A stretch of DNA of 64,000 bases from an uncultured Nitrospiraceae bacterium (GCA_964586075.1 CAZPGZ010000017.1:755-64754); one strand, 5' to 3'; counted from the first letter of the stretch, positions 1 through 64,000 are shown. Numbers and translations: made by a program. Notes: generated by a model from the letters alone, not told the origin.

Positions 1-183
1 AGGTCATTATATGACTGCCAAATCATTGTCAACTAGATCGCAAGAAAAAAGCATTAGCATATATAACAAGTATCACTTTTTGGTGGTACAATCGAACAAC
101 AATAATCACTTACTATCATCATCACAATAATGAAAAACCCAAGATCGACAGACAAAAAAAGTGCAACGACGATCAAGAGTTTG

Positions 184-1011
184 CTATATATTCAGACTTT
201 CCTTGTAGACGTCCTTCTTCGGTAGTCCTAGCTCATCCGCGGCGGTTGCGATGGCTTCTTTTTTAGTTAATCCTCGCTGTGTCATGAGGTCCTTCAGATA
301 TTCCACCGTGCTGACAATCTGCTCGTGCGGTTCTGCTGAGGAACCGTGCACAGTAATGGTAAATTCACCTTTCAGCGGTCCTTCTTCCAGCTGTGCCAAA
401 AGCTCCGTAAGCGTTCCCCGGAGAACCTGCTCATGAATTTTGGTAAGCTCGCGGGTGATTACGGCGCGGCGGTCGCCAAAGATCTCGAGCATTTCACCGA
501 TTGTCCTGATGATTTTGTGGGGTGCTTCATAGAAAATGATTGTACATTCGTCTTTTGCAAGAGCACGAAGGCGGGCAAGGCGTGCGCCCTGCTTTTGGGG
601 GAGGAATCCCGTAAAACGAAAATCGTCGGTTGGCAGACCGGAGATGGAAAGCGCGGTAATAGCCGCAGTGGCGCCGGGAATTGGTACCACCGGTATCTGC
701 TGGTCTACCGCAAGGTTGATCAGGACATATCCCGGATCGGATATCCCCGGGGTTCCCGCGTCTGATACGAGGGCGACGTTCTTGCCGTCAAGCAGGCGCG
801 CGACAAGAATGGGTGCTTTTTCATCTTTATTATGGTCGTGGTAGCTGGTGAGTGGGGTGACGATTTCGTATTTGTTCAGCAGCTTCAGGGTGTGACGAGT
901 GTCTTCCGCGGCGATAATATCTGCTTCCTTCAGAATCCGAAGAGCTCGAAACGTTATGTCTTCTAAATTTCCGATGGGAGTGGCGACTACATAAAGAGTT
1001 CCTGTTTTCAT
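184..1011 (-). CDS. rsmI: 16S rRNA (cytidine1402-2'-O)-methyltransferase
   Basis: 275 aa, N-terminal LYVVATPIGNLEDIT and tetrapyrrole-methylase-like fold motifs typical of RsmI. Confidence 0.85.
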   Translation of the reverse strand: MKTGTLYVVATPIGNLEDITFRALRILKEADIIAAEDTRHTLKLLNKYEIVTPLTSYHDHNKDEKAPILVARLLDGKNVALVSDAGTPGISDPGYVLINLAVDQQIPVVPIPGATAAITALSISGLPTDDFRFTGFLPQKQGARLARLRALAKDECTIIFYEAPHKIIRTIGEMLEIFGDRRAVITRELTKIHEQVLRGTLTELLAQLEEGPLKGEFTITVHGSSAEPHEQIVSTVEYLKDLMTQRGLTKKEAIATAADELGLPKKDVYKESLNI

Positions 1012-1053
1012 GAGAAGGTCCTGGTACTATAAAAAATTGCAAAGCATCGATAG

Positions 1054-2775
1054 TCAATAGCTTCTATAGCGGTTGGTGATCGGGAAGCGCCGGTCTTTTC
1101 CTAATCCCCGTGCAGTAATTTTAACACCGGGAGGAGCCTGGCGACGTTTATATTCACTGGAATCAACAAGATGAATGACCCTCTCCACGGTCTTGCGGTC
1201 AAAACCCATGCTCAACATTTCATCGAAGTCCTTGTCGTCCTCTACGTATGCCTTGAGAATGGGATCGAGGAGATCATAGACCGGGAGCGAATCGCTGTCC
1301 TTCTGATTGGGACGGAGCTCCGCCGTGGGAGCCTTGACAAGCACTCGTTTTGGAATGACGGTTTTTCCCGCGAGACGGTTCACATATCGAGATACTTCAT
1401 ACACCAGGGTTTTCGGCACGTCCTTGATTACGGCAAAACCGCCCGCCATATCACCATAGAGGGTGGCGTACCCCGTTGCCATTTCACTCTTGTTTCCGGT
1501 CGTGAGTACCAGCCACCCGAATTTGTTCGAGAGCGCCATGAGAATGTTTCCCCGGATGCGCGCCTGCAGGTTTTCCTCGGTTACGTCCTGCCGGGTGCCT
1601 GCGAGTGCGCTGCGCAGCGTGTTCAAATAGGCATCGAAAGGCTGATGGATGGGGATGGTCAGCAATTTCATGCCCAGATTGCGCGCGAGGAGGATAGCAT
1701 CTTCGCGGCTTTCACGGGAGCTGTACGGAGACGGCATGAAAACACCGGCCACCTGCTCCTTTCCGATCGCCGCGCACGCCACGGCGGCAACCAAAGAAGA
1801 GTCGATGCCGCCCGAAAGCCCGATTACCGCGGATTTGAAGCCGTTTTTCCTGAGATAATCGCGAGTCCCGAGAACGAGCGCGTGATATACTTCCTGTACA
1901 GGAGAATATGGTTTTTCGATTCGTGGTGAAGGCAGCAGTTTTCTTCTTGATGCTCTGGTGGAGATGAAAACAGAATCGACGGAATCGCGGTGCTCCGGGG
2001 AAAGGAGTTCTGAAGCCGCGTCCTCGCCGCGGTTCGAAAGTGCGGGAAGCCTGACATCGCACGTAACGAAATCCTCCTCAAACTGTTTCCCTGCCGCAAG
2101 CACTTTTCCCTTCGGGTCAACGAGGAGACTGTGCCCGTCAAAAACAAGTTCGTCCTGCCCACCCACTGCGTTTGTATACGCAATGCAAATTCCATTATCA
2201 CGAGCCCGGTCGGCAAGCATCCTCATCCGCTCGCGTCCTTTTCCCTTATGATATGGAGAAGCGTTGATGTTAACGATGACTTCCGCCCCTGCCAGCGCCT
2301 GAGTACGTGTCGGTCCGTCCGGATACCAGATGTCCTCACAGACATTGATTCCGACATGAATACCATTGATTACGATGATCGGGCAGCGTTTGCCGGGCTT
2401 GAAATACCGATATTCGTCAAACACGCCGTAATTCGGAAGCAGCATTTTATGATAAACGTACAGCAGCTTTCCACCGGACATGACAGCCGCAGCGTTGTAC
2501 AGGTATTCGTTTACGTCGACAAAACCGACGACTGCTGTGATTCCCTGTGTGGCTTTGGTGATTTCCCGTAAGGTGCGCAGATTATCTTTGACAAACTGGG
2601 GTTTAAGCAGCAGATCTTCCGGTGGATATCCCGTGACAGCCAGTTCCGTGAACGCGACGATATCGGCGCCGAGTTTTTTTGCGCGGAGAATACACGCGAT
2701 AATTTTGTCCCTGTTGCCTTTGAGGTCTCCCACGGTAGGATTGATCTGTGCCATGGAAATGCGAAGAGTACGCAT
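1054..2775 (-). CDS. nadE: Glutamine-dependent NAD+ synthetase (nitrilase domain + NAD synthetase domain)
   Basis: 573 aa; N-terminal CN-hydrolase region (MAQINPTVGDL) and C-terminal PP-loop SGGIDSS motif. Confidence 0.88.
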   Translation of the reverse strand: MRTLRISMAQINPTVGDLKGNRDKIIACILRAKKLGADIVAFTELAVTGYPPEDLLLKPQFVKDNLRTLREITKATQGITAVVGFVDVNEYLYNAAAVMSGGKLLYVYHKMLLPNYGVFDEYRYFKPGKRCPIIVINGIHVGINVCEDIWYPDGPTRTQALAGAEVIVNINASPYHKGKGRERMRMLADRARDNGICIAYTNAVGGQDELVFDGHSLLVDPKGKVLAAGKQFEEDFVTCDVRLPALSNRGEDAASELLSPEHRDSVDSVFISTRASRRKLLPSPRIEKPYSPVQEVYHALVLGTRDYLRKNGFKSAVIGLSGGIDSSLVAAVACAAIGKEQVAGVFMPSPYSSRESREDAILLARNLGMKLLTIPIHQPFDAYLNTLRSALAGTRQDVTEENLQARIRGNILMALSNKFGWLVLTTGNKSEMATGYATLYGDMAGGFAVIKDVPKTLVYEVSRYVNRLAGKTVIPKRVLVKAPTAELRPNQKDSDSLPVYDLLDPILKAYVEDDKDFDEMLSMGFDRKTVERVIHLVDSSEYKRRQAPPGVKITARGLGKDRRFPITNRYRSY

Positions 2776-2827
2776 GAAGCTCCTTTAGTCTTTTGTCGGG
2801 GGGAAAGATGCTTTCCCCGCCGTAGTG

Positions 2828-4003
2828 CTATCGTGTAGAATAGTAGGCTCTTTTTGCTTCTTCCATAATCTGTTTCAGCGGGAGCTGTTCGCTTTCCGCG
2901 ATTTTTTTGCAGTCCTCATATTCAGGGGTCACCGTGAAAACTTCCTTGCCCTGTTTGCTCACTTTCAGCCTGATTCTGCCGTAGCATGTGTCCACTTCCG
3001 TGATTTCACGGAGCAGCTTTTTTCTGCGCACATCCTGGAGGCGGACGCCGATGCTCGTGGTTTCGCGAAACAGGGTATCAAGCATGGTGTCGACTTTTTC
3101 CTTGTCCGTCAGCACGGATAGCAGCACCGCCGGCCTTCCTTTTTTCATGGTGATGGGCGTGAAGTATACGTCTTGCGCCCCCTGCCGCATAAGTTTTTCA
3201 GCCACGTAGTCGTAAATCTGGGGGTTCATATCGTCGATATTGGTCTCGATGACAACCGACATGTCTTCTTCCCAGGAGGATGCGGCGGATTCACCAATCA
3301 TAAGCCGCAGGACATTCGGTGTGCCGGGGAAATCCTGGTCTCCTGCTCCGTAGGCTATCCGCTCAATATTCATGGCCGGCATGCGGCCGAAGGAGGCGCC
3401 GAGCGTGCTGATGATCGCCGCGCCGGTGGGGGTCGTAAGCTCAAATTTTGTCGAAGATTCATAAAAGGGGATTCCCCGCAGCATCTCAGCGGTTGCCGGG
3501 GCGGGTATGGGCAGAATGCCGTGAGCGGTTTTCACTGTTCCGGAACCCACGTTGACCGTAGAAGCGATGATATGCGATATGCCCAGAAGTTCAAGCCCTA
3601 TAACCGAGCCCACTATATCAACAATAGAGTCGACCGCACCGACCTCATGGAAATGAACGTCCTCTATCGTTGTGCCATGCACTTTGGCTTCCGCCTCCGC
3701 CAGACGGGTAAATATCAGTCCGCTTTTTTGTTTGACCGGCGCTGAGAGAGAAGAACTGCCGATAATTTTCAGAATGTCGGAAAGGTGGCGATGTTCGTGT
3801 GTAAGATGATGAATATCGACTCGCACTTTCGTCGCCGCAATGCCGGAGCGGGTGACTTTTTCAGATGTTATTTTGTATCCTGGAACGCTCAGTTTCTGAA
3901 GCTCCGAGCGAAGTGTGTTGATGTCCATTCCCGCGTCCACAAGGGCGCCGAGGGTCATATCGCCGGATATCCCGGAAAAACAGTCAAAATAGGCAATGGT
4001 CAT
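2828..4003 (-). CDS. larC: Nickel-pincer cofactor biosynthesis protein LarC (DUF111, nickel insertase)
   Basis: 391 aa; N-terminus MTIAYFDCFSGISGDM characteristic of LarC/DUF111. Confidence 0.8.
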   Translation of the reverse strand: MTIAYFDCFSGISGDMTLGALVDAGMDINTLRSELQKLSVPGYKITSEKVTRSGIAATKVRVDIHHLTHEHRHLSDILKIIGSSSLSAPVKQKSGLIFTRLAEAEAKVHGTTIEDVHFHEVGAVDSIVDIVGSVIGLELLGISHIIASTVNVGSGTVKTAHGILPIPAPATAEMLRGIPFYESSTKFELTTPTGAAIISTLGASFGRMPAMNIERIAYGAGDQDFPGTPNVLRLMIGESAASSWEEDMSVVIETNIDDMNPQIYDYVAEKLMRQGAQDVYFTPITMKKGRPAVLLSVLTDKEKVDTMLDTLFRETTSIGVRLQDVRRKKLLREITEVDTCYGRIRLKVSKQGKEVFTVTPEYEDCKKIAESEQLPLKQIMEEAKRAYYSTR

Positions 4004-4032
4004 GGATAGTATCCCTTTAATGGCGAGTTGTG

Positions 4033-4806
4033 TTATGCGCTACCGTCTGATGCATGCTCACCGAGCAGATTTATCCTGTGAGCCAGAACGCCTGCGCCAA
4101 AGCCGTTGTCTATGTTCATCACGGCAATGCCTGAAGCGCAAGAGTTGAGCATGGTAAGAAGAGGCGCCAGACCCTGGAACCCCGCACCGTATCCCACGCT
4201 GGTAGGAACTGCGATCACCGGCTTGTCTACCAGGCCGCCAACCACGGACGGAAGTGCACCGTCCATGCCGGCGACTACAACGACAACGCGGGCCTCATCA
4301 AGGATGTCGCGCTTGCTCAATACACGGTGGATGCCGGCGACGCCCACATCATAGACGGTTTTTACCGCGCTGCCGAGTGCTTCTGCCGTGACCGCAGCCT
4401 CCTCAGCCACAGGAATATCCGACGTCCCGCCGGTCATGATCAAGACGATGCCTTTGGTCAGCGTTGTTTTCGTTTGTCGGACAACAATCGCGCGGGAGCG
4501 TTCGTGGTACACGGCATGGCGGTTCAGTTTTTTTATTGCTTTATACATTTTATCAGATGCGCGTGTCGCGAGAACATCGCTTTTATGAGCCAGCATACGT
4601 TTTGCAATGCCCGCGACCTGTTCAGTTGTTTTTCCTTCACAATAGATGACTTCCGGCATCCCGTGTCGCAACTGCCGGTGATGGTCGATGTGCGCGTAGA
4701 CGACGTCTTCAAACGGCAAATGCCTGAGCTGTCTGAGTGCGGTCTCTACTTCGGTTTTCCCGTCGCGAACGTTCTGAAGCAGTTTCATGAGGTCTGATTT
4801 ATTCAT
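4033..4806 (-). CDS. larB: Nickel-pincer cofactor biosynthesis protein LarB (PurE-like NaAD carboxylase/hydrolase)
   Basis: 257 aa; PurE/AIR-carboxylase-like fold with N-terminal extension, adjacent to larC. Confidence 0.75.
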   Translation of the reverse strand: MNKSDLMKLLQNVRDGKTEVETALRQLRHLPFEDVVYAHIDHHRQLRHGMPEVIYCEGKTTEQVAGIAKRMLAHKSDVLATRASDKMYKAIKKLNRHAVYHERSRAIVVRQTKTTLTKGIVLIMTGGTSDIPVAEEAAVTAEALGSAVKTVYDVGVAGIHRVLSKRDILDEARVVVVVAGMDGALPSVVGGLVDKPVIAVPTSVGYGAGFQGLAPLLTMLNSCASGIAVMNIDNGFGAGVLAHRINLLGEHASDGSA

Positions 4807-5909
4807 GAGGATGGTTCGTCCTTATATTCCCTGATTTTTCTCGGGTGCCCGGATTGGTTCGTGTCGCAGTCCTTGATTGCCTGGACCGCCGTTCGTTTTT
4901 TCTGGGGAAACGCCTGCACCCTCGGGTTGTGTAAAAAACGGTTTAAATACTGCACTGATCGGCCGCACTGGCCCATTTGCTTAAATACAATGCCGGTGTG
5001 GAACAACATCAAAGGATTCTGCGGTCTGAGCCGCTCCACCGCATGGAGCTCCCTTAATGCTGATGGATATCTGCCTTGTTCCTGCAGCAAAATACCGAGC
5101 TTTATGCGCAGATCAATGTTTGAGGGATTTTGCCTGAGAGCGATTTTTAATTCATTTTCTGCTGCGGGCATATCGCCTTTTTTCTGATACAGCGAAGCGA
5201 GCAGTGAGCGCGCACGCTGGTTTTGCGGGTTAACCCGTACCGCATTTTCCAGAATTGTCGTTGAGTTGTCCAGGTCAGCCTGTTTGAGCGGGCGGGTTTC
5301 CGCATCATTTTGAACCAGCTGTTGGCCGATATTGATCCAGACTTTGTTCGTTTCCTCGTTGGATTCTTCTTGTGCGAGCACCGCACCGAGTTTTTGGCGG
5401 GTTTCCGCCGCCTTTGCCTTGTCTTTTACCGTCCTGAGCTGAGCAACAAGCGCATCGCGTTCTTTTCTGAGATCGTCGTTCTCTTTGGCGGAAGCGTCGA
5501 GCTGCTCCTTCAGTTCCTCATTTTCACGGAATCTGGCTATCTGGTTTTGGAGGATAACAGTGTCTACCGTACAACGGGTTTTAATGTAGATTTCCGGCCG
5601 CTCAACCGTTCCGCGCATCTGCTCCGACACAATCTCTGTTTCCAGCATGCCCGCGGTGTACGATTGTATTTCATCCCGAGAAAGCCGGAAATTTTTTACC
5701 ACGGTCAGGCTTTCCACATACGTACCGGCAAGCTCAAGTGCTTTTCTTTTCGCTTCCTGCGTGGCGATCCTGCGCGCGTCGATCTTGCTGTCATTGTCTC
5801 CTATGACATACGTGCTTTCCGCTTCGATGGTTTTCATTTCCGCAAACGCGGTGAAATTCAGGAGGCCGGCAATTGCGCACGAAAAAAATATTAAAACAAA
5901 TTGCTTCAT
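4803..5909 (-). CDS. Secreted tetratricopeptide-repeat protein with coiled-coil segment
   Basis: Signal peptide MKQFVLIFFSCAIAGLLNFTAFA; coiled-coil (LKEQLDASAKENDDLRKERDAL) followed by TPR-like repeats; start trimmed to internal ATG at 5909. Confidence 0.6.
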   Translation of the reverse strand: MKQFVLIFFSCAIAGLLNFTAFAEMKTIEAESTYVIGDNDSKIDARRIATQEAKRKALELAGTYVESLTVVKNFRLSRDEIQSYTAGMLETEIVSEQMRGTVERPEIYIKTRCTVDTVILQNQIARFRENEELKEQLDASAKENDDLRKERDALVAQLRTVKDKAKAAETRQKLGAVLAQEESNEETNKVWINIGQQLVQNDAETRPLKQADLDNSTTILENAVRVNPQNQRARSLLASLYQKKGDMPAAENELKIALRQNPSNIDLRIKLGILLQEQGRYPSALRELHAVERLRPQNPLMLFHTGIVFKQMGQCGRSVQYLNRFLHNPRVQAFPQKKRTAVQAIKDCDTNQSGHPRKIREYKDEPSS

Positions 5910-5949
5910 GTGCCCTATCTCCAGGGTTGCGGTGTCTCCGGATAAAAAA

Positions 5950-6951
5950 TTATTCACCTTTCAGTTCCCGGCTCATCAGATCTTTTACCGCATGCTTCGG
6001 GTCCTTCTGCTCATACAGTATCTGATAAACTTCTTCTACGATAGGCATGCTGATATTGAATTTCTGAGCGAGGTTGCGCGCCGCCAGGGCAGTCTTTACG
6101 CCTTCCGCAACAGTCCGCGCTCCCTGCAGAATGTCATGAAGCTGTTCGCCTTTCCCGAGCCTTATGCCGAGTGTGCGGTTTCGTGAAAGAGCGCCGGTGC
6201 ATGTTAAGACAAGGTCCCCCATGCCGGCAAGACCGGAAAACGTCTGCGGGTTCGCTCCCATCGCCGATCCAAGGCGTGCTATTTCCGCGAGTCCGCGGGT
6301 GAGCAGCGCCGCCATGGAGTTGTACCCGTAGCCGAGTCCGAGGAGCACGCCCGCGGCAATGGCGACAACATTCTTGAGCGAGCCTGCGAGTTCCACGCCG
6401 GTGACATCAAGGTTGGTATACACGCGGAAATAGGCATTGCTCAGGATATCCTGGGCCTTTCTGCCGACGGCGAGATCATATGCGGCAAGCGTGACGGCCG
6501 TGGGCATTTTTTGCGCGACTTCCTTGGCAAAACTCGGCCCGGACAGAAAGCACAGACGGCCATGGGCTTCTTCTGGCAAAACGTCTTTCAGTACCTCGGA
6601 AAGAAGCATGAGCGTGTCCGGTTCGATTCCTTTTGAAGCAGAGATGAAGACCGCGTCATGGGGCAGAGAAGAAAGGATCTGCGTCGTCACCGTCCGCACG
6701 GTGTGCGACGGCATAACAAAGAGCAGAATGGATTTGCTCCTGACGGCGTTTTCAAGCGAAGAGGTCATTCCGAGGGAAGCGGGCAGGATAAATCCCGGCA
6801 GATAAACCCGGTTTTCCCTGGTGCGGTTCGCTTCTGCGCAAAGGTCCTGCTCATACATCCACAGTGTTACATCATGATCCTTTTCCGCGAGAAGTATGGC
6901 CAGGGCCGTCCCCCAGGCGCCGGCGCCGAGTACTCCTATTTTTTCGACCAT
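5950..6951 (-). CDS. gpsA: NAD(P)H-dependent glycerol-3-phosphate dehydrogenase
   Basis: MVEKIGVLGAGAWGTALA Rossmann N-terminus; start trimmed from ORF 5950..7152. Confidence 0.88.
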   Translation of the reverse strand: MVEKIGVLGAGAWGTALAILLAEKDHDVTLWMYEQDLCAEANRTRENRVYLPGFILPASLGMTSSLENAVRSKSILLFVMPSHTVRTVTTQILSSLPHDAVFISASKGIEPDTLMLLSEVLKDVLPEEAHGRLCFLSGPSFAKEVAQKMPTAVTLAAYDLAVGRKAQDILSNAYFRVYTNLDVTGVELAGSLKNVVAIAAGVLLGLGYGYNSMAALLTRGLAEIARLGSAMGANPQTFSGLAGMGDLVLTCTGALSRNRTLGIRLGKGEQLHDILQGARTVAEGVKTALAARNLAQKFNISMPIVEEVYQILYEQKDPKHAVKDLMSRELKGE

Positions 6952-7106
6952 AGTAGGAATTATAGAGGGATTGGCAAAGACTGTCAAAAGAAATGTACCG
7001 CCGGATGCGCGATCATGCCTGCATATCGTGCAAGAATACGCAGGAAACTGCAGCGTTAATCGGTTTTCAGTTGACCCTGGCGCATCAAATGGATTATCAT
7101 CATCGT

Positions 7107-8804
7107 ATGCATGCATGGCACGGAAAAATACTTTATGTCGATCTCTCTGCAAACAAGATCCGGACCGAGAGTTTAGACGCGGAGGCCCTTTCTTCTCATA
7201 TCGGCGGCAGGGGGCTCGGTATGGCTATGATGAAGGATTACTTCAGCCTCGACCCCTTTGACAACAGCATGCCTCTTCTTTTTATGAACGGGCCACTGTG
7301 CGGCACCCCTGCGCCCGCCTCGTCTCGATTGGCCGTGGTCTCGCGGTCGCCTCTTACCGGAACAATAACCGATTCATCGGTGGGCGGTACCTTTCCACTC
7401 CGTTTGAAGGCAGCCGGCTACGATGGTCTCTGCATTACCGGCAGGGCTCCGTCTCCGGTCTATCTTCAGATCGTTGAGGACAAGGTCGAGATCCACGACG
7501 CGTCGTACCTTTGGGGCAAGGGGTGTCTGGAAACAAACAGGCTTCTTGACTCCGCCGGTTGCGTGGCCTGCATCGGCCCCGCGGGAGAAAACCGAGTCCG
7601 GTTCGCCAATATCATGATCGGCGGCGCGAATTCCGCTGGACGGGGCGGACTCGGCGCCGTAATGGGATCAAAGAACCTCAAAGCGATCGTGCTTAATGGA
7701 ACCCGAAAAGTGTCTGTCGCGGATTCAGCCGCATTTAAAAAGGCGCAGGAAGATGTAATGCGGCTTCTGAGAGCATCACCGGCGGTCATGGGGGAACTGG
7801 GGTTGGGTGAATATGGGACCGCGATGCTCGTAGATATCGTGGGCCAGCGCAAGATGGCTCCAACGGAAAACTTCCAGAAGACTTTTTTCCCGCAGGCGGC
7901 CGCGTATTCCGGTCCGAGTCTCAAAAAAGAATTCGGCTATAAAAAGCACGGATGTGTTGTATGTCCCATCCAGTGTAAAAAGATGCTCTCCTGCGGCAGG
8001 CCTCTGCCGGAATATGAGACCCTGTCTCATTTCGGCGCCTTGAACGCAAACGCCGACGCAGAATCCATTGTAGAGGCAAATTTGCTGTGCAACAATCTTG
8101 GAATGGACACCATCTCCGCGGCGGCGACGTTCGCGGCATTTGGAGAAGTACGGGGCGCGTTTCTTTCCGGAAACGAGATACTCGAAATGCTCCTGCGGAC
8201 CGCGAAGCGCGAGGGTGAGGGAGACCGGCTGGCGGAAGGCTCAAAAAGGCTGTGTGCAGACTTGGGAAAACCGCATTGTTCCATGAGCGTGAAGGGGCTG
8301 GAGCTTCCCGCCTACGATCCGCGCGGTTCCTACGGCATTGCGCTAGCCTATGCCACGTCCACGCGCGGCGGCTGCCATTTGCGCGCGTATCCGATCAGCC
8401 AGGAAATTCTGCGCAAACCCGTGGCGGTGGACCGCTTCAGCTTTGACGGAAAGGCCCGGATGATCAAAATCGCGGAGGACAACAATGCGATGGTGGACTC
8501 CCTCTGCGTGTGCGCATTCGCTTTTCTCGGCGCATCCATTGAGGAATATGCTCATTTGCTGGCCGCAGCAACGGGGCTGCCGTTCTCGGGACAGGGTCTT
8601 ATGAAAATCGGTGAGAAAATCGTCATTACCGAACGAACATACAACACTAGGAACGGATTCACCAAAAAAGATGACTTTCTGCCTGAACGGTTTTATACCG
8701 AGGCAGGTTCATCGGGAGAAGGGATCGAAATTCCGCCGATCGACAAAAAACGGTTCAGTGAAGAGCTGGATAAATACTATCGAATTCGGGGAGAGAATCC
8801 ATGA
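7107..8804 (+). CDS. aor: Tungsten-containing aldehyde:ferredoxin oxidoreductase (AOR family)
   Basis: N-terminus WHGKILYVDLS...E..GGRGLG typical of AOR; ~565 aa; start trimmed to internal ATG. Confidence 0.82.
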   Translation: MHAWHGKILYVDLSANKIRTESLDAEALSSHIGGRGLGMAMMKDYFSLDPFDNSMPLLFMNGPLCGTPAPASSRLAVVSRSPLTGTITDSSVGGTFPLRLKAAGYDGLCITGRAPSPVYLQIVEDKVEIHDASYLWGKGCLETNRLLDSAGCVACIGPAGENRVRFANIMIGGANSAGRGGLGAVMGSKNLKAIVLNGTRKVSVADSAAFKKAQEDVMRLLRASPAVMGELGLGEYGTAMLVDIVGQRKMAPTENFQKTFFPQAAAYSGPSLKKEFGYKKHGCVVCPIQCKKMLSCGRPLPEYETLSHFGALNANADAESIVEANLLCNNLGMDTISAAATFAAFGEVRGAFLSGNEILEMLLRTAKREGEGDRLAEGSKRLCADLGKPHCSMSVKGLELPAYDPRGSYGIALAYATSTRGGCHLRAYPISQEILRKPVAVDRFSFDGKARMIKIAEDNNAMVDSLCVCAFAFLGASIEEYAHLLAAATGLPFSGQGLMKIGEKIVITERTYNTRNGFTKKDDFLPERFYTEAGSSGEGIEIPPIDKKRFSEELDKYYRIRGENP

Positions 8805-9289
8805 CCGGGAAAAAACAGATTCGAAGAAGTCCGTCTGCCGGAGAGAAGGCGGTCGGCTGCTTCAAGAACGGCTTCAACTGTTCCCAGTCGGTGCTGTATG
8901 CGTATGGTCCGCGGCTCGGGCTCAACCGCGCACAGTCGCTGAAAGTCGCTTGCGCGTTCGGCGGAGGCATGGCACGCCGCGGCGATACCTGCGGAGCGGT
9001 AACCGGTGCGCTGATGGTGCTGGGGCTGAAGCACGGAAAAACAAAAAAGGGCGATGACGCGGCACGGGAAAAAACATACGATTTGGTGAAGGAATTTATA
9101 GCGGAATTTTCCGCCAGGAACGGCTCCATCGTATGCCGGGAATTGCTGGGGCACGATATCAGCGTTCCGAAAGGCCGCGAGGCGGCAAAAAATGAGCTGC
9201 TTTTTGAGACGCTCTGCCCCGGGCTGGTGCAGGACTCGGTTGAAATTCTCGAGAAACAGCTGCATAAAACACGGTCCAAGAAAACGTGA
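8801..9289 (+). CDS. C_GCAxxG_C_C family putative redox-active protein
   Basis: 162 aa; GCFKNGFNCSQSVL...CAFGGGMA...CGAVTGA motifs of the C-GCAxxG-C-C family; ATGA overlap with aor stop. Confidence 0.7.
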   Translation: MTGKKQIRRSPSAGEKAVGCFKNGFNCSQSVLYAYGPRLGLNRAQSLKVACAFGGGMARRGDTCGAVTGALMVLGLKHGKTKKGDDAAREKTYDLVKEFIAEFSARNGSIVCRELLGHDISVPKGREAAKNELLFETLCPGLVQDSVEILEKQLHKTRSKKT

Positions 9290-9316
9290 GCATCACGGTT
9301 CGCACGAGGAGACGCG

Positions 9317-9538
9317 CTACGGCTGTTCCTGGATCAGGACCGCAATTGACTTTATTATCAGCAGAGCCCATGGCGTTCCGTGCAGTATAAGATCAAACCA
9401 GTCAAGAGGCCGCGTGAGCTTTCCCTGAAAAAGCATCAACAGCTTTTCCCAGATATGCGGTGGATTGAAGGGTGCAAGGCCCAGGGTGAGGCAGAGGAGA
9501 ATCAGTATCCCCCACGGTATTTTTGATAAGACTTCCAT
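9317..9538 (-). CDS. Small hydrophobic membrane protein, unknown function
   Basis: 74 aa from internal ATG with AAGGA RBS; one predicted TM helix (ILILLCLTLGLAPF); no family recognised. Confidence 0.35.
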   Translation of the reverse strand: MEVLSKIPWGILILLCLTLGLAPFNPPHIWEKLLMLFQGKLTRPLDWFDLILHGTPWALLIIKSIAVLIQEQP

Positions 9539-9592
9539 AGAAGGTTCCTTCCCCATACAAGACGGCAACTGATCGAACGCACCGTTCCGTGA

Positions 9593-10429
9593 TCACGAGA
9601 GCTGGTCGAACAGGCTGCCCATTGATCGCTGCGCATCGCACTCCTGTCTCCACGACACGCATTGCAGGAACGGATCCGCACCCCATTTTTTTTTAAAAAA
9701 AGTGACGCCCGGATCAATTCCTAAACCCAGGTTCACATATTGCTTGCCTTCTACCCGCGCATGCTCGATGATGTGCGCGAGCAGCAGGTCGGAGGCGCCC
9801 GGTACGTAGTGTCTGTGCGAGCGGAAATTGAACATATAAAACGCATAATGGCGCGCGCCGAACTCGGCGATATCGAAAGCGACCAGATTGCCGCAGGTGT
9901 TGCGCGCTTCGAAAACGACCGCGGTGTCGCACTTGGCATAGTTGGGTACACGCTTGAAAATGAACCGCTGAGCTTCATCAAGGGAATGTGTGCGCATGAA
10001 GGTTCTGAGCATCCATTTGTGCGACCAGCGGACCTTTCCGATGGAAACGGATATTTCGCGGCGTGCGCGCTTCAGCATGTTTTCTGTTTTCTTCGGGATG
10101 GTCGATTGAGACAGATCGAGGCGATAGTACGCATCAAGAGGTGCGGGCGTGAAATCATCGGGCGGAGCAGTAAGGGGGGGCGCGATAATAGAAAAAGAGT
10201 CAGGCACAAAACGCTCTTTTGCCCCATCGAGCGCTTTCAGCATTCTCGATTCATCAGCGCCTCCGGACAATGGATAGCCGACGAAAATCAAATGCGTCCC
10301 GGCAACATGGACGACAAAATCGTCGGCTAAAAACGGCTCGGTTTGTGAGATCGTGGTGACATAATGCGGGAGGTGTTCAGGCACATATGCCTGTTCGATG
10401 ATATATCCCTGTTCTTCCGGTGTAATCAT
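9593..10429 (-). CDS. FemAB/BioF2-like GNAT-fold protein (Acetyltransf_6-like), paralog A
   Basis: C-terminal NLGLG...FFKKKWGA motif typical of CelD/FemAB-like GNAT proteins; start ATG overlaps upstream TGA (ATGA). Confidence 0.5.
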   Translation of the reverse strand: MITPEEQGYIIEQAYVPEHLPHYVTTISQTEPFLADDFVVHVAGTHLIFVGYPLSGGADESRMLKALDGAKERFVPDSFSIIAPPLTAPPDDFTPAPLDAYYRLDLSQSTIPKKTENMLKRARREISVSIGKVRWSHKWMLRTFMRTHSLDEAQRFIFKRVPNYAKCDTAVVFEARNTCGNLVAFDIAEFGARHYAFYMFNFRSHRHYVPGASDLLLAHIIEHARVEGKQYVNLGLGIDPGVTFFKKKWGADPFLQCVSWRQECDAQRSMGSLFDQLS

Positions 10430-11256
10430 GAGGACACCTGCGTAACGGCGTATCCTGCGTCGCGGAATAGGCTGGTCACCCCGGGTACATGAGGAAAACC
10501 GACAAAAGCAAGAGCATCCTCGCATGCGAAAACCGGCCGGATCCGCTCATAAAGAACTCGGTCGCGCGCCGCGAGCGCGGCGCCGCGCGCGGCAAAACGT
10601 GCTGTCAAGTCCATTATTGTATCCAGATCGCCGTCGAGGTACATCTTGACATACTTATTTTTGTAATCAGGCCAGTTCGCGACATCGTTCAATTGCCGCG
10701 CGAGGCGGTCTAAGGGAATTTTATCAAGCACATCAAGCTGCTCTTCGAGCGTTTCTAGAAAGCAGAGTTTTTTTCCGGCCGCCCGGGCGATCCGGTATGC
10801 TTCCATGTCAACTGAGTGATTCCAGTCGAGGTACGTACGCCAGATCGCAAAAAACGCGGCCCAGGGACGCACCCCGCGCGTGAATGAATCGAAGTAAACT
10901 GGCCCCTTTTCCTCCAATGACAGGAGCCACGTGTCTCCTGTTCTCCCCAGTCCGTCACGCTCGCGCAGAATGCAGTCAATCACAGTAATTGCTTCGGGCG
11001 TGAGGAGATCGAGAAACGCCTGATTATTTCCGTCATGTCTTCCGTGCTCTGCAATTCTCCCGAAACTTGCCTCATCGAGCGGGCCTTCGAACATCACGGT
11101 CGAAACGTTACGGACCAGGCGCTTCAGCGGTTTGCGAAAGCTGTATGGAAAAAAATGAGCCGTACCTACGAGATGCGACGCCTGCCCGTTTTTCTCCACG
11201 CGCCAGATCATGCGAAGCGGTTTATGCATTGTCCAGGGGAAAAGCTTCATTTTCAT
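10426..11256 (-). CDS. TraB/GumN family protein
   Basis: VGTAHFFPYSF...VMFEGPLDE motifs of pfam01963 TraB/PrgY/GumN; start trimmed to MKMKLFPW. Confidence 0.6.
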   Translation of the reverse strand: MKMKLFPWTMHKPLRMIWRVEKNGQASHLVGTAHFFPYSFRKPLKRLVRNVSTVMFEGPLDEASFGRIAEHGRHDGNNQAFLDLLTPEAITVIDCILRERDGLGRTGDTWLLSLEEKGPVYFDSFTRGVRPWAAFFAIWRTYLDWNHSVDMEAYRIARAAGKKLCFLETLEEQLDVLDKIPLDRLARQLNDVANWPDYKNKYVKMYLDGDLDTIMDLTARFAARGAALAARDRVLYERIRPVFACEDALAFVGFPHVPGVTSLFRDAGYAVTQVSS

Positions 11257-11276
11257 ACACGGTAATTGTTTGCGAT

Positions 11277-12197
11277 TTACGGTTTCCCGTCCAAGAGCGC
11301 GCCAAGCAGGGAAATCGGCGCCGGAGGTCCATAATAACATTCGCAGAATTCGTAATGCAAGTACGGTCTGCCGCCCCATTTTGCTTTAAAGCGACGAATG
11401 CCTTCGTTAACACCCAGACCCAGGTTGATACTTTGTTTGCCGCGGTCCCGCGCGGAATCGATCATGTCGGCAAAGAGCAGATCAGAGGCGTGTGGTATAT
11501 AGTTTTTTTTGGAATGGCATCCCAGCACATACGCGTCAAATTGTTCAGCCGCGGTCTCGACAATAAAAAAAGCAGCTAGTGTGCCGTGCCGGCTTCGTGC
11601 GTTCAACACCTGCGCTGTTTTGCATTGAGCTATGTAGTCGGGCATGGACCGGTACAACTCTTTAATCATGAGGGGAAGGTCCTCTCGGCTCTCCAGTTCT
11701 TTTGCCAGTTGTTCATGCTCGCGCGTGAATGCTCGCGTGCGCTCTATGGTCAGTGTCCGGGCTGCCTGGTCCACTTTGCACTGCAAGGCTGAGGGAATAA
11801 TTGACTGCGAGATATCGAGTCGCAGATATTGATCGCTCTGGCGCACGCGACAAGATTTGGCAAGCGAAGGAGGTATTTCAGGACCGATAAACCAGAAATA
11901 ATCGGAATTGTGCTGATCGCGAACCTGTTTGATCAGTTTGTCGCAGGCGCTTGCTATAAACGGCGCCTGGAGAGGATATCCGATAAAAATCAGCCAATCG
12001 TCTTTCGCTAAGCAGAGATGATCTTCGATGAAAAAAGGCTCGGCGTGTGAAATTGCCGCCATCAGAGAAGGGATCTGCTCCGGTACACAGGCATGCGCCA
12101 GGGCGAAGCGTTCATTAATCGGATTGAGCGGAGGATGGTCGCAACGGTCCATTGGTTTTAGCTCGATTCTGTTCGCATACGCGAGGGCTGCGTACAC
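11277..12197 (-). CDS. FemAB/BioF2-like GNAT-fold protein (Acetyltransf_6-like), paralog B
   Basis: Collinear similarity to paralog A (CVPEQIP/YVPEHLP, FIGYPL/FVGYPL, YLRLDISQS/YYRLDLSQS, NLGLGV..RRFKAKWGG); alternative start ATG at 12152. Confidence 0.5.
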   Translation of the reverse strand: MYAALAYANRIELKPMDRCDHPPLNPINERFALAHACVPEQIPSLMAAISHAEPFFIEDHLCLAKDDWLIFIGYPLQAPFIASACDKLIKQVRDQHNSDYFWFIGPEIPPSLAKSCRVRQSDQYLRLDISQSIIPSALQCKVDQAARTLTIERTRAFTREHEQLAKELESREDLPLMIKELYRSMPDYIAQCKTAQVLNARSRHGTLAAFFIVETAAEQFDAYVLGCHSKKNYIPHASDLLFADMIDSARDRGKQSINLGLGVNEGIRRFKAKWGGRPYLHYEFCECYYGPPAPISLLGALLDGKP

Positions 12198-12379
12198 TGA
12201 AAAGCATTACAGCGTGCAATGGTTATATTTTATCAGATATTAAAGAAACCGGATGAAAATATCCTGATGCCTTGCGGGAAGAAAGAAGGCCGTGTGAATT
12301 GTTTCTCTGAGTGATGCGTTGTGTGCAGGTTAAAGAAGTGATTTCAGTTGATTTCCTCAACTTGTGATATATTTCTATC

Positions 12380-14038
12380 TTACTGGTCAGCGCTTTTTTG
12401 CCTGATCTCGACCCTGCGTATTTTGCCGCTGATCGTTTTGGGAAGCGCGGGAACAAACTCGATGATGCGTGGATATTTATAAGGTGCGGTGACTTTTTTT
12501 ACGTGCTCCTGCAGTTCATGCACAAGCTTGTCACTGGGCGAATATCCTTTGGCCAGCACGACGCTTGCCTTGACCACCTGCCCTCGTACCGGATCGGGAG
12601 CGCCGGTGATGGCGCATTCGAGCACTGCGGGGTGTTCATGCAGCGCGCTTTCGACTTCGAACGGACCGATTGCATATCCGGAGCTTTTTATGAGGTCGTC
12701 CGCCCGGCCGACAAACCAATAGTAGCCATCTTCGTCTTTCCATGCCATATCGCCGGTATAGTAGATTCCGTCATGCCAGGCGCCTTTTGTGCGCTCCAGG
12801 TCGCGGTAGTATCCGCCGAACATGCCGACCGGCTTGCGTGCGTTGGTACGGACTACAATCTGTCCTTCCTTGCCGATGCCGCAGGAGTTTCCATCTTCGT
12901 CCAGGAGGTCGATGTCATACCAGGGAGACGGTTTTCCCATGGACCCCGGCTTTGGCTGCATCCACGGAAAGGTGGCGATTGCGGCGGTCATTTCCGTTTG
13001 TCCGTAACCTTCCATCAGCCGGATTCCGGTTGCGTTCAGAAATTGGGAATAGACTTCGGGGTTTAATGGTTCGCCGGCGACAACACAGTACTGCAGGCTG
13101 CTGAAATCGTATTTTGAAAGGTCTTCCTTGATAAAGAAACGATAAACCGTGGGCGGCGCACAGAATGTGGTAATTTTGTACTTCACGATAACATCAAGAA
13201 GCTTCTTGGGATCGAACTTATCGTAGTCATAAATAAATACGGTGGAGCCTGCAAGCCATTGGCCGTATATTTTGCCCCAGACTGCCTTTGCCCATCCCGT
13301 ATCGGCGACGGTAAAGTGGAGCCCGTCTTTCCGGACGTTCTGCCAGTATTTGGCAGTAAGAATATGGCCGAGGGGGTAGGTAAAGTCATGCTGCACCATC
13401 TTCGGCATTCCGGTTGTTCCGGAAGTAAAATAGAGAAGCGAGATGTCTTCGTTTGCGTTCGCGTCGGCGCCGGTCGGACGCTCGACATGTTCGGACGCGT
13501 GTTCCACTTCCGTATTAAAATTCAGCCATCCGTCGCGGTTTCCATTGACTAGGGCTTTCAGCTTCAGGGTGGGGGATTGAGCTTCAGATTTCTCGACATG
13601 TTCGATGACGAGAGGATCCGATACGCTTACGATCATCTTGACATCGGCTGCATTGTTGCGGTAGATGATGTCTTTGTGGGTGAGAAGGTGCGTGGCCGGG
13701 ATGCAAATTGCGCCGATTTTGTGAAGGGCAAGAAGGCAGAACCAGAACTCATAGCGCCTTTTGAGAATAAGCATCACGGGGTCGCCCTTGCGGATGCCGT
13801 GCGACAGGAAAAAGTTTGTGGCTTTATTGGCGTAGTGCTTTAATTGGGCAAACGTAAACTCAGCCCTGTTCCCATTTTCATCGCACCAGACCAAGGCGAT
13901 TTTCTGCGGCTGTCTAGCTGCTATATCATCCACGACATCAAAGGCAAAATTGAAATGCTCCGGCACCATGATGCGGAAATTTTGAATAAAATCGTCATAC
14001 GAACTGAAATCTATTTTCGAAAGAAATTGGTTAAGCAT
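12380..14038 (-). CDS. AMP-forming acyl-CoA synthetase (medium-chain/acetyl-CoA synthetase-like)
   Basis: 552 aa; [13 protein letters not shown]-binding motif, adenylate-forming domain architecture. Confidence 0.8.
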
Positions 14039-14387
14039 CGGTCTTTTAATGTAGGATCGGAAGCGTTCTGGAAGGTTCTCTGTTCAGTGCTTCGAAATCG
14101 TGGGAGTAACTGGAGCGAGAGAAAAGGGAGTCTTCCTTGGTCTGGATGAGTTCGCGCCTGTTGGGAGGAGTCTTCTTGATCGCACCTTTCTGTCGAGATT
14201 GAACTGTAGTGTTCATTTTTCAAAAGTACCATACTTGAAGAAAGAAAACAATAAAAAATTACTTTTCTTTCCTCAGAAGATGCGCTGGACACTGTTCAGC
14301 GCGTATTTATTGCTGAACTGGATTTTTTGGTGGGGGATAACCATTAGTGTATGCACCATGGTTCGTAAAAAAATACCCATTTCTTGC

Positions 14388-14416
14388 TTGATTTTATCAG
14401 CGCGGACAGGTAAAAT
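14388..14416 (+). promoter_or_regulatory. Sigma70-like promoter for ferredoxin gene (TTGATT-17-TAAAAT)
   Basis: Hexamers with 17-nt spacer about 50 nt upstream of fdx start; AGGAGG RBS at 14448. Confidence 0.45.
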
Positions 14417-14464
14417 ACGATGCTTTTTGGCATCTTACTATATTTAAAGGAGGAACCGGAAACA

Positions 14465-14650
14465 ATGTACAAGGTAACAGTAGACAATGGGAAGTGCGAC
14501 GGCGACGGCGTCTGCGCGGATGTGTGCCCGCAGAACGTGTTCGAAGTCAAAAATAACAAGGCTGTTCCGGTGAATATGGCTGACTGCATCAACTGCGAAG
14601 CCTGCGTTGAGGGCTGCCCGCAGAAGGCCATTACAATCACTGAAGAATAA
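14465..14650 (+). CDS. fdx: 2x[4Fe-4S] ferredoxin
   Basis: 61 aa; two CxxCxxCxxxCP motifs (CDGDGVCADVCP, CINCEACVEGCP); strong RBS. Confidence 0.8.
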   Translation: MYKVTVDNGKCDGDGVCADVCPQNVFEVKNNKAVPVNMADCINCEACVEGCPQKAITITEE

Positions 14651-14671
14651 GCCTGGAGGAAAACTCATTGC

Positions 14672-14709
14672 AAAGGGGACCGGATTATCCGGTCCCCTTT
14701 TTTTTTATT
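14672..14709 (+). terminator. Rho-independent terminator
   Basis: GGGGACCGG-ATTAT-CCGGTCCCC hairpin followed by T11. Confidence 0.8.
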
Positions 14710-14744
14710 TGCATCGGCAGGAAGACGTGCTGGCGCCCTTGACG

Positions 14745-15518
14745 TTATTTTTTTTCGAGCAGCTTTTGAAATGCGGAAATAAGATCAATAGGCAACGGGA
14801 AAATAATGGTTGAATTTTTCTCCGAAGCGATTTCAGTAAGGGTCTGCAGATACCGGAGTTGCAGGGTCGTGGGGTTCTGGCTGATTACGTTAGCAGCATC
14901 GGAGAGTTTGGAAGAGGCCTGGAGTTCGCCTTCGGCGTGGATGACCTTTGCGCGGCGTTCGCGTTCTGCCTGAGCCTGAATGGCGATGGCGCGCTGCATT
15001 TCCGCAGGCAGATCCACGTTTTTCACTTCCACGGTTGTTACCTTCACGCCCCACGGCTCTGTCTGCAGATCAATCACCTTCTGGAGCTCTGCGTTTATTG
15101 CCTCGCGGTTTGAGAGGAGGTCGTCCAGGGCGTTCTGGCCCAGCACGCTTCTGAGCGACGTTTGCGAGATGAGCGAGGTCGCGTAATAAAAATCCTCCAC
15201 TTCGACGATTGCCTTGCGCGGGTCGATGACTCTGAAGTAAACCACAGCATTCACTTTTACGGTGACATTGTCTTTCGTGATCACGTCCTGGGCCGGCACA
15301 TCCATGGTCACGGTCCGCAGGCTGACACGCACCATTTTTTGTATTCCCGGCCACAGAAGAATAAGGCCTGGGCCCTTTACGCCGTGTTCCACGCTCACTT
15401 TGCCGAGCGTGAAAATGACTCCCCGTTCGTATTGCTTCAGAATTTTTACAATGTTGTACAGAACCATGACGAAGAGTATTATCAGAAATAAAAAACCCAT
15501 CCCCACAAACTGAAACAT
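14745..15518 (-). CDS. SPFH/band-7 (stomatin/slipin-like) membrane protein
   Basis: N-terminal TM helix then band-7 domain ([18 protein letters not shown]). Confidence 0.8.
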
Positions 15519-15564
15519 ACGAAGCCTCCTTTAGTGTTTTTCCTGATTGATTGAACGATTGTTG

Positions 15565-16914
15565 CTATGCGCTCTTTTTTACTTTTAACTTCAGTCCTTC
15601 GAGGGCCACGACGGTTACTTTTTCACCCTGCCGGATCGGCTCGTCGCTCCATGCGCTCCAGTATTCCCCCCGCAGGAACACCTGTCCGTCTGCATGGATG
15701 TCGGTTTTTGCCGTTGCCTGCATATCAATAAGCCCTTCTTTGCCGGTGTCCGGTTTTTCCCGGTACACGCGCACCGCAACGGTAACCGTGATGATGAATA
15801 GCACGGCAGACACGATCACAACGGGAATGATGACCGCCCAGGATATCTGAAGAGCGGGTGATGCGGAATCAATGAGCATGATTGATCCAAAGAGCATGGA
15901 AATGACACCTCCGACTCCTAAAACGCCATGGCTTGTTATGAAGGCCTCCGCAATGAACAACCCGATGCCGAGAATGATGAGCATAAGACCTGCATAATTA
16001 ATGGGGAGCGTGTGCAGGGCGTAGAAGGCAAGAATCAGGCAGATGGCGCCCGCCACACCAGGAAAAACAGAACCAGGGTTCGAAAGCTCGAAATAAAGAC
16101 CGTAGAAACCGAGGATCATGAGGATGTAGGCGATATTAGGGTTGCTGATAATTTCCAGAAGGCGGTATCGGAAGCCCATTGTGATTTCCTTTACTTCCGC
16201 GCCTTCGGTCACAAGCGTCTTTTTGCCAAGGGCCACATCGACGGTTTTTCCATTGATAGCTTTAATGAGTGAAGGAATGTCGGGAGCAATCAGGTCTACA
16301 ACTTTATCTTTGATAGCTTCTGTTTCAGTTATGGACACGCTTTCCCGCACGGCCTCTTCTGCCCATTTGACGTTCCTTCCCCGCTTTTCGGCAATGCCCC
16401 TCACCATGGCAGCAAGATCGTTTACCGCTTTTTTCTCCATGGTTTTGTCCATTTTTCCTTCCACCTGCACCGGGTGCGCCGCGCCGATGTGCGTAGTCGG
16501 AGCCATGGCCGCTATGTTTGCCGAAAGCGTGATAAAAACACCTGCCGATGCTGCCCGCGCACCGGAAGGTGCGACATACACCACGATGGGGACTTCGGAC
16601 GCCATCATTTTGATGATAATCTGGAGGGTAGAGTCGACAAGACCTCCCGGAGTGTTCAACTGAATGATGAGAGCCTCGGCTTTTGCCTTGGCGGCGGTGT
16701 CAATGGAGGACCCGATGTATTCCGCCACCACCGGCGTGATCGGTGCGTCTATCTTGATCAGGTATATTGTTTTCTGCTGGGTCGGAGCAGCGGTCGCAGG
16801 TGCGGCATCTTTTTTTGTTTCAGCTTTTTCAATGGAGTATGAGATTCCTACGGCACCGGCAAAAAGCATGGCGAAAAAAGCGACAAACAGCAGGGTTTTG
16901 AAGGATTTTTTCAT
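15565..16914 (-). CDS. NfeD-family membrane-bound ClpP-class serine protease (stomatin operon partner)
   Basis: 449 aa; signal peptide, ClpP-like domain, C-terminal TM segments and OB-fold; immediately upstream of stomatin gene. Confidence 0.78.
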   Translation of the reverse strand: MKKSFKTLLFVAFFAMLFAGAVGISYSIEKAETKKDAAPATAAPTQQKTIYLIKIDAPITPVVAEYIGSSIDTAAKAKAEALIIQLNTPGGLVDSTLQIIIKMMASEVPIVVYVAPSGARAASAGVFITLSANIAAMAPTTHIGAAHPVQVEGKMDKTMEKKAVNDLAAMVRGIAEKRGRNVKWAEEAVRESVSITETEAIKDKVVDLIAPDIPSLIKAINGKTVDVALGKKTLVTEGAEVKEITMGFRYRLLEIISNPNIAYILMILGFYGLYFELSNPGSVFPGVAGAICLILAFYALHTLPINYAGLMLIILGIGLFIAEAFITSHGVLGVGGVISMLFGSIMLIDSASPALQISWAVIIPVVIVSAVLFIITVTVAVRVYREKPDTGKEGLIDMQATAKTDIHADGQVFLRGEYWSAWSDEPIRQGEKVTVVALEGLKLKVKKSA

Positions 16915-17158
16915 TATTTCTCCTTAACAAAATAAGTATATCCTTAATACCAGAGGCTGTCAAGAATCGCTTGACTCAACAGTTTTTTTTCTGTAGCATC
17001 GTAGAAAATTTCACTGTTTTCGAGGCCATTTTCATGCAGGAAAATTCAGGAGCCAGACCGGTATTGCACCAGAATGTTTCGCATACGTGCGGCGCTTTGC
17101 GAAAAAATGCGTTGTTGATGAAGAGAAGCGGTACCGTAACCGTTTCAGGAAAATTTTT

Positions 17159-17695
17159 ATGAGAGTGGCAGGGGGGGCAGGGAAAGGACGCCGGTTACAA
17201 GTGCCTTCAGGATTGCGGGTCCGGCCCACGTCCGACAAGGTAAAGCAGGCACTTTTTAACATTCTGGGAAACAAGGTCTCCGGCGCGGTTTTTTTGGATC
17301 TGTATGCAGGTGCCGGTGGGATCGGCATTGAGGCGCTCAGCCGGGGTGCAGGCAAGGTGACCTTTGTGGACGCCTCCCGTGAGTCTTTGCATGTCATCAA
17401 GCGGAACCTGCAGCAGCTGGAGTTTGAGGACCGGGCACAGGTCGTGCTGTCGAAAGCTGAGTCATTTCTTAAAAAAACGACCGAATCCTATGACATAGTG
17501 TTTCTTGACCCGCCGTATGCGGAAGATATTGCCTCCGTGCTCGAATTGTTTGGGGCAGGAGCATTGAGCCCCGGCGCCGTTGTTGTTGCGGAACATTTCA
17601 AGAAACAAGCATCTCCGGAAAAAGTTGCCGGGCTGACCCTGAGTCGCGAATCGCGATACGGGGATACGGTGCTGGCTTTTTACGAGATGAAATAA
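17159..17695 (+). CDS. rsmD: 16S rRNA (guanine966-N2)-methyltransferase
   Basis: RPTSDKVKQALFNIL...LDLYAGAGGIGIEALSRGA...FLDPPY motifs. Confidence 0.85.
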   Translation: MRVAGGAGKGRRLQVPSGLRVRPTSDKVKQALFNILGNKVSGAVFLDLYAGAGGIGIEALSRGAGKVTFVDASRESLHVIKRNLQQLEFEDRAQVVLSKAESFLKKTTESYDIVFLDPPYAEDIASVLELFGAGALSPGAVVVAEHFKKQASPEKVAGLTLSRESRYGDTVLAFYEMK

Positions 17696-17746
17696 AAAAT
17701 TACGGTGAAGACACACAACATGCTTGATCAAGCAAAGGGAGAATCC

Positions 17747-18232
17747 ATGATAAGACCTATCGCTGTTTATGCCGGTACGTTCGATCCTGTTACCAATGGG
17801 CACCTTGACCTTGTGGAACGGAGCCTCAGGATTTTTGGTGAACTGATTATTGCGGTTGCGGCGAATCCAAAAAAAAATCCGCTTTTTTCTCTTGAAGAAC
17901 GCGTCGGTATGTTCAAGGAGATAACGGCTGGTTATCAGAATGTGACTATTGAAGGTTTCGACGGCCTGCTTATTGAGTACGTGAGGCGCAAGAAGGCATC
18001 GGCCATTATCCGGGGTCTTCGGGCGGTTTCCGATTTTGAATTTGAGATGCAGATGGCGCTTACAAACCGCAGGCTTTGCAATACGGTTGAAGCTGTTTTT
18101 ATGATGCCGAACGAGGCGTATTCCTTTATTACCTCGACCATTGTGAAGGAAGTTGCGAGTTACGGCGGCGATATTTCCACGCTTGTTCCGGAGCTTGTTG
18201 CGGAGCGCCTCAAGAAGAAATTTGCAAAATAG
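17747..18232 (+). CDS. coaD: Phosphopantetheine adenylyltransferase
   Basis: AVYAGTFDPVTNGHLDLVERS motif; canonical rsmD-coaD neighbourhood. Confidence 0.9.
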   Translation: MIRPIAVYAGTFDPVTNGHLDLVERSLRIFGELIIAVAANPKKNPLFSLEERVGMFKEITAGYQNVTIEGFDGLLIEYVRRKKASAIIRGLRAVSDFEFEMQMALTNRRLCNTVEAVFMMPNEAYSFITSTIVKEVASYGGDISTLVPELVAERLKKKFAK

Positions 18233-18277
18233 AAGGTTCTAGGAATACAAAAAACAACCGAAAACAGAGACGATGTG

Positions 18278-19591
18278 CTACACTGCCTCTCTGCCGCGAT
18301 GCGCCTGCGCACGGCAGTAATCTCTGAAATTGTTTACTCCGATAAAAAACTCGCGCATCATCAAGAACCAGTAATACCTCCCGTCCTTGGTAAGCGAGAG
18401 TTTGTTGCCTTTCTTCTGAAGTCCGTTTATTAGCCTGAAGAACATGATCTCAGGCCAGAGATACCGGTAGATGTTTACCCCGTGTTTCGCATTTAGCAGG
18501 TTTATATCCACGCTCAACCCGAAGAGCTTCATGAGAAAGTCGTAGGAAATTCTCTCCCGCATGGAAAAATCCCGCTTTGCCGCTATGGGTAAAATTCCTT
18601 GATTCACCTTCGCGATATATGTTTCTATGTCGAATGTATTTGCATACGCGGTTCTTCCGAGATGGCCGATGGACCCGCTGCCAAGACCTGCATATTCATC
18701 AAAGTGCACGGCGTATTCATCGATGAGAGCATCATGACGTGAAAAACACCAGGCAGTGCTTGCACGGTAGTGGGACGAGAGACCTTCCGAAATCACCGTA
18801 TAAAATTCTCGTGCACGGGTGGAGTCGATAGTTCCTCCCAATTCTCGAGCCATTGTTTCCTGCGTTTGAAGAGACGACATTAACGGATAATAGGTTATTT
18901 GGTCGACACCGAGACTGTTTATGGTGGCCAGGTCCTGCTCCAGCATCTGCCTGGTCTGTGTGGGGAAATTAAATATCATGTCCACATTCAGGGTATGAAA
19001 AATGCCTTGGGTCTGTTTTAGGCGTTCGGCAACTTCCGCACCGCTTCCATACTTGTGATAGCGTTTCAGGGATTGCAGCAAATCATCGTCAAATGTTTGT
19101 ACTCCGACGGAAAGCCTGTTGACGCCTGCATTTTTCAGGATAAGGAGGTTCGTCCTGGTAAGGTGGTTGGGATTTGTCTCGACGGAAATTTCTGTGATAT
19201 GGAACTGTCCCTTCACCAATCCGATCGTGGACTCAAGCTCGTCTATTAAAACCGTCGGGGTCCCTCCGCCGATATACAGTGCTTGAAAATCATGTCCTAA
19301 TTTTTTATAGAGCATGATTTCTTTGCGCAAGGCATCAAAATAGCGACGCGTTAAGTCTTCCTGAAATTCCACACGATTGAAGGAACAATACGGACACAGT
19401 TCTTCACAAAAAGGCACGTGAAGATACAGGCCTGCCGGAATATTTTTAGACCGCTGTGGAACCGCAAGTGAAGTCGTCGGCGTAAATTGCAGGCATTCAG
19501 CGTTCTTTTTTCGGGTAACATACGTGATGAATTTTTCGGCAAGCATAATGCCGGGTTCCTTGAAAAAGCCCAGACGCATAGAAAATACCAT
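18278..19591 (-). CDS. Radical SAM oxygen-independent coproporphyrinogen-III oxidase-like protein (HemN/HemW family)
   Basis: LYLHVPFCEELCPYCSF CxxxCxxC radical-SAM motif, HemN-like length. Confidence 0.75.
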   Translation of the reverse strand: MVFSMRLGFFKEPGIMLAEKFITYVTRKKNAECLQFTPTTSLAVPQRSKNIPAGLYLHVPFCEELCPYCSFNRVEFQEDLTRRYFDALRKEIMLYKKLGHDFQALYIGGGTPTVLIDELESTIGLVKGQFHITEISVETNPNHLTRTNLLILKNAGVNRLSVGVQTFDDDLLQSLKRYHKYGSGAEVAERLKQTQGIFHTLNVDMIFNFPTQTRQMLEQDLATINSLGVDQITYYPLMSSLQTQETMARELGGTIDSTRAREFYTVISEGLSSHYRASTAWCFSRHDALIDEYAVHFDEYAGLGSGSIGHLGRTAYANTFDIETYIAKVNQGILPIAAKRDFSMRERISYDFLMKLFGLSVDINLLNAKHGVNIYRYLWPEIMFFRLINGLQKKGNKLSLTKDGRYYWFLMMREFFIGVNNFRDYCRAQAHRGREAV

Positions 19592-19755
19592 CCCGTGAAA
19601 AAATTATAGAGCGAACTAAGGTATGATTTTATAACCAACTATATTATCACCAAAGGCCGGGAAAAGAAACATCAAAATAGCGGTCTTACCGTTGCTACAG
19701 GGAGGGGGTCTGGATGTTTGCGAGAGGGGGAGGAGCTATGAAGTAGAGCCGGTGC

Positions 19756-20631
19756 TCAGGGATTTTGGGGTGGAATACCCCGCAAAACTTCGTTCACAAT
19801 AAATGATCTGATATGTTCCTGATCTTTTTCGCTGATTTCGACAAACTGGAGCCCTACTCCCGGTTCGCTGTAGGGGCCGGTCCGGGCCGGACAGTTATAT
19901 ACCACTGCTGCCTCTGTGAGGACGCGGTGGCCGTTTAGGTCAACCTGGAGCGAGAGCCGTAGGTTCCGGACGGCATTCCGTGTTGTACGAAGAAACAAGC
20001 CTCGTTCAGACAGTTCCAGAGCATATGCTCCCTCAAAGTCCTCGAGCGGCATATTGGTAACTTTGACCGGCTGGGTCGTCCTGATCCTCATGCTTGTGCG
20101 GGGCGTTTTTTCCGCCGCCACCTGAACAGCGCGATAAAGCAGTTCTGGTGCAATGGGGCGACAAAGGCATTCTACAGCTCCCAGCTCGAAGCAACGCTGT
20201 TTTACAGCCAAGTCATCCTGGTCACTTATGGCGATGACGGGGAGGACGGCCGTGGGTGGATAGTCTCTGAGTTGCTGCATAAAGTCAAAACCGCTCTTTC
20301 CCTTGGGCGGAAGAGCGATAATTATAAGTGCAGGAAGTGCCACGGACGCCATCTGAAGCGCTTCTTCGGCAGTCGAGGCTTTGAAAATCTGATAATTAAA
20401 ACGCTGAAGGAGCAGGGACGTATAGGCGAGGCTGCTCGGGTCGCCGTCTACAACCAACATGAATCGGCTTCTGCGATTTTGTCTGCTGAGTGAGGCGGCT
20501 ATTTTGTGCTCAACCAGGTTCATCTCAACCTCAGAATTGCCCTTATCACCAGCGCATGCATCGGTAGTCTGTTTGAACAGATTTTCAGAAAAACAGTGGA
20601 AACGGAAAATAGCATAATTGATTTTTCTCAC
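19756..20631 (-). CDS. Receiver (degenerate) + PilZ domain protein, paralog 1
   Basis: REC-like N-domain (MLVVDGD) but phosphoacceptor position reads ALP; PilZ motifs RTSMR and LSERG. Confidence 0.65.
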   Translation of the reverse strand: MRKINYAIFRFHCFSENLFKQTTDACAGDKGNSEVEMNLVEHKIAASLSRQNRRSRFMLVVDGDPSSLAYTSLLLQRFNYQIFKASTAEEALQMASVALPALIIIALPPKGKSGFDFMQQLRDYPPTAVLPVIAISDQDDLAVKQRCFELGAVECLCRPIAPELLYRAVQVAAEKTPRTSMRIRTTQPVKVTNMPLEDFEGAYALELSERGLFLRTTRNAVRNLRLSLQVDLNGHRVLTEAAVVYNCPARTGPYSEPGVGLQFVEISEKDQEHIRSFIVNEVLRGIPPQNP

Positions 20632-21389
20632 GCATCTACCGGTGGTATCCCTCTGACAACCTCGGTTCTGACAAAGCGTCGGATAAGGTCCTGGTCGTGG
20701 GATGCAATTTGGGCGAACTGAAGCCCCATCCCCGGCTCGCGGTACATGCCTCTGCCGGTCCGGCTACTATAGAGGACAATTGCAAGCACTTGTATTTTTT
20801 TATCATACAGATGGAATTGACAGGTCAGCTGGGTATGCACACTGGCAGGCTTATGGGTCCGGACAAACATTCCGCCTTCTGATAAATCAGTAGTGCACGC
20901 GTTATCAAAACAGTCGGAAGACGAATCAGTTGCATGAATGGGGAGCAGCGTTCTGATGCGAATATGGGACCGCGGGGTGGTCTCTATGGTTGTTTGAACG
21001 GCCTGATACAATTGCTCAGGTGAAATTGGCTTTGTCAAACACTTTGAAATTCCCTGCTGCAGACATTGTTTTTCGCCGATCAGGTCTTCTTGAGTTCTCA
21101 GGGCGATAAGGGGCACGTCCGCCGTGCTGGGGCTCTGCATGAGCTGTTTCATAAAAGCGAGGCCGTTCTCTTCCGCAAGGTCCGTTGCTATTATCACAAG
21201 AGACGGGACTGCGACCGCTGTCATGGTAAGGGCTTCTTTTGCTGTGGAAGCCGTAAGCGTCTTGTATGCAAAACGCTGGAGCAGCGCGGAAACGAAACAA
21301 AGGTGGTCTACGTTGCTGTCTACAACAAGAAGAAAACGGCCTTTTCGATCAGATTTGTTCCATTCAGCAAGTGTTGCATTCTCATGCAT
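20628..21389 (-). CDS. Response-regulator receiver + PilZ domain protein, paralog 2
   Basis: REC (LLVVDSN, IIATDL, T, KP) + PilZ (RSHIR, DLSEGG); start trimmed to MHENAT with GGAGG RBS. Confidence 0.7.
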   Translation of the reverse strand: MHENATLAEWNKSDRKGRFLLVVDSNVDHLCFVSALLQRFAYKTLTASTAKEALTMTAVAVPSLVIIATDLAEENGLAFMKQLMQSPSTADVPLIALRTQEDLIGEKQCLQQGISKCLTKPISPEQLYQAVQTTIETTPRSHIRIRTLLPIHATDSSSDCFDNACTTDLSEGGMFVRTHKPASVHTQLTCQFHLYDKKIQVLAIVLYSSRTGRGMYREPGMGLQFAQIASHDQDLIRRFVRTEVVRGIPPVDA

Positions 21390-21485
21390 GCCTTTCCTCC
21401 TAGAAAATCCTACAGCAGAAACAACGAAAAAATACGGCAAGACAGCCGTTTTTTTACCGGTATTCTGATTATTTAATCCCTGTTG

Positions 21486-22244
21486 CTAATCGGATAAATA
21501 TTCAATGCCTCGTGTAATCTCGCTCAGAATAAACTGCCGAATAATCTCTCTGTCTGCGGGTGAAATCCTGCGGAACTCAAGGCCCATGCCGAGTTCTTCG
21601 GAAGGATTTCCTATGACATGGTTGCTGTAGAGAACAACCGCTTCAGTAGTGACAAGATTCTTGTCTAATTGTAGCTGAAGAACGAGTCGCGTGTCAATGG
21701 GCGCAGGTCGTGTCGTCGGTAAGAAAATGCCGCGTTCCGAAAGTATGGCTGCAGATGCTCCCCCCAGTCCGTTGAACGACAGGTTGTTCACTTTTACAGG
21801 CAAAAGGGTCTTAATGCGAATGGTGCTGCGGGGTGTTGCTTCAAGAGCTGTCTGAATGATACGATACAGCCTGTCTATGTTGACCGGCGACGGAAGAGAC
21901 TCTGCAACGTGCAATTCACGACAGCGTTTTTCCACCTGTAAATCAATCTGTTTCTGCAATACGATGATAAAAACAGAAGCAATGTAAGGGGTCTGGCGCA
22001 CTTCACGAATGAACTCGAGGCCGGTCATATCAGGAAGGTCCAAGGCAGTGATAATGAGGGACGGACTGGACACAGCGGATATGGCAAGAGCTTCTCTGGC
22101 ATTTGCAGCGGTGCAGATCTGGTAGCCCAGCCGCTGCAGAATAATGGACAGATAGTTAAGATTATATGCATCGCTGTCTACCAGCAGCAGAAACTTGCTG
22201 TTTCTGTCTGTTTTTCGGGGAGCTGTGGTTTTGCTGGAATTCAT
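21486..22244 (-). CDS. Response-regulator receiver + PilZ domain protein, paralog 3
   Basis: REC (LLLVDSD, IITALDLPDMTG) + PilZ (RSTIR, LSERG). Confidence 0.7.
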   Translation of the reverse strand: MNSSKTTAPRKTDRNSKFLLLVDSDAYNLNYLSIILQRLGYQICTAANAREALAISAVSSPSLIITALDLPDMTGLEFIREVRQTPYIASVFIIVLQKQIDLQVEKRCRELHVAESLPSPVNIDRLYRIIQTALEATPRSTIRIKTLLPVKVNNLSFNGLGGASAAILSERGIFLPTTRPAPIDTRLVLQLQLDKNLVTTEAVVLYSNHVIGNPSEELGMGLEFRRISPADREIIRQFILSEITRGIEYLSD

Positions 22245-22333
22245 AATCGTTTATAGTCTTACCATGTTTCACGTTTTAGAGTAAGCCGGCGCTGCTTATC
22301 GTATAGATTTCGGGATATCCCGTAAAGCATTCT

Positions 22334-23143
22334 TTATCGCAGAATCAGGCTGATGGCATTTGTGCTGCATGCCCTGCGGCATAAACCGCATCCGAAGCAG
22401 TTGTGCGGATCAATGCACGCGAGAGATCTTCCGTTTTTAAAAGTGCCGGTGATTGCTTTAAAATGACATTCAGAGGCGCAAAGGCCGCAACCTGTGCAGA
22501 GCAACTCATTTACGTTGGCAACGTGCTCGGCGCGCTGCATGGTCTCTACTCCAATCTGCGCTAGGGTTTTCAAAGCAAGGCATTCGTGGGGAGAACAGTT
22601 GCAAATTGCGCCGATGAAAGGGGTCATCATCGTCCAGATGGTATGAACTGCTCCCTGGGCATCCATTTCCTTCATCTGGGCCACGGCCTCATCCGAAGAA
22701 AGTTGTTCAAGGCCCTCGGAAGAGGCTGTTCCAAAGGAGGCCATATCAATACCGTTGTACCAGGGGTCGGAGCCGTAGCTGACGGCATAGCAGCACCGGA
22801 TTTCTTTTTTTTCCATGCTCCAGCGGCAGGCGCACGGCATGCGTACAACAGTCAAGGCCTGTTTTACCACCGTGCTGATTTCCTCAATGGGCAAAACCTG
22901 GCCGAAATGTTCAACCTTCGCTTTTGCAACGAGGGCTTTTGCCACGGTTTCGGGAAGCTTACCTTTCTTTTTATAGATTGTTTCCAGTCTGCCCAGTGTT
23001 TGAAACCCTTCTGCGAATGTGGTTGTCAGAAAATTTTCTATATACTGCTGGCGACGGATATCCGACAGCAGATCATGGGAATAATTTGCAGCATTTTTGT
23101 ACCATATTTTTCCTTCACCATGGTGTGTGCAGAATTCACACAT
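22334..23143 (-). CDS. 4Fe-4S dicluster domain Fe-S protein, unknown function
   Basis: 269 aa; N-terminal CEFC..H motif, central CxC/CC cysteines, C-terminal CTGCGLCASEC and CFGCGLCRRAC ferredoxin motifs. Confidence 0.6.
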   Translation of the reverse strand: MCEFCTHHGEGKIWYKNAANYSHDLLSDIRRQQYIENFLTTTFAEGFQTLGRLETIYKKKGKLPETVAKALVAKAKVEHFGQVLPIEEISTVVKQALTVVRMPCACRWSMEKKEIRCCYAVSYGSDPWYNGIDMASFGTASSEGLEQLSSDEAVAQMKEMDAQGAVHTIWTMMTPFIGAICNCSPHECLALKTLAQIGVETMQRAEHVANVNELLCTGCGLCASECHFKAITGTFKNGRSLACIDPHNCFGCGLCRRACSTNAISLILR

Positions 23144-23408
23144 AAATACTCCAAACTACAAAAAAGTAATGTTTCATGCATATTGTATAGGAAAAAAAAC
23201 TTGCTGACAATATTAATTGAGCTTTTTCCATTTAAAAAAACGGGGATACTTCCGGGAAGTGCATGGCGGAAACTCGGTTAGACGGCAAAGAGTACAGAGA
23301 TTTTATTTGAAGTGCGTCAATGATAATATGCGTATGGTTTGCAGGTTATATTCGGAGAGAGATGGCTGGCAAGCATTCCTTATACGCCAAACGCTGTCAC
23401 TGTTGACA

Positions 23409-24899
23409 TTACGTAAGGTATTGTTTTACGTTAATTTTAGCTACATTATTATCAATAGTGCCGGAAATAGTACGCTTGTATTTTCCTCCCGCTGTTTCAA
23501 GAAGACTGACTTCAGAGCCATCCTTCTTTTCTGAACCGTCGAATTTGGTAAGAAGAAGCACCCGGGGACGCAAAAGGTCACGAGTCTGATGCCTGACCAG
23601 CCCGATTTCACCGGTGTCCAGTTTCACGAGCGTGCCAGCAGGAAACAATCCCATCATATTAACAAAGGCTTTCACCAGTGTAGGATCGAAGGCAGTGCCC
23701 CGCTTTTTTACTATAATGCGAATTGCCTGCTCCGGCGATATCTGGACTTTATAATATACCCGTGCAGCGGTAAGTGCTTCGTAGGCGTCCGCGAGGGTAA
23801 TAATATGTGAGAAGGGGTGCTGTTGCAGTCTGTCGTCAATCCAGGGGTAGCCTTTATGATTTCCATGCTGATGATGCTCAAATGCAGCAACCATGGCGAG
23901 TTTCGTCATCCCCGGCGTATGGGAGAGAATCAACGCCCCTTCGATGGGATGCCGTTTGACGATCTCCCATTCCTCATCCGTTAACTTGTCCGGTTTATTG
24001 ATAATCTCGTGAGGCACATTCACTTTGCCAATATCATGCAGTAGTCCGGCTACTCCCAGTGCCGCGATCTGCGCTTTACTGAATGAAAGAAAAGATCCGA
24101 GAGATATGGCAAGGATGGCAGTGTTTACCGAATGCGCAAACGTATATTCATCATACATTTTTATGCTGGTCAGGCCCATCAGAGCGTCCCGGTTGTTCAA
24201 AATGTCATCAACCATGGTTTGAACAGTCGTATTGATCTTCCGCATGTTGATCGCTTTGTCCAAATGGACCGTTTCCACCATCTCTTTGACTGTTTCTACG
24301 GCCTCCATAAAAATTTTTGCCGCCTGTTTTTTGCCCTCTTTGAGGGCGCCGCTGACGCCTTTATCAACAACCATTACCCGATGAAGTTCAACATGAGCGA
24401 TCCCCTCTTTTTCGAGGACCTCCGTGATTCCACCCAGAGAGACGAAAAATGCAGGTTCTTTGTTCATCAGAAGGGCAAACCTGACCAGTTCTTTCTGGGT
24501 GAGTTCCGGTTTAAAAATAATTCCGCTTACTTCGAGACCGGTAAACTGTTCCATGAGCTGGGCAAGACCTTGATCCACGGGAATGGAGAGGGTCTCAAAA
24601 AACAGCTCGCCGCCCACAAGGTAGAAGGCGACTTTATCCCGGTCCGTCATCAGTGTCGTAATTGTTCCGAGAAGCTTTTCTGCAGATGCACGAAGGGATG
24701 GATGCTCTTCAGGATACAGAGTCGCATTTCTCATTACCGCGGACAGCTGCTGGAAGGCGGTTTTTGCTGCGCCTATCAGGTGCTGTTTGGCGATAAAGGA
24801 TTCACGATTCTGGTCGGGCCTGTCAAGCTGCGGTTCTGCCATTGCCCTGTCTCCTTGAGATTTCTTCCATGGCCCGCTGCGCAGCGGTCCGGAGCTCAA
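23409..24899 (-). CDS. HD-GYP domain c-di-GMP phosphodiesterase with DUF3391-like N-terminal domain
   Basis: HDIGK...HHQHGNHKGYP HD-GYP signature; 5' end overlaps upstream HEAT gene. Confidence 0.8.
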   Translation of the reverse strand: MSSGPLRSGPWKKSQGDRAMAEPQLDRPDQNRESFIAKQHLIGAAKTAFQQLSAVMRNATLYPEEHPSLRASAEKLLGTITTLMTDRDKVAFYLVGGELFFETLSIPVDQGLAQLMEQFTGLEVSGIIFKPELTQKELVRFALLMNKEPAFFVSLGGITEVLEKEGIAHVELHRVMVVDKGVSGALKEGKKQAAKIFMEAVETVKEMVETVHLDKAINMRKINTTVQTMVDDILNNRDALMGLTSIKMYDEYTFAHSVNTAILAISLGSFLSFSKAQIAALGVAGLLHDIGKVNVPHEIINKPDKLTDEEWEIVKRHPIEGALILSHTPGMTKLAMVAAFEHHQHGNHKGYPWIDDRLQQHPFSHIITLADAYEALTAARVYYKVQISPEQAIRIIVKKRGTAFDPTLVKAFVNMMGLFPAGTLVKLDTGEIGLVRHQTRDLLRPRVLLLTKFDGSEKKDGSEVSLLETAGGKYKRTISGTIDNNVAKINVKQYLT

Positions 24900-26901
24900 G
24901 CTGAAGTTTCCGGGGTTTCCACCATCGAATGCGGGTATATCTCTTTAAAAAATCTGCTGCGTCCCGACCACCGATTTTGGCGAGCGACTTAATAGCTTCT
25001 ATCGTATGATCCTGTTCCCTTTTTTTAATCGGTCGTTTTTCGAGAAAAGCGATAAGAAACCGGGATTCTTCAGCGCTGGCATGGGAGATGCCGGCAAAGC
25101 CCCGAATTGCCATTACCCGGATGTCCTCCTCCGGGTCTTCCAGGAATTTCGCGAGAAGCCCGGCCGCCTTTTTTCCGCCCAGGGAAACCAGTCCCTTGAC
25201 AACTTCTTGCCGTATTCTGGCATCCGGATAATCCGCGACTTTTTGGAAATAGGTGAATGCCTGTTCCGATTTGCTTTCCCCCAGAATGCTTACAACATTA
25301 CGAACAACATACCAGCGATGGTCCGAAAGATATACGCTTAACAGCTGGAGCTGATTCTTCCCAAAATCCTTCAGAAGCCCGAGGAAAAAGACGCGCATCG
25401 ACCTGTCCTGCTCTTCGGCCAGGAGTTCCAGCAGAACTCCCGTGGTTTCGGTTTCGAAAATGGTCAGGTACGCATAGGCAGAGCGGTATTGTGGAGAACC
25501 TTTTGGGTGGGTGCGCATGGCATTGATCGTTTCGGCAATGGTGGCTTTGGAAACAAATTTTTGAATGGCCTCTTCCATGCGGGGTTTAAAAGCGGTTTCT
25601 ACCGGCATTTGAAACGCCCGAAAGATGAGAGAGGCAAGATCATAATCTTGTTGTTTCAGAAGATAGCTGAGAATATCCTCAAGTTGATGGACAATGCCGG
25701 AGAAGACTTCAAGATCATGCTCCTCGGTTGAAGAGCGGTGAGGGTTTCTTACCTGGGGGAGAAGGAAAATGAGGGTGCGTACCGCGGCTTCAATAATGTC
25801 CGCTTCAAGGCCCAATTCTCCCATCGTTTTAAGCTCTTCCATCTCCTGTGTGGTGTATTCTCCCAGTTCTCGCGCCATTTCACCAATATCGGCCGGAACC
25901 GGTTCGGCAACAAGGGTTTGCGGAGAGGGGGGCGGGCCCGATGGTGTCGGTTTTTTTTCTGACGATTTTTTCAAAAGCGCGGTAACCTGTTTCAGATTCC
26001 AGACATTGGAAAAACGGCCGGACAAAATTTCATGAAGTTCATTCGGCACGTGTTCCTCAATTTCTGCTTTTTGTTCGTTTGCCGTTTCTGCGTCGAAGTC
26101 GCCATACAGTTTTCCGCCGATAAGTCCGTCCCGCAACGGCGGTTCAAGTGAAAGGGCTGATTGCGCCAGTTTTTCGAACATGGCATCGCTCTGGTTCGGA
26201 TATTTCTCGCGGATTTCGCGGCCTGCTTCCTGATACAGTGAAAAGAGCCTGTCTTCAACGCTTTCGTGTTCCTCACGGGTCCTTCTGGCGGCTTCCGCCA
26301 TGCCGGCTCCGAAGCCTTCCGGATCGCTCATTAAATCACTGAGAACCAGAGTGCGGCCCGAAGGCAATAGGTCTTGCGGAACCGGGGTCTGAGCAAGCTT
26401 TTGCGCGTTTGCTTTTGCGTCTGTAGCGGCATCTGATTTTACGGAGATGATTTCTCCGAGACCTGCTTCAGTGACCTTGATATTCAGGGCATCCGACTCC
26501 CAGAGAATCGAAGAGATTCCGTTTTTCATTCCCAATTCTTCCGGTGAAAGCGCAAGTGCTTTCAGCAGCAACAGGAGTTCTGCTTCTTGCAGTCCCTCGT
26601 TGAAGAATATTTCCCGCATTCCTTTTGCGAACAGATCCTGCGCCACGGGCTTATTGACTTGCGTATCTTTGCCTACCGGGATGGTTTCGTAGGTAAAATA
26701 TGTTTTTTGAATGCCAAGATGGTACACCGGTGTGGTTTCTAGAAAACGAGACAGTGCTTCGTAGGATTTTTTTATGGACTGCGAATACATGGGATTATTG
26801 GACGGATACAGCTTTACCGCCCTGATAGCGGCAATCAGGCTCCGCATAACATCCGGGACATCAGGAGGGATTGTTCCCTGAGGTTTTGCTTCTTCTTGCA
26901 T
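24823..26901 (-). CDS. HEAT-repeat (PBS-lyase-like) protein
   Basis: about 690 aa; C-terminal HEAT repeats (VVRNVVSILG, IRQEVVKGL, IRVMAIRGF); N-terminal region resembles the N-terminus of the adjacent HD-GYP protein; start trimmed to MQEEAK. Confidence 0.6.
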   Translation of the reverse strand: MQEEAKPQGTIPPDVPDVMRSLIAAIRAVKLYPSNNPMYSQSIKKSYEALSRFLETTPVYHLGIQKTYFTYETIPVGKDTQVNKPVAQDLFAKGMREIFFNEGLQEAELLLLLKALALSPEELGMKNGISSILWESDALNIKVTEAGLGEIISVKSDAATDAKANAQKLAQTPVPQDLLPSGRTLVLSDLMSDPEGFGAGMAEAARRTREEHESVEDRLFSLYQEAGREIREKYPNQSDAMFEKLAQSALSLEPPLRDGLIGGKLYGDFDAETANEQKAEIEEHVPNELHEILSGRFSNVWNLKQVTALLKKSSEKKPTPSGPPPSPQTLVAEPVPADIGEMARELGEYTTQEMEELKTMGELGLEADIIEAAVRTLIFLLPQVRNPHRSSTEEHDLEVFSGIVHQLEDILSYLLKQQDYDLASLIFRAFQMPVETAFKPRMEEAIQKFVSKATIAETINAMRTHPKGSPQYRSAYAYLTIFETETTGVLLELLAEEQDRSMRVFFLGLLKDFGKNQLQLLSVYLSDHRWYVVRNVVSILGESKSEQAFTYFQKVADYPDARIRQEVVKGLVSLGGKKAAGLLAKFLEDPEEDIRVMAIRGFAGISHASAEESRFLIAFLEKRPIKKREQDHTIEAIKSLAKIGGRDAADFLKRYTRIRWWKPRKLQLELRTAAQRAMEEISRRQGNGRTAA

Positions 26902-27022
26902 AGTGTTCAGAATATCATAAGAGTGTTTTAGTGTCAAAAAAAATTGGGGAAGATGCTGACTACGAAACAGCAGCCAAAACAATCACAAAAACGCAGAACG
27001 CAGCGTGTTTCGGGACGGGGTG

Positions 27023-28231
27023 TTAATCAGGAATTGCTTTCTCGACCCGTGAAAGGAGTTCTCCCGTGTGTAACCGGGTGATCAGGAGATCTCCCGCGGC
27101 GACCTGAGACGACTCTTTAAGGATAATGCCGGTAGGATACTTTTTCGTAATGCTGAACCCGCGGGAGAGAATGCCGAGTGGATTCAAATGGCCGAGCGCT
27201 GCTGTGAACGAGAGGAGGGCTGCTCGTTTTTTCTGCATGTTGTTTCCGATTCCCGTCGCGGCCCTTTCCGTCAATTCGTCCACTCGCTGAGCGTACTGTT
27301 CCAGCTGTTGGCGGGGATTTCCGAGAAGCTGCTGGCTTTGTTTGCACAACAAGCGGGTCTGTTCAATACGCAATCGAATATTTCTGATAAGGCCGGCCTC
27401 AAGGGTGGCAAGGCGTTTGCGGAGGTGTTCTTCCGTTTCTACCACCATTTCCGCTGCGGCGGACGGAGTTGGAGCTCGGAGATCAGACACAAAATCCGCA
27501 ATCGTATAGTCCGTTTCATGTCCGACAGCGGATATTATCGGGATTTTCGATGCGGAGAAGGCGCGGGCGACTTTTTCTTCATTGAAGGCCCACAGGTCTT
27601 CGAGAGAGCCACCGCCCCGGCCGATAATCATTACATCCGCCTTCTTCTCGCGGTTGAAAAAGCGGATTGCATCGACAATTGCCGGAGCTGCGTCCGCGCC
27701 TTGTACGGGCACGGGGTAGATAAGGATTTGGATTCGCGGATGCCTTCGTTTCATCACGCGCAGAATGTCCTGCAAGGCCGCACCGCTTGGCGACGTAATA
27801 ATCCCGATGCGCCGGGGAAGCGCCGGGATGGATTTTTTGCGTTCCCGGTCAAACAAACCTTCTTTTTCAAGCCGGGCTTTGAGCTGTTCGAATGCCAGCT
27901 GAAGCGCTCCGATGCCTTTGGGTTCGACATATTCAAGGATGAGCTGGTATTCTCCCCGCGGTTCATAAACAGTGACTCTTCCCCGGCAGGTTACGTACAT
28001 ACCGTGTTGCAGGGTGAATTTTATGAACCGTTGGGCAGAGCGAAAAAGCACCGCGCGGATCTGGCTGTGTTCATCCTTGAGGGTGAAATACGCGTGGCCT
28101 GATTGGGGAAGGCTGAAATTGGAAATTTCTCCTTCAACCCAGATCTCGGGAAGGGAGTTTTCCAAAAGATTTTTAATCCGGCCGGTAAGTTGCGTGACGG
28201 TTAGAATATGGGTTTCCATGATGATGCTCAC
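27023..28231 (-). CDS. xseA: Exodeoxyribonuclease VII large subunit
   Basis: OB-fold N-terminus (LTVTQLTGRIKNLLE...VEGEISNF) and XseA catalytic domain. Confidence 0.85.
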   Translation of the reverse strand: MSIIMETHILTVTQLTGRIKNLLENSLPEIWVEGEISNFSLPQSGHAYFTLKDEHSQIRAVLFRSAQRFIKFTLQHGMYVTCRGRVTVYEPRGEYQLILEYVEPKGIGALQLAFEQLKARLEKEGLFDRERKKSIPALPRRIGIITSPSGAALQDILRVMKRRHPRIQILIYPVPVQGADAAPAIVDAIRFFNREKKADVMIIGRGGGSLEDLWAFNEEKVARAFSASKIPIISAVGHETDYTIADFVSDLRAPTPSAAAEMVVETEEHLRKRLATLEAGLIRNIRLRIEQTRLLCKQSQQLLGNPRQQLEQYAQRVDELTERAATGIGNNMQKKRAALLSFTAALGHLNPLGILSRGFSITKKYPTGIILKESSQVAAGDLLITRLHTGELLSRVEKAIPD

Positions 28232-28255
28232 GGCACTTCATGACTCTGCAAACAG

Positions 28256-29035
28256 TTATGTTTTGATATGTATTCTTTGAATGGAAAGCGCCTTGCCGCT
28301 TTTGGCGTCAATGTCAAGAAGCACTGCACAAAGATGGACCGGCCCCTTCGGGATTTCGAAACGATGCGGGGTTTGATATAAAAACCGCGCGATGGCCTGC
28401 TCTTTTTTCACTCCGATGATTGAGTCTGTGGGGCCTGTCATGCCTACGTCGGTAATAAAGCCGGTGCCGCCCGGAAGGATGCGTTCATCCGCGGTCTGTA
28501 CATGCGTGTGAGTCCCGATCACCGCGCTTGCTTTGCCGTCCAGGTGCCAGGCAAGAGCTATTTTTTCCGAAGTCGCCTCCGCGTGAAAATCAATGATTAT
28601 GACCGGCGTCTGCTTCTTGAGCTTCTCGATTTCGCGTTCGGCGACGCGGAAGGGATTGTCGAGGTTCGACATGAAAACGTTTCCCTCCAGGTTCAGCACC
28701 GCGGCGTCTCCTGCACTGCGCGTGGAGACGACCACGCTGCCGGATCCCGGATTCCCCGCGGGGTAGTTCGCAGGCCTGATAAGCCGGTCTTGTTTATTGA
28801 GATACGGCTCGATTTCTTTTTTATCCCAGATATGATTGCCGGATGTCAGGACGTCGACTCCGAGAAAGAACAGTTCGTCAGCAATCTCTGACGTGATGCC
28901 GAAACCTCCGGCGGCGTTTTCACCGTTTGCAATCACGAGATCAGGGTGATGAGCTTCAATCAAACCGGCGAATTGCGCTTTCAGCGCCTTCCTGCCCGGT
29001 TCTCCGATAATATCACCGATGAATAAAACCTTCAC
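28256..29035 (-). CDS. ymdB: YmdB-like metallophosphoesterase (2',3'-cyclic nucleotide phosphodiesterase family)
   Basis: MKVLFIGDIIGEPGR...GNH..D calcineurin-like motifs; immediately downstream of rny as in Bacillus. Confidence 0.8.
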   Translation of the reverse strand: MKVLFIGDIIGEPGRKALKAQFAGLIEAHHPDLVIANGENAAGGFGITSEIADELFFLGVDVLTSGNHIWDKKEIEPYLNKQDRLIRPANYPAGNPGSGSVVVSTRSAGDAAVLNLEGNVFMSNLDNPFRVAEREIEKLKKQTPVIIIDFHAEATSEKIALAWHLDGKASAVIGTHTHVQTADERILPGGTGFITDVGMTGPTDSIIGVKKEQAIARFLYQTPHRFEIPKGPVHLCAVLLDIDAKSGKALSIQRIHIKT

Positions 29036-29074
29036 GGAATTCCCCCTTGCGCATGTCCTGTCTCCGCAACGCGG

Positions 29075-30634
29075 TTACTTCGCATACTCCACATATCTGC
29101 TTTCCCGCACTACGGTTACCTTGATCTGGCCGGGGTAGGAAAGTTCCTGCTCGATTTTCTTGGCAATATCGCGGGAGAGCTGGGCCGAATGAGCATCTGA
29201 AAGGTCCTCCGGTTTTACAATAATCCTGATTTCCCGTCCCGCCTGAATGGCATAGGATTTTTCTACACCCTTAAAGGTGTTTGCCGTCTGTTCCAGCTGT
29301 TCCAGCCGCTTTAGGTAGCTCTCCAGTGTCTCGCGCCGGACGCCGGGTCTGCCTGCCGAGAGAGCATCTGCTGCGGCAACCAGCACGGATTCAACGCTGC
29401 TCGGTTCCCCTTCGCCGTGATGCGTCATAATGGTGTTGATTACTTTTGGAGATTCACCATATTTTTTGGCGATATCAGCGCCGATCTGAGGATGTGTTCC
29501 CTCCACCTCGTGGTCCACAGCCTTGCCCAGATCGTGGAGCAGGCCTGCGCGGCGCGCCAGCTTTTGGTCGACGCCGCATTCCGCCGCCATAATGCCGGCG
29601 AAGTAGGCGACCTCTCGTGCGTGCATGAGCACGTTCTGGCCGTAGCTTGTCCGGTATTTGAGTCTGCCGATGAGCTTGATGATTTCCGGATGCATATTGT
29701 GGATGCCGAGGTCGAAGGCCGCTTTTTCACCCTCTTCCTTCATGGCAATATCCAGGTCTTTTTTGACTTTTTCCGCGATTTCTTCTATGCGGGCAGGGTG
29801 GATCCGCCCGTCGTGAATAAGCCGCTCGATGGTCAGGCGGGCGATTTCTCTCCGGAGCGGGTCATAACAGGAAAGAATGACCGCCTCGGGTGTATCATCG
29901 ATGATCAGGTCGATCCCGGTTGCGGCTTCAAGGGCCCGGATATTGCGTCCTTCCCGACCGATGATTCTTCCTTTCATTTCATCGTTCGGCAGGTTCACAA
30001 CGGATACCGTTGCTTCCGCGACATAGTCGCTTGCGTAGCGTTGGATGGCAAGGCTGATAATATTTTTAGCCTTTTTATCGGCTTCTTCTTTCGCTTCATC
30101 CTCGATCCGTTTGATGGTTTTTGCCGCCTCGTATTTGGCTTCATCTTCCATGGAAAGCATAAGCTGTCGCTTTGCTTCTTCGGCGGTCATACTCGCTATT
30201 TTTTCGAGCATAAGACGCTGTTCATGCAGTCCCTTTTCGAAACGTTCTTCCGTTTCTGCTACGATTTTTTCCTTCGCTGTAAGCTCTCGTTCGCGACGGC
30301 TGGTGTCCGACTCCCTTTTTTCAATCGTATCGAACTTCTTTTCGATAATTTCTTCCCGCTGAGCAAGTCGTCGCTCCTGGTTCTGGAGCTCTTGCCGTTT
30401 ATCGCGATTTTCCTTTTCAAAGTCAGCCCGCGCCTGGTAGAGTTTGTCTTTAACCTCAAGTACGGCTTCCTTGCGTTTTGTCTCGGCCTCGCGTTCCGCC
30501 GTCGAAATAATTTTTGCCGCTTCTGCCTCCGCGTCCCTGATTTTTGATGCCGCCGCCCGTCCCTTGATCATAAGGCCGAGGCCGAATCCTACGGTAAGTC
30601 CGGCTAATGCAAGTAAAATATAACTTTCAATCAT
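29075..30634 (-). CDS. rny: Ribonuclease Y
   Basis: N-terminal TM helix, coiled-coil, KH domain ([15 protein letters not shown]) and HD domain (LHDLGKA); start trimmed to MIESYIL. Confidence 0.88.
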
Positions 30635-31970
30635 GTTTTTCCTCCTGGTACCTCTTCTGCAACCCGGCAAGGCGCTCCTTGATTCTCTTTTCTTCGCCTT
30701 GCTCCGTGGGTCGATAGTATTCCCGCTTCTGCGGCAGGTAGTCTTGGGCGACATAGTGGCCCGGATAATCGTGCGGGTACCGGTAGCCTTTGCCCCGGCC
30801 GAGCCGGGCCGCTCCTTTGTAATGCGAATCTTTGAGATGGTCCGGCACCGCCAACAAGGTTCCCGCTTCCAAATCCTTCATAGCTGCTTTGATGCCGAGG
30901 CAGGCGGCATTGCTTTTAGGTGCTGCAGCGATATAAACAGCAGCCTGCGCAAGCGACAGTGCTCCCTCGGGCATTCCTATGCGTTCAACCGCCTGGTATG
31001 CCGCTGTGGCGACAAGGAGTGCCCTCGGGTCCGCATTTCCTACGTCTTCGCTCGCAGCAATCACGATTCTGCGGGCAATGAACAGCGGGTCTTCGCCGGC
31101 ATATATCATTTTTGCCATCCAATAAAGTGCTGCCTGCGGGTCGCTTCCGCGCATGCTTTTGATAAATGCGGAGATAGTATCATAGTGCTCGTCTTCATCG
31201 TAAACCAGCGCTTTTTTCTGGATGGATTCTTCCGCCGTTTGTAGATCAAGCAGGATATTGCCGTCCGAAGCCGGTGTTGTGGAAAGTACGCCGAGCTCGA
31301 GAGCATTCAGAGCACGTCGGGCGTCCCCGTTGGATTTTGCAACGATAAGATCGAGTGCTTCAGGCGTCAGGGTTACGGGCAGGGTGCCAAAACCCCGTTC
31401 CTTGTCTGCAAGAGCCCTGAGAAGCAAAGCTTTGATATCATCATTTTTGAGCGGTTTGAATTCGAAAATCTGAGAACGGGAAGAAAGTGCAGGGATGATG
31501 GCAAAAAATGGATTTTGCGTTGAGGCTCCCACAAGGGTAACGGTCCCCTGTTCTACATCAGGAAGAAGCGCGTCCTGCTGCACCCGCGTGAAACGATGTA
31601 TTTCATCGATGAACAGTATGGTTTTCGTGCCGTTCTGCGCACGTTCGTTTTCGGCTTCCAGGGTGACTTTTCGTATATCAGCAATGCCTGCTGTTACCGC
31701 GTTGAGGGATACAAAGCGGGCCTGGCTGCGCTCGGCAATCAGGTGCGCAAATGCGGTTTTTCCCACGCCCGGAGGCCCGAACAGAATAATCGACACGAAA
31801 CGGTCTGCTTCGATGGCCCGGCGCAGGAGCTTGCCCGGTGCGAGAATGTGCTCTTGCCCCATGAATTCGGAGAAATCGCGGGGCCGCATTCTCCACGCAA
31901 GCGGTGCATCAGCGGGGCGGGACGAGGCAAAGTCAGCCGTTAATTGTTTTTTGGGGTTCTTGAGGCCCAA
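30627..31970 (-). CDS. rarA: Replication-associated recombination protein A (AAA+ ATPase)
   Basis: Walker A GPPGVGKT, MgsA/RarA family length and C-terminal domain. Confidence 0.88.
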
Positions 31971-32607
31971 TGTGTTTACTTCAGGAGGATGCAGGGTGGC
32001 TTGTGATGGTCAGGAAACCGAACCAGAGCAGGACAACACCGTACGTGGGATATCAAACATCAAGTGGTTTGCAGATATTTCAGGAACAGCACATTGACAA
32101 CAGCTGCTGTCAAAATCCAACACAGGAAAACTATATTAGTACTGGCTGGTCTGTCCTCTAGGTTTTGTTGCAGTTTATATCTGCAAAATATCTCCATGGT
32201 CTCCGAGTGTTGCATTACTGGTAAAATCTTCTTGCGGTACTGTTAAACACTCACTGCTTTGAAGATTCGTATTCTTCCGGTTGCCTTCCGTGTATTACGT
32301 TTATACTGAATGCTATCACAAGCGCCGGAGCCCTTACATCCTGCCCCTTTCTTTATATGCGCTGATCAACGATTAAAAAATAATTATGATGCCGTTTTGA
32401 AAGGTTATTGAAATCCCCCGCATTTGCCGTGCAGACATTCTTGATTCCTGGTATAAACCAGGTGGGTGCCATGTCGAAAAGTTTAGGCTTCCCAGTCTTG
32501 CCTGGGCATGCACACCCTTTCCGTATGATGGCTCCCGTTATTTTTTATTCACGAGGAACAAGATCTATCTATCACGCGCAAAGCAGGGGGAAATATATCT
32601 TTTACGT

Positions 32608-32638
32608 ATTATATACCAGAATCACACAGAAATGGCAA
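32608..32638 (-). promoter_or_regulatory. Near-consensus sigma70 promoter (TTGCCA-17-TATATA/TATAAT) inside 800-bp ORF-free region
   Basis: Minus-strand TTGCCA and TATATAAT hexamers with 17-19 nt spacing; fires toward rarA through about 630 nt lacking any credible ORF. Confidence 0.45.
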
Positions 32639-32786
32639 GGGGAAAAAAGGAATACATTCCTAGGCTAGATGTAAAAAACGTTTAATTTCAATTAATTATC
32701 GCATATTGTACGTGGGCAATCCAAAAAGGGTAGCTTCTTAAGAAAATATGTTTTCGGGAAAAAATTCAGTGAAAGGCAAAGATTTT

Positions 32787-33071
32787 TTATTTGTCATTAT
32801 CAATTTGTTCGGTAAGATTCAGAAGTCGTTTTGCAGCCGTATCTGTCGTTTCCTCCAGAGCACTGAGTTGATCGCGAAGGCGATATAGTTCGTCAGTAAT
32901 GGTAAGTGCAGTCAGAATGGCCACGCGAAGCGGGTCTACAGTGCCCGTTCCTTTTTGCACATCCTTCATTTTGTCATTCAGGAACGAGGCCAGCTCACGG
33001 ATATACTCCGGATTGTTCTGGCCTTTAATGCTATATGTCTGGCCAAATATCTCAACCTGCACACTCTCCAT
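32787..33071 (-). CDS. zapA: Cell division protein ZapA
   Basis: 94 aa; VEIFGQTYSIKG..NPEYIRELASFLNDKM typical ZapA. Confidence 0.85.
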   Translation of the reverse strand: MESVQVEIFGQTYSIKGQNNPEYIRELASFLNDKMKDVQKGTGTVDPLRVAILTALTITDELYRLRDQLSALEETTDTAAKRLLNLTEQIDNDK

Positions 33072-33109
33072 AATTAAATATCCATCAGTCTTGAGCAGTT
33101 GTCCCCGTC

Positions 33110-34018
33110 TTATAGCAGCGCGTCGACGTATTCCTTTGGGTTAAAAATCCGAAGGTCTTCGATGCCTTCCCCGATTCCCACGAACTTTACCGCAAGTCCC
33201 AGTTCTTTGTATACGGCAAAGACGATGCCACCTTTGGATGTTCCATCAAGCTTGGTAAGCACGATGCCGGTAAGGCCCACCGCATCATGAAACATTTTTG
33301 CCTGGACCAGCGCGTTCTGACCGGTATTCCCGTCGAGCACAAGGAGCGTTTCATGCGGCGCTCCCGGCAGCTCCCGCGATATAATACGGTGCACTTTTTT
33401 CAGTTCTTCCATTAGGTTGGATTTTGTATGCAGTCTTCCCGCCGTATCTACGATAAGCACATCCATGGATCGGGCTTTTGCAGCGGAAACAGCGTCAAAA
33501 ACCACTGCTCCCGGGTCCGCCCCTTCCCGATGCTTGATCACGGGAATCCCTGCGCGTTCCCCCCAGATCGAGAGTTGTTCAGAGGCAGCCGCGCGAAACG
33601 TATCTGCTGCAGCGAGCATCACTTTTTTTCCCTCGGTCTGAAGACGATGTGCGAGCTTTCCAATGGTCGTTGTTTTTCCGGTTCCATTCACACCGACGAC
33701 GAGGACCACCGCCGGGGATGTTGTAAGAGAAAAAACGGAAGATTGAGCGGAGAGAATTTCGTACAGTATCTGCTTGAGCCGATCTTTTACCTGGACCGGT
33801 GTGGAAAGTTCCTGGCGGTTGAATCTGTCCCTCAAATCCTTCAGCACCCATGAAGCGGTTCCCATTCCCACATCAGACGCAATAAGCGCTTCTTCGAGTT
33901 CATCGAGAAAAGTTTCATCAATCTTTTCTCCCAGGATAAGCGAGCCTATTTTATCGCTGAAGCCTTTACGGGTTTTTGCCAAGCCGTCGCGCAGGCTGCG
34001 GAGAACATTGAGCATCAC
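33110..34018 (-). CDS. ftsY: Signal recognition particle receptor FtsY
   Basis: NG domain GVNGTGKTTTIGKLA, DTAGR, short N-terminus. Confidence 0.9.
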   Translation of the reverse strand: MMLNVLRSLRDGLAKTRKGFSDKIGSLILGEKIDETFLDELEEALIASDVGMGTASWVLKDLRDRFNRQELSTPVQVKDRLKQILYEILSAQSSVFSLTTSPAVVLVVGVNGTGKTTTIGKLAHRLQTEGKKVMLAAADTFRAAASEQLSIWGERAGIPVIKHREGADPGAVVFDAVSAAKARSMDVLIVDTAGRLHTKSNLMEELKKVHRIISRELPGAPHETLLVLDGNTGQNALVQAKMFHDAVGLTGIVLTKLDGTSKGGIVFAVYKELGLAVKFVGIGEGIEDLRIFNPKEYVDALL

Positions 34019-34023
34019 ATACC

Positions 34024-35088
34024 TCAGATATCCAGCGGGAGCTTTCCGGATATATCAGACGCGTTCCGCTGGCTGGTTTTTGCTGTTTTAAGGCCCGGTT
34101 GCTTAGGCTCTTCAGTGGTTTCCTGTGTATGCGAGGGAGCCGGGGAGACAGCGTGACGATAGAGATAGCGATCATGCATTTTGCTGAATGTAGTCCATTC
34201 GCCTTCGCCCACCTGTTCTTTCTTGATGGTTGCGCTGAAATTATTGATCTTGGCAGCGAGATCGTCAAGGTAGTTGATGATGAGCGCTTCCCGAATTTTT
34301 GGCCTCTTGGGTGAACCATACTCATATTCACCGTGATGTGAGAGCATAATATGCTTGATCAGCATGGCAAGTTCAGCAGGGAAATCCGGAAGAGCATTGA
34401 TTTTTTCCGTGACCATTTCATATCCGAGGGAAATATGGCCCAACAGGCGGCCTTCCGTCGTGTATTCAATCGATTTTTTTACGGACAGTTCGCGCACCTT
34501 GCCGATGTCATGCAGAAAGGCACCCGCAGTCACCAGGTCCATATCCGCAGAAGGAAAATGTTTTGCAACATCCCGGGCGAGCGTTATAAGCTCCACCACG
34601 TGTTCGAGCAGACCTCCGATATAATTATGGTGCAAAGCTTTGGCAGCGGGCATTTTTTTAAACGGTCCCATGAATGCTGGATCGTTTAAGAAAGCGTTCA
34701 GAAGCCGTTGCAGATGGGGGTTGGACAGCGCGGTCACAATGGTTTTCAGCTCTGCCACCATGTCCTCCCCGTTGCGGGGCGACGATTCCAGAAAGTTGGA
34801 GATGTCCACTGAGGCATCGTCCACTTTTTCGAGCTGCTTCATCTTGATCTGCATGCTGCCCTGATAATTGGACACCATTCCTTTAATGCGAACAAAATCC
34901 TCACGCTCGAACTTTCCCGCTACATCGTCGGCATTGTCCCACAGTCTGCCGTCGATCTCGCCTGTTTTATCCGCAAGTTTCAGGGAAAGATAGGTTACAC
35001 CGTTTTTTGCTGTGGATATCTGCTTGGACGTTACGAGATATATTTCCTCGATCCAGTCGCCTTCTTTAAGAGATGCAATAGTCTGCAT
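34024..35088 (-). CDS. yhaM: 3'-5' exoribonuclease YhaM-like (OB-fold + HD domain)
   Basis: N-terminal OB-fold, HD motif (LHDIGK, HH), YhaM family length. Confidence 0.75.
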   Translation of the reverse strand: MQTIASLKEGDWIEEIYLVTSKQISTAKNGVTYLSLKLADKTGEIDGRLWDNADDVAGKFEREDFVRIKGMVSNYQGSMQIKMKQLEKVDDASVDISNFLESSPRNGEDMVAELKTIVTALSNPHLQRLLNAFLNDPAFMGPFKKMPAAKALHHNYIGGLLEHVVELITLARDVAKHFPSADMDLVTAGAFLHDIGKVRELSVKKSIEYTTEGRLLGHISLGYEMVTEKINALPDFPAELAMLIKHIMLSHHGEYEYGSPKRPKIREALIINYLDDLAAKINNFSATIKKEQVGEGEWTTFSKMHDRYLYRHAVSPAPSHTQETTEEPKQPGLKTAKTSQRNASDISGKLPLDI

Positions 35089-35266
35089 GCTGCTCCTTTT
35101 GCTTTAATGACGTGATATTAAACTATCCCCCGGACATTGTCAAACGGAAAGGAACTTATAGTAGGGAAGTGGGTGTCGTTCCTGAACTGTTTTTCTCTGC
35201 GGCAACGTTATCGTTCTTTTTACAACGTACTGCCAGCGCGAAAATAATCAAATTGGTGCCATCTGC

Positions 35267-35294
35267 TTGCATCTTGTGCAAAAAAAACTATAAT
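35267..35294 (+). promoter_or_regulatory. Sigma70-like promoter for hisC (TTGCAT-16-TATAAT)
   Basis: Good hexamers 50 nt upstream of hisC start. Confidence 0.45.
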
Positions 35295-35342
35295 GGATCA
35301 GATTCCCTTCACTCTTGAGAAAACTGAGACGAGGATTTTAGC

Positions 35343-36410
35343 ATGAGTAAATACTGGAGTTCAGTGGTACACGGTCTTATGCCTTATACACCCGGAGAGC
35401 AGCCAAAGATTCCCAAGCTGATCAAACTCAACACGAATGAAAACCCTTACGGCCCTTCGCCCCGCGTTCTTGAAGCACTCAGACAGGAAGCGGGAAACAC
35501 ACTGCGGCTGTATCCTGATCCCAATGCGGACCGTCTTAAGGCGGCTGTAGCCGATTATTATTCTGTAACATCTGATCAGGTTTTTGTCGGCAACGGCTCT
35601 GATGAGGTTCTGGCGTTCACGTTTATGGCTTTGCTCAAACAGCCGCGGCCGGTTCTTTTTCCGGATATTACCTATAGTTTTTACCCGGTTTTTTGCAGAC
35701 TATTCGGGGTGTCTTACGAAACAGTGCCTTTGCGTGATGCCTTTGAGCTGTGCGGCAAGGATTATTCAGGCGCCAATGGAGGCATTATCTTCCCCAACCC
35801 GAATGCTCCTACCGGCAGGCTGTTGCCGCTGGCCTCCATTGATGAACTGCTGCAAAGAAACACCGAATCCGTTGTGGTCGTCGACGAAGCGTATATAGAC
35901 TTCGGTGGCGAGTCCGCGGTCGCACTGATCGACCGGCATCCCAATCTGTTGGTAATTCAGACTTTCTCCAAGTCCCGGTCTCTTGCCGGATTGCGTGTGG
36001 GCTTTGCGGTCGGACATTCCGCACTGATTGAAGCATTAGAGCGTGTGAAAAACAGCTTTAATTCCTATCCTCTTGACCGCTTTGCGATTGCTGGAGCGGT
36101 TGCTGCCGTTGAAGACCGTGATTATTTCGAAGAAACCCGGAAAAAAATTATCAGGACCAGAGAGTCTCTGTCAAAAAATCTTTCGTCGCTCGGTTTTCAT
36201 GTCATACCGTCAGCAGCAAATTTTATTTTTGCCGGGCATTCTGAACGAAGTGCAGTCGAATTATTCAAAAAATTACGAGAGCATTCGATTCTTGTGCGTC
36301 ATTTTTCTCTGCCCCGCATTGAAAACTACCTGCGCATTACGATCGGCACAGATGAAGAATGCGCGATTCTGGTCGACACTTTGAGAACAATTCTGGGGAT
36401 GGCCAAATAA
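35343..36410 (+). CDS. hisC: Histidinol-phosphate aminotransferase
   Basis: [12 protein letters not shown] motif, class-II aminotransferase fold. Confidence 0.88.
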
Positions 36411-36426
36411 CAGAAAAAGTGCTTTT

Positions 36427-37512
36427 CTACTTTTTGGGACGGCTTTTCCGACTTTTTACTGGCAGATTTTTTAAGCAGACTGTTTGGGTTGGAAAAGGCA
36501 TTTCAATGCCTTCTTGCTTAAGCCGGGAATATATACGCTTGCGCAGTTCGTGCAGGACCGGTTGCTGATAAAGAACATCCTGCACCTGGCAGCTGAGCGT
36601 GAAATCATGGGATGAGGCACCGAACCCAGGAGTGAAGAATACCGTTGGCGCGGATTCCTTCACGATCCCTTCAATATCGAGCACTGCGTTCTTCATTTCA
36701 TCCCGGAGAATGCGTTCAGCAAACGCGGGGTCTGTGTCCGTATGCACACTGATGGGCATCTGAACGGCGATTCTCCTTTCAGGGAGGTAGTAGTTCGTTA
36801 CTACGCTTTGGGACAGTTTGCTGTTCGGAACAATGACCATGTTGCTTGCCGGTGTGCGGATTTTTGTAGTACGCCAGCCTATGTCGACAATATGGCCTTC
36901 CTGGCCGGTTTCCAGCCGGATAAAATCACCAACCCGCACTGTTTGCTCCGCAAGTATATGCATGCCCGCAAACAGATTCGAAAGGGTGTCCTGAAGCGCC
37001 AGGGCCATGGCAAGGCCGCCGACGCCAAGAGCAGTAATAATCGGCGTGATGGAAAACCCGAGATAGTTCAGCGCGATGAGAAAACCGATTGCATAGATCG
37101 TAGCTTTCGTTACGCCGAGAAGCAGCCCGGTAACGGAAATGGGAAGGCCGGATTTTTTTAGGAAGAAATCAAGCATTCTGCCGCTTACGTTCGCGAGGCC
37201 CATCGTGACAGTTACGATGAGCGACAGGTACATACCGGCGACTATGGAAGGAACATACGCAGCAGGAAGGTCGGCGAGACGAAGCGCGATATAAATCGCA
37301 AGGAGAAGAATAAGCAGGGTCAAGGGGACCTGCAAACCTTTTTCAAAAAAATCCACGACATGCAGCGCGGAATCCCGAATCACATGACGCAGAATGCTGA
37401 AAAAAATCTTCTTAAGCGCAAGAAGAACCGCAGCAATGGCAGCGATAATAATGAGGGTAAGGAAGATTTGATAGTAGCCATTCATAAAATCAGGACCCGA
37501 AGCCATATTCAT
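36427..37512 (-). CDS. Small-conductance mechanosensitive channel (MscS family)
   Basis: TM helices followed by MscS beta domain (VGDFIRLETGQEGHIVDIGWRTTKIRT). Confidence 0.8.
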   Translation of the reverse strand: MNMASGPDFMNGYYQIFLTLIIIAAIAAVLLALKKIFFSILRHVIRDSALHVVDFFEKGLQVPLTLLILLLAIYIALRLADLPAAYVPSIVAGMYLSLIVTVTMGLANVSGRMLDFFLKKSGLPISVTGLLLGVTKATIYAIGFLIALNYLGFSITPIITALGVGGLAMALALQDTLSNLFAGMHILAEQTVRVGDFIRLETGQEGHIVDIGWRTTKIRTPASNMVIVPNSKLSQSVVTNYYLPERRIAVQMPISVHTDTDPAFAERILRDEMKNAVLDIEGIVKESAPTVFFTPGFGASSHDFTLSCQVQDVLYQQPVLHELRKRIYSRLKQEGIEMPFPTQTVCLKNLPVKSRKSRPKK

Positions 37513-37631
37513 TATCCGCGGATTACCTGTAATCGAGATGTCTACCCGGCCAGGAGCGGCGTGAAGCAGACTTCAGGTATAGAAAAATCTGATCTATAAC
37601 CCGTAGCAGAACGAGCTGCAATAAAGAACGA

Positions 37632-37874
37632 TTACCGCTTTCGTACGTATACACGGTATTCATCCTTTTCTTTTTTAAAGCCGAGATATTCGTGCCCTGT
37701 TCTTTCGCACCAAGCCGGCATGTCCCTTTCAATGCCGTCGTCATCTGCCTGCACTTCAAGTATCTGACCAGACTGCATCTCTTTAATTTTGGTCGAGGTC
37801 TTGAGAATCGGCATCGGGCAGGCAAGGTTGACGCAGTCCAGTATTTCGTCCGGCGTTATATCCTGAATGTCCAT
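37632..37874 (-). CDS. tusA: TusA-like sulfurtransferase
   Basis: 80 aa; CPMP active-site motif (LDCVNLACPMPILK); start trimmed. Confidence 0.75.
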   Translation of the reverse strand: MDIQDITPDEILDCVNLACPMPILKTSTKIKEMQSGQILEVQADDDGIERDMPAWCERTGHEYLGFKKEKDEYRVYVRKR

Positions 37875-37964
37875 TGTATTCTCGAATGAATGCTGCAACG
37901 CCAGTAAAACTCGCAGGATCGCCCTTCCTGAACGACTCTGCACCTGGTGAGGCAGGAATGTCAA

Positions 37965-38393
37965 CTACTCCATTTCGTGTTCATGGTCTGAAGTGGCTGG
38001 CATCTGCACCGGCGAGGGAACGCCTTTTTTCTTGTAGTAATCGTCGAGCGCCGATTTAAGCGCTTCCTCCGCGAGTACCGAACAATGCATTTTCACTTTT
38101 GGAAGGCCGCCGAGCGCTTCAGCAACCGCGGCATTGGAGATTTTAAGCGCCTCTTTGATGGATTTGCCTTTCACCATGTCGGTTACCATGCTGCTTGTGG
38201 CGATGGCTGCACCGCACCCGAAAGTCTTGAATTTCGCTTCTGTAATGATGTCGTTTTCGACCTTGATGTAAAGACGCATAACGTCACCGCACACGGGGTT
38301 GCCCACGGTGCCGACCCCGTCCGCGTCCGGGATTTCGCCTACATTATGCGGTTGAGCGAAATGTTCCATTACTTTTGTGCTGTACTGTTCCAT
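37965..38393 (-). CDS. iscU: Fe-S cluster assembly scaffold IscU/NifU-like
   Basis: GNPVCGDVMRLYIK...FGCGAAIA...HCSVLAEEA conserved Cys/His. Confidence 0.88.
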   Translation of the reverse strand: MEQYSTKVMEHFAQPHNVGEIPDADGVGTVGNPVCGDVMRLYIKVENDIITEAKFKTFGCGAAIATSSMVTDMVKGKSIKEALKISNAAVAEALGGLPKVKMHCSVLAEEALKSALDDYYKKKGVPSPVQMPATSDHEHEME

Positions 38394-38412
38394 AATAATA
38401 CTTCCTCCTCTG

Positions 38413-39594
38413 TTAAGCGTTCTCTTTTTTTATCATGTCTTCATAGAGAGGCGACATCTCCCGCAACCGCTGGACAATGGGAGGCAGCGTTTCTATGACA
38501 TAATCAATATCTTCTTCGGTATTTCCTGTCCCCAGCGACAAAAGCAGCGTTCCATTGGCCACTGCTGCGTCGGTGCCGATGCACACTAAAACGTGAGACG
38601 ATTTGAGGGCGCGCGAAGTGCAGGCTGATCCGCTGGAGACCGAGATTCCCTGCATATTCAAGAACAGGAGCATGGATTCCCCCTCCACATACCACATGGA
38701 CAGGTTCAGATTGTGCGGAAGCCTCTTGACCGGATGGCCGTTAATTACGATGTGGTCTATTTTTTCTACAAGCCCCTTCTGAAGCCGGTCTCTGAGGGCA
38801 GAAACGAACGTCATTCTGCGGGGGATGTCCGCTGCCGCCAGTTCGGCAGCCTTGCCCAAACCGACAATGCCGGGAACGTTCTCGGTTCCTGCGCGTCGGC
38901 CATCTTCCTGGATGCCGCCCTCCAACTGCGGTTTGATGCGTACACCTTTTCGGACATACAGCGCCGCAGCTCCCTTTGGTCCGTAGAACTGGTGGCCGGA
39001 AAGAGACAGAGCGTCCACTCCCAGCTCTTGTATGTTCACGGGGATCCAGCCAACAGACGCCACCGCGTCCGTATGCAGCAGCACGCCTTTTTCTCTCGTG
39101 ATTTTAGAAATTTCTTCAATAGGTTCGATGGTCCCGATTTCGTTGTTTGCGTGCATGACCGAAACGAGAATGGTTTCTTTCGTGATGGCCTTCGCGATGT
39201 CATCCGGATTTACCAAGCCAGTTTTGTCGGTATTGATATAGGTAACTTTAAACCCGGCCTTTTCGAGTGTTTTCACAGGATGGAGGACGGAAAAGTGCTC
39301 AATTTGTGAAACAATGATATGGTTGCCTTTTTGGCTGTTGGCCTGCACCAATCCTTTTATGGCGAAGTTATTGGATTCCGCGCCGCTCGACGTAAAAAAG
39401 ACCTCTTCCGGTTTTGCGCCGATAAGCCCGGCAGTCGCAACTCTGGCTTCTTCTACCGCATTCTTGGCTTCCCGTCCTATATCATGCAGGTTCGAGGGGT
39501 TGCCGAACTTCACGGTAAAAAACGGCAGCATGGCCTCCAGCACTTTCGGATGCACCGGTGTCGTGGCTGCGTGGTCTAGATACACCTTTCTCAT
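38413..39594 (-). CDS. iscS: Cysteine desulfurase (NifS/IscS)
   Basis: YLDHAATTP N-terminus, SSGSACTS active-site loop; start trimmed to MRKVYLD. Confidence 0.88.
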   Translation of the reverse strand: MRKVYLDHAATTPVHPKVLEAMLPFFTVKFGNPSNLHDIGREAKNAVEEARVATAGLIGAKPEEVFFTSSGAESNNFAIKGLVQANSQKGNHIIVSQIEHFSVLHPVKTLEKAGFKVTYINTDKTGLVNPDDIAKAITKETILVSVMHANNEIGTIEPIEEISKITREKGVLLHTDAVASVGWIPVNIQELGVDALSLSGHQFYGPKGAAALYVRKGVRIKPQLEGGIQEDGRRAGTENVPGIVGLGKAAELAAADIPRRMTFVSALRDRLQKGLVEKIDHIVINGHPVKRLPHNLNLSMWYVEGESMLLFLNMQGISVSSGSACTSRALKSSHVLVCIGTDAAVANGTLLLSLGTGNTEEDIDYVIETLPPIVQRLREMSPLYEDMIKKENA

Positions 39595-39596
39595 AA

Positions 39597-40064
39597 TTAA
39601 CAAGCCCTCCTTCCTGCTGCTGGCAACTTCTTTTTTAACTTTACCGGAGCAGCCGGTTGTCGGTGCAGAAGATCTTCGAAACTGATGCTGTCGAGCGCTT
39701 CCTCCAGCTTTGCTCCGACTTTTGCCCATACCATCTTTGCGACGCAGTCATCCGTCTGGTGGCATTCCGTGGACTCACCCGGTTCGAGACAATGCGATAA
39801 TGCAATGGGTCCTTCCAGCACCCGGACAATGTCTCCTACGGTCAGTTCCGCAGGTTTTTTCGCAAGGAGGTACCCCCCCGATGGACCGCGGACGCTCTCA
39901 ATAAGCCCGGCTTTTCCCAATCGGTGCAGGATTTGTTCAAGATAGGAGAACGAAATGCCCTGCCGCTCCGCGATTTCTTTGATCGTTATCGGACCTTGAC
40001 CATAATGACGGGCAATTTCTACAACCGCCCTGACTCCGTATTTTCCTTTTGTAGACAGCTTCAT
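39597..40064 (-). CDS. iscR: Rrf2-family Fe-S transcriptional regulator IscR
   Basis: MKLSTKGKYGVRAVVEIA wHTH N-terminus, three Cys cluster (C..C.....C). Confidence 0.8.
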   Translation of the reverse strand: MKLSTKGKYGVRAVVEIARHYGQGPITIKEIAERQGISFSYLEQILHRLGKAGLIESVRGPSGGYLLAKKPAELTVGDIVRVLEGPIALSHCLEPGESTECHQTDDCVAKMVWAKVGAKLEEALDSISFEDLLHRQPAAPVKLKKKLPAAGRRAC

Positions 40065-40233
40065 GCGTCTCCACTGAAGTTGCCATGTGTTTCTTGTGCA
40101 CTCCAGTTGTAATAACCATAACAAACTTGACCAATTTTGTCAAGTATATTGTTCGCTGGTTTCTTCTTCCCTTCAGAACCAGGGCAAAAATATTTTGTTT
40201 GCGAACAGATATGATTATGCTATACTTCCGCAC

Positions 40234-41052
40234 ATGCAGCAAACCACTCCGCATAATCCCATCACCAGCAAAGAAAACAGTATTGTTAAGTACTTGCGCT
40301 CACTTTCCGACCCGAAAGTACGAAAACAAAAGCGCGCTTTTTTAATCGAAGGCTTCAAAATGGTTGAAGAGGCGTTGCGGGAGGATCTCGGAATTGCCAT
40401 GGTCGTCGCGACGCCGGATCTTGTCCGGCATCACGGGAAAGGTGTTCTGAAACTTGCAGAAGCGAAAGCAACAGAAATTTGCTGGATATCAGAACGTCTG
40501 CTGAGTACCATATCCGAAAGCAAAACGCCTCAGCCTGTTTTGGCCGTGGCAAATATCAAAGAGCATGCAGAAGAGGAATTGTTTGACCGCGCTTCAAAGC
40601 TCATTGTCATGCTGCACGAGCTTCAGGATCCCGGCAACCTCGGCACCATTGTCAGAACTGCGGAAGCGACAGGCGCGGCAGGGGTGGCTCTTACTTCCAG
40701 GACAGTTGACCCGTTCAACGCAAAATCTCTGCGGGCTTCGATGGGCAGCGCACTCCGCCTGCCGCTTGTGCATATCGGCAGCGGAGATGCTTTTATGCAA
40801 GAGTGCAGACAGAGGGGTTTTCAGACGGTTGCGACGGTATTAACAGGCGAAAAAACGCATTTTGACATTGATCTGACGAAGCCGACACTCGTAATTCTGG
40901 GCCAGGAGGGGGGAGGGTTGCCGCAGGAAATGACGGAAAACGTGGATTGGCTTGTTCGCATCCCCATGGCGGAAACTATTGAATCGCTGAATGTCGCCAC
41001 GGCAGCAGCCGTTATTCTTTATGAGGCAGTGAGACAGCGGTCTTTCAAATAA
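40234..41052 (+). CDS. TrmH/SpoU-family RNA 2'-O-methyltransferase (RlmB-like)
   Basis: SpoU substrate-binding N-domain and SPOUT motifs (LHELQDPGNLGTIVRTAEA...LVILGQEGGGL). Confidence 0.78.
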   Translation: MQQTTPHNPITSKENSIVKYLRSLSDPKVRKQKRAFLIEGFKMVEEALREDLGIAMVVATPDLVRHHGKGVLKLAEAKATEICWISERLLSTISESKTPQPVLAVANIKEHAEEELFDRASKLIVMLHELQDPGNLGTIVRTAEATGAAGVALTSRTVDPFNAKSLRASMGSALRLPLVHIGSGDAFMQECRQRGFQTVATVLTGEKTHFDIDLTKPTLVILGQEGGGLPQEMTENVDWLVRIPMAETIESLNVATAAAVILYEAVRQRSFK

Positions 41053-41165
41053 ATGATGTTGCGGGCTGCATAAAATAAGGAGAAGTTGCAGCAGTTTCTT
41101 TGCGGTTGGTCTCAGGAAAATTTGCAGAAATGTTGATGGAAGAATGCTGAGATGGCCTGGCAACT

Positions 41166-41241
41166 TGGTGGTCCCAACGGGAATCGAACCCGTGTCTCCG
41201 GCGTGAGAGGCCAGCGTCCTAGGCCGCTAGACGATGGGACC
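41166..41241 (-). tRNA. tRNA-Glu (anticodon CUC)
   Basis: Cloverleaf: GGTCCCA acceptor, anticodon loop CTCTCAC, TTCGATT T-loop, encoded CCA. Confidence 0.85.
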
Positions 41242-41302
41242 AGCTTGGAAAAGATTTTGGCTGAAAATTGTAAAATTTGCTCTTTTTACAATTGGTGGTT
41301 GT

Positions 41303-41376
41303 ATGGTTGGGGGAGGAGGATTCGAACCCCCGTAAACAGGTTCAGAGCCTGTCGTCCTACCACTGGACGATCCCCC
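41303..41376 (-). tRNA. tRNA-Gln (anticodon CUG)
   Basis: Cloverleaf with U1:A72, anticodon loop CTCTGAA, TTCGAAT T-loop, encoded CCA. Confidence 0.85.
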
Positions 41377-41395
41377 AGGGTGAATTCAGATTTAG

Positions 41396-41425
41396 CACTA
41401 TATACAAAACCAGATTGAGTGTCAA
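41396..41425 (-). promoter_or_regulatory. Consensus sigma70 promoter (TTGACA-17-TATAGT) for tRNA-Gln/tRNA-Glu operon
   Basis: Perfect -35 and near-perfect -10 ending about 20 nt upstream of the tRNA-Gln 5' end. Confidence 0.65.
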
Positions 41426-41621
41426 GGGCAAACAAAAGCATTTTTTAAGCGCGCGGAAATCGCAAAAACGCCCAGTATTTGAAACAGGAATAACGTTTTC
41501 CGAACTACACGGGATCAATTCCTGCGACAAGGAATCCCCTGGCTTCTGCCAGGGGAGGAATGCAGTAAGTCGCAGGAGGTCGCGTTTATCGAAGGAGCCC
41601 CCGGCTCGAGCCGGAAGGGGC

Positions 41622-42404
41622 TCAACTGAGGAAGTCCGCCAGTCTTCCAAATTCCTCCACGGTCAGGGTTTCGGCCCGTCGACTCAGATCAACGCCTGTT
41701 TTATCCAGAATTGCTTCCATCTTCTCTTGCGGAATATCAAGCTGCTTGAGGGCATTTCGAAGGGTTTTTCTGCGCTGGGAAAACGCTGCCTTGACTACCC
41801 GGAAAAAAAAGGCCTCATCCCGCAGCGAAACAGCCGGGCGGCTGCGGATCACAAGAGTGATGACCGCTGAATCCACTTTTGGTTTTGGTGAAAAGGCTTC
41901 CGGCGGCACGCTGAATTCAATTCTGGGTTCTGCATATAACTGGACCAAAATGGATAGATAGCCGTAATCCTTTCCTCCCGGCGATGCGGAAATTCGCCGG
42001 GCGACTTCCTTTTGCAGCATAAGCGTGAGACTGAGAAATTTTTTGCGATGGGCAAGGAGTTTCTGGATAATAGGTGTTGATATGTAATAGGGAAGATTGG
42101 CAACGACCTTCCATTGGCCTGTCAAACCGGCATACGGATACTCAAGCGCATCTGCCTGGACTATTTCAACCTGTTTTTGCCCGGAGAATTGCCGGCGCAA
42201 AACAGGTAAGAGCCGTTCATCCAGTTCAATTGCAAGAACCTTCTTTGCCTTCTCCGCAAGTACAGCGGTTAAATGGCCCAGTCCCGGCCCGATTTCGAGA
42301 ACCAGATTCTCGGAACCTAGCTGTGCTGCGGTTGCTATTTTTTGATGGTAGTAAGGATCCTGAAGAAAGTTCTGGCCCAGAGATTTTTTTGCGCGGATAT
42401 TCAT
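41622..42404 (-). CDS. rsmA: 16S rRNA (adenine1518/1519-N6)-dimethyltransferase
   Basis: KSLGQNFL...LEIGPGLG motifs of KsgA. Confidence 0.9.
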   Translation of the reverse strand: MNIRAKKSLGQNFLQDPYYHQKIATAAQLGSENLVLEIGPGLGHLTAVLAEKAKKVLAIELDERLLPVLRRQFSGQKQVEIVQADALEYPYAGLTGQWKVVANLPYYISTPIIQKLLAHRKKFLSLTLMLQKEVARRISASPGGKDYGYLSILVQLYAEPRIEFSVPPEAFSPKPKVDSAVITLVIRSRPAVSLRDEAFFFRVVKAAFSQRRKTLRNALKQLDIPQEKMEAILDKTGVDLSRRAETLTVEEFGRLADFLS

Positions 42405-42465
42405 ACTTGCCTGCTCGGGTTGTTAACGATAATCCTGCATGGCTGCAGTGCTGTTTCCCGCATTT

Positions 42466-43362
42466 TTATATACGCATCCTTGGATCAAGTCTGTCTCTCA
42501 GAAAATCGCCGATGATGTTGAAGCTGATTACCGTGATACAGATGGCGATGCCGGGAAAAATCACCATCCAGGGGGCAGAGTTGATATAGTCGCGGTTCAG
42601 GCTGATCATGGAGCCCCAGGTCGGCGTGGGAGGCTGGACGCCGAGACCGAGAAATGAAAGTGATGCTTCCAGCAGAATAAATCCACCGACACGTAGACTG
42701 CCTGCCACGAGCAGCAAGGGAATCGCGTTCGGCAGAATATGCTTGTATAAAATCCTTGTCGGTGTGGCCCCTATCGCTTTTGATGCATCCACGTAAGTTT
42801 GTTCCTTCAGTGTAAGCGTGATGCCACGCACCAGCCGCGCGAAGCCGGCCCAGCCGACAAGCGTGATTGCAAGCATGGCAGAGGTGAGGCCAGGCGGCGT
42901 CATGACGGCACTGATGCCGATGGCAAGAAGAAGGCTGGGAAATGCGAGAAAAATATCGAAAATCTGGGAGAGGATGATGTCCGTCTTGCCGCCGAAGTAT
43001 CCTGCGATCAGTCCGAAAAAAATGCCGATGCACAAGGACAGCGCAGACGAAGCAATCCCTACTGCCAGAGAAATGCGCGCGCCGGAAACAATCCGGGAAA
43101 GGATATCTCTTCCCTTGCTGTCCGTCCCGAGGTAGTGCGTTGTATCCGGTGGCTGCTTGATCTTATTGAGGTCCATGGCAAGCGGGTCAAAGGAAACCAA
43201 AGAGGGACCGACGAGCGCTGTCAGTACAAGCAGAACAAGCAAAACAGCCGCAATAATCGCAGGAATGTTTGCCGCAGCTTTTTTGTGCGTAGAAGAATGG
43301 AGCATGGCCTTCATTGTGCAAAAAACTTCATTTTGTTTTTTGTCCCTCGGAACGTGCGTCAA
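42466..43362 (-). CDS. ABC transporter permease (DppC/OppC family)
   Basis: Six TM segments, binding-protein-dependent permease EAA-like region, DppC-like N-terminus. Confidence 0.8.
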   Translation of the reverse strand: MTHVPRDKKQNEVFCTMKAMLHSSTHKKAAANIPAIIAAVLLVLLVLTALVGPSLVSFDPLAMDLNKIKQPPDTTHYLGTDSKGRDILSRIVSGARISLAVGIASSALSLCIGIFFGLIAGYFGGKTDIILSQIFDIFLAFPSLLLAIGISAVMTPPGLTSAMLAITLVGWAGFARLVRGITLTLKEQTYVDASKAIGATPTRILYKHILPNAIPLLLVAGSLRVGGFILLEASLSFLGLGVQPPTPTWGSMISLNRDYINSAPWMVIFPGIAICITVISFNIIGDFLRDRLDPRMRI

Positions 43363-44300
43363 GCATTTCGTGCCTGCTTTTCGCGCACCCGCGGATCCAG
43401 AAACTGATACGAAATATCTACCAGCAGATTTATGGTCACAAAGACCAGGGATCCAAAAAGAACGACGCCCATGATCACCGGATAATCCCGCTTCAGAATG
43501 CCGTCAAGCGCGTACCTGCCGAGGCCGTCCCATCCGAAAATAGTTTCTGTCAGCACCGCACCGTTCAGATATGAGCCAAGGTCCAGGCCGATCAGGGTTA
43601 CGATCGGGATGAGGGAATTTTTAAGCGCGTGTTTGAGCACCACCTGTGTTTCGGAAAGGCCCTTGGCGCGGGCGGCGGCTACATACGGCTGAGAAAGTGA
43701 TTCCAGCATGGAAGAGCGTGTTACGCGCGCGATATAAGAAAGCGAAAATGTTCCAAGCGTTGCAGCAGGGAGAATGATATGAAGAAAACTGCCGTTGCCC
43801 ATGCCCGACGGTGGAAGCCACTGGAGATAGAAGGCGAAAATAAGCATCAGGGCGAGGCCGAGCCAAAAAACTGGTATTGAAATACCACCCACGGAAACGA
43901 GCAGTATCAGCCGGTCCCAGACAGTGCCTTGTTTGACTGCCGCAATTACGCCCATGCCGATCCCGAATACCGAAGCGAACAGCATGGCTGCGGCAGCGAG
44001 TTTCAGCGTGTTCGGAAATTTTTGCATCAAGTCGTCGTTGATTTTGCGGTTGGTATAGTATGAACGTCCGAGTTCACCGCCGGCAATGAGTTTCAAGTAA
44101 CCCAGATATTGGGCGGCCAGCGGTTTGTCGCTGCCGAGTTCCGCGCGGATCCTCGCCAGCGTTTCTGGATTTGCCCGTTCACCGGCCATACCCTGGACAG
44201 GATCGCCCGGCAGAGACTGCATAAGGATAAAAGTAATGAGCGTTATGCCGATAAGCGTGGGGATAAAAAGAAATATCCGATTCAGAATGTAGCGTGGCAT
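43359..44300 (-). CDS. ABC transporter permease (DppB/OppB family)
   Basis: MPRYILNRIFLFIPTLIGITLITFIL N-terminus typical of DppB; ATGA-type overlap with downstream permease. Confidence 0.82.
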   Translation of the reverse strand: MPRYILNRIFLFIPTLIGITLITFILMQSLPGDPVQGMAGERANPETLARIRAELGSDKPLAAQYLGYLKLIAGGELGRSYYTNRKINDDLMQKFPNTLKLAAAAMLFASVFGIGMGVIAAVKQGTVWDRLILLVSVGGISIPVFWLGLALMLIFAFYLQWLPPSGMGNGSFLHIILPAATLGTFSLSYIARVTRSSMLESLSQPYVAAARAKGLSETQVVLKHALKNSLIPIVTLIGLDLGSYLNGAVLTETIFGWDGLGRYALDGILKRDYPVIMGVVLFGSLVFVTINLLVDISYQFLDPRVREKQARNA

Positions 44301-44478
44301 GGATAAGCTGATCTTACACAAAAAGACTAGAAACCGCAATTGGAAAGTGTTGAGGGGTGCTCTTCGGTTGCAAAATTATTAAGCGCTTGCTTTCGAAAAA
44401 TGTTTATGGAATAATTCAATCATCTTTTCTGAGCAGGCTGTTTCACTATTTTTACGACACGCTCTCCACGGAGGCACT

Positions 44479-45954
44479 ATGGCAAAAAAAACGGAAGCAC
44501 TTCTTATCGCAAAAGCAAAAGAGAGCATCGCAATTCTTCCGAGCATGGCCAACCGACATGGCCTGATTGCCGGTGCCACCGGGACCGGCAAAACCGTAAC
44601 GCTTCGCGTCATGGCGGAACAGTTCAGCAGGATCGGCGTGCCGGTTTTTCTCGCCGATGTAAAAGGCGACCTCACCGGCATTGCAAAAGCAGGCGGCGAC
44701 AAACCGGACTTTGCCTCACGCGCAAAACAGCTGGGGATCGACGGTTTTGCTTTTGAAAATTGTCCGACCACCTTCTGGGACCTGTTCGGGCTGCAGGGAC
44801 ACCCGGTTCGCACTACGATCTCAGAAATGGGACCGCTTCTGCTTTCCCGTGTTTTAAACCTGAATGAAATTCAGAGCGGAGTGCTCTCCATTATTTTCAA
44901 AGTCGCCGATGATAACGGTTTGCTCCTTTTGGACCTTAAGGACCTTCGCGCCATGACTCAATTTGTGGGCGACAACGCGGACAAATTCAAAACCCAGTAC
45001 GGCAATATTTCTACGGCGAGCATCGGGGCCATCCAGCGCGGTCTGCTCGGAATTGAGGAGCAGGGCGGTGAGGCATTTTTCGGAGAGCCCGCCCTGAATC
45101 TTGCAGACCTCATGCAAACCGATGCGGCAGGCAGGGGGATGGTCAACATTCTTGCCGCGGAAAAGCTTCTGCAGTCGCCAAAACTGTATGCCACCTTCCT
45201 TCTTTGGATGCTGGCGGAGCTTTTCGAGACCCTTCCTGAGGTCGGTGATCCTGACAAACCAAAACTTGTGTTCTTCTTTGATGAAGCACATCTGCTGTTC
45301 GATGACGCACCGAAAGCCCTAGAAGATAAAATAGAACAGGTGGTGAGGCTTATTCGTTCCAAAGGCGTAGGAGTATATTTTATAACGCAGAATCCGCTCG
45401 ATGTGCCCGAAACGGTTCTGGGCCAGCTGGGAAACCGGGTCCAGCATGCTCTTCGCGCTTTTACGCCAAAGGATCAGAAGGCAGTCAAGGCCGCAGCCGA
45501 CACCTTCCGCCCCAATCCGAATCTGGATGTGGCAAAAGTCATCACGGAACTCGGTGTCGGCGAAGCGCTTATTTCCGTGCTTGATGCTAAAGGTTCTCCC
45601 ACTGTCGTGGAACGGGCATTTGTCTGCCCGCCGCGAAGCCGGCTTGCGCCTCTGACATCTGAAGAGCGGATGGAAATTATCAAAGCGTCCGATTTGTTCG
45701 GACATTATGAAAAAACGATTGACCGTGAGTCTGCGTACGAAAAACTGAAACAGCGCACCGCGGAGGCCGAGGAAGAGCAGGGTCAGGAGCCGGGCGCGCC
45801 GACGCGGCGGGGAAAAGCTGCAGAACCGCAATCAGAAGCCGCCAAAATTGTCGGTGCCATGGCAAAGAGTGCCGCGCATGCTATCGGAAGTCAAATAGGA
45901 CGCCAAATTATCCGGGGAGTGCTTGGATCGATCCTGGGTGGAGGAAGGCGCTAA
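44479..45954 (+). CDS. HerA-like helicase/NTPase, DUF853 family (YjgR-like)
   Basis: Walker [13 protein letters not shown]-like [12 protein letters not shown]853 length and glycine-rich C-terminus. Confidence 0.7.
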
Positions 45955-46049
45955 AAAAAGAGTGGAATGGCTTGTCAAAAGTTTTCTGCTTCGCATGAAG
46001 CAGGTTGTTCTGGAACGATGTTGAAAAAAATGGCAGGCACAAGGTGTTG

Positions 46050-46739
46050 CTACTTTCTTCCTTTTGATTTCGGCACGTAATATTGCGTGCCCTGTTTCAT
46101 GCTCAATATCTGCTTGAGCAAATCATCAAGATCTTCCCGCCGGTGAACAAAATCGATATCTGAAGTGTTGATGACAAGAAGAGGGGTGTCGCTGTAGCGA
46201 AAAAAGAACTGGTTGTAAGCCTCATTTACGGCGGCGATGTAGTCCTGGTTGACCTGTTTTTCGAATGATCTGGCGCGCTGCCTGATGCGCCGGAGAAGAG
46301 TGTCCGTATCTGCCTGCAGAAAAATGACAAGATCAGGCCGAACGATGTTGGGCTCGAGTATTTTGTAGAACTGCTCGTACAGCGCGAGCTCATTGTCGCT
46401 GAGGTTAAGATAGGCAAAGATGCGGTCTTTGTCGAACAGATAATCGCTGATGGTGATCTGCGTGAACAAATCAGGCTGGTTCATCTCTTGCTGCTGGGTG
46501 AATCTGTTCAGGAGAAAGAACATCTGGGTTTGAAAACGAAAGCGTTCCGGTTCACGATAGAAATCAGGAAGAAAGGGATTTTCTTCCGCCCGTTCGAGAA
46601 TCAAGCGGGCTCCAAGCTCCTCCGCAAGCAGGCCGGTAAGGCTTGTTTTTCCCACACCGATCGGCCCTTCGGTTACGATATACTTTGCTTGGGAAACAGC
46701 ATCAGGTCTTCTGGTCATGGTTTTTTCCCGCAGTTGCAA
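46050..46739 (-). CDS. Deoxynucleoside kinase family protein
   Basis: P-loop TEGPIGVGKTS, dNK family ERS and R-rich lid motifs. Confidence 0.75.
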   Translation of the reverse strand: MQLREKTMTRRPDAVSQAKYIVTEGPIGVGKTSLTGLLAEELGARLILERAEENPFLPDFYREPERFRFQTQMFFLLNRFTQQQEMNQPDLFTQITISDYLFDKDRIFAYLNLSDNELALYEQFYKILEPNIVRPDLVIFLQADTDTLLRRIRQRARSFEKQVNQDYIAAVNEAYNQFFFRYSDTPLLVINTSDIDFVHRREDLDDLLKQILSMKQGTQYYVPKSKGRK

Positions 46740-47212
46740 GCTGCAACGCGATGAGGATCTTCCAGTTCTTCGAGCAGGCGTGACGCCGTTTTTTGCAGAA
46801 CCGGATGCACTACCTGCGGTGCGATTTCACACAAAGGGACAAGTACGAACCTGCGGGATGCCAGTAACGGATGCGGTATCGCAAGATCGGAGGTCTCCAT
46901 CACTGCATCTCCGTACAGCAGAATATCAAGGTCGATTGTCCGCGGGCCCCAGCGGAGTGTTCTGCTGCGTCCGAGCTTGTTTTCAATGTTACGGCAGGCT
47001 TCAAGCAGCTGGCTGGCCGAAAGATCCGTGTGCAATTCCGCGACTGCGTTGATGAAATCCTCCTGGTTACGAAAGCCTACCGGCTCGGTGCCGTAAAAAG
47101 AAGAAGTTTTTTTTACGCACCCTGTTTCACGCAAGAGTTCAAGGGCTCGGAGACAATTGCCTGCTTTATCTCCCATATTTGAGCCTAAACCGATATACGC
47201 TATTGTCGGCAT
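46715..47212 (-). CDS. folK: 2-amino-4-hydroxy-6-hydroxymethyldihydropteridine pyrophosphokinase
   Basis: AYIGLGSN...TIDLDILLYGD HPPK motifs; start trimmed. Confidence 0.85.
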   Translation of the reverse strand: MPTIAYIGLGSNMGDKAGNCLRALELLRETGCVKKTSSFYGTEPVGFRNQEDFINAVAELHTDLSASQLLEACRNIENKLGRSRTLRWGPRTIDLDILLYGDAVMETSDLAIPHPLLASRRFVLVPLCEIAPQVVHPVLQKTASRLLEELEDPHRVAACNCGKKP

Positions 47213-47275
47213 GAAAAATCCGTTCAGCGCCCTCCGCATGTGACGCGTTACCTCTTCAGGAACGCCGCTTCTGTT

Positions 47276-48526
47276 TTAAAACTCAAATTGAAGGCCGCTC
47301 ATCCGTTTCCCGAATTCATCAAGCACGCGCTGTTCATCTTTTCTGCCGTTGGACACAAATGTAGCGGAGAAGCGGATATACGATCCGGCATCATCCCACG
47401 GTACGGTGCTGATGAGTTTTTCCGAAATAAGAAACTCAGAAAATTCCTCCGCGTTGGAAAACCGTCTGCCGTTTTTGATGCCCTTCGGCATTTTGACATA
47501 CAGATAGAAAGTGCCCGCAGGCATCTTTGCGTTAAAACCCATTGCTGCGAGAACGGAAACCATGGCTTGCAGTCTGCGCTCGTATTTTGCGGTGATTTCT
47601 GAGGTTATCTCAGGATGGTCCAGAGCGTGCACGCCCGCCATCTGGATTGCCTTGAACTGCCCGGAGTCGTAATTGTCCTTGACGTTTCCATAACCAGCCA
47701 TGATCCGTTCATTTCCCGCCACAAAACCCAGACGCCAGCCGGTCATATTATACGCCTTCGACAAGGAGTGAATTTCAACCCCCACGTCTTTTGCGCCGGC
47801 TACGGAAAGAAAGGAAAGCGGTTTTGATCCATAGGTCAGCGCGGCATAGGCAGCGTCGTGCACAACAACAATGTTGTTTGCTTTTGCAAAAGCTACCACG
47901 GTCTCAAAAAAAGCCCTGGTTGCGCCGGCACCGGTTGGATTGTTCGGATAGTTAATATAAAGGAGCTTCGCGCGTTTCTTTACGTCATCGGAGAGCTTTT
48001 CGAAGTCAGGAAGAAATCCGTTTTGTTCCAAAAGAGGCAGATTAACCACTTCTCCGCCGTACCAGCGGGTATGTGTTCCCATAATGGGGTATCCGGGAAC
48101 CGTCATCAGCGTGACATCACCGGGATTAACGAATACTGCCGGAAACATTGCAAGTGCCGGTTTGCTTCCGATGCAATGCAGTACTTCGGTTTCCGGGTTG
48201 AGTCCGTTAACGCCATAGACGTTTTGAAGATAGCGCGCGGCCGCATCCTTGAACTCTTGGATACCGTTGTCTGCGTAGCCCCGGTTCTGGGGTCTTTCTG
48301 TTTCCTGCTGAAGGGCTTTGACTACATCGGGAAACGCCATCTCATCAGGTTCTCCCACGCCAAAATCGATCAGTTCCACGCCAGGATGCGCTGCAAGTGC
48401 GGCTCGCTTGGCGCGTTTGATTTTTTCAAACTTGTAGATTTTCTGCTCTTTGCCGAACAGCGCGCCTCCGAGGCGATCCGCGAATAGCGTTTGAATATAT
48501 GTTTCTTTTTCTGTTGTTTCTGACAC
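47276..48526 (-). CDS. dapL: Class-I aminotransferase, probable LL-diaminopimelate aminotransferase (DapL)
   Basis: PLP fold-type I (SLSKAYNMTGWRLG lysine motif), about 415 aa; located in a dapB/dapA/dapF/lysA cluster that lacks dapD/dapE. Confidence 0.55.
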   Translation of the reverse strand: MSETTEKETYIQTLFADRLGGALFGKEQKIYKFEKIKRAKRAALAAHPGVELIDFGVGEPDEMAFPDVVKALQQETERPQNRGYADNGIQEFKDAAARYLQNVYGVNGLNPETEVLHCIGSKPALAMFPAVFVNPGDVTLMTVPGYPIMGTHTRWYGGEVVNLPLLEQNGFLPDFEKLSDDVKKRAKLLYINYPNNPTGAGATRAFFETVVAFAKANNIVVVHDAAYAALTYGSKPLSFLSVAGAKDVGVEIHSLSKAYNMTGWRLGFVAGNERIMAGYGNVKDNYDSGQFKAIQMAGVHALDHPEITSEITAKYERRLQAMVSVLAAMGFNAKMPAGTFYLYVKMPKGIKNGRRFSNAEEFSEFLISEKLISTVPWDDAGSYIRFSATFVSNGRKDEQRVLDEFGKRMSGLQFEF

Positions 48527-48569
48527 GAATAAAACCTCCTCATGAATTCTCTGAATTCCTAAAAAAATA

Positions 48570-49301
48570 TTATTTGCTTGTATTAATCCAGTCTAGCAGT
48601 TTTTCTTCAGGAAGATATCCCGGAAGCACAAGGCCGTCCTGCCGTACCAAGAGCGGTGTTCCGGTAAAGTCATAGGATTTCGCCAGGGCCGTGGTCCGTT
48701 CGACCGCATCTGCAGGACAGGACGGTTCAGGCACCGGCTTGCCGCTGAACGCGTCATCGAGCATGGGAATTGACTTTGAGCACAGTATAGCCTGGGCCTT
48801 CTTGTATGCATCCTTGTGCATCGGCAGTGGATTCAGGATCAGATAGAACGCAATGTCTGTGTGTTTTTCGACAATACGCTTCATTACCGGATGCAGTTCA
48901 CGGCAGTACGGACAATCCGGATCCGTGAAAACGATGACCTTTTTCTTTGCCGTTGGGGTCCCTAACACCATAGCGTCGGAAAGCGGAATTTTAGAGAAAG
49001 CCACTTTTTTCGGTACGGGGCTGAGGCCGCCGATCAGGTACTTTTTTGAAAAATCAAGAAGCACGATGCCGCGCTGCGCATCTTTCTGCACCTCGATCTG
49101 CCACGCCCCTTTGAGCGGCGAGGCCTTGACCTCAAGGACTTTTCCGTTTGGCACAACACGATCAACAATGTCCTGTGCCTCGGACTTTTTTAATTTATGG
49201 CATTTCAGGCAGTCTTGCCCTTCTTTCATCTTAAATGCCTGCGCCGAAACGGGAAGGATAAACAGTAAAAATCCAGTGACCAGACAAATAACCTTCTTCA
49301 T
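48570..49301 (-). CDS. Periplasmic thiol:disulfide interchange protein (DsbC/DsbG-like)
   Basis: Signal peptide, thioredoxin fold with DPDCPYC CxxC motif. Confidence 0.75.
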   Translation of the reverse strand: MKKVICLVTGFLLFILPVSAQAFKMKEGQDCLKCHKLKKSEAQDIVDRVVPNGKVLEVKASPLKGAWQIEVQKDAQRGIVLLDFSKKYLIGGLSPVPKKVAFSKIPLSDAMVLGTPTAKKKVIVFTDPDCPYCRELHPVMKRIVEKHTDIAFYLILNPLPMHKDAYKKAQAILCSKSIPMLDDAFSGKPVPEPSCPADAVERTTALAKSYDFTGTPLLVRQDGLVLPGYLPEEKLLDWINTSK

Positions 49302-49342
49302 GATGGAGAACTCCTTTATATGGGATTATACATCCTGCATTA

Positions 49343-50152
49343 CTATTTCAGGCCCAGCACATCCTGCATATCATATATGCCAGGTTTCTTATTTACGATC
49401 CATTTTGCCGCGCGAATAGCGCCTGCGGCAAACGTGTCCCTGTTGTGTGCCCGGTGCGTGATCTCAATTCGCTCGCCCGTACCCGCAAACATGACGGTGT
49501 GTTCCCCGACAATATCTCCAGCGCGCACCGTTTGAATGCCGATTTCCTGCTTGGAGCGTTCGCCGACCATGCCTCTGCGGGCATACACTGCGGTTTTGTC
49601 CAGGTCGCGGTTCACGGCTTGGGAGATAATCTGCGCCATTTTCATGGCGGTGCCCGAAGGAGCGTCTTTTTTCAGGTTGTGATGGGCTTCTATGATTTCC
49701 ATGTCATAGTCGTTGCCGATGGCCGCAGCAATTTCACCCAAAATTTTAAAACAAAGATTGACGCCGATGCTCATGTTGGGTGAAAGCATACAGGGGATCT
49801 TTTGTGCATGACGTTCAATTTCTGTGCGCTGTTCACGCGAAAAACCGGTGGTGCCCACCACGACCGGTCTGCCCAGCTCTGCGCAGGCTTTTATGCTGGC
49901 AAGACTGGGGCCGGGTTGGGTAAAATCAATGAGAACATCCCCGTCTTTAAGGGCAGCTGCAAGATCGTCCACGATGGGTGCAGGTTGTTTGCCGGCCGGG
50001 AGGCCCGCCAGAGGAAAAACATCCTGACCAATAAGCGGATGGCCGCTCCGTTCTATTGCAGCAGAAAGACGGATGCCTTCATCCGTCGAAAGAAGGTTGA
50101 TGATGCGCAGACCCATTCTGCCAGCCGCTCCCGTTACGACGACGTTAATCAT
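49343..50152 (-). CDS. dapB: 4-hydroxy-tetrahydrodipicolinate reductase
   Basis: MINVVVTGAAGRMG Rossmann start, DapB C-domain; start trimmed. Confidence 0.88.
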   Translation of the reverse strand: MINVVVTGAAGRMGLRIINLLSTDEGIRLSAAIERSGHPLIGQDVFPLAGLPAGKQPAPIVDDLAAALKDGDVLIDFTQPGPSLASIKACAELGRPVVVGTTGFSREQRTEIERHAQKIPCMLSPNMSIGVNLCFKILGEIAAAIGNDYDMEIIEAHHNLKKDAPSGTAMKMAQIISQAVNRDLDKTAVYARRGMVGERSKQEIGIQTVRAGDIVGEHTVMFAGTGERIEITHRAHNRDTFAAGAIRAAKWIVNKKPGIYDMQDVLGLK

Positions 50153-50291
50153 GAGGCACTCCTGGTTAGCCGCAGGGAAAATAACAGGCTCCATTGCTGG
50201 AACGGTTCGCGGGAGAGAGTAGTTGATTGCCAATCCATGCGGACATTTGGCCCTACCGTCGAATATTTTTCTCTGCGGAGTGTGGCGCTGC

Positions 50292-51164
50292 TCAGATCAG
50301 GTTGTAATCCTGCAACGCTTTTTTCAGTTTTTGTTTGTTTGCATCAGCCATGGGGCAGAGGGGCAGGCGGAACTCTTCCGCAACTTTGCCCATGAGTGCG
50401 AGAGCAGTCTTCGCCGGAATCGGATTTGTCTCGATAAACATGGCAGTGTGCAGCGGCTCCAGCTTATAATGAAGCTGAAGGGCTTTCTCCAGGTCCCCGG
50501 CAAAAAATGCGTCAAACAGGGCCGCGCAATCGGCAGGCGCCACATTCGCCGTGACGGAAATGGAACCGACGCCGCCGATGGAAAGAACGGGAAGATTGGT
50601 AAAGTCGTCCCCCGAGATCACATCAAAATCCCTGCCGCAGAGCCGGAGCACCTCACTGATTTGCTTCAAATCGCCGGTGGCCTCTTTGATGCCGACGATA
50701 TTTGCAATTTCGCGAAGACGCGCCACGGTTTCCGGCAGCATGTTCACTCCTGTCCGGCCGGGCACATTGTAAAGAATAATAGGAATCTCCGTGGACTCCG
50801 CGACCGTCTTGAAGTGTCGGTACAGACCTTCCTGCGTGGGTTTGTTATAATACGGCGTAATAAGCAGCACACCGTCCGCGCCCGCTTTTTTTGCAAAACG
50901 GGTAAGCTCCCGCGTTTCTTCGGTGCTGTTTGAACCGGCGCCCGCGACGACAGGTATGCGCTTGTTTACTGTCTGGACGGTGAACTCGACCACACGGTGG
51001 TGCTCCTCGTGTGAAAGCGTCGCGGACTCTCCTGATGTCCCACAAGGCACGATTGCGTCGGTGCCGTTTTTTATATGGAACTCGATCAGATCGCCGTAGG
51101 CTTTTTCATCCACGGTCCCGTTTTTGAACGGTGTGATTATGGCAACCATCGACCCTTTAAACAT
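50292..51164 (-). CDS. dapA: 4-hydroxy-tetrahydrodipicolinate synthase
   Basis: GSMVAIITPF...VPCGTSGE motifs; start trimmed. Confidence 0.9.
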   Translation of the reverse strand: MFKGSMVAIITPFKNGTVDEKAYGDLIEFHIKNGTDAIVPCGTSGESATLSHEEHHRVVEFTVQTVNKRIPVVAGAGSNSTEETRELTRFAKKAGADGVLLITPYYNKPTQEGLYRHFKTVAESTEIPIILYNVPGRTGVNMLPETVARLREIANIVGIKEATGDLKQISEVLRLCGRDFDVISGDDFTNLPVLSIGGVGSISVTANVAPADCAALFDAFFAGDLEKALQLHYKLEPLHTAMFIETNPIPAKTALALMGKVAEEFRLPLCPMADANKQKLKKALQDYNLI

Positions 51165-51258
51165 AGCAACCCCCTCATAATGCGTACTATAAATGCCTTC
51201 AGAACATCGGGACCCGCGTGCCGGTAATCTGCAATGCACGGGAAACAATATACGGTTA

Positions 51259-52080
51259 TCAGCAGTACAAGAGCCCTTCGCATATTATCTTTGCTTCCCC
51301 TTCGAGGAAGATTTCCCTGAATTCCGACGGTGTTCTCTCATAAGAAACAGTCAGTTTTTCACCACTTTTCGTTATAACCTCAACCGGTGAAGAGACCGCC
51401 TTGATGGAGCCTGCAATAAGTGCGGCGGCAACAGAACCCGTTCCGCATGCCAAGGTCTCACCCTCCACTCCGCGTTCATAGGTTCTGATTCTGAGTTTAC
51501 GCGGGCTGAGGATCTGAATAAAGTTGACGTTCGTGCCTGCCGGTTTGAAAAGTGCGTGGTATCTTGTCGCACGGCCGATGCGGTCCACATCTTCCTGGTC
51601 AATATCTTTTGAAAAATAGACAAGATGGGGCACGCCGGTATTAATAAAATGCCCCATGCGTAAACCGCCCTCAAGCGGAACAGCTATATTCATGCGCAGA
51701 CCGAAGGCGTCGGTAAGCTGTACTTTTACCCGGTCGTTTTTAACCTGCGCCCCAATGGGGCCTGCCAATGTTTCGAACGTCATTTTTTTCGGGGCTATCT
51801 TTTTTAGATAGGCGAATCGCGCAGCGCACCGAGAACCGTTGCCGCACATTTCGGCCTCACTGCCATCCGCGTTAAAGAAGTGCCATTTGAAGTCACACTT
51901 CCGCGACGCAGCAATCACGATCAGTCCGTCGGCGCCCACCGAATAATGCCGATTGCAGACGTTCAATGCCGTTTTCTTGAGATTTTTTCCTTTCAGAACA
52001 CCTTTGCGATTGTCGATCAGAATAAAATCATTGCCGCTTCCCTGCATCTTATAAAACGGTATTTTTTTCTGCTGTCGCAT
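51259..52080 (-). CDS. dapF: Diaminopimelate epimerase
   Basis: FYKMQGSGNDFILID N-terminus, two-Cys epimerase fold (GNGSRC, CGTGS). Confidence 0.9.
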   Translation of the reverse strand: MRQQKKIPFYKMQGSGNDFILIDNRKGVLKGKNLKKTALNVCNRHYSVGADGLIVIAASRKCDFKWHFFNADGSEAEMCGNGSRCAARFAYLKKIAPKKMTFETLAGPIGAQVKNDRVKVQLTDAFGLRMNIAVPLEGGLRMGHFINTGVPHLVYFSKDIDQEDVDRIGRATRYHALFKPAGTNVNFIQILSPRKLRIRTYERGVEGETLACGTGSVAAALIAGSIKAVSSPVEVITKSGEKLTVSYERTPSEFREIFLEGEAKIICEGLLYC

Positions 52081-52127
52081 AGGGCACTTCCTCTCAGGGT
52101 TTTCCGTAGTCAGGGCATGCGTGCGCG

Positions 52128-53393
52128 CTAACCTGCCAGCCATCGCGGGACTTTTTCCCCTTTAATAAGATCATTGTAGGTTTCCCGTTCCCGGACAACA
52201 TAATATTCGCTGCCCTTGACCATCACTTCCGGTATGCGAAGGCGCGAATTATAGTTGGATGACATGGAGAAACCATAGGCGCCGGCGCCCATGACCGCAA
52301 GCAGGTCTCCCGGCTGCATATCCGCCATGCGACGGTCTTTTGCAAGAAAGTCGCCTGATTCACAGATGGGGCCGACGACCTCGGTCGTCAGCAACGCCGT
52401 GTCGCCAGCGGATTCGGCCACCGGACGGATGTCATGATACGCTTCATACAGGCTGGGTCGGATCAAATCATTCATGCCGGCATCAACGATGAGGAAGCGC
52501 TTTTTATCGCCGTCCTTGCGGTATAGAGCACTGGTTACGAGTATGCCCGCGTTGCCCACGATCGCTCTTCCCGGTTCCATGACAATGGTGCATCCCGAGC
52601 CGCTGAGCAGGGGCCGTACCGCCTTTGCCACATCGCTTGGGAGGGGCGGAGTTTCATCCTTATAGGTGATGCCCAATCCGCCCCCGATGTTGATGTATTG
52701 AATATTCATGCCGGCAGACCGAAGGTCTTTTACAAACTCGACAAGCTTTTCCAGGGCGTCTACAAAAGGCTGCACCTCGGTGATTTGGGAGCCAATATGC
52801 TGATGCACGCCGATGACTTCAATGTTCGACAGCTTTTTCGCGGTTTGATAGTATTCAAGCGCGTGCTCGATGGGGATCCCGAATTTATTCTCCTTGAGGC
52901 CGGTGGAAATATAAGGATGTGTTTTCGGGTCGATGTTCGGGTTCACTCTGAGCGCAATACGCGCAACCGCGTGCATGTCTTTTGCAGCCTGATCGATTGC
53001 ATGCAACTCTTCTCCTGATTCCACGTTAAACATCAGGATGCCCACTTTGAGGGCGTATTCTATTTCATCCCGGCGTTTTCCAACTCCGGCAAAAACGATT
53101 TTGTGAGGGTCGATGCCTGCCCGAAGGGCGCGAAACAGTTCACCGCCGGAGACCATATCCGCTCCCGCGCCTTCGCGGCTGAGAAGTCTGAGGACGGCGC
53201 TGTTCGAGTTGGCTTTCAGCGCGAAGCAAATGAGATGGGGAACGCCTGCAAACGCGTTGTCGAAAGCGCGAAAATGGTTCACGAGCGTGCGGCTGCTGTA
53301 CAGATAAAACGGCGTGCCGACCCGCTGGGCGACGCTTCTGACGGATACGTCTTCACAATACAACTCGCCATTTCTGTATTGAAAATCGTGCAT
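52128..53393 (-). CDS. lysA: Diaminopimelate decarboxylase
   Basis: PLP fold-III decarboxylase, GTPFYLY N-terminal motif, 421 aa. Confidence 0.9.
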   Translation of the reverse strand: MHDFQYRNGELYCEDVSVRSVAQRVGTPFYLYSSRTLVNHFRAFDNAFAGVPHLICFALKANSNSAVLRLLSREGAGADMVSGGELFRALRAGIDPHKIVFAGVGKRRDEIEYALKVGILMFNVESGEELHAIDQAAKDMHAVARIALRVNPNIDPKTHPYISTGLKENKFGIPIEHALEYYQTAKKLSNIEVIGVHQHIGSQITEVQPFVDALEKLVEFVKDLRSAGMNIQYINIGGGLGITYKDETPPLPSDVAKAVRPLLSGSGCTIVMEPGRAIVGNAGILVTSALYRKDGDKKRFLIVDAGMNDLIRPSLYEAYHDIRPVAESAGDTALLTTEVVGPICESGDFLAKDRRMADMQPGDLLAVMGAGAYGFSMSSNYNSRLRIPEVMVKGSEYYVVRERETYNDLIKGEKVPRWLAG

Positions 53394-53453
53394 GGTTTAT
53401 CCTCTCCGGAACGTGCTGCGAACCTGGGAATAGAAAAGTAATTTTTCCTGCCG

Positions 53454-54548
53454 CTATGGCATTTGCTTTTTGTTGAATTTTTGTTTCAAATCCTCGACAA
53501 AAGCCTTTTTTTCCTGCGATCGGGCGCTTTCATTGCCCGATTTATCTACTGCGGTGATAACATAAAAATACGTGAAACCCGCTTTTGCCGTTTCATCGGA
53601 AAAGGTCGTCTGGGTAAGAAGTGCCGCGGTCAAACGGACGTAGTCTTTTCCGCTACTGCCGGACCGGTAGACGTAGTAACCCGCAAGATCCGGTTCTGTA
53701 TTTTCATTCCAGGTAAGAAAAACCCGCTCTATGCCCGGAACAGCGGTGAGCCCGGCCGGTCTTGCAGGAGGCGTCGATTTCCGGGGTGTTGCGGACGCCT
53801 CGTTCGAGTCCAGGCTTTCATGCCAGGGAGGCGTCGGGCTGTCTACAGAGCGCACCCGGTAATAATATGTTTTGTCATTCCCGACCGTGGTGTCGTTGTA
53901 TGCGTTTGTTCTGACCGGTTCCTTGTTCAACGGAGTTTCATCGTATTTGTTTTTTTCAGCGGCCCGGTACACATTGTATCCGACAAAACCGTCATATTGA
54001 CTGCCGTCCATTCTTGTGGCCACCGGATCCCAGGAAAGCGTCGTGATGTTCTCTCCTCCCTGCGCGATAAGACCTTTGGGTATGGCAAGGGACAACAGGG
54101 GGGCGATCCGGATTTCCGGCGACCATGCGCTTATTCCGCCCCGCGTGCTTATCGCCCGTATCCGGTATCCATACATCTGATTGTACTTGAGATCGTCATC
54201 ATTCCAGAACACCATGCCGTTCCGGACAACAGCGGGCATGGGGTTCGCCATGTCGATGTCGGCATGACGACGATATCGCGGTGTTTTTTGGTCTTGCCTG
54301 ATTACGGCTCGCTCTATGCGAAATTCACGGATATCAGCCGAACCCATGCTTTTGCCTTCAACATTCCGGACCGGCACAGGCCACGAAAGAAAAGCAGTAG
54401 TATCCCTGGTAACGGCTTTAATGTCCCGAATAATCTCGGGTCTCGGGCTTTCAGGAATAAGAGGCTGGGTTTTCCATCCGCAGGCGCCGGTAATCGTCAG
54501 AACGAGCAGCGCGAAAGCCGCGGTCAAAGATCGTGTATGCATGGTCAT
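53454..54548 (-). CDS. Lipoprotein with three fibronectin type-III-like repeats
   Basis: Lipobox ITGAC; three repeats ending in YxYRIRAIS / YYYRVRSVD / [15 protein letters not shown]. Confidence 0.6.
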
Positions 54549-55981
54549 CGCATCTTTTTCTTGAGCGCGAAGAGGCGCTTGCGCAGGTTTGTTGGAGCGG
54601 TGCCTCCCTGTGAAATACGTCTGCCCACAGAGGCTTCTAGGGACAGTGCGTCGTATACGTCTTTATTGATCAGGGGCGAAAGCTGTTTATATTCCCTGAG
54701 CGGCAGGGTCGAAAGGCCGCACCCCTGCTCAAGAGCGCGGAGGACCGCCTTGCCCACGACTTCGTGCGCCTGCCTAAAAGGAAGGCCTTTCCGCACCAGA
54801 TAGTCGGCAAGGTCTGTGGCGGTAATAAAGCCGTCGTCGGCGGCCCTGTGCATTGCGTCTTTGTGCACCGTGATGCTTTTCAGCATGTCGATAAACACGG
54901 AAAGCGACTGTTTCACCGTATCCGCGGCGTCAAAAAGGGGTTCCTTGTCCTCCTGCATGTCGCGGTTGTACGCGAGCGGCAGGCCTTTCATGATCGTCAA
55001 AAGCGCCACAAGACTGCCGTATACTCGTCCGGTTTTGCCGCGGGCAAGTTCAGCCACATCGGGATTCTTTTTCTGAGGCATGATGGAGGAGCCGGTGGTG
55101 AACGCATCCGAAATGGTAATAAATTTAAATTCGGACGTCGACCACAGGACAAGTTCCTCTGAAAGCCGTGACAGATGCATCATAATCTGGGAGCAGGCCG
55201 CAGTAAACTCGATGGCAAAATCCCGGTCGGACACCGCATCCATGCTGTTTTCTGCGACTTCACTGAATGCGAGCTGTTTGGCCACAAAAAGCCGGTCGAT
55301 GGGAAGTACGGTTCCTGCAAGGGCACCCGCACCCAGTGGCAAAACATTCACGCGCCTGAAGCAATCGGTAAGACGGTTTCTGTCCCGCTCGAACATTTCG
55401 TAATACGCGAGCAGATGATGGCCGAAAAGCACGGGCTGTGCGCGCTGCAGATGCGTGTAACCCGGAAGGACGACCTCGGAATGCCTGTCTGCGAGCGACA
55501 CCAGGGTTTTTTGCATTGAGCCGAGCAAGTCATGCAGTTCGGCAATCTCGTCCCGCACATACATGCGAAGATCGAGGGCAACCTGGTCATTTCTGCTCCG
55601 CGCGGTGTGCAGCTTGCCGCCGACGGAGCCGATTTTGCGCATCAGGCGGCTTTCAATATTCATGTGGATGTCTTCAAGCTCCAGGCGAAACTTAAAAACA
55701 CCGGTGGTAATTTCCTTGAGAATATCCTCCAGTCCGCGCACAATTCTGGCGGCTTCCTTCTTGGTGATAATGCCGGTTTTTGCCAGCATCGTGGCGTGGG
55801 CTATGCTGCCTGCGATATCATAGGGATAAAGCCGCCAGTCATACGGAATTGAAGCAGTGAACTCTTCCACGAGTTTGTTCGTGGCTTCCGTGAATCTGCC
55901 GGCCCAGGGTTTGGGCGCGGCCGCCGCCGTCCTTGTTTTTCCCCTTTTTTTCGATGATGTATTTTTTTTCGCAGTGTTCAT
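54545..55981 (-). CDS. argH: Argininosuccinate lyase
   Basis: GRF...SRNDQ and fumarase/lyase signature region; start trimmed. Confidence 0.9.
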
Positions 55982-56071
55982 AAAATGGTTGACCAGATTA
56001 AAAAATTGAGAAAAAATTACAGCTGACAATCATAATGCATGAAGCGCAATGATTGTTGCTGTTTCGCTTTT

Positions 56072-57277
56072 TCAGCAGGATCCTCTTCTTTTTGCAACTC
56101 TCAGCCGCAGAGCATTCAATCGGATGAAACCTTCCGCGTCCTTTTGGTTATAAACCGTCTCGGCTTCGAAGGTGGCAAGTTCCGGATTATAGAGCGACAC
56201 CGGGGATTTTCTACCCACGGTTTCGCAATTCCCTTTGTAAAGTTTCAGGCGTGCGGTGCCGGTCACGTTCTTCTGTGATTCATCAATCGCTGCCTGCAGC
56301 ATGACGCGGTCGGGCGAGAACCAGTATCCGTAGTAAACCAGTTCGGCATAATTCGGCATCATGCCGTCCCGGAGGTGCATCACTTCGCGGTCCATGGTGA
56401 TGGACTCCACGGCCCGATGGGCCGCGTGCAGGAGCGTGCCGCCCGGGGTTTCGTAGACGCCCCGGGATTTCATTCCCACGAAACGGTTTTCCACCAAATC
56501 AACCCTGCCGACGCCATGGCTGCCGGCAATCCGGTTTGCTTCCGCCAGGAGAGCGGCCGGAGAAAGTCTTTTCTTATTGATTGCCACCGGGTTCCCGGCC
56601 TCATATTCAACTTCGACGTACTCCGGTTTGTCCGGCGCCTTTTCCACCGGTACGGCCAGCGTGTACATGTCCTCGGTTGATTCTTTCCACGGGTCTTCCA
56701 GAATTCCGCCTTCGTAACTGATATGCAGAAGGTTGCGGTCAGTGGAAAACGGTTTGGACTTGGTTGCCGTCACGGGAATTCTGTGCTTTTCAGCATACGC
56801 AAATAGATCTTCACGGCCTTTCATGCCCCACTCGCGCCAGGGTGCGACAATCTTGACGTCCGGTTTGAGCGCAAAGTAAGTCAGTTCAAAACGGACCTGG
56901 TCATTTCCCTTGCCGGTCGCTCCATGGCAGACGGCATCAGCCTCTTCCTGCTCGGCAATTTCGATCTGCCGTTTTGCGATCAGGGGACGGGCAATGGAGG
57001 TCCCGAGAAAATAGCGGCCCTCGTACACGGCGTTTGCCCGCAGCATGGGAAATACGAAATCTTTCACAAACTCCTCGCGCAAATCGTCGATGTAAATCTT
57101 GCTAGCGCCGGTCTTGATTGCCTTCTCGCGGAGCGGTTCGAGTTCTTCTCCCTGGCCTACGTCGGCGGTAAAGGCGATGACTTCACACCCATACTCCTCT
57201 TTGAGCCAGGTAATGATGACTGAAGTGTCAAGGCCGCCGGAATAGGCGACTACGATTTTTTTTATATTTTGCTTCAA
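56072..57277 (-). CDS. argG: Argininosuccinate synthase
   Basis: [11 protein letters not shown]-loop and ArgG type-I length. Confidence 0.92.
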
Positions 57278-57353
57278 GGTGTCCTGTCCTCGTACTTATC
57301 GTATAGAAAATATTGCTGTATCAAAAAGCAGGCGCGTAACAAAAGAACCGCCC

Positions 57354-57965
57354 TTACTTACCTTCAATAATCTTGACTTTCATCTCGATGCGGTCATTCG
57401 GGTTGTCATTTCCGTCCCGGGGCTGGGAAACGATTTTATCGGCAACATCCATGCCGCTTTCTACCTCTCCGAATACAGTATACTGCCGGTCAAGAAACGA
57501 GGAATCCTTTACGCAAATAAAGAACTGAGAGCCTGCGCTGTCCGGATTCGCCGCCCTGGCCATCGAGAGGGTGCCCCTTTTATGCGGACGCGCGTTGAAT
57601 TCAGCCTTGATCGTGTAGCCGGGTCCTCCCATGCCGTGCATCTTTTTGTCCGGGTTCTTCGAGTTCGGATCTCCACCCTGTATCATGAATCCGGGAATTA
57701 CCCGGTGAAAGGTTGTGCCGTCATACAGCCCCTTCTGTGCAAGATCGATGAAGTTTTTCACATGTCCCGGCGCGACGTCAGGAAAAAATTTCAGAGTAAT
57801 GTTGCCGAATTTTGTTTCAATAATTGCTTTTGTTGTAGACATTTTCTTGATCTCCTTTTTGGTGACCGGTATAGTCTTGGGTTGCGGTGAGCCGAACTGC
57901 GCATAGGCAGCAACGCTTATACAAAGGCCGAGTACGACCGCAAAAACCAGTTTTATTGTTTTCAT
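57354..57965 (-). CDS. Periplasmic cyclophilin-type peptidyl-prolyl cis-trans isomerase
   Basis: Signal peptide then FHRVIPGFMIQGGDP cyclophilin motif. Confidence 0.88.
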   Translation of the reverse strand: MKTIKLVFAVVLGLCISVAAYAQFGSPQPKTIPVTKKEIKKMSTTKAIIETKFGNITLKFFPDVAPGHVKNFIDLAQKGLYDGTTFHRVIPGFMIQGGDPNSKNPDKKMHGMGGPGYTIKAEFNARPHKRGTLSMARAANPDSAGSQFFICVKDSSFLDRQYTVFGEVESGMDVADKIVSQPRDGNDNPNDRIEMKVKIIEGK

Positions 57966-58403
57966 CTAATCCGCTCCTTTGCAGAATAATGCAGAATTTT
58001 AACGAGAATATACATTTCTACCAGAAACCCGGAGGGATGTCAAATAAAACCAGAGAGTTACGCGGGGGCAGCGCGGGGGCAGGGACCTGCCAAAAGTTTG
58101 CTCATTGTATGCTCAGGTGCTGAAAGAGTTTTTAGGGAGAACCATCGTTCAACAGTCGGATTCATCCCCTTGCGGCAAAGAATAGAGAATGCTGTTTATG
58201 ATCACTGATTTTCATCAGGAACGCCCTGAGTTTCTCAGTAGTAAAAAAACAGTGCTGCGCAAAACGACAACCCTGGCATCTCATTCGGTATTATATTTTT
58301 TACAATAAGCTGTTGAAAATACGTGTATATTTGTGCGTTGATGAAGCGCCACGCCTGACGAATCGTTTTTCTATTGACAGGCAAATCATTATGCGATACA
58401 AAA

Positions 58404-58417
58404 CGTGTATATACACG
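58404..58417. promoter_or_regulatory. Perfect 14-bp palindrome CGTGTATATACACG (MarR operator candidate) in marR promoter region
   Basis: Exact dyad 30 nt upstream of marR start; a related dyad lies at 58924..58939. Confidence 0.5.
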
Positions 58418-58448
58418 CTTTTCATGATTGTCTTCTCAGGACGACAGG

Positions 58449-58907
58449 ATGACTAAAACAAGACACGCTGATGGACGCGTACCGAGTTACCGGAGCCCGA
58501 GCAAATGCGTCTGTTCCAATGTGCGGAGGGCTTCGCGGGCGATCACAAAATTTTATGATGCCGCCATGGATCCAAGCGGACTCAAAATCACGCAATTCGC
58601 CATGCTGCGGAATATCTCGATGTCCGGTGCGTTGAACGCCAGTGAATTAGCGCAGATATTGAGGCTTGACCGCACGACTCTCGTCAGAAATCTCAAGTCG
58701 TTACAAGAACAGCGGCTTATCGAAAATGCTGCCAGTGAGGATTCCCGCACGCGGCCCTTGACGGTTACTCCAAAAGGCAGAAAGACACTGGAGTCCGCCC
58801 TTCCTTATTGGGAAGAAGCGCAGGCAGCCATTTCCTCAAAGCTGGGATTGGAAAACCTTGAACAATTCGTTTCTTTGTTGATGAAGGTCGGGTCTTTGAC
58901 TGATTGA
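58449..58907 (+). CDS. MarR-family transcriptional regulator
   Basis: wHTH MarR core (LKITQFAMLRNI..ELAQILRLDRTTLVRNLKSLQEQRLI..RPLTVTPKGR). Confidence 0.8.
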   Translation: MTKTRHADGRVPSYRSPSKCVCSNVRRASRAITKFYDAAMDPSGLKITQFAMLRNISMSGALNASELAQILRLDRTTLVRNLKSLQEQRLIENAASEDSRTRPLTVTPKGRKTLESALPYWEEAQAAISSKLGLENLEQFVSLLMKVGSLTD

Positions 58908-58923
58908 TTTTTTTTGATTGTTC

Positions 58924-58939
58924 GCGTGTAGATACACGC
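58924..58939. promoter_or_regulatory. Inverted repeat GCGTGTA-GA-TACACGC upstream of queG-like gene (second MarR operator candidate)
   Basis: Same CGTGTA-N2-TACACG arms as the upstream palindrome; 35 nt before the downstream start codon. Confidence 0.45.
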
Positions 58940-58973
58940 AAAAGGTTCACCATCTGATGGAGGGGCAGATACC

Positions 58974-60104
58974 ATGTCATTAGCACGGAAAATAAAAGAA
59001 TACGCTCTGGACCTCGGCTACTGCAAGGCGGGCATCACCACGACGGACGGTTTTCCCGACTACAGTGAAGATTTAAAATCCCGGCGTGAAATGTATTCCT
59101 TCTATATTGATTCGACCCGCAAACCGCTGGAAGCGGCGAATCCACGAAACATTTTTCCTGCAGCTAAGTCGATAGTATCGGTCGCCTATGATTACGCGTC
59201 CCTGTCTTTTCCGGAAAAATTGCTGGGTAAGATCGGCCGGATTTATCAGGCACGGTGCTATATGGCCCCTCCGCATCGTATCAACGGCGCCCGCTCTGAA
59301 TTGCTGAAAAAATTTTTGGAACAAAACGGCTGCCGGGTAAGCCCGTATGAGCATTGGCACCCGGAGCGGCTGGTAGCCGCCCGTGCCGGGGTCTCTCGTT
59401 ACGGCAAGAACAATTTTTCGTATGTCGAGGGAATCGGGTCGTTTGTGGTGCTCAGCTCTTTTGTCGTGGATGCCGAACTTGAGCAGGATGCCCCCACGCT
59501 GGAGGTACAGTGTCCGGACAATTGCAAGGCGTGCATGAACGCCTGCCCTACCGGCGCGATTTACGAACCGCTCAAACTGAATCCCCGGCGGTGCATCTCG
59601 TATAACAACTGGTGGACCAATAACCGGCCCGGGGTGAGCTGCACCATTCCTGCAGAAATCAGGGAAAAAATGGGGACCCGGGTTCACGGCTGCGACGTTT
59701 GTCAGGAAGTCTGTCCCCGCAATCAGGCGAGGTTGAAAATGAAACTGCCTCCGGACCCCTTCCTTGAGCAGATCGCACAGGATTTCAGTCTGCGCAAAAT
59801 GCTGAACATGACTGATGACTTTTATGCGCAAAGAGTGCAGCCTTTGATGTATAACTATATAAAGGAAAAGAAATGGTTCCAGAGAAATGCCGCCATCGCG
59901 CTCGGCAATACGAAAGATCCCGGATATATACAAGATCTCCGCACGGCCATGCAGGATCCGGAAGATGTTGTCCGGGGATATTCCGCCTGGGCTTTGGGCA
60001 GAATCGGAGGCAGCGAAGCGAAGCAAATTCTTGAACTGAGCCTGAGCCGGGAAACGTCAGATGATGCCAGAAAAGAAATTGAAGCGGCCCTTGCCGAGGC
60101 CTGA
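58974..60104 (+). CDS. queG: Epoxyqueuosine reductase QueG-family protein (DUF1730 + 4Fe-4S + C-terminal HEAT-like repeats)
   Basis: Collinear matches to E. coli QueG motifs: LARKIKEYALDLGY, CKACMNACPTGAI, RRCISY, GCDVCQEVCPRN, RNAAIALGN. Confidence 0.7.
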   Translation: MSLARKIKEYALDLGYCKAGITTTDGFPDYSEDLKSRREMYSFYIDSTRKPLEAANPRNIFPAAKSIVSVAYDYASLSFPEKLLGKIGRIYQARCYMAPPHRINGARSELLKKFLEQNGCRVSPYEHWHPERLVAARAGVSRYGKNNFSYVEGIGSFVVLSSFVVDAELEQDAPTLEVQCPDNCKACMNACPTGAIYEPLKLNPRRCISYNNWWTNNRPGVSCTIPAEIREKMGTRVHGCDVCQEVCPRNQARLKMKLPPDPFLEQIAQDFSLRKMLNMTDDFYAQRVQPLMYNYIKEKKWFQRNAAIALGNTKDPGYIQDLRTAMQDPEDVVRGYSAWALGRIGGSEAKQILELSLSRETSDDARKEIEAALAEA

Positions 60105-60184
60105 ACAATCCGGGGTGTATCCTTTTTCGCGTAGTTGGCGTCTATAGGAACAAGAGCGGTTCAATTTCAGAACAGGAGAAACGC

Positions 60185-61090
60185 ATGAACGAAACGAGTA
60201 ACGAAAAAACAGAAAAGATTAACGGCACTGAGCACTGGGTGGAGCAGAATGGAATCAAGCTTTACATCTGGGAAAAGTATCAGAAAAACTCTGCGGGCAA
60301 GCCTGTGGTCATCCTGGCGCATGGTTCTGCCACGGCAGGCAGGGAAAGTTTTGACCTTCAGGTCCCCGGAAAAGCATCGTACAGCCTGATGGATCGTCTG
60401 GCAAGAGAAGGTTTCGATGTATTTGCACTGGATGTCCGCGGCTTCGGCCGTTCGACTCATCCCGAAGGACATATAACTACTGCGGAAGCCAGCGAGGATC
60501 TCGGCGCTGCGGTGGATTATGTCCTGAGATTAAGAGGTGCACAAAAAATAAATCTTCTTGGCTGGTCGTGGGGCACTCAGTACGGCGGCATGTTTATCAT
60601 GGCGCATGCCGACAAAGTTGACAAGTATGTGTGCTACGCTCAGATGCATGCGAACAGCCCGGATATCGCCAAACGGAGGCCTAAAATAGAAACATTCAGA
60701 AAAAACGCCTATATCAGCATTCCCGAAGCAGGATGGAAGCCGCGTTTCTATTCCCTGACGCCGGCAGAGGCGAACGATCCTGTGGTTGTGGACGCGTATG
60801 CCAAAGCTGCCGCGCAGTCGGAAGCCAAAACGCCGACCGGACCGCAGCTCGACCTGATTACCATCACACCCATGGTAAGCCCGCGTCTGGTGCCGGTTCC
60901 TACGATGGTTATTCACGGAGAGTATGATGATGTCGCCGATCTAGACGGCCTGCTGCCGTTCTTTAAGCAGCTTCCCAATCCGTATAAGCGCTACGTCGTC
61001 ATCCCAAACGCAGGACATATGATGCATGTGCAGAAAGGGCATCAATTATTTCAGCATGAGGTTTGCTGTTTTTTCAAGGCAAACCTCTAG
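60185..61090 (+). CDS. Alpha/beta-hydrolase fold protein
   Basis: HGSATAG oxyanion region, GWSWG nucleophile elbow, C-terminal His region (GHMMH). Confidence 0.75.
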   Translation: MNETSNEKTEKINGTEHWVEQNGIKLYIWEKYQKNSAGKPVVILAHGSATAGRESFDLQVPGKASYSLMDRLAREGFDVFALDVRGFGRSTHPEGHITTAEASEDLGAAVDYVLRLRGAQKINLLGWSWGTQYGGMFIMAHADKVDKYVCYAQMHANSPDIAKRRPKIETFRKNAYISIPEAGWKPRFYSLTPAEANDPVVVDAYAKAAAQSEAKTPTGPQLDLITITPMVSPRLVPVPTMVIHGEYDDVADLDGLLPFFKQLPNPYKRYVVIPNAGHMMHVQKGHQLFQHEVCCFFKANL

Positions 61091-61133
61091 GAAGTATGTT
61101 CAAAAAAACAGGCATGAGAATCTTGCCCTGCCA

Positions 61134-61190
61134 AAAACTACAAAACCCTTCGCAACCGTCTTCCCTGTGATGGGTTTTGTAGTTTTTAAT
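61134..61190 (+). terminator. Long hairpin (15-bp perfect stem AAAACTACAAAACCC/GGGTTTTGTAGTTTT) followed by T-run
   Basis: Perfect inverted repeat with 23-nt loop 44 nt downstream of the hydrolase stop. Confidence 0.5.
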
Positions 61191-61241
61191 CTAATAAATC
61201 AATAAAATTTAATTAATAGTAATATTTTATCATAATAATGC

Positions 61242-61269
61242 TTGACATTATGAATTTTATTGTTAATAT
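61242..61269 (+). promoter_or_regulatory. Sigma70-like promoter (TTGACA-16-TAATAT) in AT-rich region upstream of ars cassette
   Basis: Consensus -35 and good -10 in a strongly AT-rich 120-bp stretch. Confidence 0.4.
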
Positions 61270-61582
61270 ATATAAAAAAATTTTTATATGTTGTTGTGGT
61301 GTTTAAGGCTCTTATTGATTGGGTCGTCGATTTGCTGTCCGACGTCATGAGCCTCACAGAGGGCAGTGTTAGCTGTCTTTTAATGTGGCTTTTTTCGGAA
61401 TGAATATGGAAGGGAAATACTTATTATCGCATTGCAACGCTATTGGACGAAGACAGGCAGGCCTGTCCACGGAGCAGGATGTTGAGAAGGCAGTGGAGGA
61501 GCTCAACCGGTTACTTGTGCTCAATAGTACTGCTGAAGTTTTGCTAAAAAACCAGAGAGGTTAAGAACAAGGAGGGTAAAAC

Positions 61583-61825
61583 ATGGAAATTAAAGTGCTT
61601 GGTCCGGGATGTGCAAACTGCCACACAATGGAAGAAATGGTGAAAACTGCAGTAAGAGAACTCGGTATTGTTGCAACAATACTTAAAATTACGGACATGG
61701 GCGATATTATGCGACATGGAGTACTATCGACTCCAGGACTTATTGTGAACGGAAAACTCAAGCACTCAGGTAAACCACTGCCGAATCCTGACAAGGTTAA
61801 GGCCTTCATTCAAAGCGAAATATGA
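61583..61825 (+). CDS. Thioredoxin-fold redox-active disulfide protein (ars-operon associated)
   Basis: 80 aa; MEIKVLGPGCANC CxxC start, Thioredoxin_3 family pattern; strong RBS AAGGAGGG. Confidence 0.7.
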   Translation: MEIKVLGPGCANCHTMEEMVKTAVRELGIVATILKITDMGDIMRHGVLSTPGLIVNGKLKHSGKPLPNPDKVKAFIQSEI

Positions 61826-62226
61826 CGACAGCAAAGGCGTGCAGTGAAAGGACCTCCATGAATAATCTGGCAAATATTTTTAAAGCCCTCTCGGACGAGA
61901 CACGGCTGAGAATTATCAAGCTCCTGGAAAAGGGCGAGGTCTGTGTCTGCGACCTCGTTGCAGGGCTTGACCTCATTCAGCCCAAGGTTTCATTTCATCT
62001 CACCGCGTTAAAAGACGCCGGTCTGGTCAGGAGCCGGAAAGAAGGCAAGTGGATGCACTACCGGCTTGACGAATCGGATGCTTTCAAGCGGTTTTTGATA
62101 TTGTCTGTGTTTGAGCGGATACCGCAGGATACAACAGCAGCGGATGTGGCAAGACTGAAGAAGTGGACGCTGCAAAAAAACGGCAGTACCTGCTGCACAG
62201 TCGTGTCAAGGAGGAATAAAAAATGA
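61822..62226 (+). CDS. arsR: ArsR/SmtB-family metalloregulator
   Basis: [26 protein letters not shown] with CVC metal(loid)-binding motif; alternative start 61858. Confidence 0.82.
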
Positions 62227-63302
62227 GCGAACAGGTGGGGAAGAGACTTTCCTTCATCGATCGTTATTTGACATTCTGGATTTTTCTTACGATGGCTGCC
62301 GGCGTCGGTCTTGGCTATTTTTTTCCGGAAGTTGAGAAAATAATCAACAGCTTCCAGTCAGGAACGACAAATATTCCCATCGCTATTGGGCTCATACTCA
62401 TGATGTATCCTCCGCTGGCCAAAGTACGCTACGAGGATCTGCCGAATGTTTTCAGCAATTACAAAATTCTTGCGATCAGCCTCGTGCAAAACTGGATTGT
62501 GGGGCCGATAGTCATGTTCGCGCTTGCCATCATGCTTCTCTCGGACATGCCGGGGTATATGGTCGGTATTATTCTGGTGGGTTTGGCGCGATGCATTGCC
62601 ATGGTGCTTGTGTGGAACGATCTTGCCTGCGGTGATCCTGACTATGTCGCCGGTCTTGTCGCGTTCAATGCGCTGTTTCAGGTGTTTACCTACCCGATAT
62701 ATGCGTGGATATTCATTACCATTCTTCCGCCATTCTTCGGTCTGGGCGGAGTCGTGGTGGATGTGACCATCGGGCAGATTGCAAAAAGCGTTTTCATCTA
62801 TCTCGGCATCCCGTTCCTGGCAGGCATGCTTACCCGGTTTGCTCTGATCAGGCTTAAAGATAAAAAATGGTATCACGAAAAATTCATTCCGAAGATCAGC
62901 CCGATCACCCTGATCGCGCTGCTGTTCACAATCCTTGTGATGTTTTCACTCAAGGGTGAATACATCATCAAACTGCCGTTGGATGTACTGCGGATCGCTA
63001 TACCGTTGTTCATCTATTTTGTATTCATGTTTTTGATCACATTTTTTATTGCTAAAAAAGCAGGTGCGGATTATGCAAAATCAGCAACGCTGAGCTTTAC
63101 CGCGGCGTCGAACGACTTTGAGCTGGCCATTGCCGTGGCCGTGGCGGTCTTTGGAATCAATTCAGAAGCGGCGTTTGCAACGGTCATCGGTCCGCTGGCT
63201 GAAGTGCCGGTGCTGATCGGACTGGTCAACGTTTCGTTCTGGATGCAGAAGAAATTTTTTATGGACAAATCCTGCACGGTGGACAGAATCGCACCCCGTT
63301 AG
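62223..63302 (+). CDS. acr3: Arsenite efflux transporter ACR3 family
   Basis: 359 aa; ACR3 hallmark N-terminus ([12 protein letters not shown]...[18 protein letters not shown]). Confidence 0.85.
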
Positions 63303-63316
63303 AAAGAGGACTCACC

Positions 63317-64000
63317 ATGTCTTGGCTTAGTGAAATGAAAGAATGGCAGAAACTTCTCCTGGTAATTGGACTGTTCCTTCTTTGTTTTTTTCTGCCCGTT
63401 GAATCAGTGCGCTTCAGCAACGCCGTCCAGGAAGCGCTTGCCCTGACGAAATGGTATGCGCGCGAGCATGTCATCCTTTGCCTCATCCCGGCATTTTTCA
63501 TCGCAGGTGCGATTGCCGTTTTTGTCAGCCAGGCGTCGGTCATCAAATATTTCGGAGCAAAGGCAAATAAATTTCTCTCCTATACCGTCGCAGCAACATC
63601 CGGGACCATTCTTGCCGTCTGCTCCTGCACCATTCTGCCGCTTTTTATGAGCATATACAAGCGAGGTGCCGGTCTCGGGCCGGCCATCGCATTTTTGTAT
63701 TCGGGGCCGGCGATCAACGTGCTTGCCATTATTCTCACGGCGAGAATCCTCGGCCCAGAACTAGGCATTGCCCGTGCAGTCGGCGCGGTGTCGTTCAGCG
63801 TTATCATCGGATTACTCATGCACATGATATTCATTGCAGAAGAGCGTGCACGGCGCGAAGCCGATGATTTCGACATGAAAAACCTTCAGGAGACAAGGCC
63901 GCTCTGGAAAACAATCCTATACTTCGGGGCGATGGTTGCTGTCCTGGTGTTTGCAAACTGGAGCAGGCCTGCTGACAGCGAAGTGGGTTTGTGGCTGCAG
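63317..64000 (+). CDS. DUF318/ArsP-like permease (partial, runs off window end)
   Basis: Hand-translated from ATG at 63317: MSWLSEMKEWQKLL...TILAVCSCTILPLF, which has the ArsP-like CSC..P motif; no stop before the window end. Confidence 0.55.
   Translation, partial: MSWLSEMKEWQKLLLVIGLFLLCFFLPVESVRFSNAVQEALALTKWYAREHVILCLIPAFFIAGAIAVFVSQASVIKYFGAKANKFLSYTVAATSGTILAVCSCTILPLFMSIYKRGAGLGPAIAFLYSGPAINVLAIILTARILGPELGIARAVGAVSFSVIIGLLMHMIFIAEERARREADDFDMKNLQETRPLWKTILYFGAMVAVLVFANWSRPADSEVGLWLQ

Follow-up and report, generated by a model that had tools for sequence, protein, structure and literature searches.

A conserved cassette of two Fem/DUF2156-like tandem-GNAT proteins and a TraB/GumN-family protein, with a probable role in attaching and trimming amino acids

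Three co-directional genes on the minus strand, at positions 9593–12197 of the window (the whole 64-kb stretch of DNA that was analysed), form a cassette that defines two new and tightly conserved Fem/DUF2156-like families. According to the ORF calls and the sequence, two of these genes, here called gnatA and gnatC, lie on either side of a TraB/GumN gene. The cassette probably attaches and trims amino acids on one target. On balance, we favour a self-contained cytoplasmic machine, in which two Fem-like transferases would take amino acids from an aminoacyl-tRNA donor and, together with a Tiki-like hydrolase, would act on one shared acceptor. The initial annotation had proposed a peptide or lipid-headgroup modification, which is plausible as a putative function.

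The gene gnatA (11277..12152, minus strand) encodes a 291-residue A-type tandem-GNAT protein with a resemblance to Fem and DUF2156 proteins, as judged from the ORF and its homologs. Its longest reading frame would use an alternative GTG start at 12197 and give 306 residues, but the family consensus favours the methionine at 12152, which is therefore taken as the start. The gnatA stop is the TAA at 11279–11277 and the ATG of the TraB gene is at 11256–11254. The spacer read directly from the sequence is therefore 20 nt (11257..11276, minus strand) and not 21 nt as previously given, and a promoter/terminator scan found no terminator-like and no convincing promoter-like site within it. The TraB gene (10426..11256, minus strand) encodes a predicted soluble hydrolase of 276 residues, belonging to the TraB/PrgY/GumN family (Pfam PF01963) of the Tiki superfamily. 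Its longest ORF begins at 11379; the start was placed at MKMKLF (11256) because the homologs measure 274 residues. The TGA of this gene overlaps the ATG of gnatC in the sequence ATGA (10429–10426, minus strand), an arrangement that implies translational coupling and bears out the tight coupling noted in the initial annotation. The same 4-nt overlap is found in 39 of the 54 measured loci that have the order A-TraB-C. The third gene, gnatC (9593..10429, minus strand), encodes a 278-residue C-type tandem-GNAT protein, likewise Fem/DUF2156-like, on the basis of near-threshold Pfam matches, an AlphaFold2 (AF2) model and Foldseek. All three genes are under purifying selection, with dN/dS values against the nearest relative of 0.29, 0.16 and 0.22.

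A gene for a small hydrophobic protein of 73 residues (9317..9538, minus strand) starts 54 nt downstream of gnatC, and may be on the same transcript as the cassette. The protein has no match in a Pfam scan, and tblastn matches occur only in the closest Nitrospirota relatives (L005–L008). This small membrane protein was considered as a core component and rejected as lineage-specific; since it is confined to close relatives, it is left out of the core cassette. The ORF is followed by a terminator-like hairpin and T-run (9285..9297, minus strand), a match to consensus only, which is a possible end of the operon. Apart from this hairpin, the promoter/terminator scan of the locus was at background level, and an Rfam scan of 8.5–15 kb of the window gave no riboswitch and no leader.

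The gene neighbourhood was surveyed at 81 loci, drawn from Nitrospirota, Chloroflexota, Desulfobacterota, Spirochaetota, Nitrospinota and others, and covering at least six phyla. In 65 of these, again from at least six phyla, the three genes lie side by side, so that the triad is a conserved unit. Roughly 190 species genomes carry the cassette. The gene order is permuted in some loci, but a copy of each type, A and C, is kept throughout. The flanks are unrelated between loci, and sequence conservation across phyla is 50–65%. The genes are also found joined as single proteins, namely as A-TraB fusions (L069, L076, L081, L083, P0438 and P0441) and as A-TraB-C fusions (P0365 and P0390), while in P0472, P0453 and P0501 gnatC is fused to a radical-SAM/SPASM enzyme. 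The idea that the genes are independent and adjacent by accident can be given practically no credence, and is already refuted, because 65 intact triads with unrelated flanks, a conserved 4-nt overlap and multiple independent fusions contradict it.

A gene for a radical-SAM/SPASM enzyme directly follows the triad in 34 of the 81 loci (about 40%), rearranged orders included; no homolog of it was found in the 64-kb window. Neither this partner nor the natural fusions had been noted in the initial annotation. The best NCBIfam matches of the accessory enzyme are TIGR04317 (171.7 bits) and TIGR04311 (153 bits), and as these scores are far under the respective cut-offs of 380 and 400, it is not a member of either family. 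Beyond the triad and the radical-SAM gene, no further operon member is conserved next to the cassette, and no acceptor candidate is conserved beside it. The small ORFs adjoining the cassette include none that is conserved across phyla, the recurrent ones being only ferredoxin and lineage-specific ORFs; for this reason there is no support for a RiPP cluster of the classical kind, with its precursor next to it.

The cassette does not correspond to a characterised operon, as had been surmised. Literature searches on TraB/GumN in connection with DUF2156, FemAB, GNAT or aminoacyl-tRNA gave no account of it, no curated family or defence model covers it, and searches of NCBIfam with the three proteins gave nothing relevant. 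PADLOC searches were also negative.

The two GNAT-like proteins are paralogs, with BLASTP giving 33% identity over 259 residues (E 3e-47) and profile–profile comparison an alignment of 265 columns (E 1.3e-65), far above the level of chance. The motifs quoted in the initial annotation are all present: CVPEQIP/YVPEHLP, FIGYPL/FVGYPL, YLRLDISQS/YYRLDLSQS and NLGLG...FKxKWG in the two paralogs, and VGTAHFFP and MFEGPLDE in the TraB protein. In the gnatA alignment, the invariant positions are VPE, GYP, D107, H146, SD(223–224)LL, NLGLG and F255-K256-x-K-W-G. Neither protein (291 and 278 residues) has an N-terminal hydrophobic extension, and the tandem-GNAT model covers the full length.

Pfam identifies the middle gene well and the outer two poorly. 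The TraB assignment is secure, with PF01963 matching at E 4.3e-28 (99.3 bits against a cut-off of 26.8) over positions 2–263 of a 263-position profile. GnatC reaches 21.5 bits with PF13480 (cut-off 22) and 14.9 bits with PF09924 (DUF2156; cut-off 27.5, E 0.014); for GnatA, the sole match is to PF13480 (12.5 bits, E 0.17). The proposed Pfam check thus succeeded for TraB, left PF13480 and PF09924 below the gathering score, and failed for PF02388 (FemAB), which matches neither protein. Precomputed PF09924 assignments are present for many of the 1227 GnatC homologs, unlike the 1166 GnatA homologs (mostly 283–291 residues), none of which has a Pfam assignment. Clustered at 50% identity, the two families together amount to only about 540 clusters in a set of 1.84 billion representative proteins. 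Searches of PDB sequences with the single proteins, the GnatC profile and the C-terminal motif segment gave no meaningful match.

The AF2 model of GnatC has a pLDDT of 87.9 and consists of two alpha/beta domains. Its best Foldseek match is FemX_Wv (E 1.6e-12, TM 0.65), followed by 2hqy, by the aminoacyl-phosphatidylglycerol synthases (L-PGS, A-PGS, MprF) and by Sbb17 and Sba18 (E 1.2e-10 for Sbb17). All matches at ranks 1–25 are aminoacyl-tRNA-dependent tandem-GNAT transferases, except at ranks 5 and 8, which are 2hqy, a protein of unknown function. The top alignments extend over about 250–330 columns with probability 1.00, at moderate TM (0.55–0.66) and an rmsd of 5–8 Å. Together with the borderline Pfam scores and the PF09924 assignments of many orthologs, this supports the earlier suggestion, for both paralogs, of a tandem GNAT of the FemABX/DUF2156 type.

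The Phe-Lys pair of the FKxKWG motif is invariant (F245-K246 in GnatC, F255-K256 in GnatA) and lies in the helix that follows beta5 in domain 2. In both paralogs it resembles, by sequence, the catalytic pairs of FemX (F304-K305) and of DhpH-C (F328-K329) (PMC12945691). GnatC also has a conserved, strongly basic helix (residues 113–125), whose net charge averages +4.1 across 30 homologs and in which K114 and R121 are invariant. From its motif and its position in the secondary structure, we infer that it may match the tRNA-binding helix of FemX and aaPGS. The equivalent helix of GnatA is less basic (+2.6), and the copy in the window has Cys125 where nearly all homologs have Arg. Because the best fold matches are tRNA-dependent enzymes, and because the FK motif and basic helix appear to be of the Fem type, the donor is probably aminoacyl-tRNA rather than acyl-CoA. 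No tRNA or aminoacyl-tRNA synthetase genes were found linked to the cassette.

The GNAT superfamily is mostly acyl-CoA dependent, and the two proteins could on this ground be acyl-CoA or acetyl-CoA acyltransferases, with a donor made by the adjacent AMP-forming acyl-CoA synthetase and a ferredoxin, and with TraB as a deacylase or regulator. An AMP-binding ligase does lie 180–230 nt upstream of the triad on the same strand, and a small 2x[4Fe-4S] ferredoxin is encoded close to the triad in the window as well as in L036, L039, L071 and L072. However, just 4 of the 81 loci have the ligase near the triad, three of them from the lineage of the window and the fourth from Thermodesulfovibrio sp. N1, and in the closest genome an 891-residue sensor kinase lies between the synthetase and gnatA. 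A partnership with the synthetase is rejected on these grounds. The tandem GNATs that use acetyl-CoA (2wpw, VipF and MAB_4324) are among the Foldseek matches of GnatC but lower in the ranking (E 1e-9 to 1e-7), below the tRNA-dependent enzymes that the FK motif and basic helix also appear to fit. In addition, GnatA lacks the glycine of the GNAT pyrophosphate loop, having PHASD where GnatC has PGASD. We therefore regard acyl-CoA dependence, including the donor supply suggested in the initial annotation, as unlikely.

The TraB protein was modelled by AF2 with a pLDDT of 88; a structure search with this model gave no informative PDB neighbour by which its fold could be compared with the solved TIKI-superfamily structures (RRSP, Bcr135, ChaN). 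Three elements are invariant in 30 homologs: G31-T-A-H34, E57 (in FEGPLD) and G253-F-P-H256. The His, Glu and His are also retained in the fusion proteins. Active TIKI and Ere enzymes have a catalytic set of two His and two Glu, and hydrolyse both esters and peptide bonds by means of a His-Glu pair (PMC6254334). H34, E57 and H256 correspond to this set, with the second Glu unassigned. On this pattern of residues, TraB is a putative, catalytically competent His/Glu hydrolase of the Tiki/erythromycin-esterase type.

On the basis of these observations, we propose the following mechanism. GnatA and GnatC are paralogs of ancient origin, and have the double-GNAT fold in common with FemX, with the MprF/aaPGS catalytic domain and with Sbb17. 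Each would most likely transfer an activated amino acid from aminoacyl-tRNA to a hydroxyl or an amino group on an acceptor common to both; candidates for this acceptor are proteins and peptides, small metabolites and cofactors, and lipids. The two may modify successive positions, as do FemX, FemA and FemB, which are paralogs acting in series. The TraB/GumN protein would work in physical association with both transferases, and would cut an ester bond or a peptide bond in the substrate that they share, so as to make the acceptor ready, to free the product or to undo the modification. In the roughly 40% of loci that have it, the radical-SAM/SPASM enzyme would be a fourth component acting on this substrate; the locus in the window would be the three-gene form that lacks it. 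In this scheme the coupled genes, the paralogy, the folds and family relationships, the conserved residues of catalytic type, the conservation of the cassette and the fusions are observed, and the aminoacyl-tRNA donor, the order and direction in which the steps occur, and what the hydrolase does are inferred.

An alternative function is lipid aminoacylation and homeostasis, as in the pairing of aaPGS with AhyD/VirJ or of fungal ErdS with ErdH; soluble DUF2156-type enzymes would load a membrane lipid and a TraB esterase would unload it. Operons of aaPGS with a hydrolase are established (PMC6103681), and esterases occur in the Tiki/Ere superfamily. Orthologs carry PF09924, and L-PGS, A-PGS and MprF are among the top fold matches. 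A gene for GpsA is also near the triad in the window, but only as a lineage-specific neighbour. Transmembrane and flippase domains are lacking in all three proteins, aaPGS systems do not have two paralogous transferases, and the radical-SAM/SPASM partner and its fusion to gnatC are hard to reconcile with homeostasis of a lipid head group. This function is accordingly improbable.

A further and tentative reading, of rather low probability, is that the cassette is a hitherto unrecognised tRNA-dependent pathway of biosynthesis or maturation. Here the two transferases would assemble a short aminoacyl or peptidyl appendage, carried by a protein, a peptide or a cofactor precursor, the radical-SAM/SPASM enzyme would remodel it, and the Tiki-like hydrolase would release or trim it. 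Such a logic would be functionally analogous to that of the PEARL/pearlin and mycofactocin pathways, although the enzyme families of the cassette are entirely different. The recurrent neighbours of the cassette are AFOR with a ferredoxin, LarA/LarB/LarC, NifS/NifU, a rhodanese and sulfite-reductase-like genes. They give a hint that the product may serve metallo- or sulfur-cofactor enzymes of anaerobes.

The phyletic distribution of the cassette is patchy, which suggests horizontal transfer and would also suit a toxin–antitoxin or anti-phage module. GNAT toxins that acetylate aminoacyl-tRNA are known, and in such a module the GNAT proteins would act on aminoacyl-tRNA as toxins, with TraB as antidote or sensor. 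At one locus (L001) the triad adjoins a DarT-Macro gene and a helicase-HNH-MZB gene. The flanks are mostly housekeeping or metabolic genes, a plasmid search gave no match to the cassette, and comparison of the three proteins with the PADLOC models gave no match up to E 1. The double-GNAT fold of the Fem type is unlike that of the single-domain GNAT toxins, a fusion to radical-SAM is atypical of toxin–antitoxin systems, and the high sequence conservation (50–65%) between phyla, with purifying selection, also counts against such a module. A role of this kind is very improbable, and we retain the modification machine as the preferred function.

To our knowledge, few transferases outside translation depend on aminoacyl-tRNA: the Fem enzymes, MprF, the L/F-transferase and a handful of natural-product enzymes. 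Past discoveries of such transferases have led to new chemistry in cell-wall biology, antibiotic resistance and natural products. The hosts of the cassette are poorly studied syntrophic and subsurface anaerobes, in which two Gnat families are tied to a hydrolase of the Tiki type and, in many cases, to a radical-SAM enzyme. The natural fusions make a clear and testable prediction, of a multi-enzyme complex acting on one substrate. Identification of this substrate could reveal a new modification of a protein, cofactor or lipid, and would give a soluble bacterial TraB/GumN protein its first defined biochemical context.

It is useful to compare the cassette with known systems. The closest matches of the accessory radical-SAM enzyme are SPASM maturases, of a tungsten-cofactor oxidoreductase (TIGR04317) and of a putative metalloenzyme (TIGR04311). 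Tiki/TraB and SPASM proteins co-occur in predicted RiPP-like loci for peptide modification, in graspetide branch 2 (PMC8939145); unlike these, the cassette has neither an ATP-grasp enzyme nor a precursor peptide gene beside it. Within the TIKI/TraB/PrgY/GumN superfamily (Tiki1/2, PrgY, RRSP and the erythromycin esterases), the cassette TraB shares PF01963 and the GxxH...E...GxxH set. It differs from PrgY, TraB and Tiki in being soluble, with no membrane anchor, and its fusion and coupling to GNAT transferases is a context not described before.

The MprF/aaPGS catalytic domain (DUF2156, PF09924) is related through the PF09924 matches of many orthologs and the top fold matches. Hydrolases encoded in aaPGS operons include AhyD, VirJ/AcvB and PesT (PMC6103681), and these, like fungal ErdS/ErdH, follow the same logic of a transferase plus a hydrolase as the cassette. 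By contrast, the cassette proteins have no membrane or flippase domain, and PF09924 reaches 14.9 of the 27.5 bits required. Their hydrolase has the Tiki/TraB fold and not an alpha/beta hydrolase or VirJ fold, and there are two paralogous transferases and, in some loci, a radical-SAM partner.

The enzymes of the FemABX type (FemX_Wv, FemA and MurM, and the natural-product enzymes VlmA, DhpH-C, PacB, Orf11 and Sbb17/Sba18) have the double-GNAT fold in common with the Gnat proteins. They also appear to share the C-terminal G-x-x-F-K-x-K-[WF]-G motif with its invariant Lys, and the basic helix of domain 2; and the action of paralogs in series is proposed likewise for GnatA and GnatC. The identity is however just 14–17%, with no match to PF02388, and GnatA and GnatC are shorter (278–291 residues) and do not have the coiled coil of FemA. 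The hosts of the cassette are anaerobes, Gram-negative-type and Chloroflexota, with no link to cell-wall genes. Finally, and in distinction to the FemABX enzymes, the Gnat proteins are obligate partners of a TraB hydrolase, and a radical-SAM enzyme often accompanies them.

The cassette consists of three co-directional ORFs on the minus strand of the window, at 9593-12197, an arrangement for which the initial annotation needs only one correction. The start of gnatA is placed, because of the family consensus, at the Met at 12152 rather than at the GTG at 12197 that opens its longest ORF, giving a gene at 11277-12152. The longest TraB ORF starts at 11379, within gnatA; here the start is set at the Met of MKMKLF, because the 274-residue homologs begin there, and TraB is thus located at 10426-11256. 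The third gene, gnatC, occupies 9593-10429. The TAA stop of gnatA (11279-11277, minus strand) is followed by a spacer and then the ATG of TraB; the spacing is tight, as had been proposed, but measures 20 nt, not 21. The overlap of the TraB TGA with the gnatC ATG in the sequence ATGA can be read directly, and all the motifs originally quoted are present. Against the nearest relative (locus L006), the three genes have dN/dS values of 0.29, 0.16 and 0.22, indicating purifying selection. No RNA elements were found upstream of the cassette. A 73-residue hydrophobic protein (MEVLSKIPWGILILLCLTLGLAPFNPPHIWEKL...) is encoded 54 nt past gnatC (9317-9538, minus strand), with a terminator-like hairpin after it at 9285-9297. 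It has no Pfam match and is lineage-specific, being kept only in the closest Nitrospirota relatives.

The triad is strongly conserved. When one genome per species was scanned, approximately 190 relatives of gnatC were recovered, in Nitrospirota/Thermodesulfovibrionia, Chloroflexota (Anaerolineae), Desulfobacterota (Syntrophales, Syntrophorhabdus and Desulfarculaceae), Leptospirales and other Spirochaetota, Nitrospinota and one actinobacterium. The window itself has its closest relative in a Nitrospirota MAG, at 78-90% amino-acid identity. Conservation in relatives had been named as a check on the initial annotation, and all three genes are adjacent in 65 of 81 loci, the remainder being mostly interrupted by contig ends. 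The order is gnatA-TraB-gnatC in 54 of these 65 (two with a second TraB), gnatC-gnatA-TraB or gnatA-gnatC-TraB in seven, and convergent in four. The 4-nt TraB/gnatC overlap occurs in 39 of 54 measured loci. The flanks are unrelated from lineage to lineage, and adjacency by chance is essentially excluded. Few clusters make up the family (542 at 50% identity reach E 1e-3, from 1.84 billion representatives), and no plasmid matches were found for the cassette. One MAG (binchicken_co20_223) has two different copies, L007 and L008, whose gnatC are 77% and 75% identical to that of the window; either the genome carries both cassettes or sequences from two strains were binned together.

The two GNAT-like proteins are paralogs, as had been suggested: they share 33% identity over 259 residues (BLASTP, E 3e-47), and their family profiles align over 265 columns (E 1.3e-65). 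Both fall narrowly short of curated families. For GnatC, PF13480 gives 21.5 bits, against a cut-off of 22, and PF09924 (the catalytic domain of MprF) gives E 0.014; many of its orthologs carry precomputed PF09924 assignments. GnatA reaches only E 0.17 on PF13480, and none of its orthologs has any Pfam assignment. Neither protein has a match in NCBIfam or PADLOC. VPE(H), GYP, DxYxRL, a His, SDLL, NLGLG and F-K-x-K-W-G are invariant in alignments of both paralogs. At the level of the motif, the F-K resembles the catalytic pairs F304-K305 of FemX and F328-K329 of DhpH-C (PMC12945691). GnatC has a conserved basic helix (residues 113-125, mean net charge +4.1, compared to +2.6 for its GnatA counterpart), which, judged by motif and secondary-structure position, may correspond to the tRNA-binding helix of FemX and the aminoacyl-phosphatidylglycerol synthases. 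In the same helix of the window GnatA, Cys125-Lys126 (approximately 11778-11780) replaces the Arg-Glu of nearly all homologs, so that a position which is otherwise almost invariant has changed in this lineage.

The AlphaFold model of GnatC (pLDDT 87.9) was compared with known structures using Foldseek. The best match is FemX of Weissella viridescens (E 1.6e-12, TM 0.65), and the other top matches include 2hqy, a Bacteroides protein of unknown function, and the aminoacyl-tRNA-dependent peptide synthases Sbb17 and Sba18. The catalytic domains of L-PGS, A-PGS and MprF are also among them. Acetyl-CoA tandem GNATs rank lower. The main rival explanation is that the donors are acyl-CoAs in place of aminoacyl-tRNAs, and a narrower one is lipid aminoacylation homeostasis. 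No cassette-linked tRNA or aaRS gene was found. The AMP-forming acyl-CoA synthetase upstream (12383-14038), proposed earlier as a partner, is not supported in that role, being close to the triad in just 4 of the 81 loci and set apart from gnatA in the closest genome by an 891-residue sensor kinase.

The assignment of the middle gene to the TraB/PrgY/GumN family is secure (PF01963, full-length, E 4.3e-28). Among 30 homologs G31-T-A-H34, E57 and G253-F-P-H256 are invariant, which is the arrangement of active TIKI and erythromycin-esterase enzymes, where His and Glu activate a water molecule for attack on an ester or peptide bond (PMC6254334). Unlike PrgY and Tiki, the cassette protein is soluble. 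Two Nitrospirota loci (L040 and L055) have the order gnatA-TraB-gnatC-TraB-rSAM, with a TraB gene after each GNAT gene, which suggests a one-to-one pairing of TraB with GNAT subunit.

The rSAM gene encodes a radical-SAM/SPASM enzyme of about 367 residues. In 34 of 81 loci it lies directly 3' of the triad, where a 4-nt overlap is frequent, and it remains attached where the gene order is permuted. Its best NCBIfam matches, both far under the family cut-offs, are 'tungsten cofactor oxidoreductase radical SAM maturase' and 'putative metalloenzyme maturase'. The 64-kb window has no rSAM gene of this type. No further conserved operon member was found, nor any precursor-like small ORF conserved across phyla beside the cassette. 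All four parts are linked by naturally occurring fusions: gnatA-TraB (L069, L076, L081, L083, P0438 and P0441), gnatA-TraB-gnatC in a single polypeptide of 890-910 residues (P0365 and P0390), and gnatC-rSAM (P0472, P0453 and P0501). In L088 and L089 a triple fusion is followed by an rSAM gene, while L090 encodes the entire system as two polypeptides, gnatA-TraB and gnatC-rSAM. Such fusions are classical Rosetta-stone evidence, and they predict that the proteins form a complex with a single substrate. Immediately 3' of the cassette, a gene for a small GNAT N-acetyltransferase of conventional type (Acetyltransf_1/3) is found in an Anaerolineales MAG (L003, 5240-5788) and 3' of the triple fusions (L088, 11857-12324; L089, 10756-11244), and might cap an added amino group.

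Three sets of neighbours, AFOR/ferredoxin, Lar and YeiH/sulfur genes, recur more often than we expected, in raw locus counts that ignore kinship. Tungsten enzymes of the AFOR (aldehyde:ferredoxin oxidoreductase) family occur within a few kb in seven loci from two phyla, including the window, where AFOR and a C_GCAxxG_C_C protein (7122-9286, plus strand) are convergent to the triad, and the deltaproteobacterial L039, L045, L065 and L071. The accessory rSAM, for its part, scores best on the 'tungsten cofactor oxidoreductase maturase' family. Just upstream of the window cassette is a 61-residue 2x[4Fe-4S] ferredoxin (14465-14647, plus strand); very similar ferredoxins (MY[KQV]VTVD..KCDG.G.C) hold this position in five loci, spread over two phyla (the window, L036, L039, L071 and L072). 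LarB and LarC belong to the genes for the nickel-pincer nucleotide cofactor. Genes for LarA, LarB or LarC are near the cassette in about ten loci of Nitrospirota, Desulfobacterota and Spirochaetota. In the window, LarC (Ni_insertion, E 2.6e-153) and a LarB-like AIRC protein (2831-4806 and 1057-2775, minus strand) adjoin a glutamine-dependent NAD synthase, about 5 kb from the triad; in other phyla LarA or LarC flanks the cassette in L022/L086, L024, L032, L076, L081, L083 and L087. YeiH-like transporters are near the cassette in Desulfobacterota and some Nitrospirota, accompanied in Desulfobacterota by rhodanese, cytochrome, sulfite-reductase-like, NifS and NifU genes. There, a conserved block on the opposite strand adjoins the four-gene cassette (L086, 7366-11314; L087, 10150-13929), comprising a YeiH-like transporter (Cons_hypoth698) with a Lys-rich N-terminal extension, one or more rhodaneses, a 342-residue multihaem cytochrome and a 65-residue protein, often alongside a sigma-54 response regulator. 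These neighbours suggest a possible connection with enzymes of metallo- or sulfur-cofactors, and are leads rather than evidence. The Band_7/stomatin-like and NfeD-like pair at 14745-16914 (minus strand; Pfam assigned in the ortholog locus L005) is an ordinary membrane-protein quality-control pair, unrelated to the cassette. Only one locus resembles a defence island: in L001 (1-3955), from a Candidatus Aquidulcis MAG, the triad has as neighbours a DarT-Macro (DarTG-like) gene and one for a DEAD-helicase/HNH/MZB protein. A defence or toxin-antitoxin role is essentially excluded.

The best-supported model, which on balance we favour, is a cytoplasmic multi-enzyme machine of two transferases and a hydrolase. 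Two Fem/DUF2156-type transferases (GnatA and GnatC) and a Tiki-type hydrolase (TraB) would work on one shared acceptor, with the radical-SAM/SPASM enzyme as an optional fourth activity. The donors are probably aminoacyl-tRNAs; both the donor type and the order of the steps are what we infer. It is possible, if rather doubtful, that these Fem-like, Tiki-like and radical-SAM enzymes form a tRNA-dependent, scaffold-based biosynthetic or maturation pathway. The folds of the components are already known. The initial view that this is not a characterised operon stands: neither GNAT family has a curated model, and the cassette and its fusions are not described in the literature searched, which did not cover the Iyer et al. 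2009 survey of acetyltransferase-like peptide ligases. The logic of the cassette does have precedents. FemX, FemA and FemB work in series. Operons are known that pair genes for MprF-type aminoacyl-phosphatidylglycerol synthases with hydrolases (PMC6103681), matching the transferase-hydrolase logic seen here, and Tiki/TraB peptidases co-occur with SPASM enzymes in predicted peptide-modification loci (PMC8939145), which are likewise a precedent.

Follow-up and report, generated by a model that had tools for sequence, protein, structure and literature searches.

The window analyzed here, a 64,000-nucleotide stretch of DNA from an uncultured Nitrospiraceae bacterium, carries six consecutive genes on the minus strand. 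An open reading frame (ORF) check located all six between positions 19756 and 26982. The first encodes a 692-aa HEAT-repeat protein (24823 to 26901), followed by a 477-aa HD-GYP protein (23409 to 24842), a 269-aa Fe-S protein (22334 to 23143), and three proteins that join a receiver-type domain to a PilZ domain, namely, RP3 (252 aa; 21486 to 22244), RP2 (253 aa; 20628 to 21389), and RP1 (255 aa; 19756 to approximately 20523). For the HEAT, HD-GYP, Fe-S, RP3, and RP2 genes, the shorter start codons called by gene callers on identical public contigs were adopted, while the start of RP1 was inferred from orthologs. A preliminary description of the region had named the same genes and domains and proposed HMM searches for them; the PilZ, Response_reg, HD_5, and HEAT_2 models all match, and every Pfam match exceeds its gathering score. 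The co-orientation emphasized in that description is real for all six genes. However, it is not peculiar to them, because the flanking genes lie on the same strand (RNase Y, YmdB, and XseA upstream and a HemN-like radical-SAM gene downstream). The reported lack of a diguanylate cyclase or histidine kinase agrees with our scan: none of the window ORFs of at least 200 aa that were scanned contains a GGDEF or HisKA/HATPase domain.

The HEAT and HD-GYP genes form an old, translationally coupled pair. The two reading frames share 20 nt where HEAT ends and HD-GYP begins, and the ribosome-binding site of HD-GYP (AAGGAGA) lies within the HEAT coding sequence; the remaining intergenic gaps measure 265, 89, 96, and 104 nt. 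Full-length orthologs of the HEAT protein (45 to 96% identity) occur in 49 genome loci, and 42 of the 49 species-level genomes carrying the HEAT gene (Nitrospirota and Syntrophales) also have the HD-GYP gene directly 3' of it, at most about 60 nt apart and usually overlapping. A distant pair of 755 and 485 aa shows the same arrangement. The genes that follow HD-GYP in other Nitrospirota vary and include ispA-dxs-tlyA, hrpB, and a B12-radical SAM gene.

The large HEAT-repeat protein itself, recognized by HEAT_2 at 69 bits, consists of an N-terminal domain, an acidic and proline-rich linker, and C-terminal HEAT_2 repeats. Its N-terminal domain, which contains an LYPxxxP motif (residues ~16 to 146; minus strand, 26464 to 26856), is homologous to the N terminus of the HD-GYP protein (residues ~27 to 156; minus strand, 24375 to 24764), as judged from an hhalign probability of 95% (E value of 3.4e-8) and from reciprocal HMM matches at locus L107. 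These profile comparisons define a domain of approximately 130 aa that is common to both proteins and had no prior annotation; it matches no Pfam family even at an E value of ≤10. A search with this domain matched 2946 representative proteins at an E value of ≤1e-3. Among 75 of the matching proteins that were scanned, 57 contain HEAT_2, 4 GGDEF, 3 MshEN, 2 HD_5, and 1 HisKA/HATPase domains, which ties the shared domain to c-di-GMP signaling proteins.

The HD-GYP gene most likely encodes a catalytically active, metal-dependent phosphodiesterase that acts on c-di-GMP or a similar cyclic dinucleotide. Pfam model HD_5 (PF13487) matches with 89 bits across residues 246 to 408 of the 496-aa ORF, delimiting a catalytic domain (minus strand, 23676 to 24164) with the motifs HDIGK, KRH, EHHQHGNHKGYP, and DAYEAL. 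The HHQHGNHKGYP motif on which the c-di-GMP hydrolase assignment had been based (residues 323 to 333 of the 477-aa protein) is intact, as are the HD, HH, and GYP elements generally, with HDIGK at residue 269. These motifs are conserved in 50 distinct orthologs: HDIGK is found in 41, whereas 8 have HDMGK or HDVGK, and HHQHG...GYP prevails, alongside a few variants (KAYP, for example). The catalytic domain matches the solved HD-GYP structures PmGH (4mcw), V-cGAP3 (5z7c), PA4781 (4r8z), and Bd1817 (3tm8) with E values of 2.6e-22 to 3e-7, and their HD, H, HH, D, and GYP motifs are all conserved. HD-GYP enzymes use iron centers, and equivalents of the PmGH metal ligands (H, HD, H, HH, and D) are present. 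In the alignment, Tyr replaces PmGH Glu185, reportedly a ligand of the third iron (Bellini et al., 2014), a change that may make the metal site binuclear. Which substrate is preferred is uncertain because the second-best match after PmGH (E value of 2.6e-22) is the cGAMP-specific phosphodiesterase 5z7c (E value of 2.3e-18).

The third gene agrees with its earlier description as a 269-aa multi-cysteine Fe-S protein. Among its 18 cysteines are two complete CxxCxxCxxxC motifs (C216/219/222/226 and C249/252/255/259), which lie in a C-terminal 2x[4Fe-4S] ferredoxin domain (minus strand, about 22337 to 22531; Fer4, 39 bits; Fer4_7, 30.6 bits). Profile matches to PDB entries are to ferredoxin domains only and are confined to residues ~205 to 269. 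The N-terminal ~200 aa match no recognized family and contain nine invariant cysteines (C2, C5, C104, C106, C117, C118, C181, C183, and C188). With more than 1100 clusters, the best 120 of which are 68 to 93% identical, the Fe-S family far exceeds the RP family in size and spread and is also better conserved. The gene can also be solitary, as at another locus, where it lies between uvrB and uvrC.

The three RP proteins, reported as back-to-back paralogs, are true paralogs rather than chance resemblances, judging from a pairwise identity of 41 to 44% over their full length (BLASTP E values of 1e-66 to 1e-74). Each has about 250 aa and lacks a DNA-binding or enzymatic output domain. The Response_reg model (PF00072; cutoff, 30.2 bits) scores 49.8, 52.5, and 53.0 bits and the PilZ model (PF07238; cutoff, 22.5 bits) 32.2, 36.9, and 24.2 bits in RP1, RP2, and RP3, respectively. 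The preliminary description credited all three with both PilZ motifs. This is correct for RxxxR (RTSMR, RSHIR, and RSTIR in RP1, RP2, and RP3), which all aligned members of the family contain, with both arginines invariant in a 41-sequence alignment. The (D/E)xSxxG motif, however, is found in only two of the three. Measured against [D/N]hSxxG, RP2 fits (DLSEGG), RP1 shows a conservative change (ELSERG), and RP3 departs, with Ile in place of D/N (ILSERG). The c-di-GMP binding motifs thus appear fully canonical in RP2, nearly canonical in RP1, and doubtful in RP3. Outside the HD-GYP-adjacent clade, V, I, or M occupies this first position in most of the family, part of which may therefore not bind c-di-GMP.

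The receiver halves deviate more strongly. In all three copies, the equivalent of the CheY phospho-acceptor D57 is Ala in the alignment. D12 is kept, D13 is replaced by G, S, and S in RP1, RP2, and RP3, and the equivalents of T87 and K109 are S/R/Q and R/K/S, in the same order. Of 88 distinct RP genes taken from the fetched loci, 41 have Ala at the D57 position, 19 Ser, 19 Asp, and 5 Glu, and database homologs show a similar pattern; the D13 position is Ser or Gly in 82, and its Asp is lost in 87 of 88, including in those that keep D57. Judged by these residues, the REC domains of RP1 to RP3 are pseudo-receivers, incapable of phosphorylation at the canonical site. No cognate kinase would be expected for them, which explains the absence of a histidine kinase. 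The label of receiver-PilZ receptors is therefore apt insofar as both models match and the proteins are candidate c-di-GMP receptors, but it does not extend to phosphorylatable receivers. Most family members also have a Cys conserved at the position of CheY Y106, the receiver "switch."

The phylogeny of the paralogs, proposed earlier as a means to date the duplications, indicates that the triplication is old. RP positions 1, 2, and 3 fall into separate ortholog clades across four lineages (L003, L053, L052, and L056), with RP1 grouping with copy 3 of L056 in 200 of 200 bootstraps, and no similarity among the paralogs was found at the DNA level. The age of the copies and the constancy of their positions suggest divided labor, with different partners or c-di-GMP thresholds for the three proteins. 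Arrays of two to seven REC-PilZ copies with pseudo-receivers also occur at other loci and often adjoin the same Fe-S gene. An HD-GYP gene ahead of such an array is likewise not unique to this genome, as the orders HD-GYP-FeS-RPx3/4, HD-GYP-HPF-RPx7, and HD-GYP-RPx5 are found elsewhere.

The domain types at this locus were already known; the gene arrangement and the shared N-terminal domain are undescribed. REC-PilZ fusions are listed by Amikam and Galperin (2006), as cited in bioRxiv 10.1101/814665, and form "cluster 10" of a PilZ similarity network (bioRxiv 10.1101/2020.02.11.943704). The RP proteins resemble these in architecture: about 250 aa, with a receiver-type domain at the N terminus, PilZ at the C terminus, and no other output. 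However, the catalogued proteins are uncharacterized and histidine kinase partners are assumed for them, whereas the RP proteins lack the phospho-acceptor and an intact acidic pocket and are encoded in tandem arrays of two to seven stable paralogs. PixA (MXAN_1087) of Myxococcus xanthus, which binds c-di-GMP in vitro and acts on cell polarity via protein contacts (PMC8316039), is likewise a two-domain PilZ and receiver protein without a neighboring kinase, but it has the reversed order PilZ-REC, an intact phosphorylatable Asp180 with its partner residues, and a single gene. According to a table in PMC10333796, receiver folds that respond to c-di-GMP include the CheY-like Cle proteins and the ShkA pseudo-receiver of Caulobacter. 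These offer a parallel of receiver folds governed by c-di-GMP instead of phosphorylation, with several paralogs and an output through protein contacts, the RP side of which is predicted. They differ in that c-di-GMP sits on the receiver fold itself or on an Arg-rich tail, while the RP binding motifs lie on a separate PilZ domain. HapZ/PA2799, MapZ, and YcgR are single- or di-domain PilZ adaptors that regulate partners when bound to c-di-GMP, and HapZ binds a REC domain. The RP proteins are similarly small PilZ proteins without catalytic output; unlike in these adaptors, the REC-like domain is fused to PilZ itself.

The six genes are not one co-conserved module. Four lineages, the most distant at about 64% HEAT identity, share the order HEAT-HDGYP-FeS-RPx3/4. 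The neighborhood comparison called for by the preliminary description upholds the HEAT/HD-GYP pair, but the six-gene set is restricted, with Fe-S and RP genes behind HD-GYP in only one Nitrospirota subclade. Within the 49-genome set, these genes lie within 10 kb of HEAT in two genomes, the window's own lineage and one close relative. As for strong internal terminators, named there as an argument against a single operon, only a weak terminator-like hairpin (5-bp stem and T-run; minus strand, 21434 to 21449) was found, between RP3 and RP2, and the 21 terminator-like sites in the region are no excess over shuffled sequence (16.4 ± 4.1). A boundary is instead hinted at upstream of the Fe-S gene, where the 265-bp gap contains a promoter-like site (TTGTCA-17-TACAAT; minus strand, 23182 to 23210; 10 of 12 consensus matches). 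Both L003 and L053 (the latter being the lineage at 84% HEAT identity) retain this sequence. By this consensus match, the predicted Fe-S and RP unit probably has its own promoter. The gap matches no Rfam family, and in L052 it extends to as much as 1.2 kb and includes an extra gene.

On balance, the locus probably consists of two separable units, in which a c-di-GMP phosphodiesterase unit (HEAT and HD-GYP) adjoins a lineage-specific array whose c-di-GMP effectors would work independently of phosphorylation (Fe-S, RP3, RP2, and RP1). In the first unit, the shared N-terminal domain would bring the HEAT and HD-GYP proteins together or give both the same input. From this domain and the gene coupling, we infer that the HEAT protein may scaffold or regulate the enzyme. 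In the second, the RP proteins would be c-di-GMP-gated adaptors that work via protein contacts, with the pseudo-receiver as the contact surface. The Fe-S protein may partner with the RP proteins or be their target, which is the weakest step of this proposal.

An unlikely alternative is that the adjacency is functionless. Here, a PilZ-like adaptor family would have expanded beside the rny-ymdB-xseA housekeeping area and a housekeeping Fe-S gene, and many RP proteins, perhaps including RP3, would no longer bind c-di-GMP and would act through protein contacts only. In the HD-GYP tree, every full-length RP-adjacent locus falls into one clade, so the HD-GYP/RP adjacency arose once and may persist by descent alone. 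The variable genes 3' of HD-GYP in other Nitrospirota, the V/I/M substitutions, and the size, conservation, and occasional solitary position of the Fe-S gene point the same way, and PilZ proteins that do not bind c-di-GMP have precedents such as PlpA and tPilZ. Nevertheless, RxxxR occurs in every family member, the second motif of RP2 is fully canonical, the arrays are retained with stable positional orthologs, and the Fe-S/RP linkage is kept through three different rearrangements (FeS-RPn, RPn-FeS, and RP..FeS-RPn).

We consider it improbable that the six genes form one module or operon in which the Fe-S protein redox-tunes an iron-dependent HD-GYP enzyme and the three REC-PilZ proteins read the c-di-GMP level. 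Such a relay would fit the consecutive, co-oriented genes, their order in four lineages, and the iron centers of HD-GYP enzymes, as well as the second PilZ motif, which begins with D or E in 15 of 19 RP copies of HD-GYP-adjacent arrays versus 1 of 15 elsewhere. However, the 2-of-49 linkage, the single origin of the adjacency, and the gap with its conserved promoter-like site all speak against it. The preliminary description had also seen the triplicated array as wired to HD-GYP and a redox protein. A specific wiring of the Fe-S gene to HD-GYP is not supported, because the Fe-S gene accompanies RP arrays at loci without HD-GYP and is missing from two HD-GYP-adjacent arrays (HD-GYP-HPF-RPx7 and HD-GYP-RPx5). 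That the RP proteins act as conventional response regulators with a PilZ output, served by an orphan histidine kinase encoded elsewhere as proposed for PixA, is very improbable despite the above-threshold REC matches, the kinase-free neighborhood of PixA, and the Asp kept at D57 in 19 of 88 genes, since RP1 to RP3 all carry Ala at D57 and G/S at D13, T87 and K109 are changed in most copies, and nearly the whole family, D57-keepers included, has lost D13.

Beyond the two-unit arrangement, a wider reading would combine two propositions, that the LYPxxxP domain is a new, widespread signaling domain of c-di-GMP networks and that the RP array is a graded or hetero-oligomeric c-di-GMP read-out onto the conserved multi-cluster Fe-S protein. 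That both hold together is speculative and rather unlikely. If they did, the LYPxxxP domain would let HEAT scaffolds team up with cyclic-dinucleotide enzymes and control them, and a second messenger would be linked to redox metabolism in anaerobic Nitrospirota. The Cys at the receiver switch position is also cited in this wider reading.

Six consecutive minus-strand ORFs were found in the window as reported in the preliminary description. In gene order, they encode a HEAT-repeat protein (HEAT; 24823-26901), an HD-GYP protein (23409-24842), a 269-aa Fe-S protein (22334-23143), and three paralogous proteins of ~250 aa with a receiver-type (REC) and a PilZ domain (RP3, 21486-22244; RP2, 20628-21389; RP1, 19756-~20523). 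On identical public contigs, the gene starts are shorter, yielding 692 aa for HEAT, 477 aa for HD-GYP, and 253 aa for RP2. All previously assigned domains were recovered in an HMM check with Pfam scores above the gathering threshold: HEAT_2 in HEAT, HD_5/HD in HD-GYP, Fer4/Fer4_7 in the final ~60 residues of the Fe-S protein, and both Response_reg and PilZ in every RP protein. The HD-GYP protein carries the signature HDIGK ... EHHQHGNHKGYP, and its catalytic domain matches solved HD-GYP enzymes, including PmGH (4mcw; E = 2.6e-22), as well as the cGAMP phosphodiesterase 5z7c (E = 2.3e-18). Proteins of the window share 93-99% identity with those of a 3.26-Mb Nitrospirota MAG chromosome (OY760142.1). 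In agreement with the earlier statement that the window has no diguanylate cyclase or histidine kinase, a domain scan of essentially all its ORFs of at least 200 aa returned no GGDEF and no HisKA/HATPase match. A hybrid kinase is located downstream in one relative (L053; L-numbers denote fetched loci of relatives).

Using the HEAT protein as an anchor, 49 species-level genome loci were fetched. The HD-GYP gene directly follows HEAT in 42 of them, mostly with overlapping reading frames, and the remaining seven are truncated at contig ends or have fragmented matches. The pair occurs in Nitrospirota and Syntrophales/Smithella, and the same arrangement is displayed by a far more distant pair of 755 and 485 aa. 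In Nitrospirota, the pair lies downstream of rny-ymdB-xseA and is followed by variable genes, such as ispA-dxs-tlyA, hrpB, and a B12-radical-SAM gene. The usual content of the xseA/ispA neighborhood is xseA-xseB-ispA-dxs; in many Nitrospirota (L010, L016, L017, L020, L021, L034, L035, and L038), the pair sits between xseA and ispA-dxs-tlyA, with downstream gene names read from cluster sequences, not from Pfam matches. The last ~40 residues of the HEAT protein (24823-26901, minus strand) contain an Arg/Trp-rich stretch, RxRWWKPRK, which lies beyond any Pfam match and in which W660, W661, and R664 are invariant across 15 orthologs. No earlier description of an HD-GYP/HEAT partner pair was found in the literature.

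HEAT and HD-GYP share a homologous N-terminal region of ~130 residues. This homology is visible by profiles only, as direct BLASTP between the two proteins gave nothing significant. Profile-profile comparison of the N termini yielded a probability of 95% (E = 3.4e-8, 127 columns), and in a distant pair (L107), the HMM of each N-terminal domain matches the other protein, with E values of 4e-14 and 7e-11. The shared domain is covered by neither Pfam (E ≤ 10) nor NCBIfam (E ≤ 0.01) and has no structural match in the PDB. When its profile was queried against 1.84 billion representative proteins, 2,946 matches were obtained at E ≤ 1e-3, of which 361 had E ≤ 1e-10. Pfam analysis of 75 matched proteins revealed HEAT repeats in 57, a share inflated by a profile built mostly from HEAT-type sequences, together with GGDEF in 4, HD-GYP in 2, MshEN in 3 (2 with a T2SSE ATPase), AAA_16 in 4, and HisKA/HATPase in 1. 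Even so, its repeated presence on c-di-GMP enzymes and receptors is notable. Judging from sequence, it may act as a pairing or shared-input domain. Across two phyla, the pair unites a predicted HD-GYP phosphodiesterase and an obligate HEAT-repeat partner with a common N-terminal domain. Given its presence on GGDEF, HD-GYP, and MshEN proteins, this domain is a new candidate for a role in sensing or pairing.

Pairwise identity among RP1, RP2, and RP3 is 41-44% from end to end (E = 1e-66 to 1e-74), and their DNA sequences no longer resemble one another. When aligned to CheY, the D57 phospho-acceptor is replaced by Ala in the REC domains of RP1, RP2, and RP3. In addition, the D13 position is Gly or Ser, and T87 and K109 are mostly altered. 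Across 88 distinct RP genes from the fetched loci, the D57 column contains Ala in 41, Ser in 19, Asp in 19, and Glu in 5, and D13 is Ser/Gly in 82; 103 database homologs follow the same D13/D57 pattern. This degeneration is a trait of the RP family, and the window RECs are pseudo-receivers, for which the lack of a kinase in the window is expected. The site equivalent to the CheY switch residue Y106 is Cys in 68 of the 88 family members; among the window copies, RP1 and RP2 share this Cys and RP3 carries Ser.

With regard to c-di-GMP binding motifs, RxxxR is present in all three window RPs, as previously claimed, and throughout the aligned family. The (D/E)xSxxG motif attributed to all three holds for RP2 (DLSEGG) and RP1 (ELSERG) but not for RP3 (ILSERG). 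Compared to the published second PilZ motif, [D/N]hSxxG (bioRxiv 10.1101/814665), only RP2 is fully canonical. The first position of this motif is D/E in 15 of 19 RP copies from HD-GYP-adjacent arrays and V/I/M in 14 of 15 RPs from other arrays or single genes, a contrast for which phylogeny is a confounder. As the RP proteins contain no DNA-binding or catalytic domain, their output is expected to proceed via protein contacts.

In a neighbor-joining (NJ) tree, each window RP has orthologs at the matching array position in four lineages (L003, L053, L052, and L056), and RP1 clusters with copy 3 of L056 in 200/200 bootstraps. The paralog phylogeny proposed in the preliminary description for dating the duplications therefore places the triplication before the split of these lineages, with every copy retained. 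Orthology of the Fe-S-adjacent RP copy between FeS-RPn and RPn-FeS arrays gained only 69/200 NJ bootstraps, too few to claim it. The RP proteins would represent a receiver-PilZ family that has abandoned phosphorylation and expanded to stable arrays with as many as seven members, and these arrays offer a natural system to study the division of one messenger among parallel effectors.

The preliminary description read the six genes as a single c-di-GMP module that could be a redox-tuned relay. Among the 49 HEAT-anchored loci, Fe-S/RP homologs within 10 kb of HEAT are confined to the window's own species; one close relative also has them, with a truncated HEAT contig and HD-GYP-FeS-RPx3 (three tandem RP genes) on a separate contig. 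A second set of loci, anchored on the RP and Fe-S proteins, revealed the HEAT-HDGYP-FeS-RPx3 order in three further lineages, at HEAT identities of 84%, 74%, and ~64%, the last with four RP copies. Other arrangements, HEAT-HDGYP-HPF/CSD-RPx7 and HDGYP-RPx5, are without the Fe-S gene, and RP-PCuAC-RPx3-FeS and RP-PCuAC-..-FeS-RPx2, near accA, are without HD-GYP. Moreover, an RPx4 array alone, single RP genes elsewhere, and a solitary Fe-S gene flanked by uvrB and uvrC were found. In an NJ tree of HD-GYP proteins, from which the truncated L078 gene was left out, the full-length RP-adjacent loci all group in a single clade. HD-GYP/RP adjacency therefore arose once, and a single gain does not support functional coupling. 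The HEAT and HD-GYP reading frames share 20 nt in the window, and an AAGGAGA motif precedes the HD-GYP start. HD-GYP and the Fe-S gene are separated by 265 nt containing a promoter-like TTGTCA-17-TACAAT site, which is kept in the two nearest lineages. No riboswitch or other known RNA was matched by Rfam in the intergenic gaps between 18 and 31 kb, including the 265-nt gap, even at E ≤ 1. We conclude that the genes form at least two neighboring units, HEAT plus HD-GYP and Fe-S plus RP; the relation of the genes to c-di-GMP stands, the single redox-wired six-gene module does not. This adds an undescribed arrangement of known families and does not overturn current ideas.

Several variations accompany these loci. 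In the arrays near accA (L063, L064, L079, L080, and L082-L084), the first RP is in every case followed by the PCuAC/LpqE-like lipoprotein gene, and the Fe-S gene ends or splits the array. One lineage has an extra 290-aa gene between HD-GYP and Fe-S (L052, 4023-4895; L069, 3-263), with N-terminal zinc-ribbon-like CxxC pairs, that is missing in the window and L056. A PEP-synthetase regulatory kinase/phosphorylase gene (PF03618) adjoins a lone RP gene in one genome, and in another it comes right after the RPx7 array (L059, L060/L061).

Known ferredoxin-domain matches cover only residues ~205-269 of the Fe-S protein. Nine Cys are invariant in the first ~200 residues, a part for which neither Pfam nor the PDB yielded a family. 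The family comprises more than 1,100 clusters and is far more conserved (68-93% identity for the best 120) than HEAT (45-75%) or RP (35-65%). Because the Fe-S/RP linkage persists through three different arrangements, there is moderate evidence that the Fe-S protein is functionally tied to the RP proteins rather than to HD-GYP. Alongside the RP arrays and the HEAT/HD-GYP pair, this very conserved protein with its nine extra cysteines is the third point open to direct testing.

To our knowledge, c-di-GMP signaling in Nitrospirota and Syntrophales is almost unstudied. The PilZ adaptor HapZ has a REC domain as its binding partner. REC fusions of PilZ were already listed at the first definition of the domain, as cited in bioRxiv 10.1101/814665, and a similarity-network study contains a cluster of 163 REC-PilZ proteins with assumed kinase partners (bioRxiv 10.1101/2020.02.11.943704). 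None of the REC-PilZ proteins in this literature is characterized. The nearest studied protein is PixA of M. xanthus, which binds c-di-GMP in vitro; however, it differs from the RPs in its PilZ-REC domain order and intact Asp180 (PMC8316039). Receiver folds responding to c-di-GMP instead of phosphorylation have precedents in Cle and ShkA of Caulobacter (PMC10333796).

Elsewhere on the minus strand, a run of three ORFs (310, 317, and 306 aa; 9593-12197), in which neighbors overlap slightly, was analyzed with Pfam; the middle one belongs to the TraB/PrgY/GumN family, and the outer two have no Pfam match. NAD synthase, nickel-insertion (LarC-like), and AIR-carboxylase-like (LarB-like) genes lie side by side (1054-4806, minus strand) and may be nickel-pincer cofactor genes. 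A second HEAT-repeat protein (58974-60104, plus strand), unrelated to the HEAT/HD-GYP finding, combines Fer4_16 and HEAT_2 domains in a manner similar to the epoxyqueuosine reductase QueG.

Follow-up and report, generated by a model that had tools for sequence, protein, structure and literature searches.

Positions 31971–32786 of the window, the 64-kb stretch of DNA from an uncultured Nitrospiraceae bacterium analysed here, most likely constitute the ssrS locus of a Nitrospirota bacterium. The interval is flanked by the minus-strand genes rarA and zapA, and it accommodates a σ70-type promoter, a 6S RNA gene (ssrS) and a conserved spacer extending from the 3' end of the 6S gene to rarA (Table 1). 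As the preliminary description of this DNA had maintained, no reading frame longer than 86 aa exists between the two protein genes. The largest one (32408..32668) lies on the plus strand, antisense to the 6S gene, and five small ORFs of the interval gave no Pfam match at E ≤ 1. All four features described there had been placed correctly (the interval, the promoter and the hairpin, with the E. coli gene order also right).

Table 1. Features of the zapA–rarA region. Positions are counted from the first nucleotide of the window.
Feature	Position	Strand	Basis or remark
zapA, 94 aa, upstream neighbour	32787..33071	- (same as 6S gene)	ORF; tblastn in relatives
Gene-free interval	31971–32786		between minus-strand rarA and zapA ORFs
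Putative σ70-type ssrS promoter	32610..32638	-	read from sequence; alignment of relatives
ssrS, 6S RNA gene, 182 nt	32411..32592	-	Rfam RF00013
CUUGUUCCUCGU, candidate pRNA template at 5' edge of central bubble	32551..32562	-	Rfam consensus alignment
CCUGG-UUUAUA-CCAGG hairpin, 3' side of 6S central bubble	32447..32462	-	alignment, 79 sequences
AT-rich linker 3' of 6S	32364..32410	-	low conservation; 39–85 nt in relatives
H1 hairpin, near-invariant, purine-rich loop	32321..32363	-	RNAalifold; 50 relatives
P1 long-range helix, 5' strand CUUGUGAUAGCA	32311..32322	-	RNAalifold, two alignments
Conserved block 2	32163..32242	-	70–76% column conservation, 51 relatives
P2 5' strand ACCAGUAAUGCAACA, clade consensus GCCAGCAGGGUAACA	32208..32222	-	pairs with 32038–32022
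P3, G-run of CAUGGGGAU (CAUGGAGAU in window) with C-run	32195–32192 with 32050–32047	-	
P2 3' strand UGUUGUCCUGCUCUGGU	32022..32038	-	RNAalifold, covariation
P1 3' strand, about 30 nt 5' of rarA start codon	32000..32011	-	RNAalifold
Pyrimidine box CCUCCUGAAGUAA, just 5' of rarA start	31976..31988	-	conserved in alignment
rarA, 447 aa, UUG start 31970–31968	30627..31970	-	ORF; substitution pattern

The predicted ssrS promoter consists of a -35 element TTGCCA (32638–32633), a 17-nt spacer with TGg as its final three bases, and a TATATA hexamer (32615–32610), all on the minus strand, where the extended -10 element TGgTATATA occupies 32618–32610. A generic promoter scan did not list this site because it demands a -10 hexamer that ends in T, and a pattern search combined with conservation among relatives was used in its place. 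With up to one mismatch allowed, the 64-kb window contains a single copy of the pattern TTGCCA-N14-TGNTATATA, against 0.02 expected from shuffled sequences. All 51 non-redundant relatives show the promoter at the identical alignment position, and no other σ70-like site between zapA and rarA is conserved in position. Thus, the TTGCCA-17-TATATA promoter proposed in the preliminary description stands exactly at the minus-strand place given for it, is unique in the window and is retained throughout the relatives. Judging from spacing only, the transcription start would fall near 32603, some 10 nt ahead of the Rfam match described below.

An Rfam scan of the 64-kb window matched 6S RNA once only. 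The RF00013 match (32592..32411, minus strand) reached 97.1 bits (gathering score 46.4; E = 3e-18), covered positions 1–187 of the 187-position model, and begins about 18 nt past the -10 element on the predicted strand. The proposal of a 6S-like non-coding RNA downstream of zapA is upheld by this full-length match as well as by conservation and covariation of the RNA in relatives. The 193-nt transcript predicted from the promoter has a minimum free energy (MFE) of -76.6 kcal/mol (z = -6.8 against dinucleotide shuffles), and the MFE fold and the Rfam-derived structure agree in the closing stem, central bubble and apical stem of the 6S rod. When the Rfam-derived structure was applied to 79 distinct 6S sequences, 90.2% of cells were paired, in contrast to at most 52.6% with slid partners, and 20 pairs had changes on both sides, a number that none of 500 shuffles reached (9.6 expected). 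The 6S helices are maintained by compensatory changes in relatives. Furthermore, the 6S body is 80–99% conserved per 20-nt window, and this conservation, like that of the promoter, is well beyond chance. The CCTGG-TTTATA-CCAGG hairpin, noted earlier as one of the small hairpins of the region, was recovered in place and corresponds to the conserved stem on the 3' side of the central bubble; this stem is paired in 98.5% of cells of the 79 sequences, among which the loop varies and the stem does not, and compensatory changes were absent from it in that set.

At the 5' edge of the central bubble, the segment CUUGUUCCUCGU aligns with the E. coli-type template segment of the Rfam consensus and is nearly invariant in the clade. 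From its sequence, it would template a pRNA 5'-ACGAGGAACAAG with GG at positions 5/6, and GG at pRNA positions 4–6 has been described as a conserved 6S feature (PMC8414754). We consider it practically certain that a 6S RNA gene of the ordinary kind, served by a conserved promoter of its own, lies in the region. Mimicry of an open promoter, sequestration of the holoenzyme and pRNA-driven release are established for the 6S RNAs of E. coli and B. subtilis. As a member of the same family, the RNA encoded here would be expected to mimic an open promoter through its rod with a central bubble, to bind and thereby sequester the housekeeping RNA polymerase holoenzyme, and to be set free once the polymerase has used it as template for a short product RNA. 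6S transcripts have been reported in Leptospirillum, also a member of the Nitrospirota (bioRxiv 10.1101/538918).

Relatives of the locus were collected through a RarA-based genome scan, which placed the source organism in the Nitrospirota, and through a metagenome scan that used the invariant 6S core as query and returned 89 loci. The two closest genomes (L001 and L002; RarA about 80% identical) carry a 6S gene at the same place, with 97 and 95 bits, and a 6S gene is also present in a Leptospirillia genome and a Nitrospira genome, with 72 and 63 bits; overall, the 6S loci of relatives score 63–108 bits against RF00013. The region is conserved in the relatives, and tblastn located zapA 5' of the 6S gene in nearly all clade members. 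The gene order ftsY-zapA-6S-rarA-rny was observed wherever the contig was long enough, so that the characteristic 6S context, with zapA upstream and rarA downstream on the same strand, is found both at this locus and in about 90 metagenome relatives. The order 6S, rarA, rny is common to Leptospirillia and Nitrospira. A 6S gene directly 5' of rarA on one strand was also encountered in Omnitrophota (L004, L006) and in Alicyclobacillus (L054), and in the Omnitrophota genome L004 just 40–55 nt or so separate the 3' end of the 6S gene from rarA.

The 6S gene takes up 182 of the approximately 630 nt that run from the promoter to rarA, and about 440 nt (32410..31971) are left over. The preliminary description had offered an unusually long structured rarA leader as the alternative to a non-coding RNA. 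These 440 nt are indeed conserved, non-coding and furnished with conserved helices; this alternative appears to hold in part and not to compete with the first option, the 6S gene filling its own 182 nt of the region. Spacer length is 415–497 nt in 50 of the 51 non-redundant relatives, and its conservation is patchy, with two segments (32362–32283 and 32242–32163) that are 70–81% conserved and poorly conserved flanks. Conserved block 2 includes both CAUGGGGAU, which reads CAUGGAGAU in the window, and AUACAUAUA. At the opposite end, the closing stem of the 6S RNA is followed by a run of U residues, usually 4–7 in relatives and UUU in the window.

The spacer is non-coding, as it displays no conserved frame, periodicity or Pfam match. 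The period-3 power of its substitutions is 0.3; the coding control, the first 441 nt of rarA, reaches 472. The longest open frames differ in strand, frame and position among relatives, frames are disrupted by indels, and several relatives have AAG in place of a conserved ATG. Moreover, the spacer of the window (32410–31971) gave zero Rfam matches at E ≤ 10 and fits no leader or riboswitch family model of Rfam 15. Weak matches at this threshold were confined to places outside the spacer, in flanking coding sequence or near the zapA end, far below the gathering scores, and the loci of seven relatives yielded nothing except 6S at E ≤ 1. As for the signature 13-mer GCGCTTGTGATAG, 61 clade loci contain it once and loci of other lineages lack it altogether, and inspection of the shorter Leptospirillia and Nitrospira spacers (L021, L008) revealed no counterpart of the domain described below. 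Consequently, the spacer element is specific to the clade.

Spacer alignments were built with L-INS-i, and RNAalifold was run after removing gap-rich columns on two alignments that were analysed independently. Both trimmed alignments led to the same architecture, composed of H1, P1, P1a, P2 and P3; on the raw, gappy spacer alignment of 603 columns, RNAalifold returned only a few pairs in the H1 area. The alignments describe H1 as AGCGC...GGAGC-loop-GCUCC-G-GCGCU. In the window, its outer stem AGCGC/GCGCU (32363–32359 with 32325–32321) and inner stem GGGGC/GCUCC (32347–32343 with 32331–32327) form all 10 pairs, and in 50 relatives 96–97% of cells are paired, one inner pair varying between GC, GU and AU. 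The long-range helix P1, in which CUUGUGAU (32322–32315) pairs with AUCACAAG (32007–32000) in the window, is 88–93% paired among relatives and includes compensatory changes from G:C to A:U (L123) and from U:A to A:U (L107 and L124). G·U combinations outnumber A·C in P1 (56 vs 17) at the ratio of about 3:1 also seen in the 6S control (310:96), and the structure was therefore assigned to the rarA-sense strand. P2 forms 11 of 12 pairs in the window and covaries at pairs 287–522 (AU15/GC13/GU9/UA2), 290–519 (AU24/GC10) and 297–509 (UA15/CG14/UG8). P3 failed the G·U/A·C strand test in the register first considered; a tentative register shifted by one base pairs better, with 94.5% paired and one pair that varies (GC27/GU12/AU7). 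P1 closes a domain of about 320 nt, inside which P2 and P3 are located, joined in relatives by the local hairpin P1a. H1, P1 and P2 form in the window's own sequence, whereas P1a and the innermost helices are poorly formed there.

The 52 spacer pairs were 84.9% paired in 50 sequences, in comparison with at most 45% when partners were slid, a control inflated by the fact that the helices derive in part from the same sequences. Of these pairs, 31 change on both sides, against 21.9 ± 2.3 in shuffles (0 of 500 reached this number), and a hand-drawn subset of the helices gave similar pairing and covariation figures. An alignment-free self/non-self test, in which duplex pairing of each 5' strand with its own 3' strand is compared with that with the 3' strands of other sequences, returned z values of -4.5 for P1, -5.8 for P2 and -8.5 for P1a, with control region pairs ranging from +2.5 to -2.3. 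In the same test, pairing of the H1 loop with the CCUCC box before rarA scored z = -2.6, close to the control extreme of -2.3, and was not accepted. An unbiased all-against-all covariation scan of the spacer columns peaked at 1.44, below the parallel-stack null of 1.69, and the claim of spacer structure therefore rests on the targeted or algorithm-derived helices together with the self/non-self test. The folding energy of the spacer lies modestly below that of shuffles, with a mean z of -1.35 in 50 relatives and a z of -2.7 in the window, and the antisense strand behaves alike, so that folding energy counts as weak evidence. This mixed body of evidence is, overall, favourable to the view that the spacer carries conserved helices in the sense-strand RNA.

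The structured part of the spacer ends about 30 nt before the rarA start codon. Synonymous-type variation begins at this UUG, and UUG is the start codon of rarA in about 53 or more of 59 relatives. The CCUCCUGAAGUAA box immediately upstream resembles an anti-Shine-Dalgarno sequence, and none of the 59 relatives contains GGAG, GAGG or AGGA at -20 to -4 before rarA; Shine-Dalgarno sequences are present at the neighbouring genes rny, HD-domain gene and ymdB. The likely ATG start of rny (RNase Y), at 30634, overlaps the rarA stop codon by 8 nt. The UUG start with its CCUCCUGAAGUAA box and without a Shine-Dalgarno sequence, together with the overlap of rny and the rarA stop codon, suggests that rarA translation is under tight, structure-dependent control, and that RNase Y is subject to it as well through translational coupling.

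We propose that the conserved extended -10 promoter (32638–32610, minus strand) drives the 182-nt 6S RNA and that, by analogy with E. coli, read-through from it would turn the spacer into the 5' leader of a rarA-rny(-ymdB) message, from which the 6S RNA would be cut out by processing. The leader would then set the amounts of RarA and RNase Y made. We regard this explanation as a whole, a 6S gene with its own promoter and a structured rarA leader reached by read-through, as very probable; for the specific notion that the spacer is a co-transcribed read-through leader of rarA-rny, as in E. coli ssrS-ygfA, we would give about even chances. Read-through is favoured because the ssrS promoter is the only universally conserved one between zapA and rarA, because no intrinsic terminator hairpin was predicted on the minus strand from the 6S gene to rarA in the window, because E. 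coli provides a precedent for a bicistron of 6S and a protein gene, and because the short gap in L004 leaves no room for a separate promoter.

The main rival holds that the 6S RNA is self-contained and ends at its closing stem and U-tract, with the spacer and rarA expressed from a separate promoter in the linker (32410–32365); the spacer would then be a structured rarA leader or a second small RNA, uncoupled from 6S. The run of 4–7 U that usually stands directly 3' of the closing stem in relatives could indeed serve as a terminator, and termination there would make such a promoter necessary. The AT-rich linker does contain scattered promoter-like matches (8–12 of 51 relatives per 10-nt bin), and the 6S RNA of Lactobacillales is thought to be monocistronic (PMC8414754). 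However, anchoring the sequences on H1 disclosed no positionally conserved -35 or -10 element; little information is contained in positions -45 to -14, and the conserved GUGUAAUC does not carry the A that is crucial at the second position of a -10 element. Moreover, the window has UUU only after the 6S RNA and no predicted terminator, and the 6S–rarA gap of L004 is too short for a promoter of its own. On balance, we find a separate transcript rather unlikely.

Two further explanations were weighed. The conservation could act at the level of DNA, with the inverted repeat TTGTGATAG...CTATCACAA and the conserved blocks serving as operators or as a weak internal promoter for rarA. Both P1 arms are mostly conserved rather than variable, the sequence TGTGA resembles a CRP/FNR-type half-site, and the two strands fold with about equal stability. 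The best internal promoter candidate (TT[G/A]CCA, a 16–18-nt spacer and GAnnAT, with the -10 near 32200–32209) is weak, occurring in 25 of 51 relatives; it agrees with about 8 of 12 consensus positions, is absent from half of the relatives and overlaps the covarying P2 strand, and no candidate is conserved upstream of H1. As an internal rarA promoter it was rejected. The excess of G·U over A·C in P1, furthermore, is that expected of a sense RNA and not of DNA repeats, and P1, P2 and P1a show compensatory double changes, which makes the DNA-level explanation improbable. As for a small protein gene or the remains of a decayed one, for which the 5-formyltetrahydrofolate cyclo-ligase gene found after ssrS in E. 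coli would be an example, stop-free stretches slightly exceed those of mononucleotide shuffles in length (mean 88 vs 74 codons), and fau occupies the equivalent place in E. coli. The inconsistent frames, missing periodicity, disruptive indels and empty Pfam search presented above speak against this reading, and some 50 diverged lineages would not have preserved the length and motifs of a pseudogene; this reading was rejected as extremely improbable.

Behind this unannotated stretch of a Nitrospirota genome stands a canonical 6S gene, an ordinary addition to a well-known family that a routine Rfam scan detects. The added value of the locus lies in the conserved, clade-specific spacer, whose supported long-range helices link 6S to rarA-rny; the gene behind it has a weak start codon and lacks a ribosome-binding site, and the RNase Y gene comes next. 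It is plausible that the spacer represents a new cis-acting RNA element, with a putative transcription unit and function. That it is an undescribed clade-specific element, made up of H1 and the P1-closed domain of about 320 nt, which physically couples 6S transcription to rarA-rny expression, is a possibility we hold to be doubtful. Such coupling might operate through cleavage of the leader by RNase Y, which would free the 6S RNA and feed back on RNase Y synthesis in the manner of the rne 5' UTR, or through alternative pairings of the CCUCC box that would gate translation from the Shine-Dalgarno-less UUG of rarA. Should the spacer turn out to be regulatory, a new RNA element acting in cis would connect a global regulator of transcription with functions in DNA repair and RNA decay.

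Among known systems, the E. coli ssrS locus shares with this one the RF00013 family, a position directly 3' of zapA on the same strand, a σ70-type promoter and a protein gene that follows on the same strand. The K-12 annotation reads zapA, ssrS, fau (ygfA) on one strand, in agreement with the order cited in the preliminary description, and E. coli 6S RNA is co-transcribed with ygfA (PMC2848244). In contrast, the downstream gene in E. coli is fau, encoding a folate enzyme, rather than rarA, and about 75 nt lead to it, in place of the conserved structured spacer of about 440 nt found here. A blastn search of the 6S gene against E. coli genomes produced zero nucleotide matches, as expected at such an evolutionary distance.

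The spacer alone invites comparison with the long, structured and autoregulatory E. coli rne 5' UTR (RF00040), by analogy, since both would be conserved structured leaders of several hundred nucleotides in operons that encode the main decay-initiating endoribonuclease, here RNase Y, whose gene is probably translationally coupled to rarA. However, the spacer matches RF00040 in neither sequence nor structure, the enzyme is RNase E in E. coli and RNase Y here, and rarA is interposed between the leader and rny. Autoregulation of RNase Y through the spacer, modelled on this analogy, would be pure conjecture.

In the searchable literature on 6S RNA and rarA, the only plausibly relevant items were a study of Lactobacillales and a preprint on Streptococcus mutans small RNAs. 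The former reports that rarA flanks the 6S gene in nearly all Lactobacillales species and that B. subtilis 6S-1 is likewise located near rarA (PMC8414754). In Lactobacillales, rarA lies upstream of the supposedly monocistronic 6S gene, which has its own terminator, whereas here the 6S gene precedes rarA on the same strand and has no separate terminator hairpin behind it; in B. subtilis, rarA is on the strand opposite to 6S, unlike the arrangement described here. The locus thus unites both classic 6S neighbourhoods, that of zapA known from E. coli and that of rarA known from Firmicutes.

The UUG start codon of rarA was conserved among the relatives compared, and no Shine-Dalgarno sequence was found ahead of this gene in any of 59 relatives. 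In its place, a conserved CCUCCUGAAGUAA box lies upstream of the start; this box resembles the anti-Shine-Dalgarno sequence. The genes neighbouring rarA carry normal Shine-Dalgarno sequences. At the other end of rarA, its stop overlaps the likely rny (RNase Y) ATG by 8 nt (ATGATTGA), and this ATG is preceded by AGGAGG, an arrangement which suggests translational coupling within a rarA-rny-ymdB operon. The longest rny ORF, starting at 30754, is probably 40 codons too long at its start, since the matches of relatives often begin near residue 39-41.

In most relatives, a terminator-like run of 4-7 U directly follows the closing stem of the 6S RNA, whereas that of the window is followed by UUU only; thus, read-through past the 6S 3' end may vary between lineages. 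The non-coding spacer between 6S and rarA measures 415-497 nt among the relatives, with the sole exception of L094, in which an insertion of about 200 nt extends it to 653 nt (oriented locus 7712-8364).

Within this spacer, the near-invariant hairpin H1 is flanked by a direct repeat, (G)UGU(G/A)AU, either copy of which could in principle pair with AUCACA, the 3' strand of the long-range helix P1; the copy used would set whether the closed domain includes H1 or leaves it out. The upstream copy matches this strand better in some relatives, L109 among them. The Leptospirillia spacer contains GGGAGCGGCAA (L021, 3815-3830), a sequence that the close genome L002 also has as the 5' half of its H1 inner stem plus loop; the identity could be accidental, or GGGAGCGGCAA could be what is left of an H1 motif.

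Coordinates of features in the window and in related loci (L-numbers)
Feature	Position	Strand	Remarks
rny likely start/rarA stop overlap	30627-30634	minus	ATG at 30634, preceded by AGGAGG
rarA start region	31968-31990	minus	UUG start, upstream CCUCCUGAAGUAA box
Direct repeat (G)UGU(G/A)AU	32364-32371 and 32315-32322	minus	one copy each side of H1
U run after 6S closing stem	32405-32411		columns 196-206 of A4 (alignment of relatives)
Two tRNA genes	41169-41241 and 41307-41377	minus	Rfam scan, 62 and 66 bits
6S genes near rarA, other lineages	L004 1214-1440; L006 3612-3769; L054 3512-3694; L013 1869-2052; L016 7474-7654		

Beyond these relatives, two Omnitrophota genomes (L004 and L006) and Alicyclobacillus (L054) have a 6S gene immediately upstream of rarA and on its strand. 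The 6S gene lies 2 kb upstream of rarA in a Thermoanaerobacterales genome, and downstream of it on the opposite strand in Fictibacillus. Linkage of 6S to rarA is thus shared by several phyla.
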